A stretch of DNA of 64,000 nucleotides from Eledone cirrhosa (Eukaryota): the NCBI GenBank assembly GCA_964016885.1, contig OZ024742.1, forward strand, positions 124,620,001 through 124,684,000, given 5' to 3'. The notes under the pieces were generated by a model. It searched no databases. It saw only the letters and a list, made by a program, of their open reading frames with translations, and was not told the DNA's origin. The first letter of the stretch is position 1. Each line of letters opens with the position of its first letter. Shown here piece after piece: positions 1-64,000 of this stretch. A program made the translations under genes and the position numbers.

Positions 1-649
1 ATTGCATTGTGCTTACTTTCATTATGGTGAGGACTCGTAATTCTTGAGAGAATCGTAGGGATGCTATAGTAATATAAGGTTTTTCTTGAAGCATTTTAAA
101 AACTGACGGACACCATCCACTCTCCAGTTCTGAGTACAGCAGATTACTTCCAGAGAAAAATAGAAAATGAGAAAAGGAAGAAAGAAAGAATCACAGAGAA
201 AGAATCCACTCAGTACAACACTGGTACTTTTTTTTATCAATCTAGAATAGACGAGAGCACCGGAACAATTACCATAAATATCTCTATCCGACGTTCTAAT
301 TCTAACGATTCGGATAATTCGTCGCCTTACTTTCATAACAACACTTTTAAATAAAATAGGTAGGTGGCAGTGTTTCTATATAACTATGAAATTCAGTGGA
401 TTTATTATAAGGTTTATACGAGTTATTGTCTAAATTCAATCTGATATCTTAATAAATACTTAACTTTAGGATGGATTTTTACTTCAAGTATGCATGCATT
501 ATTTTGCTTAAATTAGTTATCATGTAGCCGTGCTGTGCGCGAATACTACCTGGCCATCATTCTGAATACACACGTATTGTTTCTAAAAAATAGTCTCCGT
601 TACTTCGTCTTCTTACACATCTTTCTATTTCACCTTTCTTTTCTCATTC

Positions 650-692
650 CATTTCTTGAAGAAGGACTAGTGTCCGAAACTCTAAGGAAATG
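650..692 (+). ncRNA. Degenerate hammerhead-like motif in a PLE-type terminus (related copy near 50500-50560)
   Basis: CATTTC-TTGAAGA-AGGAC TAGT GTCC-GAAAC...GAAATG. Stems I and II pair, but the core has C3U and stem III is damaged. A (TA)n run follows at about 744. Confidence 0.4.
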
Positions 693-756
693 TTCCTACT
701 ATATTAAGCGTTAAACTCATTCATTTCCTCATTGTAATGCAAATATATATATATAT

Positions 757-1051
757 TAGGGAGAGGATCAGGGGTGTATAACACTCCACTTATCCAACAG
801 GCAGTATAAGGTTAGCTCGATGTCTGAGGACAGAGTCGTGATATAATCAATAACAAAGAACGCCTATGGCATATGCATATCTTTACTTGCTAACATTGTT
901 TCATCCGCACTATAAGTGGGACTCATCAGAGCATAAAGGTTGATTACATATGTAATCAACCTTTATGCTCTGATGAGTCCCACTTATAGTGCGGATGAAA
1001 CGATGTTAGCAAGTAAAGATATGCATATGCGATAGGCGTTCTTTGTTATTG

Positions 1052-1058
<7 letters not shown>
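757..1058. mobile_element. Fold-back PLE pLTR pair: ~218-bp near-perfect palindrome plus one-sided tail, set in (TA)n
   Basis: 841-949 is the reverse complement of 950-1058 with about 2 mismatches. Each arm carries an HHR, and (TA)n lies on both sides. Confidence 0.8.
966..1011 (+). ncRNA. Minimal type-I hammerhead ribozyme (mirror copy on - strand at 888-933)
   Basis: TGCT-CTGATGA-GTCC..GGAT-GAAAC GAT GTT-AGCA. Stem I is UGCU/AGCA, the core is intact and stem III is 2 bp. Confidence 0.75.
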
Positions 1059-1132
<74 letters not shown>

Positions 1133-1183
1133 GCACACACACACACAAACACACACTCACACATATATATATATATATATATA

Positions 1184-1463
1184 TGGTGGAAGCACGTGGC
1201 CTATTTGTAAGAGTGTTGGACTTACGATCATAATGACGTGGGTTCGATTCCAGGGCTGCGTGTTGTCTTCTTGAGCAAAACACCTCATTTCACGTTGCTC
1301 CAGTATACTCAGCTGAAAATGAGTACCAGCAATAGCTGCAGGTTTAACCCTGCGATGGACTGGCGTCCTGTCCATGGGTGACTCTTGTACTCTCAGTCGC
1401 TTCACGCCATGAAACCGGGATAAGCACCGGATAAATGAGCCTTCTGGCTTAAGACAGACTTTA
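1184..1463 (+). mobile_element. tRNA-derived SINE
   Basis: A-box-like GTGGCCTATTTG and B-box GGTTCGATTCC, then a CORE-like TCTTGAGCAAAACAC and a SINE-type body (CGATGGACTGGCGTCCTGTCC). Flanked by microsatellites. Confidence 0.75.
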
Positions 1464-1465
1464 GA

Positions 1466-1497
<32 letters not shown>

Positions 1498-2467
1498 TGT
1501 GTGAGCGTGTGTGTGTGTGTATGACATGAGATACAAAAAGTGATAGGAATAAGAGAGATGGGGCGACATGGTTGTTTTAATACTGACACATGGAGCGGTA
1601 GAAGTACCAACATAACGTTAAGATTCTAACGCTTGGATATTTTAATTCAGTTATAGCACTATAAATCTAAAATATTGATTGATATGTACGACTTGATCTG
1701 CTTGTAGAGTCGAGGAGAGAAAAAATATAAACCTCAGTACTGCTATAATATGCAGTAGCATTTATTCACCAAATACTTTTTTTTATTTTTTTATTTTTCA
1801 TACATTGAAGTTATTGATATCATATTTACTCATTACTTCTCTTTTATCAAAAACTACATTCGAAAAATGAAGATGGGGCTCTGTTTTCTTTATATCTATT
1901 GTTCTCTGGTTCGTTTTGTATTTCCGTTTGTTTCAATATAATTTGCTATTTATTATTAACGTTATGTTTGCAATATTTTTATTCTTTTTTCTTTCAGTAA
2001 CGCTAAATTTTAACAGTGTTTGTTTTGTACATATTTCATTTACACACAAAATACAGCCGTTCCTTTCATGCAAAATATATTTCCGCTGTGATTAAAATTG
2101 GAAATTTAAAAAGTATTGTGACTTTAACAGAGCCCAAATGTTGTTTTACAATATGTGGCTTTCTGCAGTTCCTGCCACGTGGAATTGTAATGCTAAACAA
2201 ATTTCTTAACAAAAGGCTCCATAGATCCTAAATGAAGTTTCTATCTTTATGAAATATTACTTGCTTGATTGTATTATACTTGTATGAAAATTGTTTTTAA
2301 AAAAATGATTGGATTGTTTCATTTTGTTTCCGTTTTTCATTTTTATCCACACAATTTGAATATTTTGATAATATTTATAATTCATTTTTTTTTTAAATAT
2401 ATTTCCCATTTATTGGTGCACCGACGTATACTTGTATAAATCAGTCACTAGTACTCAGAAACACACG

Positions 2468-2561
<94 letters not shown>

Positions 2562-3785
2562 AGAAGAGTATGTTTCATTGTGTGTTGAAACAGACATTTT
2601 TACAACTTGGGATGGTCATGTTGCCAATAAACGAACACATAGCCAAACGCACATACACACACATAGCCATACACATACACACCAATTGAATTTCTCTTCA
2701 GTATTACTCATATACTTCATGTATTCATTGTTTAGTAACCAGTTATTTATTTAATTGACAAAGCTCTTTTGTCACATAATCTGTGTGACCTTCACAGTCT
2801 GTTCTTTCTTTTGATTTGGATTTATTTACTCAATCTTGTATTTCTGGAGTTTGTTTGTATCGTAGAAGCAATAACATCATCCCAGATGTATGAACTATAT
2901 TCCATTAAATTCCAGTGTAACAGACGTTAACAGTCGTTCGGATTTGAAGTGTTGTCTTGCTATAAAGCAAATAGTTATTTATTTGCAGTCTTAGCTATGT
3001 TAAGTAAATGTGTTCATTAGGTTTCTCATTTAGAACGATCAAATGAACACGAAATGTGTTCTATTTTTGTACAAAAAGAGATATGATTATCGTAGCATGT
3101 GTAGGGCTTATATAATCATGTTTGCATTCGAAGGAAACAGGAATAGCAGGATCTCATTGGTGATGATTTCCAGCTCTCTGTTCATGATATCAGTGCAGAC
3201 ATGGAAGGAGGTGTCTACGCTACATACATATGACACTGAAGGTCAAGCATGAATAATGTTGGTAAAGCCTGTTTAAGGGTGCGGATTTCTCCTGTACATG
3301 ATGACAATTAGGAAATTGATGTAAAACTGTGATAGGACGGAAGGGAACTTTGAGTCTAAAAGAGCTGATAGTGGGTGGTTGATTGAGAGATACGTCTGCT
3401 AAGATCATGACAGAACAATATGACAACCAGCTGACAACTAGTGTCAACACGCACCTCTTTTCACCACCTATTGCTTATGCTGTGATCTCAGCGAGGTATA
3501 ATGACTGCGCTTAGATATTCTTCTTCAGACTATCGTTCTTGTAAAAGACCTCTGTAAACATATACACAATGATATACTGAGAAACTATTCCACCCCATGC
3601 ACATATACAGTCATATGCACTGGGATGCACTTGCCCACCACAAACATGTATATGTATCTGTGAATCTGATCGTTTATATTTGTCAGTGTGCGTGCATCAA
3701 TTACTCCAAGGCTTTCTCACTTCTGCTGGAGGAAGCCCTCCCCTGTTGATACCCACAGATTTCTATTTAGTTTTTGTCATATCAG

Positions 3786-3911
3786 GAATGCGGCTGTATT
3801 CAGCAAAATTGGCCATTTGTGTGAGAATACTTGCCCGAAACGTAACTATTCCGACTATGACAAACTTGGCTATTCTTTGCAAGACCAGAGTATATTACAT
3901 GTTATTTCTAA
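3786..3911 (+). CDS. Candidate isolated host exon (126 bp, phase 2-2), product unknown
   Basis: Acceptor TTTTTGTCATATCAG|, donor |GTAAGC, and an open frame NAAVFSKIGHLCENTCPKRNYSDYDKLGYSLQDQSILHVIS. No neighbouring exons identified. Confidence 0.3.
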
Positions 3912-4457
3912 GTAAGCACATTGGTAGAAAGATGATGGCTGAAATTAATACATGAATCACAAACAGAGTTGAATAGGAATACATGACTATAAATATGTAT
4001 TCTGATCAGCATTATAGATAGCCTGAATCGTTAAACCACATTCTATCCGCGCCTATATTTATTTAATTGAATTTACACTATTAATGATAATTAAGTAATG
4101 GTTAACGCCACCGGAGTTATGGCAAATGTATCTACAGAACTTACAACACACTTTCACACAAACACTACAGAATAATATGCATATATGTGTATATATATAT
4201 ATATACATATGTATCTGTGTGTATATATATATGTATGTGTATATATATATGTATGTGTATGCATTTATTGTATGTATTTATTGTATGTATATATATATAC
4301 ATGTAACAAAATTTAATATGAAACTACTAGCTTCTACAGGACTGTTTCATTTGTCTGAAATCAGCAGGAATTGCCTCATGATTTCATACGGTTGTCACGT
4401 TGCTTATGTATTGGGTAACCTTTTTAATATGGTTACCACCCATTTCACTCGGGATCT

Positions 4458-4494
<37 letters not shown>

Positions 4495-4574
4495 CATAAA
4501 TGTATATATACAATTTTCCTCTGTTTCTTGTTCCAGCCATCCGGCTATGGCCATGCTGGTGCACCGCCTATGTT

Positions 4575-4950
4575 GCTACACTTTCTATCTCCAGCCGGTG
4601 TTGGTTGGTCATTGGTGTAAGAGGGATCTCCATTGGTGCTGCCCTTAGGTTACCTTGGTGCTGTGGGCTCAACCTGGAACCCGGATAGCAGAATGTTAAG
4701 ATGTTTCTTGAAAACATCCACGTCCACACCGTGCAGATGTCCCAAATTTCTTGGCAGCTTCTTGATGAGTCGCGGACATTTGAACCTCAGGCTATTGCAA
4801 TACGTGGTCCTTATTCTAGATGTGGATGGCGGGACATTTGGCACCACACGGTGACGTCATGTTCAGGTGGTGGTTGGTCAAACTCCAAAAACTGTAGTAT
4901 TTTGAAATTGATAGGTGTCGAACCTGTAATCTCCTGTTCCTTAGACTGGC
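4575..4950 (-). mobile_element. 3' fragment of CR1/L2-group LINE ORF2
   Basis: [41 protein letters not shown] resembles the C-terminal 'xPRLWNxLP..FKxxLD' motif of CR1/L2-type ORF2. Confidence 0.55.
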
Positions 4951-4967
4951 ACGTTAACCATTATAAT

Positions 4968-5169
<202 letters not shown>

Positions 5170-5295
5170 GTAGGAGGTGAGTTTTATTGTAGTACGATAA
5201 AGCAATGCAGATATCGGATAAGAAGCACTCTACAGTTTGTAGGACTGGAGTATACATAATATAAGATCAAAAGATGGTTAAAGGAGTTCCATGTA

Positions 5296-5364
5296 TTTTA
5301 TTATGCGCATTTCAAAAACAAACATCATCATGCAATAATATTTGTGTTTTCATCAGATAAAACA
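5296..5364 (-). ncRNA. Type-I hammerhead ribozyme (mirror copy at 6993-7062, +)
   Basis: TTTTAT-CTGATGA-long stem II-GAAATGCGCATA-ATAAAA. Stem III is the palindrome AUGCGCAU. Confidence 0.8.
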
Positions 5365-6395
5365 GGAGAACATGATATGAAGGCTAAAAAACACTTGTGG
5401 ATAGTGCAGTTTTAAATCAACATATGAAAAGTGGTTTTAGATTGATGTGTGATATTGGGAAAAATATTTTATTTAGGGAGGGGGGGGTGGAAAGGATGAA
5501 AAAGGGGAGGAGATGAGAGGGAGAGATGGGTGATAGAGAGAAAGAGATAGTTTTTATAACTGAGAGAAGATATATTGTTTTACATAGAGAGGTTGAAAAC
5601 CGTTGGAAGATAATGTATAATTAAAAGAATTTGAAAATTAACGAAGGGAAGATATGTACGAGGAAAAAATATTTTATTTAGGGAGGCGGGGGGTGGAAAG
5701 GATGAAAAAAGGGGGAGGAGATGAGAGTGAAGGTGGAGAGGGAGAGATGGGTGATAGAGAGAAAGAGATAGTTTTTATAACTGAGAAAAGATATATTGTT
5801 TACATAGAGAGGTTGAGAACCGTTGGAAGATAATGTATAAATTAAAAGAATTTGAAAATTAACGAAGGGAATTTATGTATGAAGATAGAGAGAAAAAATA
5901 ATAATTGTGGATGAATATTCTAACGTCAAAAAAGTGTATGTTGATAAGTATTGTGGCAATTTCAAAATTATCGAAGAGAAAAAAAAAATTATTAAGGTTT
6001 GTGTGTAGAAGGATTTGAGAAAAATAATGTGAAGTTAAAGTTTGTATATTGAAGGAATTGATAATATGTGCGAATAAAGAGTTAATATGTATTAAGAATG
6101 AGTTCGTTGATGGGGAGAAAAAAATAATAAATTAAGGATGAAATTGAGATTAAAAAGTTTTATGGTAGAGAGAAAAAATAATGATAATTGCGGATGAATA
6201 TTCTAACGTCAAAAAAACAAATGTATATGTTATGAAGGATTTTACAAGGTGAAGATAGAAAGAGGGTAATGAGTAAACAAGTATTATAGAGTGTATAATG
6301 CCCTTTGAAGTAAGGTAGGAAGATGGGTATATTTTAAAGAGGTGTATGTATATGTGCCTTTGAGAAAAGATTCTAAATTGATAAAGAATTGAATA

Positions 6396-6719
6396 TTAAC
6401 TGTATACTTTGTGAAAAGTCCTATGGAATTTATGCAGGCAGATAGAAAACAAATCTGTACGTCTATTTATTATAGAATCTAGATTAGAGATAATGGTAAA
6501 TTTTTCATTTAGGCAGAGATTACAGATTTTAGATAGAGAGCTGTTCAAGTATCAGGATGCAGAAGAAACCTTCTTCCAAAAGATGGTATATTTAATGTTT
6601 TTGTCTTTCAAGGACCATATGAGTTCTGAGAGAGCCGTGTTGGTTCTTTTAAGTTTGTATTTGAAAGATGAATGGTGATTATAGAGACGAGCTTTAAAAG
6701 AGGTGGAAGTGGAGCCAAA
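6396..6719 (-). pseudogene. PLE GIY-YIG endonuclease remnant
   Basis: Manual translation: FGSTSTSFKARLYNHHSSFK...TALSELIWSLKDKNIKYTIFWK...(stop)...CNLCLNEKFTII..IINRRTDLFSICLH. Confidence 0.85.
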
Positions 6720-7093
6720 ATTAAAATTCTTTTAATTTATACATTATCTTCCAACGGTTTTCAACTTCTCTATGTAAAACAGTATATCTTCTCTCAGTTA
6801 TAAAAACTATCTCTTTCTCTCTATCACCCATCTCTCCCTCTCATCTCCTCCCCTTTTTCATCCTTTCCACCCCCCCCTCTCTAAATAAAATATTTTTCCC
6901 AATATCACACATCAATCTAAAACCACTTTTCATATGTTGATTTAAAACTGCACTATCCACAAGTGTTTTTTAGCCTTCATATCATGTTCTCCTGTTTTAT
7001 CTGATGAAAACACAAATATTATTGCATGATGATGTTTGTTTTTGAAATACGCATAATAAAATACATGGAACTCCTTTAACCATCTTTTGATCT

Positions 7094-7143
<50 letters not shown>

Positions 7144-7148
<5 letters not shown>

Positions 7149-7918
7149 TATGTATACGTACATACATATATGTATACAGACGTACAGTAATATGTATATA
7201 TATATACATACAGGCACACATATATAAATGTACGTATGGATTCACCGAACATTTATTATAATGCTCGGTGTGTTTGTAAACAAACATCCCGAATTAAGCC
7301 GTAGTGTCTAGCAACCATCGTTACTCATTTGTTCAACACTGACAAAAGAACCCTGTACTAGATTCAAGCTCATTATCTATGGTCAGCAACGTATACCTTC
7401 CTGCCAGATGGTTGAACGTCTGAAAGTATATACTTTCCTTATGCATATTAACGGCCGAGCAGCCTAATTTGCATATTGAGTGAGTTAATCGGCCGGGGTA
7501 CCGAAAACGATAAACGGAAAAAATGAACCGAAATTTCATTTATCACTGTTAGTACAGCTGTTACTTAAATATAAGTATGTACACGTACATACATATATCT
7601 ACTCAGCCTTTAATATGCATAAGGAAAGTGTATACCTTCGGACGTTCAACTATCTGGCAGGAAGGTATACGTTGCTGACGATAGCTAATAAGCTTGAAAC
7701 TAGAACAGCGTTCCTTTGTCAGTGTTGAACAAACGAGCAACGGTGGTTTGCTAGACACTACGGCTTAATATGGGATGTTGTTTACAAACACATCGAGCAT
7801 TATAATAAATCTTCGGTGAATCCATACGTACTTATATATATGTGTGCATGTATGTATATATATATACATACTACTGTATGTCTGTATACATATATTTATG
7901 TACGTATACATATTTATA

Positions 7919-7920
<2 letters not shown>
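7144..7920. mobile_element. Retrozyme-like non-coding HHR unit: full ~427-nt monomer on - (7144-7597) plus inverted partial copy on + (~7600-7920)
   Basis: The monomer has a ~30-nt direct terminal redundancy (ATAAGTATGTA.ACGTACATACATATAT at 7144 and 7571). HHR core GTTG-CTGACGA..GAAACTAG at ~7670-7710. No ORF. Further copies at 11236-11620, 12725-12775 and 47311-47472. Confidence 0.7.
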
Positions 7921-7953
<33 letters not shown>

Positions 7954-8079
7954 ATTTAAAGACTAAAATCCAAAGATCGCTGGATTAGGAGTTTCAGAAG
8001 ATCCCGTTAAGGGTGAAAGCACCGATTCTTTACTTTAATCTGTCATTTTAATATATATATATATATATATACACACAAT

Positions 8080-8478
8080 ATAGAGAGGAAAACGCAGGTG
8101 AGTGTGTTTTCATTACCGGATTTTAACCACCAGCGTGAAGAGGATATAAGCTAAGAGAGGTATAAGAGACACACAATCATTAAAAGGATAATTTAAAAAG
8201 AGAAACCTACCTCATACGTAAATCGCACTTGTACAAACTCCCTAAGAGATTGTTTCACCGTATTAATGGTTTAAAATTCAGCTCTTGGATCATCAGCAAG
8301 TGCTCAAGCTTATATTGTCCCCGCTACTAAAGATAACTATAGTAACTGACCTGCAGCACAGTGACCGGTGGTATGAATAGAACAAGCAGCTAGAGATGGC
8401 AGCCTATACTATTCAATTTATCGTGCTCAATTGCAGATAGAAGACGCGAGTAGCTAATATCAAGTAAAATAATGGAAT
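8080..8478 (-). mobile_element. PLE pLTR remnant with decayed HHR (related copy at ~61625-61858)
   Basis: Minus strand reads CTGATGA-TCC...CGGT-GAAACAATCTC at ~8245-8297. It shares GTACAAA.TCC..A.GAGAT.TGTTTC with 61783-61807 and is TA-flanked. Confidence 0.5.
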
Positions 8479-8736
8479 ATATATATATATGTATATAAAT
8501 TAATAAAGTAATGAATAAACAAAGAAACAGTTCCTTATATTTAAAAAATTCATCATTTTACGATCGTTTCTAGGATATATATGTGTTAGTGTTGGTATGC
8601 ATATTCTATAGATCTATGTAAAATATTTATACAAAACTATCAGAGGGAATATACATACCTACACATATATACATACCTACACATATATACATACCTACAC
8701 ATATATACACCTAAATCAATAAATCTAACTAAAAAC

Positions 8737-9525
8737 GTGTGTGGTGAAGTCATTAACAATAATTATCTTAATAAACATCAGGATACATCCTATAAAAACA
8801 ATAAACAACATCGAAACCGTAATAGACGAGTTACTTGGTATAATGCTTCATTTAATTTACAAATTAAGGATAATATACCTAAAAAATTCTTTAATATCCT
8901 AGAGAAGAACTTCCCGCCAAACCACAAATACCATCAAATTTTAAATAGATCAACGGTTAAATTCTCCTACTCAACAACCAAAAACATAAAACAAAATATA
9001 AGTGCCTACAATACATATAAATGTAAAAGAAACATGAGTATACCACCAGTACATCAAACTAACCATAATATCTCCTCGGATACAGGATTCACGAAAAGTT
9101 GTAACTGTAGAAACAAGGCAAACTGCCCATTAAAAGGAAATTGCCTTGTTAATAACATAGTATATAAATGTAAAGTTAACACTAAGGACTCAATTTATTC
9201 ATATATAGGAGCTACCTCTAACAAATTTACGGTAAGATGTAATACTCATAAACATAGTTTTAAAAATGCCGCACTAGCTAATATAACATCTCTAGCTGAA
9301 ATAATTAATAATTATAGAAAGAGGAATATAGATTATGACCTGACCTGGAGTGTGCTCAAAAGGGCCACCCCTTATTAAAATAATAGATATGAATGTAGAT
9401 TATGTTCCCAAGAACTTTTTTAAATAATGAAATCTAAGGATATCCTATTAAATAAGCGACAGGAATTAATAATATCGTGTAATCATAACCTGAGAAAAAC
9501 CTTTAAATATTATAAACCTAATTAA
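8737..9525 (+). pseudogene. PLE RT-thumb/linker plus GIY-YIG endonuclease (Cys-rich linker type), with in-frame stops
   Basis: RRVTWYN..FPPNHKYHQILNRSTVKFSYS, CNCRNKANCPLKGNCL, NIVYKC...YIGATSNKFTVRCNTH. Beyond the stop at 9376-9378 it continues CRLCSQE..LLNKRQELIISCNH. Confidence 0.9.
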
Positions 9526-9790
9526 TATACATTTTAGAAATTAATATATAAACTGTTTTTAATTTAGTTAACCTATAATTAATATTCTACTACTGATAAA
9601 CTACATAATTTTACTTTCCTTCTTACAACTATCATTTCCTAAAACTGATACCATTAAGTAAACATATATAATGCTTTAATTTCAGGTTATGACTCTATGT
9701 ATTTATTATTTCTCACTAATAAATTAACTCCCCCCCCCAATAATTATATGTATGTGTATGTATGTGTATGTGTATATATATATGTATATA

Positions 9791-9904
<114 letters not shown>

Positions 9905-10433
9905 TGTATATATATGTATATATATATATATATATTATTTTTATATTCTTTTAATTTCCCCTCATCTTTAACAGCACTCTTCAACTACATCTAACTCTTA
10001 TTTATCATACCTATATGCATTAGTATAATTTTATCAATATAAATATACCCATCAATTAAATTAATTTATATTATTTTCATGGATCTATTTGTTTCACTAA
10101 CACTCTTATCGTAACATTTTAGTTTCCTTAGATATTTGCATTGGCATTACTGTTTTATAACAGCAACTGTTCGTATACCTTTTACTGACCTGACCTATTT
10201 TCACGCCTAAAATAACCTTCTCATTCTTCACACTCCATTCAAAACTAAAATCTACCTTCTTCTACCCCTAAAATAAACTTCAATTACTACTATTTTACCA
10301 TTTGGCCAATTATTAACTTTCTATTGGTTAATTCTAAACCTGTTACCAAACAGACAGATTATATTAAATCTTTGTTGGTTTTTTTACCTTCACTATCTTT
10401 GACCTAAATCTTTGTTTTTTTCAATAAACAAAT

Positions 10434-10572
10434 ATCATTATTTCTGAAGACAGCATATATATGTGTAGGTATGTATATTCCCTTTGATAGTTTGTATAAA
10501 TATTTTACATAGATCTATAGAATATGCATACCAACACTAACACATATATCCTAGAAACGATCGTAAAATGAT
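10434..10572 (+). ncRNA. Type-I hammerhead with ~100-nt stem II
   Basis: ATCATTATTT-CTGAAGA-...-GAAACGATCGTA-AAATGAT. Stem III is the palindrome ACGAUCGU. Stem II pairs GGTATGTATATTC with GAATATGCATACC. Confidence 0.65.
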
Positions 10573-10791
10573 GAATTTTTTAATATAATGAACTGATTCT
10601 TTGTTTATTCTTTACTTTATTAATTTATCTTGACTCTGTTTTCCGTTAATTTTCACCGAAAATAGTTTTTGAATGCATCTTCTCTTTTCATGATATCCGG
10701 ATTACATTGAGTTCTTCATACGTATTGGACACTACCGTAAATTTTTGGTAGATTTATCTACATATATGTAGATATATATATATATATATAT

Positions 10792-11010
10792 AATAAGGAA
10801 CGATCGACTTTCGTCAAATCGGACCGGAGGAACAATGTATCCGTTGGTCTTTCCAATTGCTAATACTATCTATCGGTCGCAACTCCATGTAGAAGGAGCA
10901 ACGTGAAATAAAGTGTCTTGCTCAAGGACATAACGCATCGCCTGGTCCAGGAGTCGAACTCACAACCTTACGATTGCGAATCCAATTCTCTAACCACTCA
11001 GCCACACGCC

Positions 11011-11014
<4 letters not shown>
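10792..11014 (-). mobile_element. tRNA-derived SINE in (TA)n (same family as 47944-48150)
   Basis: A box TGGCTGAGTGG, B box GAGTTCGACTCC, CORE-like TCCTTGAGCAAGACAC. Near-identical to the second copy. Confidence 0.8.
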
Positions 11015-11073
<59 letters not shown>

Positions 11074-11087
11074 CGTATACATACATA

Positions 11088-11147
<60 letters not shown>

Positions 11148-11161
11148 CGTATACATACATA

Positions 11162-11235
<74 letters not shown>

Positions 11236-11238
<3 letters not shown>

Positions 11239-11293
11239 AAGTATGTATGTATACGTACATACGTATATGTATACAGACGTACAGTAGCATGTA

Positions 11294-11357
<64 letters not shown>

Positions 11358-11620
11358 CAGGCACACATATATACATGTACGTATCAGTTTAGCGAATATT
11401 TATTATAACATTCGCTTTGTTCGTTTGTAAACAAAAGGAAAGCCTGATTTATGCCGTACGGTGTTAAGGCAACCACGTCACCTGTTTGTTCAACACTGAC
11501 ACAGGAACGATGTACTAGTTTCAAGCTTGTTAGCTATCGTCAGCACCGTATACCCTTCTGCCAGATGGTTGAACGTTCGAAAGTATATACTTTCCTTACG
11601 AAAATTAACGGCTGAGCAGC
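11236..11620 (-). mobile_element. Partial copy of the ~427-nt retrozyme-like unit
   Basis: Colinear with 7144-7462. Confidence 0.75.
11509..11547 (-). ncRNA. Minimal type-I hammerhead ribozyme (39 nt)
   Basis: GGTG-CTGACGA-TAGCT AACA AGCTT-GAAACTAGTA-CATC. Stem I is GGUG/CAUC, stem III is the palindrome ACUAGU and the cleavage site is GUA. Confidence 0.8.
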
Positions 11621-11631
11621 AATTAGGCTGC

Positions 11632-11816
11632 TACAGTTAATATGGGGTCTTATTTTACAGGTTATACATTTCTTATCTATACATGAGGGTCTTTGAAAAG
11701 GGTATGTCTTGCTAATAAGTGTTTTTACGGAGGTACCTGGTCTTTCTACTATCTTAATATTGAGTTTATGTTTATCTAGGGCCCTTCTAAATTTGTAAGC
11801 TAATTCACCTCTAGGT
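11632..11816 (-). pseudogene. Inverted upstream piece of a PLE ORF (thumb/Cys linker)
   Basis: PRGELAYKFRRAL..NIKIVERPGTSVKTLISKTYPFQRPSCIDKKCITCKIRPHINC. It continues in frame with the + strand piece once flipped. Confidence 0.75.
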
Positions 11817-12158
11817 ATTAACTGTAAAACTAGAAATGTAGTGTATAGCATAAGATGTACTGAAGGACAATGTAGAGACAAAAATATAGTGTACATAGGT
11901 GAGACAGATCGTAGTGTAGGGGAACGGATAAATGAACACTGGCGAGACCTTCAAGATAGTAAAGAATCATCTGTGCTCTACCAACATAATAAAATAGAAC
12001 ACAAGGGTAAATTAGAGAACATAGAAATAAAAATAGAATCTACACACAGAAAAGACGCAATGTTTAGACAAATCACAGAGGCAATAAACATAAAAGAATT
12101 ACAACCAAAATTAAATAGAAAATATGAGTGGAACAGCAAAATCACAACTTACAATTAA
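11817..12158 (+). pseudogene. PLE GIY-YIG endonuclease C-terminal piece
   Basis: INCKTRNVVYSIRC..C...VYIGETDRSVGERINEH...SSVLYQH...RQITEAINIKELQPKLNRKYEW. Confidence 0.9.
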
Positions 12159-12359
12159 GGACAAAATGAAAACACACACACACATAGAACAAACAACCAA
12201 CCGGTAACATGTAAATAAACAAATAAATAAATGAACATAAACACACACAGACACCCGGATGTGGCGCATGCGCAGACTGAGCACACAACACACGCACAGA
12301 AACAAAATGGCGTAGGACAGAACAAAGGAGAGGCACAGAAACAAAGAAAGGAATCCCTA

Positions 12360-12402
12360 GTCACTGAAGGGGTCACAAAGTGTGTGACGAAAGAACTATG
12401 AC
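12360..12402 (+). ncRNA. Hammerhead motif (A9G variant) in the pLTR downstream of the GIY-YIG ORF
   Basis: GTCA-CTGAAGG-GGTCACA AAG TGTGTGAC-GAAAGAACTA-TGAC. The sister copy at ~17135-17180 has CTGAGGA. Confidence 0.6.
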
Positions 12403-12605
12403 AATATATAAACAACTATCTGGTTGTTGAACCAATCAACCAACCAGAAATTTATAAATTTATACATTTATTATAAATTTATTATAATAAATTGAAGTGG
12501 AAAGCAACTGGTGCGTGTGTTTCTTATTGGCAAAGTGTAACAATATCGGTTTCAACACACGATTTCAGATAAAGAATCTTGCTAAACAAATTCAGGAACG
12601 AAATA

Positions 12606-12729
<124 letters not shown>

Positions 12730-13018
12730 CTACTGTACGTTTGTATACATATATGTATGTACGTATACATACTTCTATTTATATATATATATACAAGTTA
12801 GTATAAATTAATATATGATAAACACTAATACAATCATATAAGTGTTTGTATTGCAAATGGCCAAGTTAGCTAGATCGAAAAATACTAATTAGATAAATAC
12901 ACTCTGCCTGTCTCGATTTAAAATAATAATAAAATAATGTATTTTACGGCTCAGAACTACTTCTTTCTTTGAGCTAATTAATTGTAAAAGATTGTTTGAG
13001 TTTATAACTCTATATATA

Positions 13019-13056
<38 letters not shown>

Positions 13057-13060
<4 letters not shown>

Positions 13061-13428
13061 GATCATCAGCCGTTCGGAAAGAATTTCGTTCAACCGAGGT
13101 CAGCGTCTGGCACAAGGCATATCGCTGTCCACTAATATATATATATATATATCCTGTTAAAAATGACTAATATATACATATATATATATATCAAGTAAGT
13201 ATGTTTGAAACAGTGAGCAGGTTTGAAATTAGAAAATAAAACAGCTTTCACCGTATTTTTTACTAAAGGAATGTTAGCCTGATAATGGGGTTTAGAACCC
13301 TCAGATATATGGACAAAGTTGATTATTGACATACGTATTGATGTACGTCAATAGTCATCTTTTCCATTTATCTGAGGGTTCTAAACCCCATTATCAGGCT
13401 AAAATTCCTTTAGTCAAAAGTACGGTGA

Positions 13429-13459
<31 letters not shown>

Positions 13460-13578
13460 CATATATATTAGTCATTTTTAATTGGATATATATATATATT
13501 AGTGGACAGCGATATGCCTTGTGTCAGACGCTGACCTCGGTTGGACCAAATTCTTTCCCCACGGCTGATGATCCTGTA
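13057..13578. repeat. Nested inverted repeats (outer arms ~13057-13185/13445-13578; inner arms ~13247-13335/13343-13430)
   Basis: Reverse complementarity read directly. The inner hairpin is homologous to 47499-47717, and the outer arm resembles 13978-14088. Confidence 0.8.
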
Positions 13579-14163
13579 GCCCGGTGTCTCTCGTTTGTAT
13601 TTTTATTTGTTTAATATATTTTAAAGTTTTCCCGTTAAGAAAATTGGTTTTAGTTTTGCCTTGTTTTCGTTAGTTGTGTTTTCCTGCCTTTGTTAATTTA
13701 CTGAAGTTTAAGTAACAATACTATTGTGACGAACATGTTATCTCTTCTCCAGCAATTAATTTCAATGGCTTGCACATTTTCCAACACGATAACGTACTTT
13801 CATCTTTTGGGCCTTTTTCTTCCTTTTTTTTTCTTTGTTTCATTCATGATTCTTTCCTGCTATAAAAACACCAAGCTCTTCAACTGATGTCACATACTAT
13901 TTTATGTGTACCTGTTATAGTTTAATTACTATAAATTATTGTTTTGTATCTCGTCTCTTACTCCACTGGCCAGAATGTTGGCTTGTGTGAGACACTGTGA
14001 CACCGAATGGACCAGCAGTACCGTTGGTGGGGGTCGAAACTGCCTATATCCCTCTGAACGGCCGATGATCCTGGAGTTCTGTGTCTTTATTTTTGAAAGA
14101 TTGATTTTCGTTCTGTCTTCTTTTCGTTCGTTGCCCTGCCCTCTCTTTATTAATTTGCTTAAT

Positions 14164-14232
<69 letters not shown>

Positions 14233-14816
14233 CTTTTTTTAATTATTGGTAAATTTTCAGACAATTTGTTATATTTTGAACAGTATAATAGTAGAAGTGC
14301 ATTACTGTGTTAACATTATACATAGGCAACAGCGTTTTCTGTCGGTTGTTGTAATCGACGATTTAAATCCTCGAATGACTTCCTTGGGAACTCAGGCGGT
14401 ATGCTGATCAGTATTTGACGAGTTCTTTCCTGCAACTGAATCAGGGATTTAGCTTTTGAGCTATCAAATTCTTTCTTCGCTCACCCCCACATATAAGCAT
14501 CGCATTGCCTTATGTCACGGTTTGTTGCTGGCCATTCATGATGACTTCGACACCCCAGCAAATCTCCTTGAAGTTAGTAGACATCAAGCCACTCACGGAC
14601 AGTAGCTGTAGTTATGTGCCCAGGAGTGCTATCTTTAATTCATTACATGTTCCTATTAACACCAAGTATGATAATATATTCATGTGTTTACAAAACCATT
14701 CAATGAATTCAAAAGAAAGCATTGTGATAACTTACAAATAAAAATGTTATGAAACGTTGTTTTGAATACTATCTTCTAGGCTACATATATGGTAGGTGTA
14801 AATTCTGTCAAATTTG

Positions 14817-14890
14817 TGGGACTAATCAGCAGCACCAAATTAAGAGCTGTAAAATGAGTGGATGAACTCCTCATAATCAACGGCCATCCA
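14817..14890. repeat. Unclassified interspersed repeat (inverted copy at 22335-22410)
   Basis: CAGCAC..AATTAAGAGCTGTAAAATG..TGGATGAACTCCTCA..GCCATCCA matches the reverse complement of 22335-22410. Confidence 0.6.
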
Positions 14891-16627
14891 CCCTATCTAT
14901 GACCCTTATTTGGTCAAAGGTGATGAGTACAACTACATGCCTGACATGATCAAAACCAAACAGAAAGCGATGGTGGTAAACCAGAGCTGGAAACTTCCAA
15001 CAGGTATAAGAAGGCCTTAGAGTGGATTGGATTGGAATCAAATGAGATTAGGCAGGATAAACAAACTCAGCTAATTAAAAATTAAATATTGTAATATTCG
15101 TGTCACATATTTATATTTCTGTTTGGAAAATTATATAATCTCAGTAATTTACATAACGACAAGTTATGCACATTTACGAATGGTTGTTAAAGTTTATTTG
15201 AGACTAGTAAATATTGACGTATTTGTGTAAATGTAAACTAGAAGTATTAAATGTTAGTATATATTTTTATAGGAAACAAGTATTTGTTCAGCATGTGTAG
15301 TCGATATGTTAGGTAGACCGTGGTAAAGATGGTAAAGTAAGTTGAATAAGTAGTAATGTTTCATAATGAGCTTTACGTTATGATAGAAAAAGGCATTTTA
15401 GAGTGAATTTAATTATATAATTTAACCGCACGTCTATAACGAAGGGATTAATCAAAAGTAAAGAAATGGAATAAAATCACGGGAATGATAATAAATAATC
15501 ATGTTCAATAACATAAATTAGATCAGGAAAGATAAATAAGTTAATCATATTTATATCAAATTTTACACGATTTTCTAATCTTACTTTTCCTATTCCGTAT
15601 AATATTTTTTTATATTTTTCTTTATATTATCTTATTATAAACGTCGTTTTTCGTTATTTATTTATATTGGTTCTGAAAAATAGATCTATTATATATTATC
15701 GATAATATATATCATACATAATACACGTTTCTAACTAATTGAAATTACATGTCCATATTACAAATTATTTATACAGATATGCTACAACTTAAGGACATAC
15801 ATTTCTTCAATTTGTAGCATGGCATTTTAGACACTTTTTTGTAACAATGTTTTAATAGTGAAGATACAAACGCGTATATGGTAATAGTTGGCACGAGTTA
15901 CAATTATTACTCAATGCTTCATATGGCCACAACATATAAACCTATAAACCTTAGATTTAGAATTTCTGCAAATTCTCATATCAGAACTTTACGATAGCTG
16001 TTGCATATACTAATTTTTTTTTAATGAATAAGTGATATCTCCGCAATTTATTACCATTTATAGAGACGATGCAGCATCATGTGCTGCATAGTTTCCATAC
16101 AGCTGTTTTATTTGTATATCATTTGTATATATATTATGCTATAAGCAACCGGAATATAAATAAATATCCATAAATATAGAGAACAGACAAACCGAGACCG
16201 CCTCAATGTGTATACTAATATACATATTGAATGTAAACATGTCAAACGTATGTATTTCTCTGTAAAAATCATTAAAATCCATAATCAATTTTTTACCCCG
16301 ATTGGGGACTCGACAAGCGATAAGTAACTATTGGTTTTATGAAGACGAGCAAATATCAAAGTGAAATGGTGCAGATTTGCTTATTAATATTGTTCACGTT
16401 GGCAGCAAATTTCAATATATATTTATATGACTACATACTTAAGATGTATATTTATATACATTAATATAGTAAGGATTATATATTATACTGATATGTCTAC
16501 GTTTGTTATTAGTACTTTACAAAACCTGAAGACAGATTCAATTTTTTGTAGATTATTTATACAATAATTATCTTACTGATAAACATTCGTTTCTTGTAAT
16601 TCGCTTTTATCTCTGTTTCAACGGGAG

Positions 16628-16668
<41 letters not shown>

Positions 16669-16826
16669 TTAGGACCCAGCATATATTAGAAAAATATAAT
16701 CATATTCAACGTAGATATTACATATCATTTGAAAGTTAGAACCGATCACGGAAAAATCAGAGACGATATCCTCTATTTATGTATAGACACCCCCCCCCCC
16801 TCACACACACACACACCCACCCCACC

Positions 16827-16873
<47 letters not shown>

Positions 16874-16934
16874 TTTTTGAATTTGTTTTGCAAGAACTCT
16901 TATCTGAAACGTGTGTTCAAAAACATATTCTTAT

Positions 16935-17290
16935 ATTTGGGAGGGTCATCCTGCCAATAAAATAAAACGCACCTGCTGGTTCACTTCAATTTATTATAAA
17001 TTTCCGGTTGGTTTGTTTCTATAACCGCATGGTTGTTTTTATACTGCCAAAGCTATTTCGTCACAATTGTGGGGATCCTCTCAGTGTGAGAACACAGAAA
17101 CACTAAAAAAAGGAGAGATACAAAATAAAATCCCTGTCACTGAGGAGGTCACAGGATGTGAGAAAAAAGAGCTTTGACAATATATAAACAACCATCGAGT
17201 TATCGAAACAACCAACCAACCTGAAATGTATAATTAATTAAAATTAGCGGGGCGTGTTCGTTTATTGGTAGTATGACCCTCCCAAAGTAT
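16935..17290. mobile_element. Diverged fold-back pLTR pair (family of 12290-12600) between (TA)n tracts
   Basis: Arms ~16935-17085 and ~17140-17290 are complementary. HHR motif TGTCA-CTGAGGA-GGTCACA..GAAAAAAGAGCTT-TGACA. Confidence 0.7.
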
Positions 17291-17330
17291 TTTAAAAAAT
17301 ATATATATTTTTAATATATATATATATTCG

Positions 17331-17396
<66 letters not shown>

Positions 17397-17419
17397 TGTG
17401 TGTGTGTGTATGTGTGTGT

Positions 17420-17459
<40 letters not shown>

Positions 17460-18286
17460 GGAAAAGAGTCAGAACCCCAAATTAGAAAAGGAGATGGTAT
17501 CACATATTCAAAACCAGTTTATGTCATCACGCCTTCCAGTTGTGCGCATTTCAAAGACATTAGAAACGATTACTCAACATTTATTCAGTGCGTTATTCGT
17601 CCGATAGGTGATAGAATATAGATTAAAATAAAATGTGTTCCTCTTCATATGCCTGCCATTGAAGTTCTGTTTACATTTCGATATCCAACAAACATAAGTT
17701 CTATGGACTCTCGTAGTGGTAAGTAGGGTGATAGACGAGATGGAACAACAACGGTGGTAACAGTAGGTGATAGAAGTAGGACAGTGCACTAAAACGAGTC
17801 AGACATTATGTTTCCTAATGTGTTATGCAGCACTCGGTTAATCTATTTAATATACTGAGCCTAACCTTATTACGTTCATGTTATCGTCGGTTAGTCGGTA
17901 GAGCATCGACATCCATTTAAACTGTTGTATATGCATGTTGTAAAGATAGAATAAGCGTGTATGCGAATGTTGCCAATAGCGTTTGTACGATCTAGATATA
18001 AATATCGTGTTTTGTCTTTAACGTAGACATACCAATGTCTGCCTACAGCAGTATTACGTGCAGGTACATGTAAACTACAGACTACTACAAGCATATGAAT
18101 GCTGATAGAACATTACTCATACGTGCCTGCTCACACGAATATCCATATATGGACCCTCATACAATTAATAGAGATATGGAAACGTATAAAAGTAATGAAA
18201 GAAAAAAACCTGATTACACTATTATTGTTCGATTGCCTTGACCCAATCAACACTGATTTCCATTACACACACACACACACACATAC

Positions 18287-18367
<81 letters not shown>

Positions 18368-18369
<2 letters not shown>

Positions 18370-20148
18370 AAAGTTATATTTAAATTGTTGGGTTAACAAC
18401 GAGTAAATATTTATAACTGATATAAAAGCACTCAACAAGTATTTGGAGTATATTTATGATATTAAATAAATGGAAACTATATTTATAAAACCATATTTAT
18501 TTCGTTATATATATTTCAGGGATATCATATTAACAATATGTTATGCCATCTTCAGACAAAATACAATATAAACAGTCTTATAAATAAATAGATACGACAT
18601 ACCTTTCAAGGGGGATTCCTTTTAATTCATCCTCTGAGACATGTGACCTCTGTGCGGAGGAGATATTCTTTATACTAAAATCTAAAAATTCCCTTAATCT
18701 ACGGACAAATTTATTCAGTTGCTGCAGACATAGATTGAACTCAACGTTTAAATATAAATTTAAATTTAAAATGTAGTTATGTTTGTTTTGATTTGTAATT
18801 ATTTATGAAACTAGCCGATAAATCTTTCGATTTCTTCTTTTTATTAAAACATTCTTTTTATTAAAACATTCTTCATGAATAATTAAACTACCCTAAAAGC
18901 TGATGCTCCAAATATATCGAATTCAATTTTAAACTAGATAAACTTCTATATTATATATAAGAACATATGTAGACCAATTGGGTATCCTAAACTTTTGGAA
19001 TGATTTCTGCTAGACAGGATTTGGTAAACAATTTTTGTTTTATCTGTTTCGACTCTGATGCTTATGATGATCTTGGCAATATATTGCCAATTAACTTTGA
19101 AAGGCTGATCTCTGTGTTTTATTTGTATTATTTTTTTATATTTTTTAATATTTTGTAATATTTTTTATTTTTAATATTAAATGTTTTAGTTTTCTGTTTA
19201 TTTATTTATTTTCTTGTCTCTGATATTTTTATTTTTATTTTTATTTTTATTAATATATTGAAATCTGTTCTCTATTTCTGCTTGATCGACAATCATGTAG
19301 AATAAAGACAAGAATAGTATTGTTAAAATTAATATAGACTCTATTTATATGTGTATATATACACACATATATGTATACTTGAATTTTTATAGCACAATGA
19401 GAATGTTTTCGTGTGAATTGGGAGTTTGTTTATAATTATGATATAAACATATGAATTTTTTAAAACTAGACATAAGATCATTACTTCTCACACATTATAG
19501 ATACATGTCTCATTCTTGAATACTGGTACTTACATTATAATGCCTGTTTTATACGAACTAATATTTTCTACGGATAAAACATAGCGGTTTTAAATTCTGC
19601 ATCTTTTATGTCTGGTTATGTTTCATTTTCTCTTTTTCATTTTCTCTTTTTTCCCTCTATATAACGGCTATTTTCTCTCCTAACTACATACATCTCTCTT
19701 TACATTAATACTAGAGCTAAATAAATAAATAAATAAATAAATGTATCAACCGATACTCAACTTCCTAATTTCTCTATCTATCTCTATCTATCTCTTTCTT
19801 TTTTCCTCTCTCTATATATATTTCTCTCTGTTTCTTTACATGAAGTTCTTCTCTTTATCTATCTTTCTATATCCCTCTATTTAGTCACATACATTTCTTC
19901 TTTTTCTTCGTTTCTCTTTCCTTCTCTCTTTATCTCTTTCTTTTTACAACTGTCCACAATATTTTTTACTGCCAAATCAACCTCACAAATGCAAGGTGAT
20001 TGATAGGTATGTCGTATCTATTTATTTATAAGACTGTTTATATTGTATTTTGTCTGAAGATGGCATAACATATTGTTAATATGATATCCCTGAAATATAT
20101 ATAACGAAATAAATATGGTTTTATAAATATAGTTTCCATTTATTTAAT

Positions 20149-20154
<6 letters not shown>
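18368..20154 (+). mobile_element. 5'-truncated Penelope-like element with inverted pLTRs
   Basis: 18455-18604 is the reverse complement of 20005-20154. 18606-18776 translates to PFNSSSETCDLCAEEIFFILKSKNSLNLRTNLFSCCRHR (GIY-YIG tail). (TA)n flanks. Confidence 0.85.
20046..20111 (+). ncRNA. Type-I hammerhead ribozyme (mirror copy at ~18498-18563, -)
   Basis: TATTTTGT-CTGAAGA-stem II-GAAATATATATA-ACGAAATA. Stem I is 8 bp and stem III is the palindrome AUAUAUAU. Confidence 0.75.
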
Positions 20155-20199
<45 letters not shown>

Positions 20200-20650
20200 G
20201 CGCACATATATATAAATGCGCATTTATTTATATATCCATACACAAAAAGAAACATTCCAAATTCTTCATTCAGTGTTCAGTATTTCGAACCTACAAATGT
20301 TTCAGCTAATATCCTGACGTTAAGTATATGCTCAGTCGGGGTCGACGTTACCTGAATTACAGCCGTTGTGTTTCACGAATTGGCTTCAAAAAATATTGAC
20401 TGTTTCATGTATCTCAAATAACAGATTTTATAATATTTTCCTCCCTTGCTTGTTGCGTTTATATTTTAAATATCCCTTGAGAAATATGTTGTTATCTGAC
20501 TGTATGAATGATAGTAGTTTTTTACAGTATTACTCATAAAAGTCATAAAAGAAAACTTAATAGGAAAATATTAGCAAAGTAACTTCCAATATCTACAGAA
20601 ATACTGTATGCATATGGAAACAACCATTCATACATATGCATATTAATCTA

Positions 20651-20875
<225 letters not shown>

Positions 20876-22976
20876 CAGTATATATCTTCATACATACATA
20901 TATATATATGTGTGTGTGTGTGTGTGAATATGTTTGTATGTATGTATGTATGGATGAATGTATGTATGTTTCTCAGTATAAATATTGTCAATATTTACTA
21001 TTTATATATTCATAGATACATTATGACGAAAATCAATCAATGGATATACAGAAATATGCTAAATTCTCTCGTTTCCTCTGTTTATTCACTAAGTGAAAAT
21101 TGTCACACCTTTGACAGTATTTACCTGGCAATAGAAATGATTAACATATCATATATTTTCAAATTCTTCTCGTCCGGATGTGATTGTCAAATCATAAACG
21201 GATATCAAATTATAGAAAAATATATATACCTCAAAGTGAGTAGGCTTTATTTTCTTTGTATGTAATTGACACGTCCTGTGTGAAAAATATAAATTAAAGC
21301 TAATTAGCCAAAACCGATATTATTAAAGTCAATAAATATTTGAGAGGCCAATCTATAACTTGATTTTTTTTAAATTCGAGTTTGCAATCAACTCTTTTGC
21401 CACTAGGACATCTCAATCTGGTAAACATCATTTGTCTCAATGTTGGGGAAAAAGCAATTAATATTGCAAGAGGAATCAACTTTTATGTTACTGTCGTAAT
21501 CTGCGTATTAACCTAATCCTGTATATAATCAAGAGGGTCTCAACTGTCTTTGTATAATCGTCCTCTTTTGACGTTGCAAATTCATCAATGTTACAGCATG
21601 AATAATCGTTAATTTAATGCACATGAATGATGGTTGAAATATGGTTATAATTAAACTCTGATGAGGGGACGTGTGTTTCACAGCTCTATTTAAGGATCAA
21701 CAGTCTCGACATCTCTGCTAGAAATAGCAGCCATATTCTCTCAAATAACACTTTAAAGCCTTCAAAATGACACATTCATCTGTGGGGTCATTGGTAATAA
21801 AAAGAGAAACATCAGTATGACCAAAAGTGGAACACATTTACTCATTTATCTGCTCAATGAGTTATGATGGTGATCTAACAATTAAGGCACTATAATTTCA
21901 AACATGTGGTGGAGTTTGTGTAGGTAACTGGGGCAATCACATGCATTACTGCATGAAAGATTTGGCATTATTTTATGTACAATTATAGATAGTTTACAAT
22001 TCAAATACTAGAATCAACGTTAATCCATAATGTTATTATGTCAGTTTGTTTACTTATTCTTTAAAGTTTCATTGAAAACTAGTATTACATCTGAATTTTC
22101 TATAACAAATACATCATATATGTATGTTATTATTTTCCGACGTTTTGAAAGCGAGATATATTTCCAATTCAATCCAATTCAAACTAGGGTCTTCTGTCTC
22201 CTTTTGGGGGAACCAATCACTGGGTGATCTCCAACGCTTTCTCATTGGTCTTGATCATGTCAGGGGCGTAGCAATATTCAGCCCATCTGATCAATTGCGG
22301 GTTGGTGAAGCTTTTAACCCATACATGTATGTGCTGGATGGCTGCTGACTGTGAGGAATTCATCCAGCCATTTTACAGCTCTTGATTTTGTGCTGTTGGG
22401 ATTCTTCCCACGATTCTCACCAGACTAGGCTGCCATGAGGGAGCAGATTTAATCGCGGACCACTCGATCAGGAAGCAGGTTGTACTGGTTTACATGGTAC
22501 TACTAGCAGTCTATTAGCCAGTTTCTGAATAGAAAATCACAAAAATCTCGTTATAATTTCTCGTGATTACAAAGGGAATTTAAATAAGGAGAGACATTAA
22601 AATCGGAGGGGATATATAATCTGATCAGTGTTCTATACATGCGTGCGTATGATAAATGTTTATTTTCTTTACCCTCTTACCATCCCTAATTACATTGACG
22701 TATGGCACGATGGTAGCCAGTCGGATTACGTTCAAGCAGATTTTCAGCCGATTTGTTTGGGGCTTTTTTCAGACCGAATATATCTGAACCAGAATTAATC
22801 TGCGAAATCTTTAGAATGCTTTTGTAACTGTGGATAGTTTATTGAAGTGAAATAGATTTTAAACATGACTTTTCCAGCAAAAGAAAACAACTGTTTTCTA
22901 CCTACATCCTTTACAGTTCATATAATGCATTTTAAATTCCAGTTGTATGCTACTATTCATATATTAACATCCTTAA

Positions 22977-23098
22977 TCCGCCGAGGTTAACTTTGCCTTT
23001 CATCCTTACGGAGGCGATAAAATAAAGTACCAGTAATGGAATAATTGCTGGCCAAACTGGAATAAGTTCTGGCCTTGTGCCAAAAGTAGAAACAATTA
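22977..23098 (+). mobile_element. 5'-truncated SINE (family of 35716-35889)
   Basis: CGCCGAGGTTAACTTTGCCTTTCATCCTTACG...GATAAAATAAAGTACCAG...GGCCTTGTGCCAAAAGTAGAAACAATTAT. Confidence 0.8.
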
Positions 23099-23844
23099 TG
23101 GAAAGCTGAGTCTGATATCTTCTATGGACTAGGCCTATAGAGTTACAATCCAGTATATTCCTTATGAAAAAAAGCATCTGCTATTTCACCATTGAGATCA
23201 AGGGGTTAACCTATAGTTCAGTATTGCTACTGCTTGTGTATAACATGTCAATAGTGTGATGATTTAGACATGTTCTAACATTTATGGAAATTAAGGTATT
23301 TATTAGTCATCTATTAAAGCAATAATTTATCCGATATTTCACAATATCGAAGTAATCAAATCTTAAAAACTTGTTAATTAGAAATTTGTAGAAATTGAAA
23401 AAAAGAAGAAATTCAAGATAATATTTGAATTTTAATGAGACATCAGTTGCAGGTGAACTTATAGAATAGTTGTTTATTTTAAATATTTTATGGAGAACTT
23501 TTAAACATCTTCATAATCTGGATTATTTAAAAATATTCTGGAAAGAGATAAAATGTGTTGGCTTAAATTCTCTTAATCGATATTTATACGGGAAAGCTCA
23601 CTATATGACATTTTAGCGCTAATTCCAATTATGCCATATGCAGTATACACACTCTTTCATCAACTTATGGCTTTTGTATGACATTTATATTGAGTTAAAA
23701 GGAAGAAGAAATCTCCTAAACGTGTCTCCACCTTTTGGCTGGATATATCAATTACATATAAATAACTATTGTTAAGCTCATTGGCCCTGCCCGATATGTC
23801 GTTTGATAATGGAGTTAGGAAATTTACAATTGGAAAAAAAAAGT

Positions 23845-24235
23845 GCAGCTGATGTCAAAGCTACGGGTTCACCGATGTGTGTCCAAAGTTCATAATTAAA
23901 TTTGATAATGGTTTTCCTAGCTGTGAGTACTACGTCGATTTCTTCTCGGGTAATATCCGTATTCTTTCGTGTGTATATTAGGACATTGTTAAGTAATATA
24001 GGTGATATCGAAGAGTAGTAACTGGTTATGGGCAGTTAAATAAATTTGGTTTACTCCTTGTATTCAAGGCTGGTAAGCCATCCGATGAACTCATTGGTTC
24101 CGATCCAGAGTTTTAGCTTGGGATGATCCTACCAAGTATAATTTTACTAACAATTCCGATGTCGGATGTGGAAGATGCAAATAGTCTGACTGGTAATTCG
24201 GATTCGAAATTTGGTTTGTGATCGTTAATGCGTAT
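23845..24235 (-). pseudogene. PLE reverse transcriptase remnant (fingers/palm region)
   Basis: Manual translation: INDHKPNFESELPVRLFASSTSDIGIVSKIILGRI / WIGTNEFIGWL..K..KFI*LPITSYYSSISPILL..IDVVLTARKTII..W. This matches PLE RT motifs KDHKxNF..RLI..SxIGxVSK and FDIxxFYPSIS. Stops and frameshifts present. Confidence 0.75.
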
Positions 24236-24315
24236 TCACGTTGTACTATTTATGGTTCAGTACGGTTTTCAATTAATTTTCACTCAAAAATTAAGAAAAT
24301 GATAAACATAAACAC

Positions 24316-24359
<44 letters not shown>

Positions 24360-24379
24360 TATAAAATATAATTAACATA

Positions 24380-26062
24380 TTTATTCTACGGTGACTGTAT
24401 GTTGCAGGATGGAATAGAAGGCACGCCAACGCAACCTTTTAATGAACGCGTCTGTTTTCTGTATCAGAAGTTTTAGGTATGTTTTCATGCTTGGTACGGG
24501 TATGTTCTTTGTAGAAATATTCAGATGTGGTTTCTGCATAATGAATATAAATCAAGAGAGTGCTCAACTGAGGGAGCCAAATAGTAATAATAATAATGTT
24601 TAACACTAAAATGCATAGAGGGCTCGATAAGGATAAATATATATCAAATATATAATAACCGTAGAGCAAATATTTATTAAAATAACAGATTAAAGTTTAA
24701 GCAAAGAATCGCTGCTTTCACCCTTAACGGGATCTTCTGAAACTAACAAAGTCAATCTGTAAACGCAGAAGTGGATATTTCAAAAAACGTTGCAACCGGA
24801 GGAAGACAAGAAGACGATACTTTGGTTCGTGGAAACGTTCCCTGGCAAAGAACGGGAAAAAACGAAGATAATACGTCATTAATAGGAGCGGTGAAAAACA
24901 ATTACACGCAAAGACAGAACCACGTTTATTGTATAAAAGAAGTCGTAGACAAATGTTCTCTTAGGTGGTTCATATAGACGTTCTCTGGCAATGAACGACA
25001 ACAACGAAGATAATACGTTATATGTGGAGCGTGGAGTACAATTGCACGCAAAGACAAAACCACGTAAAAGGTATAGCTGTAGTCGTAGACTAAGATTCTA
25101 ACTAGGAAACCGAATGAATCTCCGTTTCAGAGTTAAGAATAAAGTAAATAAATACAATACAGAGGTAATTGAAATTAAATAAATACATACACGCATCCAA
25201 ATACATACACAAGCATACGCGAAAACACTCGCCATAGGTATCCAAAACCACGCACATATAAATATGTGTGTGTGTGCGTGTGTGCGTGTATACAAATAAA
25301 TAAGTAATTAAATAAACGTATATAAATAAATAAGCGCACACACATACCTACATGTAAATAGACAAATGTTCGGAGACATACGTCAACCAAAACATGAAGT
25401 ACACATATACACACACCCAACATACCTACGAACCCGCATACTCACACAGACGCAAAACTCCCGTATACACATAACCAAAACATATGAACCAGAATTTATA
25501 AAAATATACGCCATAACATATACAATCAAATATACGTGCGAGAAAGTATACCTACCTTCACAAAACATACAGGTAATATATACTTACCTATGCAAATAAG
25601 TAATGGTATAAACATAACATATACTTGCTACCACATCAAGACGTAAAATATCCATGTATAGATCGTACTATCCGTTAGGGTATAATGTGGGGCTGTAATA
25701 CAGGAAAGTGTTGTGCAATTTATGTTTACAAGCCGAAATTGCCACAGATTTTTTGTTTAAGATGTTTCTGTGGCGTAGAGTATTTCCAGAGCATCAGCTG
25801 CGCAGAGGTCACAAGGTCTTTTATAGAAGAATACTCATGTGGAGAATATTTCACAGATTCGTACAGTGCAATTTTATAGTATTTTAATGCTATGAGATGG
25901 GATCTTGTGAAACTAAAAGAGAAAATCAATCTGTGGTCGCAGACGTAAATATTTTGAAAAGCGTTGCAACCGAAGGAAAACCGGAAGACGATACGTTGCT
26001 TCGTGAAGACGTTCCCTAACAATGAACGGTAAGGATGAAGGCAGTGATTCTCTGTTTAAAAT
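24380..26062 (-). mobile_element. Truncated Penelope-like element with partial direct pLTR repeat
   Basis: ~25690-25830 (-) translates to RPCDLCAADALEILYA / LNKKSVAISACKHK. 25898-26030 repeats 24728-24855, and there is an internal ~130-bp duplication at 24835-25100. Related pieces at 7930-8052, 28095-28720, 31080-31271 and 62270-62310. Confidence 0.75.
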
Positions 26063-26119
26063 CTAATCTGTTATATTATATGAATATATATATATATATG
26101 TATATATGGCTGTGTTTTC

Positions 26120-26170
<51 letters not shown>

Positions 26171-26173
<3 letters not shown>

Positions 26174-26542
26174 GAGGGTAATCCCAAAAGTAAGGTCTCC
26201 AAACCGATGTGGACACAGAGAAACTGTTCGTAAGGCGGTTGGCAACACTATTGTGATTTATGCTTCCTTCACTCCCAAAGAAGCATGCTCGCGCTTCGCT
26301 GGGATGCTCAATATTGGCTTGGCAGCCGTTGAGAATGGAGCTCTCGAATTTTGCGCAGTTATTATATAGAGGACAATCACAAACGTAAGGTCTCCTTCCG
26401 AGGAAAACATGCATAAAGATCGGAGGATCACTCTGGATACTCTCTGCATTTTGATTCCTGAGGTTTCCCGAAGCACCATCCACAGGATTTTAACGGAAAA
26501 GTTGCAATATCGGAAGGAGACCTTACTTTGGGGATTGCCCTC

Positions 26543-26545
<3 letters not shown>
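26171..26545 (+). mobile_element. Internally deleted mariner (Tc1/mariner) transposon in (TA)n
   Basis: 30-bp TIRs including the TA (TACGAGGGTAATCCCAAAAGTAAGGTCTCC, 2 mismatches). Transposase HTH remnant DRRITLDTLCILIPEVSRSTIHRILTEKLQYRK. Confidence 0.9.
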
Positions 26546-26574
<29 letters not shown>

Positions 26575-26578
<4 letters not shown>

Positions 26579-26620
26579 ACCATCAGAATGCCCCGGCGTT
26601 GCTCGGGATTCTAATCATAG
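26575..26620 (-). mobile_element. Possible Helitron-like 3' terminal hairpin
   Basis: Minus strand CCCGAGCAACGCCGGG hairpin about 12 nt from the end, but no clean CTAG. Confidence 0.3.
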
Positions 26621-26891
26621 ATTGGCGATTGGCATGTTTATACCTCCTTTCTGAAACAGTACAGAGAAGTACGGGATACCTCGGCCTGGGATGCTGTCTA
26701 CATGTTGTGCTTATAAAAAAAATTCGTCGTAGAATACCAGGGGTTTAACTTAATTGGATGCCTGAGAGTAAATTGTTCAACCCACGAAAGCCAAGACGAT
26801 AGGGCTAAGTAAAAAGGCATTCGACAAACCGAACATGTATTTGTTGTGCTATGGTACAATGAAAGCAATGGTTACAGAACAGTAAGCATAT

Positions 26892-27785
<894 letters not shown>

Positions 27786-27790
<5 letters not shown>

Positions 27791-28012
27791 TTAGTTATAC
27801 TATTTATGGATATGTAAATACAAAAACCTTTTGCAGTTATATATATTTTTATACAAACCTTAAATTGTGGTAGGTAGTAATATATTACTACCTACTGGTA
27901 ATAAGGTAGTAATATATTACAACCTACCACTATTTAGGGTTTGTATAAAAATATATATAACTGCAAAAGGTTTTTGTATTTACATATCCATAAATAGTAT
28001 AACTAATACTAT
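27786..28012. repeat. Fold-back palindrome with duplicated centre, probably pLTR-derived
   Basis: Arms of about 100 bp are complementary, and the centre repeats GGTAGTAATATATTAC. A tail GCTCC..GAGCTG follows. Confidence 0.7.
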
Positions 28013-28094
28013 TAACTGCTCCATATTGTTGAGCTGACATACAATAAATTACCAATATGCTAATCGCTAATCAAAGACCAACTCCCCTATATAT

Positions 28095-29240
28095 TGAAAT
28101 AACAGATTAAAGTTTAAGAAAAGAATAACTGATTCCACCCTTAACGGGATCTTCTGAAAGTAGAAAAATCAATCTGTGAACGCAAAAGTAAATATTTCGA
28201 AAAGCGATGCAACCGAAGAAATACAGGAAGACAATACTTTGGTGTGGAAGACGTTCCCTGGCAATGAACGGAAAAAAGCGAGTATAATACGTTGTTATGT
28301 GGAGCGATGAGCACAAATAACCGCGCAAAGACAAAACCACGTTTATAGTATAAATGGAGTCATAGATTAATATTCTATTTAGGAAACCGAAAGATTCTCG
28401 GCTTCGGAGTTAAGAATAATGTAAATAAATTAGTAGAAAGAAAATTAAAGAGGTTATTAAAGTAATAATAATTAAATATATACATACACACATCTATATA
28501 CGTACATACACGTACATACGCGAAAACACATGCCATGCATGCAAATACATGCACGTACACAACGCACACGCACTCATACGAATGTATACACCAAATACAC
28601 ATAAAATATATGTGTGTGTATATATACATATAATTATATAAACGTATATAACGCACGCACACACATACCTACAGGTAAATACACATATGTTCATCAAACA
28701 TAGATATATCAAAACTCAATGTACTCATATACACACCATACATAATAGTAGTAGCTGTAGTAATAGTAGTGGTAATGGGGGGTTGCAGTGATGAGGGGAT
28801 AGAAGCGTAAAATAGTAATGACAATAATAATTGTGAGGGAGGTGGTATGAAGAGATGATATGATTACAAAGCAGTGTAATAAAATGGGATGAGGAAATAG
28901 TGGCGACATTCAAATACAGTGGGGTGAGGTGGGTTAAATAGATGAAACGGCGAAATATAAAATAATAATATAATGATAACAGATGGATGATTAAGGTTGA
29001 AGTATTTTGTAAAGGATTATATTAATGGAGGTGAAGTTGATGGTAGTAGTGTGTATCAAAGTGTGTGTCTATAAAATAGCTGAGAGATCGTCGATTGATC
29101 ATATGTCCGATTGGTCAATGTAGATGATAGATGTATGAAGTTACCTATATGTAGCTGACAGTAAGGAGATGTAAAATTGGTTTGCCGGAGGATTTAGTAT
29201 GGATAGTGAAATTGCCGGATGGAATCATGCTCATCTCGGT
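28095..29240 (-). mobile_element. pLTR/3'UTR remnant of the 24380-26062 PLE family
   Basis: 28095-28720 is colinear with 24675-25400. Confidence 0.65.
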
Positions 29241-29244
29241 TTGC

Positions 29245-29885
29245 TGTTAGAAAATAATCAAATTAAATTAATTCAACAGTTAAACACACATAGGAATAAT
29301 AGGGTTATTACCAAAGAGCCAGAAGATTGACAAGTCGACCCTAAATATTATTAATAGATCTAGTAAAGCCATGAACAATCCACATCTTTTTAAATTTGAT
29401 TTTGAAAGTAGGTTTATAATTATCAATTTTCATTATACTTTTGTAGCTGTCTCGGTGGCAGAATTACCATAGATGGTGGTAATTCTGCTCTGAAGTTCGA
29501 GCCTGTTCCGGTGTAGTGTTCCCGGTAAACATTTTCAGTTTTTTCTATTGGTTGTAAAATAAAAACTGAAAATGTTCATATGTACCTCTTGACGAGGATT
29601 GAACCCAGCATCTCAATCTCCACCGTATCTAGTACCTATCACTAGGCCACAGGAAGAACTACGAAGAGCTTATGAACATTCATACTTATATACCTACTTT
29701 CAAAATTTCCGAAACAAAGTGTTGTGGTGTCCTTCATATCTTTCTTAATGTTATTGCTCCTACTTAAGGTCGACTTCTGAAACCTTTGGGCGTTCCCTAA
29801 ACTACATCCTTGTTTTGTTTCTCAACTATCTAGACTATATTTTAACCTGTAATCCATGTTTCATTTCTGTTCCATCTCATTCCCC
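29245..29885. repeat. ~640-bp unit containing two convergent tRNA-like Pol III modules (copy 1)
   Basis: Forward module ~29446-29544 (GGTGGCAGAATT, GTTCGAGCC, T-run). Reverse module ~29561-29660 (GTGGCCTAGTGA, GGTTCAATCC, T-run). Direct repeat at 31290-31930. Confidence 0.65.
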
Positions 29886-29994
29886 GCCTCTATCTCTGCG
29901 ATATTTGAAGCTACTATGATTTGGACTAGCTTTATTCATATATATGTTTTCGCATGTCAGATTCAAACTTACAATGATTGGCATATATATATAA

Positions 29995-30407
29995 AATATA
30001 TTAATAAATGGAATCTATATTTATAAAACCATAATTATTTTATTATATATACTTCAAGGGTGACCAATGTGAATTATGGTGCGCTTTCATCAGATAAAAT
30101 ACAGATTTGTTTTATAAATAAGAATTGACATACCCGGAAAAAAGACAACCTGAAGGGTTTGAATTCGCTGGATAGTATCTGGATACTATCTGAAATTCGC
30201 TGGATACTTTCCAGCGAATTTCAATCGTTGAGGTTGTTTTTTTCCGGGTATGTCAATATTTATTTATAAAACAAATCTGTATTTTATCTGACAAAAGCGC
30301 ATCATAATTTACCTGGGTCGCTTTTGAAATATATATAATAAAATAATTATGGTTTTATAAATATAGTTTCCATTTATTAATATATTGTATATTTACTCCA
30401 CTAACTC

Positions 30408-30410
<3 letters not shown>
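29995..30410. mobile_element. Fold-back pLTR pair with HHR motifs (family of 46958-47310; related to 18455/20005)
   Basis: Arms ~29995-30170 and ~30210-30386. The left arm (-) has CTGATGA..GAAG; the right arm has CTGACAA..GAAATATATATA-ATAAAATA. Confidence 0.75.
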
Positions 30411-30444
<34 letters not shown>

Positions 30445-30509
30445 CAAAGGAATTGTGGTAAGGAACCAGATGGACCATAACGCACCAGAGTACTCAATAC
30501 TTAGGGTAG

Positions 30510-30577
<68 letters not shown>

Positions 30578-30860
30578 AAGTGTTAAAAAAATCAAATTAT
30601 AGTTTAATACATTTATTTGCTACAATTTTTTCTTCCAGAGGGAAGTATGGGCTCACCGGAGCATAGGGAATGAATAAAACAGGTGATTAAAATGCTAGTT
30701 GTTCAGAAATGTTCTGAATGACAAGGATTTTAATCACATGTTTTGAAACTACTATATATATATATCCCTATACTCCGATGATTCCAAACTTCCCTCAGGA
30801 AGGAAAAATTGTCAGCAAATAAATGTATTAAACTAAGATTTGATTGTTGTAACACTTTGT
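30578..30860. mobile_element. Diverged fold-back pLTR pair with decayed HHR
   Basis: Complementary arms centred near 30710. The right arm reads CCGATGA-TTCC...GGAAAAATTGTC-AGCA. Confidence 0.6.
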
Positions 30861-31169
30861 ATCTCAGCTCTGTAAAACACTTGATAATGTGCATTGAGCC
30901 TTTTGCCATACCGGTAACCGGCTAGTACTTAGTACTACTCTCCATATTTATAATTGTAAATTAAAGATATATAAGTATAAATATTCTTATTATTATATAT
31001 ATATATATGTATGTAAAAGTTAAAAAGAAATAACAACACAATCGGTACAGTATATGGAAGGGATATATTAGGTTAACTCTATAGTAATAATAACAAATGT
31101 GAAAACTGAAATCCAAAGATGTCTCGATAAGTATAAATATATATCAAATATATAAAACCCATACAGCAA

Positions 31170-31271
31170 ATATTTATTAAAATAACAGATTAAAGTTTAA
31201 GCAAAGAATCGCGCTGCTTTCGAAAGCAGCGAATCTTTGCTTAAACTTTAATCTGTTATTTTAATAAATAT
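31170..31271. repeat. ~100-bp palindrome of the 24670-24720 pLTR end, folded at the GAAA
   Basis: Centre GCTGCTTTC|GAAAGCAGC. Confidence 0.85.
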
Positions 31272-31289
31272 ATATATACATATATTATT

Positions 31290-31930
31290 TGTTTGTTAAA
31301 ATAATCAAATTTAATTAATTCAACAGTTAAATATACATAGGAATAATAAGGTTGTTACCAAAGGGCCAGAAGATTGAGATGTCGCCGCTAAATATTACTC
31401 ATAGGTCTAGGAAAGCCATGAACGAGATCACTTTTTTTTTATTTGATTTTCAAAGTAGATTTACAACTATCAATTTTCATAATATATTTGTAGCTGTCTC
31501 GGTGCCCTAGTTGAACGATTCAGTGACGGCGGTGATCTTGGTCTGATGTTCAATCCTAGTCCGGAGTAGTGTTCTAGTAACCCCTTTCAGTTTTTTCTTT
31601 TGTTTGTAAAATAAAAACTGCATATATTTACATGTACCTCTTCAACAGGATTGAACTCGACGCCAAGATCATTATCGTCTCTAGTATCTACCGCTAGGCC
31701 ACAGAGACAAATCCGAAATTCTTATAAATATTCATACGTATAAACTTACTTCCAAATTTTAAACTTGTTGTGGTGTGGTTCATGTTTTTATTAATGTTAT
31801 TCTTCCTACTTAAACTCGACTTCTAAATCATTTGGGTGTTCCATAAACTACATCCTCGTTTTGTTTCTCATCTATCTAGACTATATTTTAACCTGTAATC
31901 CATGTTTCTTTTCTGTTCCATCACATTTCT
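31290..31930. repeat. ~640-bp unit with two convergent tRNA-like Pol III modules (copy 2)
   Basis: Forward module ~31490-31596. Reverse module ~31613-31710 (GTGGCCTAGCGG, GAGTTCAATCC). Confidence 0.65.
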
Positions 31931-31949
31931 CCAACTACCACTCCCTCTT

Positions 31950-32050
<101 letters not shown>

Positions 32051-32276
32051 TGGCGGACTAGGCCTAAAAATCTTGGTTGCCAGATAAAGGTGTGAGGGGG
32101 GGGGACTACATATTGAATGCTATTATTTAATTTTCATAATGAATAAATAACATTTTCAAAGAATAATTAAGTGGAAACAAGACAGGGCAATCAAATTTTT
32201 ACGGTAGAACATCTTACCTTCTCCAATAAAAAATGTTATGTATTTTGCAATAATGACATTTGGTCTTTCACAATCA

Positions 32277-32335
<59 letters not shown>

Positions 32336-32478
32336 AATTATATATCTATATATATCCATACATATAATATATACATATCACCCCCACCCCCTCTATCAAG
32401 CGTGAACCTAATACCAACACTGTTCGTAACTAGACTCCTTCTTTTTGTTCTTTGCCAATATATATTTTATATATATAG

Positions 32479-33077
32479 AGAGGTGATTACACAACAGTTA
32501 GTTCACCATACCGAGAACAATTGTTTCACCTTAGCGGATCTTCAGCTCGTAATGGACATGGTTATACGGAACAGGAAGTACAACCGTACGAACGCGCATG
32601 CGCAGAAACGATCACTTCACACAGGCAATACTAAATTGCGTGCGAGAGCTGTAATGGAGAGGTGTAATCCGTCGTGTGAACTATGTATTGATGAACGAAT
32701 AAATATTCTAAAGCGATTACGCAATAGTGATTTTCTAAACTCGAGAAATGAATTTTTCACACGTCTGGAAACACCTCTTACTAAACTACAAACTCAGCAT
32801 TGAATAACAACAACATCCTAATTTTCTTATCAACTACAAACTTTCGGACTTTCGCAGTTATCTCTCTTACACCTCTTGCACGCAATTTAGTGTTGCCTGT
32901 GTGAAATGATCGCTTCTGCGCATGCGCGTTCGTACGGTTGTCCTTTCTGTTCCGTCTAACCATGTCCATTACGAGCTGAAGATCCGCTAAGGTGAAACAA
33001 TTGTTCTCGGTATGGTGAACTAACTGTTGTGTAACCACTTCTACCTAACTCGTCCCATGGACTGAGTGCTCTACCAC
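32479..33077 (+). mobile_element. Short Penelope-like insertion: inverted pLTR + GIY-YIG tail + pLTR
   Basis: 32479-32648 is the reverse complement of ~32874-33042. The middle translates to CNPSCELCIDERINILKRLRNSDFLNSRNEFF. Confidence 0.85.
32972..33009 (+). ncRNA. Minimal type-I hammerhead ribozyme (38 nt; identical mirror copy at 32512-32549, -)
   Basis: CGAG-CTGAAGA-TCC GCTAA GGT-GAAACAATTGTT-CTCG. Stem III is the palindrome ACAAUUGU. Confidence 0.8.
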
Positions 33078-33599
33078 TATATATATATATATATATGTTT
33101 GAGTGTCTGTATCTATATATGTATGTTTGCATGCATGAATGAATACTCTAAGCTTTATATTTAGTAGAATGTTCAACCACTGATTCCAGCTATTTGCACT
33201 ATCGTATATTTTCGTTTCTAGTAATTCCCCGGGGAATTGGTTGACCAAATGCTCTGCTTAATTGTTTTATTTCTTTTATTTTTTATTCTTTCTCTTAGAT
33301 TTCAGGTATCTTTTTAAAGCTTTGGTCCCTAAAATACTACAGTGGCCCCTGCAACGCTAATGTGGGGTCTTGCAATGGTACCACGGGTCCTCTGATGTCC
33401 ACTTGCCACTGGGCAACCTGGCAACCTGGCAACCTAGCCTGTTCGTCACTCTATGTATGTATATAGATCGTTTCTTGAGAAAACTTTCGTCACTGCCTGA
33501 TATCTGATGAACGATACTACAAGTGTTTAATGTTGTTGCAGCCATACAATTAGCAGACGCTTATATAGGACTTATTTAGATAAACTTAATATCGAAATA

Positions 33600-34031
33600 C
33601 TAAGCAAACCTCAGTTGTTGTCTTCCTGTTTCTTCTACAACAACTACATCGATGGGGCCCACCCACAGCCCCGGCTGACAGAATGGAGATGGCGTTTCCC
33701 CGGAGTACGGCGAGGGAGACGCGCTGGAAGATCCACTCCAACTCGCGGGGCTTACACCTGCGGCTGGCCAGATCAGCGTCTATGGTGGTGAGTAAGTAGG
33801 TATCCCTGGGGCTGAGATCACCAGAAGTCTCCAATGCCAGGGGTACGACCGCAAACCTATCGGAGAGCGACCGGTATTTGAGGAGTTTGCCCCCCTCAGT
33901 CCGACATGCAGCAGAACCTGGGACAGTCGCAGACTGCACCAGGTTGCAGCTGCAGAAAGTGTCTGTGCAAGTGGCATCCCAGACGAAGGGTTTGCCACCG
34001 TGGAACGGGAAGGTGGTTATGGCATCGGGCC
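33600..34031 (-). mobile_element. 3' fragment of CRE-type non-LTR retrotransposon (restriction-like endonuclease)
   Basis: PDAITTFPFHGGKPFVWDATCTDTF...KLLKYRSLSDRFAVVPLALETSG...IFQRVSLAVLRGNAISIL. GC-rich island. Confidence 0.8.
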
Positions 34032-34654
34032 ATATGTATGTACATATAATGTACTACGTGTGTATGTGTCTATGAGTGTGTGTTTGGCCAATGGGAGATC
34101 TGTGGTCTCGGATGTGTTTATGTCTAAGATAAAATTCATCAAGACAAAATTTCATCTTCACAGGTTCGATAAATAAATTCGGATTCCAATAATATGATCC
34201 GACCTTCACACTGACACTGCTTTGGCAGCCCTGCCGTCCTTTTTTTATTCTTAAGACATCAGTGATTCAGCGGTAAATGGTGTCTAAATTATGGAAAAAT
34301 TGAATGTAAAATGCTCGACGACAAATACCATGATGATTATGATGATGATGATCATTATCATCATGGTGATCTTTACACGAACACATGCACGCATGTGTGA
34401 CTGGAAATACACGAATAGCTTACAAAAATATATAAACATCAAAAAGTAATTTCTTCTTTTCAGCTGTTTTACAATTCCGTCTATGAGAATTTTATCAAAT
34501 ACGCCATCATTTAAGTATGTTAGAAGCAGATTGGAATTTTCTCCGTATATGTAGCCTACATTGCGACTGAGGTATATCGATTATCCCAGCAATTCAAGAG
34601 AGTTATTCATTGAAAATAGTATATCCCTGTATATACTTCCTTTTTGAATGTGCA

Positions 34655-34758
34655 CTTCTGTGCATTGGGAGATCACAGCTCCGATATTACGGGCATGGGG
34701 TTAAAATGTCTCAAGAAAGAATTACTGGACAGATTTTACGGACAAAACCAACTGGCAT
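34655..34758 (+). mobile_element. RTE-type LINE ORF2 C-terminal fragment
   Basis: LLCIGRSQLRYYGHGVKMSQERITGQILRTKPTG matches the RTE motif 'QLRWxGHVxRM'. Confidence 0.7.
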
Positions 34759-35715
34759 CATGTTTTTAATGAAGAGATGGGATCGCCCATTACACTTGCC
34801 AAGGTTTCTGAGTCAAATGTGATCCCTTCTGAATGGTTTCAAGAATGTTTGCCCCAGTAATGACACTCAGGTATCAAGTGGTAATATTAAACTAGACGAC
34901 GAATTATGATTACCAAATGATATAATGGATTTTGACGAATTTCCACTAAATTCCACGAACAATAATTGTGTACCTGGCAACTGCATAAAGTACCACGCAG
35001 TGATATTGAAAATGAAACAGTGTAGCTAGTAAGTGTGGGGTTCTAACCCCACAGGCATATTTGCTTTAACTACTGGTGTGAAGTAAATATTCATTTTAAG
35101 GCTTTAAATTACAATGTATGCATTAGAAAAATTTTATTTAACATTGCTTTCCTTATAACTCTATTTAAAATATGCAGACCTGTAAAGATGAATATATAAT
35201 AACTATAATTTTTGAATTATTCAAAGAGAAGAATGAGTAACTGGTGAACTATTTAAATTGTTGGGGTCTTAGAAGACCATTAGCTAGTGTAATTTAGAAA
35301 TTTCCAGAGATGGTCGATAAAAAGAATTTTGATTCAGTATCCAAATTCATGAAACACCCGTTTATTCTACAATGTGGCCAAAATCTAAAATATTGATTCG
35401 AGCTAATTCCATTGAATTTCATCACTGTTGTGTGTGATTGAAACATTTGAGAAGTAAATGCCTTGGTTGCAGACACATAGTAGTAACATTTGTTATTTGT
35501 TTGCTTATATTAGTTGTAATTCTCACTTAAATTTAATTTGTTTTCAAAAAGTGACGTCATAATAATTTATAATTTATTGGATTAGCACTGTGTACTTTAA
35601 TAAAACAGTTCACACAATAGTTTTACATTCATGAGATGATAAGTAAAAATGTGAAATCCTTTAAACACATGAATAAATAAATATCTTAATGCGTGACATT
35701 ATTTTGTCTTATCAA

Positions 35716-35889
35716 GGGCGGTGAATTGGCAGTATCGGTAGAGGGTTGGACGCCATGCTTTCTAGCTCAGTTACGTCCCTTTACGGTCCGAGTTCAAATC
35801 CCGCCGAGGTTAACTTTGCCTTTCATCCTTACGGGGTCGATAAAATAAAGTACTGGGTAATTAGTGGCCTTGTGCCTAAAGTAGAAACA
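35716..35889 (+). mobile_element. Full-length tRNA-derived SINE with 18-bp TSD
   Basis: A box TGGCAGTATCGG and B box GAGTTCAAATCC. TSD ATTATTTTGTCTTATCAA at 35698-35715 and 35890-35907. Confidence 0.9.
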
Positions 35890-36177
35890 ATTATTTTGTC
35901 TTATCAAAATATTTTAAAAAGTTACTTTTTGAAATCTATATAATTCATTCTTTCTGTATATATGTTCCTCTGGTTTTATAATTTCACAAATTTGTTTTAC
36001 CAGTAGAGAGACAGTTTCTAACATAGATACAAGACTCTCTCACTGAAATTTATACATCAACTAGATAGATATGTATGCATGCATGTGTGTGTAGGTATGG
36101 ATGGTATCGTATGTGTGGATGTGGATGTTTTGAGTTATATATGTGCATGCTTTGTATCTGTACATGTGGACAGGGAT

Positions 36178-37345
36178 TTATTAAATGGAGAATTTTTGGA
36201 ATGTTTTACATATTTTTACTGTTCCATTAATGGGTTGTACTTGTAATTTGATAACTAGTCCTGTTCTTTCTGTTACCGTAGCTTCTCAAGATTTCTTGTT
36301 AGGCAGTTAATAAGATATCCCAGTGATTCAATAATCACAGGCATAAATCTAAAATATAGTCAGGGTAGAGTATCTGTAGATTTCTGTAGAAGTTCTGCAT
36401 AGATATTCTACTTTTCGCTAATCTTTGTTATTATATTGGCATCTGCTGGGCACCGAAATTCAACCACTGTGCATGCCTTCCTTTCCCTGTCCCATATCAT
36501 TATATCTGATCTGTTATACCTGCATTTTATTTGGGTTTTTATTGGAACATTCCACCAGTTCTCTTTCATAACATGTATATGTATGTCTTCCACATTGCTG
36601 TAGCTTTTAATGTGTTTATTGTATCTTTTCTACGGATTGAATTGTACAGTGTTTGGGCCACTACATCAATCTCCGTAGGTAGATAGTACTGTGATGACAT
36701 CTTTGTACAGCTGCTTATGACATGGGTGACATCGTCGATATTAATTTTGCAGTGTCTGCACTTGTTGTCACATCTCATTGTTTTGCTTGCATCCCTATAT
36801 TTCTTGTATTTTGTGTTGACTTCCTGTTCTTGGATTGCAAAAGCATATTCTTCAAAGTAGGAGCCAATATATCGGTTGTTATTCCAAGAGTAATTTGCTT
36901 ATATATATATATTACTCTCACTATGGAGATACCTGGTAACATATCCATGCTTATTCATCCAGTTTTTCATCCACGGATTCGCTACTATATTGTTGTGCAA
37001 TTTCCCTGGGTGAGTGTTTTTATTATCACGCAAGGAGTATAGTTCAAGGAGTTCCTTCCCAGCTCTCATGATCTTATCTGTCTCATGCAGACAGACTAGC
37101 TCTATAGATAGGCTCCTTCCCTTGAAGGTTTGTAAATGTTGTCGGAGCGATATGATGCGACACTCAAATGGTGTCTGGACCGATGTTAGGCGTTTGCCTC
37201 CCTGCTTACGTTTCAAGTAGAGGCGGCTTATATCACTGTTGATGTGGAAGTTTCCAGTGCTGTTTACAATTTTTTTAGTTTTAACATCAATTGCTCGGAT
37301 TTTGTCTATCGTCCACGCTGGTGTCAGGACAGACACAACCAACAC
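36178..37345 (-). mobile_element. 3' fragment of R4/Dong-type non-LTR retrotransposon (post-RT, CCHC, RLE)
   Basis: WTIDKIRAIDVKTKK..GNFHINSDISRLYLKRKQGG, then AFAIQEQEVNTKY, CRHCKINIDDVTHVISSC and NRSDIMIWDRERKACTVVEFRCP. Frameshifted. Confidence 0.85.
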
Positions 37346-37555
37346 ATTGTGAGCCGTGCGCAGAGAGTTCTGATGACCATAAATTTCTTAATCGGGTGTA
37401 ATATTTCCTGGTCACGCGTTCCTTATTACAAATATTATTACAGTTTATATGTATGTATGGATTGTATATGTATGTATGTATGCTTTTATGTATGTTTCCC
37501 TAGAAAATTAAGATAAATTCGCACAATTGTTTCAAGGAAGTAATTTTGGTTTGTG

Positions 37556-37561
<6 letters not shown>

Positions 37562-37652
<91 letters not shown>
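37562..37652. repeat. (CT)n microsatellite
   Basis: Read directly. Confidence 0.95.
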
Positions 37653-37654
<2 letters not shown>

Positions 37655-37774
37655 AGTTAAAGGAATAAAAGTGTGAGCCTACAAGGGAGCAACTATACTG
37701 TCGCTGGGCACACTAGAGGAGACATGAAAATCATTCATATATCACACACTAAACTTTTTTTTAAATTACTATGT

Positions 37775-37920
37775 ATTGCAGTATCGTTAGCGCGTCGTAT
37801 GGTATGGCTTTGCGGTATGCGTTCTGGCGCTCCGCTCTCATAGTTTAAAACCTACCGAGGTCAACTTTGCTTTTCATCCTTTGGATGTCGATAATTACCG
37901 TACCAGTCAAGTACTGGGTC
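37775..37920 (+). mobile_element. Decayed SINE (35716 family)
   Basis: CCGAGGTCAACTTTGCTTTTCATCC..GTCGATAA..GTACCAGT. Confidence 0.65.
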
Positions 37921-40057
37921 GGTTCTTTTTCTATATCCCTATCTCATTTTCTTCTCTCTCCCTTTCTATCTTTCACTGGGTGAATCTACAATATTCAGAC
38001 CTAGAAAGGAAATGGGCTCCACCAGGCTTAAATCACCAAAGAAACGCCGACTGCAGTAGAAGTAACGAGGTCATGTCATACCATATTAGTACATGTGGTG
38101 CTTAAATCACTGCAAACCAAACAAATAAATAATAAATTATGCAATGATCCGATTCAGAACTTCATTTTCTCATCAATGCTCAATTAGGTGTGGTCTCAAA
38201 ACTAAGTGGCTCCACCAACACTAGCTCCACCAACAAAGTAACACTACGACAACAACGACCCTAGCAATAAGAAAAGCAATAGCGACAGTGACTTCAACAA
38301 TAACAGCAACGAACGTGTGAATTGTTTTACAATATTCTCTTTACTTATCAGAGCAGACACACTGTTTACAATGTGTAAACACATTTATCTTTCAATCCTA
38401 GTTGACTAATCACTAAAGCTTAAATATAAACAAATGACGCTGTAAGAAAACTCGGAATCCTTCATGTGGAATAGAGATTAGTTGAATAGTTAAAACTAGC
38501 TAATCAAATTTTCACAATTAGCGAACACCGTATACATTTATACAAACATATACATATTGCCAAAAGTAAATAGAATTCAATTGGATTCTGACGAGTTCGA
38601 ACAACGGGACGGCCAACACATGAACAATTTATGCTGAGTTTTCTACTGATATATGAGCATTTAACGCAATTCTCAGGGAGATTCACTGAATGATACAACT
38701 CTTTTGTTTTTAATTTATAGGTTAATTCCATTCGACGGGAAATGTGCTTCTATCTAATTTATCTTCTAAGGTGTGGGTAGACACAAAGCATACCTAACGC
38801 ATACTCAAGATGATATACAGTTGGATCGAACGTGATTAAGAAACAAACATCTTAGGCATCCAGTCATGCTTGTGTTTTAGTACATGTTAGCATATATATA
38901 TAAATATTCGAGTGTACTATTGTCTCTCGTAACGTTCTCGCCGTTGTATACAACACGACAGACTAACGAAATATATCTCAAATTTGTAGTGATGCCGCAG
39001 CCTTTATTATCTGTTTTCAGATGAATTTCCCTTTAAGGAAACAGTCCGAACGATGTCTTGTCCACATGCTTTCCCTATGTTGGCAGCTGTACTTCATATT
39101 CTCATATAACATTAAACATATCCTGATATTTCACAAATTGGAAGTAAATTAATCGGAAATTGCACGTGTAACCCAGTCTCTAATTCCGATTTGTGGCACT
39201 GTAGTCACGTCATTGGAGGGAGTGCATAGCTTATTCAACTGAAATATCTGGACAACCAGCCAAGGTGTCAACAATCAGTATTCCATAAAACCAATAATGA
39301 TATCATAGGCCCAGGTGCATAACTAGGGAAAATAGCGCCTATTGCAAGCAGAAAAAATTGCACCCCTTCCCAGCACTGTATGCTCACCTATGGACCTAAT
39401 AATTTATATAAATGGATATTTATACTGTGCAACTGACGCTTTTGTAGTAATATGGTATAAGGAAACTTAAGAATGTAAAAGTAAACTTTTTCAAATATCT
39501 TAAAACAAAAATAGAATTCAATATGTTATTGTATATTATCTACAAAAGAGAAAACATTACAACAGCACGGTGCCCTTAAATTTTGCACGAATAATCTCTC
39601 TGAAATCTAAATGACAAAAAAAGAAAGAATATGTAGAATATTATAATATTCTCTACGCTATATCTGAAAAATACTTGATGGTCACAACTGGGACGTTTTT
39701 ATTTTCCATCATGGGACTATTGGATTTAAGCTAGAATGGAGCTAACCAAAATGAGGAATAATAAACAAACTAAGACAACATTACTACTACAATGTTTCTA
39801 ATTTCTGTACCACAGAGTTATGCTGGTATTCAGAAATTTGGATGTTCCAAATTTCGAGAAAATTTCATACAAGATGAAGAAGAAATGAAAATCTGTAAAA
39901 AAACAAATAACAACTTGATGAATTTTAGGGTCAAATTTATTAAAGGGGAATAAATAAAAGAGAATGTATATGGTTGAAATAACAATGGTTTGTGATTTAC
40001 ACTCTTGACCACCAATATGGAAGGATGGAGAAAACCAAATAGATTGAACCCAGTGAA

Positions 40058-40190
40058 TTATTCTATCGACCCCGCAAGGATGAAAGGCAAAGCTAATCTG
40101 GATTTGAACTCAGAACCTAAAGGGCATTAATTACGTGCCAGAAAATATATTGTCCGACACTCATCTGATACTGCCAATCCATTGCCCTTT
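40058..40190 (-). mobile_element. Decayed SINE (35716 family)
   Basis: TATCGACCCCGCAAGGATGAAAGGCAAAG..GATTTGAACTCAGAAC..GATACTGCCAAT. Confidence 0.7.
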
Positions 40191-40849
40191 ATAGACGAAA
40201 TAATAATAGAAATTAATTTATAGTAGAAATTTAATAGAAGTAACTGGCATAGGGATACTTTGATGGTTACCTTATTTTTCTGGACGTTAACTTAGATATT
40301 ACCCAGCAATTTTGAATTGAGATTATTAAATAGCAGTATTTACAACACCTTAAATGTTACTGGAGGACAAGATTAATAAGAGACAAAATCATGAAGGTGT
40401 AATAATTAATTGAAATTGGTGAAATTAATTTAAAATATAGCGATTTATAGTTTCAAACAGCCTCAGTGACGTCAAATGTTATACAATGCGTGGATGCAAT
40501 TTGTATTCTAGTTTCATGTTGCGGGCTAAGATGCTAGAAGCGTAAAACAAATCGACCTGTTGATTGAATAACGAAATTTGCAACAATTAGATGAGGTCGT
40601 TTCTAGAATAATTTGTCAGCCACCTATTTCTTAAAATTGATACACATAAGGATGCATTTCCCATTATTTGTATGTATCAGATCCACCCAGAAAAATGCGT
40701 ATATATAACTACAAGGGATCTGCGTGTGGGTAAACAGGAAGAAATATACGTTAAATAAGATGATTCCGTACGTGAAGAAAGGCTATCAAAGTCTGCAGTG
40801 GATGCTGAAATTTAGGTGTCGCCGTTAAATCCTGGATTCATGTACTCAA

Positions 40850-41170
40850 GCATTTTCTAATAGGAATTTATTCAGGAGAGAAATGTGTTTTCCGCTTGAA
40901 TTTGCTTCTATACAAACAAGACAATGTTTCTTCCACTTACTTGTCTTGTGGTATCTGTAGGTTTGTAATTTAGGGGTTATAGTCCATTTGATTGTCTATT
41001 CACCAGTATTGTTCTTGCCAAATATGTTTGGGTGATAAGAGGTAGTTTCTGCGGTTCATAAGATGAACAGAAATGTATGTTTTATATATTGAGTTTTTGT
41101 TTGAGCTATGTTATAATAGCAATATACGCTTTTTGTTGCACCAATATGTTTCACATCGGCTTCATCCATC
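40850..41170 (-). pseudogene. Highly decayed PLE GIY-YIG remnant
   Basis: Scattered motifs in the expected order across frames: KHIGAT, KHIWQ, TIKWTI, CLVCIE, LLNK. Confidence 0.45.
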
Positions 41171-43660
41171 AGCTCCTTTAACATTTCATTTTACGGATGT
41201 TGTTTAGTGATGTTCGATAAGTTGATTTGAATGCAGATGGTGTCTTTTTTACCTTATTAGTTTAAGGTTGGACATATGTTACTCTATATATCATATGAAT
41301 ATTTTGGCAAATTTATATGAATTTCTATAATAGACTGTCTGTGTAAATATATAAAGATTATGATACTTCTTGTTTTATTTGTAGGTACAGCTATACTTTA
41401 CAATATTGAATAATATGACCACATTATATCTTATTTCATTTCTTAGTGATTTTTCGTTAAGTGTGTTCTATATATATTTGGTAAAAGAAATAGTAGAAAC
41501 GCGACACATCTACAATACAAACATGTGTATATTCTTTTTATTACCTGTCTAAATCAGGAATGGTGTTTAAGGGAAAGAAACATGTTTATTTGACCTGAGC
41601 AGATGCAGATAAAATCTTCATATTTATTGCTGCTTACTGTACTCAAGTTAAGACACCTCAGGACCAGTCTATATTCCGTTGTACACGAATGGTGGTGTGT
41701 ATATTGGTCATGGTATGTACAATACAAAACAAGACACAGAATACGCTAATCCAATCATATCATCTGACGACTGTTTCGTTGTGGTAACTAAAAACTCTTA
41801 CACGTCATTGCGGTGTGACTATCCTGAAAACCATACAAGACCAGATATTTGAGCTTCTCACTTCAAGATTACCAAACATTAAATTTCCCCCTGTTTTATA
41901 GCCGTCTATTCTAATATAACCAAAAAGTAGCTATTTGTATTAATTTCTTTGAAAATAGGTAGGCTTTAATATCCTCAACATGATATAGTCATTTCAACAT
42001 GAAACATAGGATGCGAACCAGCCCACCGTATATTCGTTATATACATCTGGTTTGCTAGTGGTATTTTAGTTGTAAAAGTCATTGCAAATTAATGTGTAAT
42101 CGATTAGCTAACTCTTATATAACAAACTTCGCGTAGGTTTATAATTTGTATATTTTGTGTCATATCAGTATCTCTAGAAACAGCTACATGTGGTGTTCAA
42201 TATCTGTTTAGAATTTCTCACATTATTTCTTCAAGAATTCAATATTTACATTATATTTCACCTATATTGCTAAACTAATTACATGTACAAGTTCTAACAA
42301 GATTTTGGGATATAAGTTTATCTATTTTCAGATGCATTGTTTGTTGTCAAAATATAGAATATTATAAAGGTATATACAATAGATATACAGGCGACAATAA
42401 GGCGTATATTTGCTTAACGCTGAAACAAAACATTACCATAGGCGGCAGTAAAAGCTCTAAATCACATGAAACACTCACAAATTTCTTTGTTTTTTCTTAT
42501 TGTTTATTTATTTACTTTTGGGATTCTTCAATGGTTTACTTTTGTTACGATCTGACAAAGCGAACATGATCAAGAAAATAGTCCCTTAATCAAACTTCTG
42601 AGCAAGTAATTGTTTGTAAGTGCATTTTCTTTTATATCCGCGTAAAGCTCAGCGGTGTATCAGATACAAAATAGCACAAAGAAGATAATATATGTGCTGA
42701 TTGAAGCAACTGAAGAAAGAACTAGTATTGATTTGGATTCATGGATGTATATTGCATGGGATCATAGAACATCTTCTTTACTACTAGACTTGACTTTCGA
42801 ATTTGTCTATAATATGATATGTGGCGTCAGTAGACGTGAGAGAAGCAATATCGAATTATTTCAATATTTGTTTTTCTCTTAAATCCAATGTAACCACACA
42901 TGGAGAGGTATCCAAGTAAACTTGCAACTTATCTTTACTAAAGAAACTTTGGGTAAAATGCCTTCCTAACGAATGATATTTATGTTTCATGGATTGTTAA
43001 CAATGGCGATGGCACGTTTCCAATGAAGAAATACTATCCTGCTTTTTTTCTCATGTTAACATCTACACAAAATAATATTAATGAAATACCATTGGGATTA
43101 GTTGTAAGTTATGTAATAGATTTTTTTCATTAAGAACTCAGTATTCATTTTCAGAGGAGAGAACTAAAACTAACAACAGAATAAAATGTTATTCTATGAT
43201 AGGGAAAAAAGAAATGCATGGACTGTTATGAAACGTATTACCCATATACAAACCCAACAGTCTATCGACAACTTTTCATAAATAGAATTTATTTAACAGT
43301 TTCTCTTTGATAAGATCCATGGAACAATGTTAAAGTATCAGCTGTTTAATTTGTTATTAGAGTTTCTTGTCTAACCAAATTAAAAAGATACATGTCTTGT
43401 GTGCATCTATGGTAAAAATAGAAATAAAGATTATTTAAATAAAACAGAAATGTTAACGGATGTTTTAACCCAGGTTAAAGTTGTCACTTGTACAGTAAAA
43501 GTGAACAGCCGAATTCCCTTCAATGTTGACCTTCTTGCGTTAAATATTTAAGCAACTACATGGATGTGATGTTACAACCAAGTTGGGTCGAGTGAATGTT
43601 TTAGTGTTTTGTTTTGTATGTGATTTTGTTAAAATCAAAATCTATTCCTGATTTTCATTG

Positions 43661-43993
43661 TACGAAGTTGGGTGAAACGTTCATAGGATGACCATGGTAC
43701 TCTCATTAAATATAACCAAATGAGGTTCATTTTTCAGTGTGATATTTATTTTTCATCACAATTTCTTTTGCATCCCACAACATTGAGGCCGTCAACTTTA
43801 CTGTAGGTGAAACGAACTTGGCCTTCTTTGGAGAAGGCTAGAAGGAGTGTTTCCATTGCATGGATAGACTCATTATCTGTGACTGAAAGTGATGTATCCA
43901 ACACGCATCGTGGGTTATAAAACGTTCAAGGAAATCTGCTGGATCTTTCGTTAACAAAATCTTATTTACCCGGGATGTTTTCAGCCTAGTACG
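43661..43993 (-). mobile_element. Internally deleted mariner remnant
   Basis: Minus strand translates to DPADFLERFITHDACWIHHFQSQIMSLSMQWKHSF*PSPKKAKFVSPTVKLTASMLWDAKEIV, the first-Asp region of the DD34D domain. TIR-like TACGAAGTTGGGTGAAACGTT at the left end. Confidence 0.8.
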
Positions 43994-44234
43994 CTGTGGA
44001 TCAGGTGTCTGAAGATATTACCCAAAGGCGTATATGCATATGTTTATTACTAATACAAACATTTAGCACATGTCAGCAAACACAACAAAAAACATGGTAT
44101 AGGATTCAGGCTCATGTTCAATTGCAAAAGTATAATCGTTAATGTAATTTGCCGAACTGTACGCATAATATATATATATATATATATATATGTAGTTTTT
44201 CCAAATTTGAGGATGAGTATTTAAACTTTATGTT

Positions 44235-44306
44235 ATTCAGAGTTAAGGCTCTATTGGATTCAGAGTTAAGGCTCTATTGGATTCAGAGTTAAGGCTCTAT
44301 TGGATT
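44235..44306. repeat. 23-bp tandem repeat x3
   Basis: ATTCAGAGTTAAGGCTCTATTGG, three perfect copies. Confidence 0.95.
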
Positions 44307-44479
44307 TCCCAAAATCTGTGGATAAATCTCTGTCTTTATTTCTTTGAATTGAGTTTGAATTATTTTCCCACATCTTATGTTAATCATTTTTCCATTTTGA
44401 CATTATAGTCACATATATATTATGAAATACTGTTGGCTTCTAGCTCACAATAATTTCTATATTTTCATTTATATATATA

Positions 44480-45472
44480 AGGCACTCCACTAGGTTAGCG
44501 GACCTGGTGTGGGACCTGAAAGATCAAGGCACTCCGTACGCCCTGGAATGTAGTATCGTTCGCCATGCGAGGGCATATTCGGCTGGAAGTAGAAAGTGCC
44601 GATTATGCCTACACGAGGCCATGGAGATAGTCAGACTGAAAGATGACGCGGTCAACCTGAAGTCTGAAATGACCATGACATGCAGACACCAGAGAAGATG
44701 CACATTTGCAGCATGGAATCCTCCGGGTGGCACAGGCCGGGGGTATGAAAACGGGTACACACAGACCCGAACGGCCCAACGGGATTAGGGAACATGACGC
44801 CATGCCCCGATGACATTGTGCGACTCGTGTGGCACACATATGTAAACCAGGGTACGCACTTGCCCGGGCACGCAACGTGGGCAGATGCATCGCCTAGGCC
44901 GGAACCGACTAACACGGGGCCCACGGTCGCCATGTCCGATACACCAAACATATAGAACAGCACACCCCAGCAACGTTGCCATGCCCCATGGTGACCGGGC
45001 CAAGCCTCCCCTTGAATGTGTACCCCGTCCATCGTGACTATATACTCTCTACATGTTCCACTTTGGAACAATGATTGTTACTGTCAATATTCTTTTGTTA
45101 TTGTTACTTGTTCCATATACGGACCTTAGTTTGCACCTCATACTACCTGTGCGTAGTATATCACATGGATAGACGCACCTTCCCCTCGCCCCGTTTTTTA
45201 TTTACCCTTTTTTTATTTATCTGTTTGTGAAGTTACATACAGATTTTAATGTATTTTTAATATATTGTAAATTTATTTATTTTATTTTATTATCCTATTG
45301 TGTTTATATATGTGTATTTTTTATGTGTAGACCTGTGCGTAGGTATTGTGTGTGTATGTAGATATATATATATATATATATGGGGTGTGTATATGTGCAT
45401 GTGTATGTATATGCATGAGCCTATGAGCGTGTGTGTGTGCATGCAGGTACATGTATGTACGTATGTGGCTGG

Positions 45473-45523
<51 letters not shown>

Positions 45524-45718
45524 CTTATAGCTACGTATGAGTATGTGTGTGTATGTGTGTGCATGTGGGTGCGTATGTATATATATATGTGTTGGTGGGT
45601 GTGTATGCATATGTGGGCCTCTATATATATGTATGTGTGTTTGTGTATACATGTATATATATATGTGTACATCTCACAGGAATGTGTACGGATGGATTAT
45701 ATATAGATTATATATACA

Positions 45719-45752
<34 letters not shown>

Positions 45753-46131
45753 TTATCATATATCCATTGTATATATCGGTATAAGTATGTATGAATGTGT
45801 GTGCATGTATATATAGATATAGATATATTATATTGTATACTATATTGATATTTTATGTTATGTTATTTTACCGTTATTTTATGGTATATTGTGTTATATA
45901 TATTGTATTTTTACTTTACGGTTTTGTTTATATATGTATATGTGGAAACATGTGTGTGTAACTAAATACGCATAAATGCATGTGACAGCATGTGACGTCC
46001 GTGTGCGTATGTATATGTAGATGTATATATGTATGTATATATTTGGGTGTGCGTGTGCATGTAGGTTGTTTTTATATATATATGTGTGTGTATGTATGTG
46101 TGTATGTAGTTATGTGTATGTATGTGTGTGC

Positions 46132-46191
<60 letters not shown>

Positions 46192-46887
46192 TGTGTGTGT
46201 TGTGTATGTATATATATATGTATATATGGTTGTGCGTAGGTATGTGTGCGCGCGTATGTGTGTGTATATGTGTATGTTGGCCTGGGTCGTGCGTGTCGGA
46301 CCGGATATATGGCGCGACTTACGCAGGCGCTAATAGGCTTGTTGCGGTCGGTGTCTCGAATTGGGTGTGCCTGGCTATGTGGAAGAGAGGGAGAGTGTAT
46401 GCGTGTATATATGCGTGTGTGGGGGATATGTGTGTCTACGCATGTATGCGTACATGTGTGTATGCACGCATGTGTCTGTGTCTGCCCGTGTGTGTGTCTA
46501 TATGTATGTGTGGGTACATACTCTGCAGTGTGAACAGACGTGTCAGATACCGAACCCAGCATGACTCCACTGAAGTGTGTCGGACGGAAAATGGGTGATG
46601 ACCCGTGTAGCAGTAAATACTGACCAGAACTTAAGATGACGTGGAGTAACAACAGCCAATGCCATGACAATAGTGGAAGAGGTTTTTTGAAGGTGTTTTT
46701 TTTAATGATAACACCCCCAGCGATAAAATTTGCTCCGAACGAACTACCGGTGTCTGAGGTAACCTGCAGCCGTAGAATCAGCCTGATCCATACAGTGACC
46801 ATGTCTCGAGCTACCTGCCGGCGAAACAATTGTAGCACGCAATAAATTGAGTCCAGATGCATCACTGATTTTTCGTTTTTTTTATAC
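44480..46887 (+). mobile_element. 5'-truncated Penelope-like element (GIY-YIG tail, microsatellite-rich 3' region, terminal HHR-like motif)
   Basis: RHSTRLADLVWDLKD..ARAYSAGSRKCRLCLHEAMEI..VNLKSEMTMTCRHQ. At 46750-46838: GTGT-CTGAGGT..GAAACAATTGTA-GCAC, followed by AATAAA. TA flanks. Confidence 0.75.
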
Positions 46888-46891
46888 TATA

Positions 46892-46957
<66 letters not shown>

Positions 46958-46960
<3 letters not shown>

Positions 46961-47310
46961 GCAAAGGTTATATTTAATTTGTTGGAATTCCACAAATTTA
47001 AAAGTTTTATAACTGGTACAAAGCACTCAACAGCGGAGTAAATATTCATTATATTAATAAATGTAAACTATATTTATAAAACCATAATTATTTTATTATA
47101 TATATTTCAAGGGCAACCAAGGCACATTTTGGTGCGCTTTCATGAGATAAAATACAAAATATGTTTTATAAATGTTGACATACCCGCCGAAGAACATCCT
47201 TGAGTGAACCTCCAACCGTCAAGTTTTTTCTTCGGCGGTATAAAACATATTTTGTATTTTATCTGATGAAAGCGCACCGAGTTTTGCCTTGGTTGCCCTT
47301 GAAATATATA
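46958..47310. mobile_element. Fold-back pLTR pair with HHR motifs
   Basis: Arms ~47098-47181 and ~47230-47310. The + arm reads TATTTTAT-CTGATGA-AAGCGC..GCCCTT-GAAATATATA. Tail motif at 47022-47039. Confidence 0.8.
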
Positions 47311-47472
47311 CGTACATATATATATATGTGTGTGCATGTATGTATATATATATATATATACATACTACTGTACGTCTATATACATATATGTATGTACGTG
47401 TACATACTTATATTTAAGTAATAGCCGTACTAAGAGTGAGAAATGAAATTTTGTTTCATTTTTTCCGTTTAT
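47311..47472 (+). mobile_element. Fragment of the retrozyme-like unit spanning the monomer-monomer junction
   Basis: Reads through the unit's end (as in 7144-7225) into its start (as in 7510-7597). Confidence 0.7.
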
Positions 47473-47498
47473 ATAAATATATATATATATATATAAAT

Positions 47499-47717
47499 AT
47501 TAGAAATTAGAAATTATAAGCTTTCACCGTATTTTAGACTAAAGAAATTTCTAGCCTGATAGTGGGCTTTATAACCCTCGGAGAAATGGAAAAAGATGAG
47601 TGTTGTACGGCAACACTCATCTTTTTCCATTTCTCCGAGGGTTATAAACCCCACTATCAGGCTAGAAATTTCTTTAGTCTAAAATACGGTGAAAGCTTAT
47701 AATATCTAATTTCTAAT
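47499..47717. repeat. ~220-bp near-perfect hairpin (family of 13247-13430), probable pLTR end
   Basis: Arms are complementary around a ~5-nt loop at ~47606-47610. Contains CGGT-GAAAGCTTA. Confidence 0.85.
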
Positions 47718-47777
47718 TTCAAACTCGCGCACCGTTTCAAAAACATACTTACATGTTTAAGTTTATAATATAATTTG

Positions 47778-48150
<373 letters not shown>

Positions 48151-48169
48151 TATATATATACATATATAT

Positions 48170-48203
<34 letters not shown>

Positions 48204-48205
48204 TT

Positions 48206-48256
<51 letters not shown>

Positions 48257-50350
48257 TATCATAGATTGAGTTAGAACTCAAAATAGTATTTTACAATTAA
48301 ATAGCTCAAGGAAGGGAATCTTTCCGAGCCGTGTAATACAATTGAATATATGAGAGGGATGAACACCGATAGAAGTATACATGTGTTCGAATTGTAAATG
48401 ACCAATTTAGTTAGGTTGAAAACATACTAGTTTAAAAAATATGGTTTGCCTGTCTCGATTTAAATTAATAAATCAATAAAAATAACAAACCTATATTGGG
48501 CAACTGCCTTCGATACCGGGACATATCTAAAATCTGTTTCGCAAGAATTATTAAGAGAAAGCCACCATTCCTATGCTCTTCTGCGGGAATATATATATAT
48601 AACTAATAAATTACAAAAACCGCTACAATAAGCTATAAATATATAAAGGTCAAACTCTGGTAATCAAAATAAAACAAAGTAATGATTTACCCAAGATATC
48701 TCAGGGCTATGATCTCCATTTGACATGCGAATCTAGGTAAAACTTTACTTTGTATTGTTTTATTTGTCATATTTTGCCCTTTCTATATTTCTACCGCATT
48801 GTACCTGACATATTTACTGGCGCAATTATGCGAAATATTGAAACATGAATATTAGAAGCATGAAGAAGCTGCAAGTTTGTAGCAGATATAAGAGTTGTAA
48901 TAAAGAGTTCAAGTTCAACTGTAATTATGAATGGAGAATTAATGATGCACTTTCACGCTCTCACTTGATCTGCCAAAGTGAGCAGCGGAAACTCCTTCAA
49001 ATTTCATATCACGGAATTATATACATGACATATAATAAAATGATAAACAAAAGAATGATATGATCATCAGTTTAGCCTGGACGTGTTAAATTAAAGCTTA
49101 CATATCTGTAAAGAACTTAATCACATTAAAAAAGAACTGTAATGAATCTTTTTATAAGTGGTTATAAGTGATATTATGTTAACTGGGTGCAATAAGTGAG
49201 AACTAGAGATATATGGATGGCTATTTAGAAACAACAGAAAGGTTATTATACACAAACTTACACGCAGATAAATATATATCTATCTATCTCTCTATTTGTC
49301 AGTATAAACATATAATTACAGGCATTTCCTGGTTTGTATTGTAATTTTCAATTTCCTATTATCGATACACTCTCTTCGATGATAAAATGATGGGGAATAT
49401 CGTGGGAGCTCGTCAAAAACACGTCTCTCTACGACATGGTCCTGTTTGAAGCGTTTTTCACGACCAGCTTCACTAGGAGGCGGGTTGACGAAAGAGTTGT
49501 GTGTTCCAGGAAGTGGCTGGCCGCCTCATTTCCACTCTTAAGTTCCATTTCGACCTGGACAGGTCTTATTACCTTGCTCAGGTGACCTTCGACTGACTTG
49601 CTGGCCTTATATATTGGTTTATTTTTCGCTTAATTAGATTTTACCTGAGAATAATAATTTAAACCATAATTCATCCTAATTCCTTTTATATAGATATGCA
49701 TATTAATAATCATTTCCTATAAAAAATATTAAATTACTCGTTATATAAGATTCTTCTCAATTCTCAGCTTTAGATAACTCGTCAAATGTTAGCAACAATC
49801 TATAAAAAAAATCTGATGATTGTAATAGTAATAAGGTCATTAGGTGATTGTTTACTAAAAGTAATATTTGTGAATTGAGAAGTAACAGAACATATGCTTG
49901 ACAATTTTTAATTGATATTTTCCATTATTCCCAAAATAGTGATTTTGAGGACAATGTGAATTTAATTAATCATTTGAGAACGATCATATAGAATAACACA
50001 CTTCTGTCATAATGCCAGCTTTCATTATGAAAGTTAAATTTGGAGAAGCTATTCACAACTCAGAGATAGAATACGAAGTGTTGACTTAAATACAATTCGT
50101 GTGCTTTTCTAAACTAATGTTATATGATACTGCATCATTGTTGTATAACCAACTTTTCTTTCAAACCGGTGGAATTGTCGTTCGACCCCTGTGAGCAGCA
50201 TTTTTGGCAAGTGTCGTCTAGAATCAAACAAATATTTGGGCAAAACCGCAACGGATACTCATTTTACTTTCTCGAGTGATTGCAATTAACATGCTGAACA
50301 TGCATTATCGTCCACATGTTATCAACGCGTTCATTTTCATCACCAACAAT

Positions 50351-50442
50351 CTTCTTCTTCTTCTTCTTCTTCTTCTTCTTCTTCTTCTTCTTCTTCTTCT
50401 TCTTCTTCTTCTTCTTCTTCTTCTTCTTCGTCTTCTTCTTCT
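50351..50442. repeat. (CTT)n microsatellite
   Basis: Read directly. Confidence 0.95.
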
Positions 50443-50803
50443 TTGCATCGTGACTGATAAATTATTCTATACATGTGTATTTCTACTTTAATTTCTCATG
50501 TTTGTGATGTAGGACTAGCGCCCGAAACTTTGAGGGTCTTCTCCTACTATATAAAGCGTAAAGCTAAGTACAAATATCTTCATTGTCGTTTGCTTTGATA
50601 TTTATGTTTGCTTATTGCATATATAAACATACACACACACACACATACACACACACACGCACATATATATATATGCATTTTCCCCAATCCATGAGAGCCG
50701 TTATTTGATGCAAATAACACGTGATTTCGCCCTACTCTGGGCAGCGTGTATATTAGCTTTCTCTCTATCCATGAGCTTAGATGTGTCGTGAACAGTATCC
50801 ACA

Positions 50804-50880
50804 TTTGCTGACTGAGGATCCTGTGGACTGTTATACTGAACATATCGGTGGTGAAACGAAGCGAGATTCGTATCAGCAAA
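50804..50880 (+). ncRNA. Complete monomeric type-I hammerhead ribozyme; predicted cleavage after A50872
   Basis: TTTGCTGA-CTGAGGA-TCC..GGT-GAAACGAA GCGAGA TTCGTA-TCAGCAAA. Stem I is a perfect 8 bp, stem III is 5 bp and the site is GUA. Confidence 0.85.
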
Positions 50881-51063
50881 CTTATAGTGTTGGTAGTTTA
50901 AAACTTTAATCAAGAGATTTGCTTCTGATTTAGTTTTTTGTCTATTTAATTGCTAAACCTGTAGACATTGTTCTCTATACAGTAACGGTAAAGTTCACTT
51001 GTAATAATTATTTTCACACATCTCACTGTGTAACACTTCTCTTTGTGTAATATATTTGCATTA

Positions 51064-51119
<56 letters not shown>

Positions 51120-51122
<3 letters not shown>

Positions 51123-52515
51123 CCATCTTCACCCTACAGACCCACACTCCTCCCGGCCTGAACTCCCCACACTTATTCCTTTAGCCTTCGACCGCCCTCC
51201 TCCCCCCACACATATCCCCCACTAACACCACTAACACACCACCCACTCTACACGCAACTAACATCACTAACACCCCCAACCCTACGCATACGAACACACG
51301 CACCCTCTTACACCACCCACTCTACACACCCTACCACCACTGACCCACACTCACACCCGCATTCAACCCTTTCTCCATTTCCAGTATACTAACACCCACT
51401 AACACCCCCTTCACCACACACACACTCATCCAAACACGCACACACACCAGCACACTACACTCCCTCCATCGGCCCCCACACCGTTCTCTCCCCGCTCCAC
51501 CCATACCCTTTCTCAAACACACACACATCCCACTAACACCTCTACTAATACACACACACACCCTCCTCACTCCAACTTTCACACCTACCCATCCTCTCAC
51601 CTGTCCACCGCACCTCCACACACACTGACACACCGACTTTCTTCACTTACCATTCTACCCTACTGCTGCTATGCTCTCTGACCACCTCCCCGCACAGACA
51701 GACACACAACCCTCCTCCTGCCTTGACCCTCTGACCACTTCCTGTTGCGCGCGCACTCCACATCTCCCCTCTTCCGACCAATATCTTCACGGATTACACA
51801 TATGTGAACCTTGATCCCGAGAATCTACCGCATCCCAAGGATATTACTCAGCATTCCACCACATCGTTTTACGAAATTTCCTTTACGAATAACCCCCGGA
51901 GATACACCCACAAAAATGTTTTTCCTCACACGCCACCTACATCCACAACACGCATAAACACCACACACACACGTGCGTACCACCACATATTTACATATTC
52001 AGCCTACGGAATCCTCGCCCCCACCCCTCTATCCACACACGCACACACACTCCGACCTACACCCCACCCCACACACACCTCTTCCTGAACATGCACCCCG
52101 TTCTTCCCACAACCCTTGCTTTCACATACACACACATACACACACACACCACCTTCAGCCCTCCCCGCTCGGACACCCCGTCTTCCACTCCCCACTCCGC
52201 CCGCCACCACCCCTACACGCCCACAGCCTTCCACCACCTGTTTTACCCCATGTGTATTTTTAATTTTATTTTTAATTTCATTTGCACCTTATTTCTAATT
52301 TCATTTGCACCGTTTCCTCTCACCCCCTTGTTTCTATATGTCTCTCCACCACTCCCCTACACACCCTTGGAACTCTCTTCCCACACACTTTTCACCTGAA
52401 GAAGGGCTTATGCCCAAAACGTCGTTCCCCACCACCACCCCACTCTCAGGAGCGTGAAACTAATAAACCTTTGTTCGTACTGCCTCTCTGTTTTGTTCAC
52501 GTTCAATTTTTTACT
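51120..52515 (+). mobile_element. C/A-rich PLE-type 3' region ending in a decayed HHR (52396-52423)
   Basis: CTGAAGA-AGGGC TTAT GCCC-AAAACGTC (G12A), then AATAAA and (TA)n. Confidence 0.5.
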
Positions 52516-52653
52516 ATATATATATATATATATAAAAATACAATATGTAGAAAGGGTAACACACTAGAGAGGAGAGAGAGAGAGTGAGATAGTGTGTCGG
52601 CCAACAATAAAAAAGGGAAACCACTAGTGTATGGAGTCTATAATCTATGGGAG

Positions 52654-52730
52654 GCAGGATTCCTTTTCCTTTGAGCACATAATTTATAGGGAATAACGAG
52701 AGTCTATGGCTCCGTTCAATTATCTTGATA
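52654..52730. repeat. Unclassified TA-adjacent repeat end (inverted copy at 61545-61621)
   Basis: CAGGATTCCTTTTCCTTTGAGCACA..AGGGAATAACGAGAGTCTATG.CTCCGT. Confidence 0.7.
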
Positions 52731-53189
52731 TATATATATATATATCATGGCTGCCCCCTCGTTATTGAGTATTGCCATTGCACGATATACCATTATTAAT
52801 TAATTCTATCGTGCAATGCCTGTGCGTGAAGATATTTTTTAAAGTGAGGAAAGACTGTGCATTGAAAAAATCCCACTCTCTGAGCGACAGTAGCTAGAAC
52901 CCGAAAAGAAGAAAAAGGTTTTATATCGGAGTTATCCCAGTTTCCTGAGTTGCCTTCTCCTAGAAGAATGCCCTGACAAAGGATAGGTGTCCTTCACTCC
53001 CAGTGGTTTAACCACGCGATCGGTTGTCCAGCCCGACTATTTCTATGTCCCCGCGCATATACATACACTTGCACCCATGTCTATACACATATACATACAT
53101 ATGTACATGTGTATAACATATTTACACACTTTTGGATGGCCCTTGACCATATATATACATACATATATATACATATATACATATATATA

Positions 53190-53254
<65 letters not shown>

Positions 53255-53655
53255 GGGGCGGTATGTATGTATGTGTATGTGTGTATGTATGTAAAGGGAG
53301 TAAGGTTCTATACAAAACAGGGTGTATAGAGAAAAAGCAGGATTGGTAAGATCACGGAAAATATATTTAAATAATCTTTTTTTTTCTTGTCAAAGTTACA
53401 TCCTTGAAGAATAAAGAGGAATTTGAAAAAAAAAGGACTTTCATAATGTTTATGAAATATATAAAATATTACTGGTTTCGATGTATCAGTGTAATCCATC
53501 TTATCAAATATCGAGTATTACAATTAAAAAGATTTGAAAAAGAATAAAAAACCAATCATTGAAATCAAGTGTTGAAAAAGGTCTGTTCATCTTTCTTGTT
53601 GTGAAGAAAACTGGGTCTAAAATAATACCTTATATATAGATAGAAAGAGGTTGCC

Positions 53656-53750
<95 letters not shown>

Positions 53751-53766
53751 TGTAGTAGTAGTAGTG

Positions 53767-53834
<68 letters not shown>

Positions 53835-53873
53835 TGTTGTTGCTTTTGTTGTTGTTGTTGTTGTTGTTGTTGC

Positions 53874-53920
<47 letters not shown>
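53656..53920. repeat. Compound (TAG)n/(TTG)n microsatellite
   Basis: Read directly. Confidence 0.95.
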
Positions 53921-53921
<1 letters not shown>

Positions 53922-53991
53922 ATCTCTTCACAGAACAAAATAATTTTTAGGGAGAGGAATTTTCTGCATATGTATGTGTGTATCTCAATTG

Positions 53992-54033
<42 letters not shown>

Positions 54034-55369
54034 TTGTTTTCCTACATAAAAACGAATTAATTATTTATCGAATTACTGAAGAGGGAACTTTGTACGTGAG
54101 ATTTTACTTTTATATTTCTATAATGGTAACTTTTAATAGTAATGATGCAATCAATATTTGACATAGATAAAAAAATGTGTAAGTTTTATTAAAAACTAAA
54201 GTTGTTCCTGTAATCTGTTGACTGGAAGTATATTCGAAGCAAAAATGACAGTGAAACAATGGAATTAGTCAAAATGGTGTTGTATTCAATATATGGTTAT
54301 GTTAAACTATGTGTTGAAGTGCAGGTGATAATTGCATGCACTGTCAGCCATGTGAGGATGGATCCCTAACACATTAAAGAGTCTTAGATGCACCTGTAGT
54401 GAAATACAGTGTGGATTTTGGCCTTTACGCTTGGCGGAAACCATACTAACTCTTGGTCTGAACACCGGCTATTTCTAGAGAGAGAAAGAGAAAGCGATTG
54501 AGAGCAAGAGAGAGAAAAGAGAGTGAGAGAAAGAGAGAGAGAAATAGAGAGAGAGAGAAATAGAGAAAGAGAAAGAGAAATTGAAACTGATAGAAAAGAA
54601 GTGAGGAAGATATATAGAAGTAGAATCGACTGCAGTACTAGACATGTATTTTTCTATCGAACTTCAAATATGCACCCGGCCTGTTTTGAATTCAGAGCGT
54701 AGAGAACTGAAACGTTTACCGCAAAGCATTCTCTCCAACATTCTAACAACTCTCCAAACTCACCGTCTACAAGGAGCTTAAATATGCATGTGATTGTTGA
54801 CATTATTCTAACAAAGCTCCTACTATGAAGATGAATGTTTTTAGTTTGTACGTGATATTATTAGGAAAGATTAATAAAAATTAGAAAATTGATGTGAAGC
54901 TATAAAAATATTTTTTTATATTATTTATTAAGGCGTAGAAATTCATAGTTTTCAACGTTTATTCATTCTAAAACGAAATCTACAAAATTTGTATTCTAAT
55001 TGAACATTTTAAATTAAGGTTGAATTCTATGTACTTTAGTGAAATTTTTGTCAGTATTAGTGGAAGAAAACAACCAATAAGAAGATGAAAATGATAAATA
55101 AACATAAGAATTTACATTCATTTTAAATGAAAGGATTAATTAGGGATGATGTAAAGCAACGGAGATTATTGGAATACTATCGTTTACTTTTTAAATAATA
55201 TACCGTACAATATAAGTGTAAATATATTTTATAATGTGATACATACATTCAATAAAATATAAATCATTATAATGAACGAGTGTAGGTTATTATGCTAAGA
55301 GACAACGTCTGTCTATGTTATTCTCGGTCTCTCACAGTTTACTCATGCAACCCCACCTATATATATATA

Positions 55370-55622
55370 GTAATGGATTTTTGTCTGAAGAGAACACGCA
55401 GTACAGTTGTTATACAACTTATTGTATTTCAAAGTTGTTATTTCAAAGACGTAAGGCAGTTGTTATACAACTGCCTTACGTCTTTGAAATACGTATAACA
55501 CAATAATTTCTTGTTTATTATTCTGATAAAACTCCAGATAAACAAAAACGTGGAGTGCTTTACATGTTTGAAGACAAATCAGCAGATCTTCAATCAACTA
55601 ACTTTCTTTAATTGAATAAGTC
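55370..55622 (+). mobile_element. Solo pLTR with rearranged HHR and terminal motif, set in (TA)n
   Basis: TTGT-CTGAAGA..GAAATACGTATA-ACA. Internal palindrome at 55439-55491 and ACTCC..GAGTGCT at 55531-55559. Confidence 0.7.
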
Positions 55623-55669
<47 letters not shown>

Positions 55670-57117
55670 CTGTGTGTCTGTGTGTGCCTGTGTGTGAGTG
55701 TGAGGTAAAATGAAAACTGACGCTATGATGAAGTAATTGAGAATCTAATATCACACTGCATTGGTAAATGTAAAAGGAGACTTTCTTTTATACATAAAAT
55801 GTTTATGTACGAAATAATATGAACAACGGCTGGCGTTTGTTTGAAAATATTTAACAATATGCTTTGGGCATTATTTAACAAGATGTTTTGGGCCATCGTC
55901 CAAGATTCACGATCATAAATGTAAATAGTTTCAACAATGAAGTTAGTGTAGGCTTAGATAAAAGCATATTTCTGTAACTAAATTGAAATATATTTCACCA
56001 TATATGTCGAGAAAGTTCCGTCTCGTATATTTATTAAAATATTTCTAATATATATTTTTCAAGTCATAAATTCCGTTACATAATTTAATCCTTAAAATGT
56101 CTCATCAAATTTAATTTTTCATCGATACCTAAACTTGAACAATTTACCTCTTTTATATCATATGTATTATAACTATTTCGATAAATCCAAAATGCAACCT
56201 CCCCTCGAAATGATCTTTCATTTCAAAGAAATTGGACCACTGGTATGAAGGAATATTTTCGAGTAGCAAATGATTCAATATAAGATGGGTTATTTTAAGT
56301 GTATTAATTTGTGAAACTACTGCATAATGTAATGATACGAAGATAATTTTCAGGTAAAATTTCAGTTTGCTCTTAAAACTTGAATCTACAATTATTTGTT
56401 TAATATAAGGTTCATTTTAACGTATCAAATGCAAAATTTATATTAGATATCATTGGCTTCTATTCGATTGTTTTAAAACAAGAATACAGATATGTGTAAA
56501 CTAGAACTTTATACTAAGTTTAATTTCCTCAACGTTGAAATATATATAATTAAAACAAATTCAAATAATTCTGCAAACCATACAATGCACTAGAAAGAAA
56601 AAGAACATTATTAAGATAAAAAAGAATCTTACCTTAGCAAATTTAATAATCTCAAAAACTCGTTCACAATAAAATTACAGCATGAATAAACACATAAAAA
56701 TTAAACAGAGTGTGTGAAAATATATACATAAGCTAGAATACAAATAAAATTTAAAAAGAGGTTGAACATGATGTGCAACATTCCCTATATTTGCTAAGCT
56801 TAACAAAGATAGAGATATGAAACGTATATCTTTATATAACACTTTCATAATGTTGAGAGCTATCGGCAATCGGTACGTGTGCAAATTACATTCTGTTACT
56901 TATTCAGCTTACGTTCAAGCAATGATGTTATCTGACAAAACTATTCGATATATTGTAATAAAGATAGCTATTACAGTCCTGTATGTGTAAATCTACATTT
57001 TACTTAGAGCAATTTGATATATGTTTAAATGAAGTAGTCATTTAATCAAGTAAGATGCAATGATAATACATTAACAAAAAGAAATTGTGTGAATATGAAT
57101 ACAATGGAATATGTACA

Positions 57118-57250
57118 ATGCTTTCTAATGTTGGTACATGGCCAATAAATCTTTGGGGAAGTGTAAGTCGATTGCATCAACACCCGCGTTTTGCTGACGT
57201 TTATTTTACCGAAACTGGAAGGATGGAAGGCAAAAGAGACATCGGTAAGG
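57118..57250 (-). mobile_element. Decayed SINE (35716 family); another very old copy at ~54620-54770
   Basis: TTTCTAATGTTGGTACATGGCCA..TTTATTTTACCGA..GAAGGATGGAAGGCAAA. Confidence 0.55.
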
Positions 57251-59057
57251 TTTTGTTGAAACAGTTTTACCGAATGTTCTATTGTAGCACCTAGACAAGA
57301 TATTTGAAATAATAATACATGAAATACTTTCATATATTTCTAAATAATTCATTTCGTTTATATGAGAAATATATGTATGATTTCATTGTGGGAAAAACAA
57401 AAGTTAAAGAACAAGTTATTAATTTTTTATGAAAAATCATATATGTGTATTTCAATCCCATTCCTCTGATAGGATATTTTGTTCCCGGAAGATTTTTGTA
57501 CAGTTTTATATGAATTTTTGTTATTCAACGATATTAAGAATATAGTAACATTGACAGTAGTACATATTTCTTAAACATTTTTGTATTGAGAAATTCATCA
57601 CTGTTGATCTCATCCCCGTGGCAAACGTTCTCTTGAGGCTTATATGAATCTACTGCAATGATACTATCAAACTTTTGTAAGATTGTGATTAAAAGTTAGT
57701 GGCAATTTTTCATTCTATTAATAAACTTTTGACATTTCTGATAGAATGCAATATAATTACAAATAAAACAAGACAAATGAAGTTACTAATGTCATGTAAC
57801 TGTAGATAGATTGAAACATTTATCCGTAAAAATATTTATATCAAGAGACGATGATTGAGGCTTTTAAGGGTAAATCTGAGATTAACACACGCCTCTGCGG
57901 CAATTCTAAAAATATTACCTCTATAATTATTTCCTAATAGGATTTGAAACATTGAAAAGAATCTATCGAACATTATTTTGATACACTTGTGGAATAAGAG
58001 ATACATATCTTTATCTATTTTCGAATTTAAGATATGAATTTCGTATGGAATTTTATTTCTTCATGATGCAAGAGTGTTGTATAGTATTCTTAGGGGAATA
58101 CATTCTAGAAAGAGTAGTTTTTCTGTCTCTATTTACTAGAGACACTTCATATCAAAGTCAATAATTTCTGTAATAAACTCTCTTCGTCATACGAAACAAT
58201 AACTGTCTATTCGGCTCAGAAGTGGTTCTTTGGCTTTCTAATATTTAATAGATATATCCAAAATCCGATTGGCTAGGATTACCACATGACGTTTTGACAT
58301 ATGAGCAAGAATTATGCAATCAATAATGATTCTATTTATGTTTTCAGGAAGAAGGTATAGTTGACAGAATCAAGTAATCTCTCAGTATTATATTTCTTTA
58401 TTTTGAGATTAAAATTATACAAAGAACAACAAAAAAATTTGAAAAGAGAGATATTATAGGAAATTAAGATCTATATGGGTTTTAAGTTTGTAAATATTTG
58501 GTAGTACTATGTTGTTTTTTCAATGAAATATTTAGCTCATACTAGCATTAGAGAAAATATAGTGTGGAAGACGTAGACGATAGGGTACATGACTACGATG
58601 TTTTTTTCATCAATGAAATATTTAAATCAATATCATTAAAGAGAATATAGAATACATAAACACTAGGGTACAGGAATATCAGCTAAGAGCTCAGCATTTC
58701 ATAACGACCGGTTCAATGGACGTGACTATACTAAATATGATTAAATAATCCAGTCTATCAAACTAAATATAAAGACGAACAACTCACGATTTAAGTTGTA
58801 CAAATGCCGTTTTATTAGAACATATTTCTTTAACTTGCAATGTTAGCTTACTCACACAGCCATAGAAAATTTTAAATGTACATGAAATGAGTAACTTGTA
58901 CATGCAAAAGAACACATGAAACGGTAAAGAAAAATTATGATTTGTGAACATTACCACCAGCAATGCCAATTAAATGCTTATTTTCGTTTTGAATTTTGAG
59001 TTGCATATATCTACACTCTCCACCTAGCAATATATATACATATATATATATATATAT

Positions 59058-60130
59058 GAAAATCTCAAATACGTAAATGTTGGATCTAACCACCCCATCT
59101 CTATAATTAAATCTATCCCTAAAAATATTTCCCTTAGAATCTCGGGTCTATCTTCTAACATACAAGTATTTAAGGAACACGCCGAGTACTACGATAACGC
59201 CCTTAGTAAAGCAGGCTACCTCAACAAAATAGAGTATATAGATGGGAACAATCAAAACACCCAAAATAAATCCCACATAGGTAGATATAATAACACAACA
59301 CCAAACCACACTTACTACCGTAGTATGCACACCAGTAAACCAACAAACAAAACTAATAGAAAGCGATGCAAAGAGTACTTATGGTATAACCCCGAATACA
59401 ATAATTCCATTAGTACAAATTTACCAGTACTCTTCTTTAAAATAATTAAGAGACATTTTCCTACATCACACAAATACCACAAAATCCTAAACCCAACCAC
59501 TATAAGACTGTCATACTCTACAGCGTTAAACCTTGAACAACACATAAAAAAGATCAATACTAGAAGGTTAAACGAAAACACTGAGAACTTAAGTACAAAA
59601 AACACAAAAAAACGGTAGACAATACACTACAGAACATAAATAAACCACACCTAAGTTCGTCCGCAATACTACTCCAGAGAAAACCCAACGTACACAACTG
59701 TAACTGCACCTATCCTGACAACTGCCCCCTCGGCAATAACTGCCTGGAAAAAAAGATTATTTATAAGTGTACCATTAAATCCGGATGCAACGAGTGGTAT
59801 TACGTGGGATCAACGGCAACATCGTTCGAATCTCGATTATATAGGCATTCTTACTCAATAAAACACCAGAGCCAAAGAAATGTAACAACTTTAGCAGAAA
59901 AAGCTTGGACGCTCAGGGATAGCGATCAAAAGTTTACTCTAAAATGGGAGAAATTAGCTAAAACCAAAGCTTTTCCAGGAGCCAAAATTTCTGCAAAGTA
60001 TGTAATCTTGAGATTTATTACATAATCACACACAAGAAGAAATTACTGAATAACAGAATTGAACGAACATTATTCTGCCGTCACAGAACAAAAACCCTTT
60101 TTTCCCACTACAAGCCGAATATTACATAAA
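59058..60130 (+). pseudogene. PLE RT thumb + GIY-YIG remnant (frameshifted)
   Basis: KYVNVGSNHPISIIKSIP..RISGLSS..YYDNALSKAGY, LWYNPEY..HFPTSHKYHKILN..LSYS, CNCTYPDNCPLGNNCL, YVGSTATSFESRLYRH and LLNNRIE..FCRH. Confidence 0.9.
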
Positions 60131-60398
60131 AGAGGGACATCCCCCCAACTATATAAACCTCATTCTAGTTAGAAAAATATAAAAACAATCTCTTCTCAAC
60201 ATATATTAATAACCTTAAATTACCACACTAATAATGGAAAGATATGCTGATGAAAATAGGTGCAAATATGCGATAATGGATGTGTCTAAAATCGTCCATA
60301 AGTATGTATATATATGTGAAAATGTATATAAATGAGTAAATATATATATATGTTTGATGTGTATAGTAGGATGTAAGTGTATTCATGTATTAAAGTGG

Positions 60399-60456
<58 letters not shown>

Positions 60457-61030
60457 GTATAGATGTGTATGTATATGTATATGTGTACACATAGACTAGA
60501 GTATGTATGTATATATGTGTGTGTCTATGCGTGTGTATATAAAGATAAGTTGAGTATGAAAATGTATACACATGAACGCGTATGTATGTACATGAATACA
60601 TGTGTGTATATATATATGTATGCATGCGTATATGTATGTAAGTATGAATATGTGAATGTGAGTATATGTATTTTGTAGATGTGTGCAAATATATTTGTGT
60701 GTGAATGCGTGGGTGAAAGGATACGTACATTTGAAAGAAAAATTTAAGTCTGAATGTTAATTAAGTGCAAACACAAAACCAACCACGCATATCTTTACTA
60801 TCTCTAATCCTTCTATACATTTAGAAAAATAACCAATAATATATTCTATAAAAATGTCAAAACAACAGATGGGAATCTAATTACTCACTGCCACCAAAAA
60901 TTCTCACTGCTATCAACAAACCACTCCCTCAACTATTCTTCTAACAACTTCACCCCTCCCTCCTAATACTCTCTAGAAAAACCAAATAGGTCCTCAATAA
61001 TATTATTCTGATGAAATGACAGTAAATAAT

Positions 61031-61203
61031 TGTTTCTACTTTAGGCACAAGGCCAGTGCATTACTGGTACTTTATTTTATCGACCCCGTAAGGATGAAAG
61101 GCAAAGTCAACCTCGGCGGGATTTGAACTCAGATCGGAAAGGGATGTAACTATGCTGGAAAGCATGGCGTCCGACCTTCTACCGATACTGCCAATCCACC
61201 AAT
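61031..61203 (-). mobile_element. Full-length SINE with 17-bp TSD
   Basis: Same family as 35716. TSD AAATGACAGTAAATAAT at 61014-61030 and 61204-61220. Confidence 0.9.
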
Positions 61204-61460
61204 AAATGACAGTAAATAATAACATTGAAATATTGAATGTCTGCATAACTAAAACTTTGTAGATAGCAGCTGTTTTCAGGTTATGTAACTGTTATAGAAA
61301 CACGTGTCAATAAATTCCTTTCAACTAAACTGTATCCATTCAAATCTTTCTATTTTTCTCCGGATAACTTTTGGAACTACAACTGGAACCGTCGAGCAAA
61401 CTCTACGTGAGCTGTCAATCTACTGTGTGTAATATTTATATTACAATACAACGGAAAATA

Positions 61461-61523
<63 letters not shown>

Positions 61524-61858
61524 TACATATAGATATATAGATATATATCACGATAAATTGACGGAGTCATAGACTCTCGTTATTCCCTGCCAATACTGTG
61601 CTCAAAGGAAAAGGAATCCTGAGCTCTTTAAAATACAATATGTTGAAATGGTAACAAACTAGAGATAGGTAGTGCGCCATCAATATGGAATCTAAAATCT
61701 ATGGAAGGCACGTTAGACGCACAATAATAAAAAATATAAATTAAAATGTATATACGCACCTCTATAACTATATAACACACGCGTACAAATCCAAAGAGAT
61801 CTGTTTCGCCAGGAACTTGTTGACTGAAATGGAATAGCCTATGGTTCATCAGCGCGTG

Positions 61859-62007
61859 CAGTAATTACTCATTGCATTAATGGTACTTTATTTTATCGAC
61901 CCCGTAAGGATGAAAGGCAAATAAAACAACATTTGGAAAAAAGAAAAACACTCAATTCATTGAATTATTGAAATATCTAAAAGTATTCATCAATCGGAAT
62001 TTTAAAT
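61859..62007. repeat. 149-bp direct duplication of 62942-63090 (SINE piece plus unique flank)
   Basis: One mismatch seen by eye. Confidence 0.9.
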
Positions 62008-62198
62008 CTAAAGCGACCGTCCAGCTACACGTGGCAGAGAAATGTTACAGCGTGTTTAGGGCAGTGAACCAGTGGTATCTCTCTCTATATATATATGTAT
62101 ATATATATATATTGCTAGGTGTAGATATATGCAACTCAAAATAGTCCAGAAATAGCCGTCGAAACGGGTTGAGCTCTGCCGTCGGGGTCATACATTTT

Positions 62199-62251
<53 letters not shown>

Positions 62252-62336
62252 GTATAGTAATTATAATAAATTATTTGCTTAAACTTTAATCTGTTATTTT
62301 AATAAATATATATATATATATATATTATTTTAATAA

Positions 62337-62371
<35 letters not shown>

Positions 62372-62510
62372 CATATTTAAAGGTTAAACAAGGTTCAATG
62401 AATAAATCAAAGAATGAGATTTACAATAGATTGGAAGCACTCAACAAAAATGGTTTTCCGGAGTTATTAATTCAAAATATTAACAAAATAGAAATTCTTG
62501 TGATCAAGTA

Positions 62511-62577
62511 TATTTAATTATACATATTTCAGAGATACTGAGTTAACTTCAACAGTACGTCCTCATCAGATAAAATA
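62511..62577 (-). ncRNA. Type-I hammerhead in a minus-strand pLTR (~62380-62910)
   Basis: TATTTTAT-CTGATGA-GGACGTACTG..CAGTATCTCT-GAAATATGTATA-ATTAAATA. Tail motif at 62436-62464. Confidence 0.7.
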
Positions 62578-63439
62578 AGATGATGCATGACATACCCTGA
62601 CATAGTAGATGGTTAAGATTCAGTCATGGTAGTGAGTAATATATGATAAAACTCAATATGTATATACCTTAATATTGAAAACATGAGAAAAACATATAAT
62701 ACATACAATAGAGAGGGTGCGTATGAGAAAGCTTAAAAATTACCGTGCAGAAATATAACTGTTAAATAATTTAAATTACTGAAGAAAGAGGAAAGAAAAG
62801 AAAGGCATAGAGGAAGAAACAGATGAGGGGATAATATAGCTAGTAGGAGCCTAGAAAACAAAGGAGAGTTGATTAAAGAGAGAGAGATAAAGAGGAATAA
62901 CTTATGTAGTGTAATAATTGTTTCTGCGTTAGGCACAAGGCCAGTAATTACTCATTGCATTAATGGTACTTTATTTTATCGACCCCGTAAGGATGAAAGG
63001 CAAATAAAACAACATTTGGAAAAAAGAAAAACACTCAATTCATTGAATTATTGAAATATCTAAAAATATTCATCAATCGGAATTTTAAATATAATTGGCT
63101 TTATACATATGAAGGTTAATATCAAGTCTTTAGACAATTATCCATATATACAATATATATCTAAACATATCAGGTTGTCCGTTTATATTCAAAACATTTA
63201 ATTTAAGTTAGTTCAGAGTAATGAATAATATTTTAGGTTATAAAAGTTAATAAATATCTGTATTAATATTAAAGTATACTATTATATTTAATTTTTGAAA
63301 TCAAATTTTATGAAATCAAATTTAAAGGATTTACAAACACGAGAAAGAAAACATAATGTTTTTACAACCTCAAGAAGGTAAACTTTACTAAATTTATTAT
63401 ATAATATTAAATTATTTATAATATATTGAAAACAGTTTA

Positions 63440-64000
63440 TCTATATATATAAAACAGAGGATGTGTGTTTGTCTGTGTGTGTGGATGTTACATTATTCGA
63501 AGTTGGCGTCTACACGGCTTAACCGATCTCGCTCAAATTTGCATACATCACTCCTCATGACCCTTTACATTGCTAGGCTACTTTGTTTTTGATATGTCCC
63601 CCCAAGGGCCCGCAATCCACCTTTTTGTCTATTTTGGGTGAAATCGGGAGATGAGGTTGCATTTTATGCACGCGCGAAAAATTTTTCCTTTTGAGTTTTT
63701 TGACCCGGTTTTTTGCTAATATGGGTAGAAAAGAGTCTAAATGTTGTTGACGTGCTCGAATCATTTCGAAATTCGGTCGAGAGTGAAGCTCGAGGTCTAA
63801 TCTCCACTTCGTATATAGAGAGACAGGAATAACAGGTCTTATAGTAACATTACCTTCCCCTTCTTTAGAGAGAGAGGAAGATAGAGAGAGAAGTTTTGGG
63901 TGTCACAGAAATATTACATTCCCCTCTCCACTTTGGTCAGTGAGCGAACCACTGTTGCTATAGTAACATTACCTTCCCCCTCCCCCTTCTTTATTGAGCG
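63440..64000 (+). mobile_element. Probable non-autonomous Helitron-like element, 5' part
   Basis: Starts TCTATATATATAAAA, then a (GT/GTCT) tract and ACGGCTTAACCGATCTCGCTCAAATTT. Internal repeat TATAGTAACATTACCTTCCCC occurs twice. Confidence 0.5.

Follow-up and report, generated by a model that had tools for sequence, protein, structure and literature searches.

Within a 64,000-nucleotide stretch of the Eledone cirrhosa genome (contig OZ024742.1; the whole stretch is called the window hereafter), a hammerhead ribozyme motif at 50791-50880 includes an upstream strand complementary to its own loop II, which raises the question of whether this pairing activates the ribozyme or keeps it closed. 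A first, sequence-only reading described a fully paired, monomer-competent hammerhead, the only one of its kind in the window, and proposed for the upstream strand either a long pseudoknot or a conformational switch. The motif scan finds a complete hammerhead core, with its blocks in the classical type I order and three stems of 8, 2 (plus a U·U mismatch) and 5 bp around it:

50804..50811, + strand: stem I 5' strand, 8 bp with 50873-50880 (sequence reading, motif scan)
50812..50818, + strand: hammerhead core CUGANGA, here CUGAGGA (motif scan; columns invariant in a 30-motif alignment)
50819..50821, + strand: stem II 5' strand, the U of the U·U mismatch and then CC (sequence reading)
50850..50856, + strand: stem II 3' strand (GG, U) and core GAAA, the latter at 50853-50856
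50856..50872, + strand: stem III (5 bp, 6-nt loop 50861-50866) and GUA triplet at 50870-50872
50873..50880, + strand: stem I 3' strand (sequence reading, motif scan)

From the hammerhead consensus, the cut is predicted between 50872 and 50873. Sequence and motif scan bear out the 8-bp stem I, the intact core, the 5-bp stem III with its 6-nt loop and the GUA triplet. The motif is not fully paired, as stem II is made of a U·U mismatch and 2 bp (50819-50821 with 50850-50852), and it is not alone, as two more hammerheads of the class stand on the minus strand, each with a 7-8-bp stem I, a real stem III and a short stem II with a long loop:

61776..61860, − strand: second hammerhead of the class, family B type, core 61852, upstream strand replaced by other sequence
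8225..8330, − strand: third hammerhead of the class, family C type, core 8296, duplex decayed (-7.8 kcal/mol)

Its competence as a monomer is doubtful, the full upstream duplex leaving a linker of 3-4 nt to cross ~65 Å. The Rfam scan of the 64-kb window gave no hammerhead match at the gathering score and, at E<=5 in 50000-52000, 10 matches with no hammerhead among them; the models miss the class because loop II is long and stem II has 2 bp. A permuted hammerhead of type SGC was considered and ruled out, as the core blocks stand in classical order. In the 30 aligned motifs, the CUGANGA, GAAA and NUH core letters are invariant; the sequences of stems I and III vary between clusters, yet their pairing is retained.

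The strand preceding stem I pairs with most of loop II, and only three nucleotides then lead back to stem II:

50780..50803, + strand: upstream strand, with segments P3 (50780-50790), P2 (50791-50795) and P1 (50798-50803)
50822..50846, + strand: pairing part of loop II, with P1' (50822-50827), P2' (50828-50832) and P3' (50834-50846); nested-ensemble pair probabilities mostly 0.9-1.0
50847..50849, + strand: 3-nt return linker from the duplex end to stem II

Together, 50780-50803 and 50822-50846 form 22 bp with a duplex energy of -21.0 kcal/mol, and this is also the predicted fold. The energy is equalled by 2 of 100 shuffles, none of the 389 other windows within ~450 nt is as good, and the whole-fragment folding z-score of the motif is unremarkable (-1.2). 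The 11-bp helix with a 2-nt bulge drawn at first (50791-50803 with 50822-50832) is present and constitutes half of the full 22 bp, which is more stable by 8.6 kcal/mol; across 35 equal-length family A copies, its pairs 1-4 are kept in all 35, the fifth in 25 and the sixth in 18. The small hairpin also drawn then (50835-50849) overlaps the outer segment of the duplex; family A keeps each of its pairs in 28-35 of the 35 copies, but it has no counterpart in other clusters. As for the choice between a long pseudoknot and a conformational switch, the latter is the better reading of a pairing that is real and covaries.

The hammerhead class amounts to thousands of motifs in the 3.0-Gb genome, within small mobile repeats. 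A search for a 2-bp stem II closing a 20-40-nt loop gave 2,291 matches against 86 for a reversed control, and a looser pattern 11,135 against 3,165. The fetched loci yielded 133 motifs (114 distinct) falling into 23 clusters. Fifteen long-loop clusters were retained and eight dropped, namely three single truncated or deleted copies and five clusters in which loop II has its own hairpin; three of these five lack the upstream duplex (-1 to -4 kcal/mol) and two have a partial one (about -12). A loop II hairpin as a general feature was rejected, since its z-score is better than -1.5 in a single long-loop cluster.

When the strands were swapped among the 15 cluster medoids, cognate partners paired at -18.1 kcal/mol against -10.2 (sd 3.8) for non-cognate ones, a difference reached in none of 100,000 permutations; as the clusters are related, the medoids are not 15 independent events and the statistics overstate independence. 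Each medoid's own partner was the best one in nine of the 15, the misses going mostly to sister clusters. The adjacent strand outdoes every other window within ~450 nt in 10 of the 15 medoids, and two of the misses involve very strong distant windows resembling nearby inverted copies. When 30 motifs were aligned with MAFFT, a 13-pair structure drawn by eye was 71% paired against 59.7% after shuffling (0 of 500), and 33-49% paired when slid along the alignment. Considered separately, P1 is 80% and P3 77% paired, with P2 at only 54%, and P1 displays two-sided changes at all four of its pairs. On the same alignment, the count of pairs with a two-sided change did not exceed that of shuffles and RNAalifold returned no consensus structure. 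Pairing is conserved among genomic copies, since the helices change sequence between clusters and remain paired. The upstream/loop II pairing covaries across clusters and is therefore under selection; the class is a real, selected structural variant of retrozyme hammerheads.

The dimensions of the duplex bear on what a single copy can do. In the 15 medoids, it counts 14-22 bp over 19-29 nt, or ~60-100 Å, and the return linker has 0-10 nt, mostly 3-9. Even fully stretched, the linker is too short for the duplex in 11 of the 15, and therefore stem II cannot close within one copy without melting the outer segment. A kink in the duplex was rejected as a way out, no tandem G·A motif being visible by eye and one medoid being continuous (22 bp with a single bulge, so no kink). 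The drawing with 11 bp and the hairpin is borderline by distance (31-37 Å needed against a reach of ~36 Å), and in the window copy the hairpin returns 2.2 kcal/mol against the 8.6 lost with the outer duplex; modelled in this way, that fold is borderline, possible only in family A and energetically uphill. A toy polymer model, which uses assumed constants, ignores core, Mg2+ and triplex energies and thus ranks routes but proves nothing, puts the cost of closing stem II in cis at 4-8 kcal/mol of melting in 11 of the 15 medoids. In these 11, the modelled effective concentration in cis lies between 4e-10 and 3e-7 M, whereas a free partner would reach 5.5e-5 M at a distance of 450 nt and 4e-3 M at one of 20 nt; the other four medoids (clusters 4, 13, 19 and 20) are not disfavoured in cis in the model.

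The motif lies in the ~390-bp non-coding, TA-flanked insert noticed at the outset, which is delimited as follows:

50629..50674, no strand: (CA)n/(TA)n tract, 5' junction
50675..51062, + strand: 5'-truncated copy (0.72 unit) of a 547-bp non-coding, circularly permuted unit, family A
51063..51119, no strand: (TA)n target tract, 3' junction, where the copy ends at the commoner of the two family 3'-end sites

The unit length of 547 nt was measured between the two tandem motifs of locus L019, to whose unit the window copy is 92% identical; the unit is non-coding, with a longest ATG frame of 89 aa. Family A has at least 463 copies by an exact stem III/stem I pattern (control, 0), and a 201-bp query against the genome gave 641 candidates, of which 40 were scored, with 44 matches among those. 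In 47 family A loci, selected for the ribozyme, which biases the ranges, the main piece spans 0.33-2.28 units. It exceeds one unit in 20 loci, only two loci hold two same-strand motifs, 28 include an inverted piece, and 5' ends are scattered. Of the 47 3' ends, 44 lie at one of two AT-rich sites inside the unit, at +187-196 and +285-295 relative to the cut site, and nearly all run into (TA)n. Insertions of this kind are described for Penelope-like elements in the available text of PMC8557442, and reverse transcription was shown to start internally at two sites for one such element (PMC11167929, as far as its available text goes). Judged by its insertion pattern, the family A unit is a non-autonomous Penelope-like element, that is, a non-LTR retrozyme. 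Its genomic copies read through the cut site and end elsewhere, from which we infer that the template was uncut or re-ligated RNA. Only one of 13 family A matches has its 5' end at the cut site. Starts at the cut site were not significant in family B, with four new ones (27 of 28 non-subfamily rows inspected, among the first 100 of 273 matches) against one in the control, a window three bases upstream that gave one in an equal span and four genome-wide.

The reading preferred here, with about an even chance of being right, is that the duplex is a lock, the monomer being off and the core being completed between neighbouring tandem copies in a type II topology. The duplex would form during transcription and expose stem I and CUGANGA-N-CC in its hairpin loop, while the linker would be too short for the GG-N-GAAAC of the same copy to close stem II. 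A neighbouring unit could dock its own GG-N-GAAAC, stem III, GUH and stem I strand without melting anything, and the geometric conflict found in cis would vanish because the halves come from neighbouring units. Unit n would thus give GG-N-GAAAC, stem III, GUH and its stem I strand, and unit n+1 the other stem I strand, the core, CC and the tail. This assembly of unit n into unit n+1 would be a type II hammerhead in which loop I contains the remainder of the unit and is paired with the free 3' tail. Cutting would turn transcripts longer than one unit into monomers, and these would circularise and remain uncut. The circles would be copied back by a borrowed Penelope-type RT-endonuclease priming at the internal AT-rich sites on (TA)n targets, and the thousands of single genomic copies would thereby spare host transcripts.

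Several observations count against this two-copy reading. The scarcity of family A loci with two same-strand motifs (2 of 47) does so directly. So does, within the limits of the model, the nested fold of a natural two-copy span, where stem I did not form: the duplex is kept and stem I has a probability of 0.01, pseudoknots being outside the model. By analogy, a stem II of 1-2 bp with U·U and a pseudoknot works in monomers elsewhere, according to the available part of PMC3088659, and eight of nine Xenopus retrozyme dimers were uncut in vitro according to the accessible portion of bioRxiv 10.64898/2026.07.22.740005.

Sequence marks on either side of the ribozyme add a further element:

50778..50780, + strand: TAG landmark where the upstream strand begins, resembling a 3' splice site or an initiator, at the AG position of the class
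50881..50894, + strand: remnant of an RGUU-tetraloop hairpin and a G/GUNNGU (5' splice site-like) motif

Of 94 motifs that were found without requiring AG, 70 have one that ends 30-31 nt upstream of the core. Downstream, G/GU lies 20-29 nt past the cut site in 14 of the 15 clusters, with the longer G/GUNNGU in 12, and a 3-5-bp hairpin with an RGUU loop stands between stem I and this motif in 10, its stem sequences differing; the window copy is without 6 nt after stem I, between 50888 and 50889. Both marks resemble splice-site consensus sequences, and they would presumably place the ribozyme in an exon of ~115 nt. The AG upstream of the core could instead be an initiator. Introns are known in the pLTR of Penelope elements (PMC2377424, available part), and one of them, in Drosophila Penelope, stops beside helix I (PMC4209133, available part). 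Contigs from three runs of one sample, which are not recorded as RNA and so carry no weight on this point, contain no joint at the predicted splice sites of tandem locus L019. A spliced family A junction had no match in the genome. The family B junction had two, both within an 18-bp minisatellite whose examined parts contain no hammerhead. This minisatellite extends over at least 24 kb (G000:C1:436638000-436662000; L178, L179, L299, L300), and its unit equals the last 9 nt of family B before G/GU followed by the first 9 nt after AG, maybe by chance. In folds of family A, the 5' arm of the RGUU hairpin has an alternative partner in a near-copy of the 3' arm that lies ~8 nt ahead of the AG of the following unit; no such alternative was seen by eye in other clusters. 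An E-box-like CANNTG, a possible promoter element, was noticed by eye at ~50718-50723 and 55-95 nt upstream of the core in several clusters.

A fuller version of the two-copy reading joins these marks to the lock: the ~20-bp duplex would forbid one-copy folding, the class would be split at the repeat junction, the active type II form would come from two units with the remainder of the unit as an intron in loop I, and tandem arrangement and splicing would together control cutting. This whole scheme is doubtful.

The alternative that survives best retains the lock and has it opened in cis by a protein (RT-endonuclease, helicase, or spliceosome at the adjacent AG) that would melt P3, after which P1, possibly with P2, would activate a monomeric type I hammerhead. 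The AG conserved at the end of P3, the position of P1 exactly where an activating pseudoknot would lie (0-4 nt from stem I), and the 13-16-nt linker that melting 5-8 kcal/mol would release in the polymer model all point this way, and the hammerhead of the lizard Poseidon element offers an analogy, since it cleaves only with its protein added (PMC11167929, in its available text). This route requires an extra factor, however, whereas the two-copy route requires none, and it is regarded as possible but rather unlikely.

An ordinary activating pseudoknot is improbable as an explanation. The monomer would then cleave alone through P1 and P2, assisted by the small hairpin in family A, and P3 would form only after cleavage or in the circle. 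About 40% of hammerheads have a pseudoknot between stems I and II, and stems II of 1-2 bp and U·U are tolerated (PMC3088659, in the part available); family A keeps its hairpin with one-sided changes, and its geometry is borderline possible. Yet P3 emerges ahead of GAAA during transcription and contributes 8.6 kcal/mol, where the hairpin, which is missing from other clusters, contributes 2.2, and the tested examples in the same part of PMC3088659 have 5-6 bp. Here the upstream strand does pair with loop II beside stems I and II, but the pairing is not short enough to coexist with a closed loop II, 11 of the 15 medoids being beyond the reach of the linker. It is highly improbable that the duplex serves another step (masking of a splice or start site, template structure for the RT) with the ribozyme cutting little in vivo, for although genomic copies pass through the cut site and end elsewhere, Poseidon insertion in vitro is independent of cleavage (PMC11167929, available text) and eight of nine Xenopus dimers stayed uncut in vitro (bioRxiv 10.64898/2026.07.22.740005, accessible portion), the core letters are invariant and the two strands of stems I and III vary in concert between clusters.

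At least four types of hammerhead are present in the window. Two inverted repeat pairs (5251-7106 and 18449-20160) have in each arm a hammerhead-like motif with a long AU-rich stem II, with cores at +7001/-5356 and +20054/-18555, and further short motifs lie at +970/-929 and +32976/-32545. At 11543-11950 (− strand), a Neptune-like ORF fragment is joined to another repeat with a minimal hammerhead (core 11543, 1-bp stem III). Fragments of the C-terminal part of Penelope-like ORFs, at 8590-9378 and 59028-60130 (both + strand), include a CxCx5C linker before a GIY-YIG-like domain and fit the description of the Hydra clade; Pfam reported nothing above cut-off for six ORF fragments of the window.

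The genome is rich in autonomous Penelope-type ORFs with long open frames, Hydra-like ones among them. The Hydra-like and Neptune-like ORFs found near motifs were considered as autonomous partners and rejected as separate insertions. No pLTR in common with the unit was seen in 11 ORF ends or in 60 loci from two autonomous families, and the sampled families have short ordinary hammerheads where these were detected (one regex match in 30 loci for one family, a short-stem motif for the other). One very young autonomous Penelope-type family (L349-L378) is 97-100% identical, with many 775-aa open frames and a compact hammerhead ~390 nt after the stop codon. Elsewhere, at G000:C1765:405009-405497, a Hydra-like match stands in an open frame of 1,292 aa against the usual 719 aa. 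A scan of 47 viral and 80 listed metagenome loci (at least 119 found) gave 13 weak candidates out of 127, none convincing by eye.

Metazoan non-LTR retrozymes are similar in having a non-coding unit with one hammerhead of type I order, monomers and partial tandems, and thousands of copies alongside Penelope-like elements in the same genome (PMC7229834 and bioRxiv 10.64898/2026.07.22.740005, in the parts available of each). In the same parts, the reported circles measure ~170-400 nt and the vertebrate consensus reaches up to 972 bp, whereas the unit described here has 547 nt. In place of the loop-loop contact nucleotides of metazoan retrozymes, it has an upstream/loop II duplex of 14-22 bp. Penelope-like elements also have minimal, weak-stem-III hammerheads that reportedly work as dimers (Lünse et al. 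2017). Dimer-type Penelope hammerheads are alike in belonging to a Penelope-type repeat and in being predicted off as monomers and on in tandem, but their stem II is long, their stem III weak and the swap takes place at stem III (available parts of PMC4209133 and PMC6765202). The weakness of stem III is thought to permit the cutting of multimers and to prevent it in monomeric circles (PMC4209133, available part). In the present class, stem III has 3-8 bp and stem II 2-5 bp, and the swap is predicted at stem II instead.

In the hammerhead of satellite CYDV-RPV, a pairing between stems I and II reportedly inhibits the monomer, cleavage taking place as a double hammerhead. That system is said to differ in coming from a plant virus satellite, in being of type III and in having a short pseudoknot and one sequence, with no genomic repeat superfamily. 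This inhibitory pseudoknot is a conceptual precedent for the lock. Pseudoknotted hammerheads of types I and II are alike in having a Watson-Crick link between the stem I side and the stem II side, and a 2-bp stem II and U10.1·U11.1 are known among them; read across two copies, the present motif has a type II topology with pairing between loop I and the 3' tail, which is the consensus arrangement there (PMC3088659, as far as available). The pseudoknots of that source have 5-6 bp and are activating, whereas the duplex here is about three times longer and, as modelled, would be incompatible with closing loop II in one copy. Hydra-clade Penelope-like elements are alike in their (TA)n targets and, for many, in a U·U or similar mismatch at the foot of stem II and a 3' sequence resembling AGUU, and differ in having loops II of 3-10 nt and loops III of 1-2 nt (PMC8557442, available text). 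No homology with the unit was found in the autonomous loci sampled. Within an incomplete coverage of the literature, which includes the available parts of PMC7229834, PMC6155905, PMC10085705, PMC6765202 and PMC3185516, no hammerhead with a 15-22-bp upstream/loop II duplex was found.

This class bears on two questions, namely the role of hammerheads in Penelope-like elements and the way in which thousands of scattered copies spare host RNA. The lock reading lends itself to a sharp and cheap test, since P3 is predicted to keep a lone copy silent and one particular two-copy fold is predicted to cut. If true, it would represent a second, independent route to self-cleavage that depends on copy number, with the swap at stem II and not at stem III, and nature's own design could be borrowed for ribozyme switches. 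Motifs classed as type I may then function as type II across the junctions of repeats.
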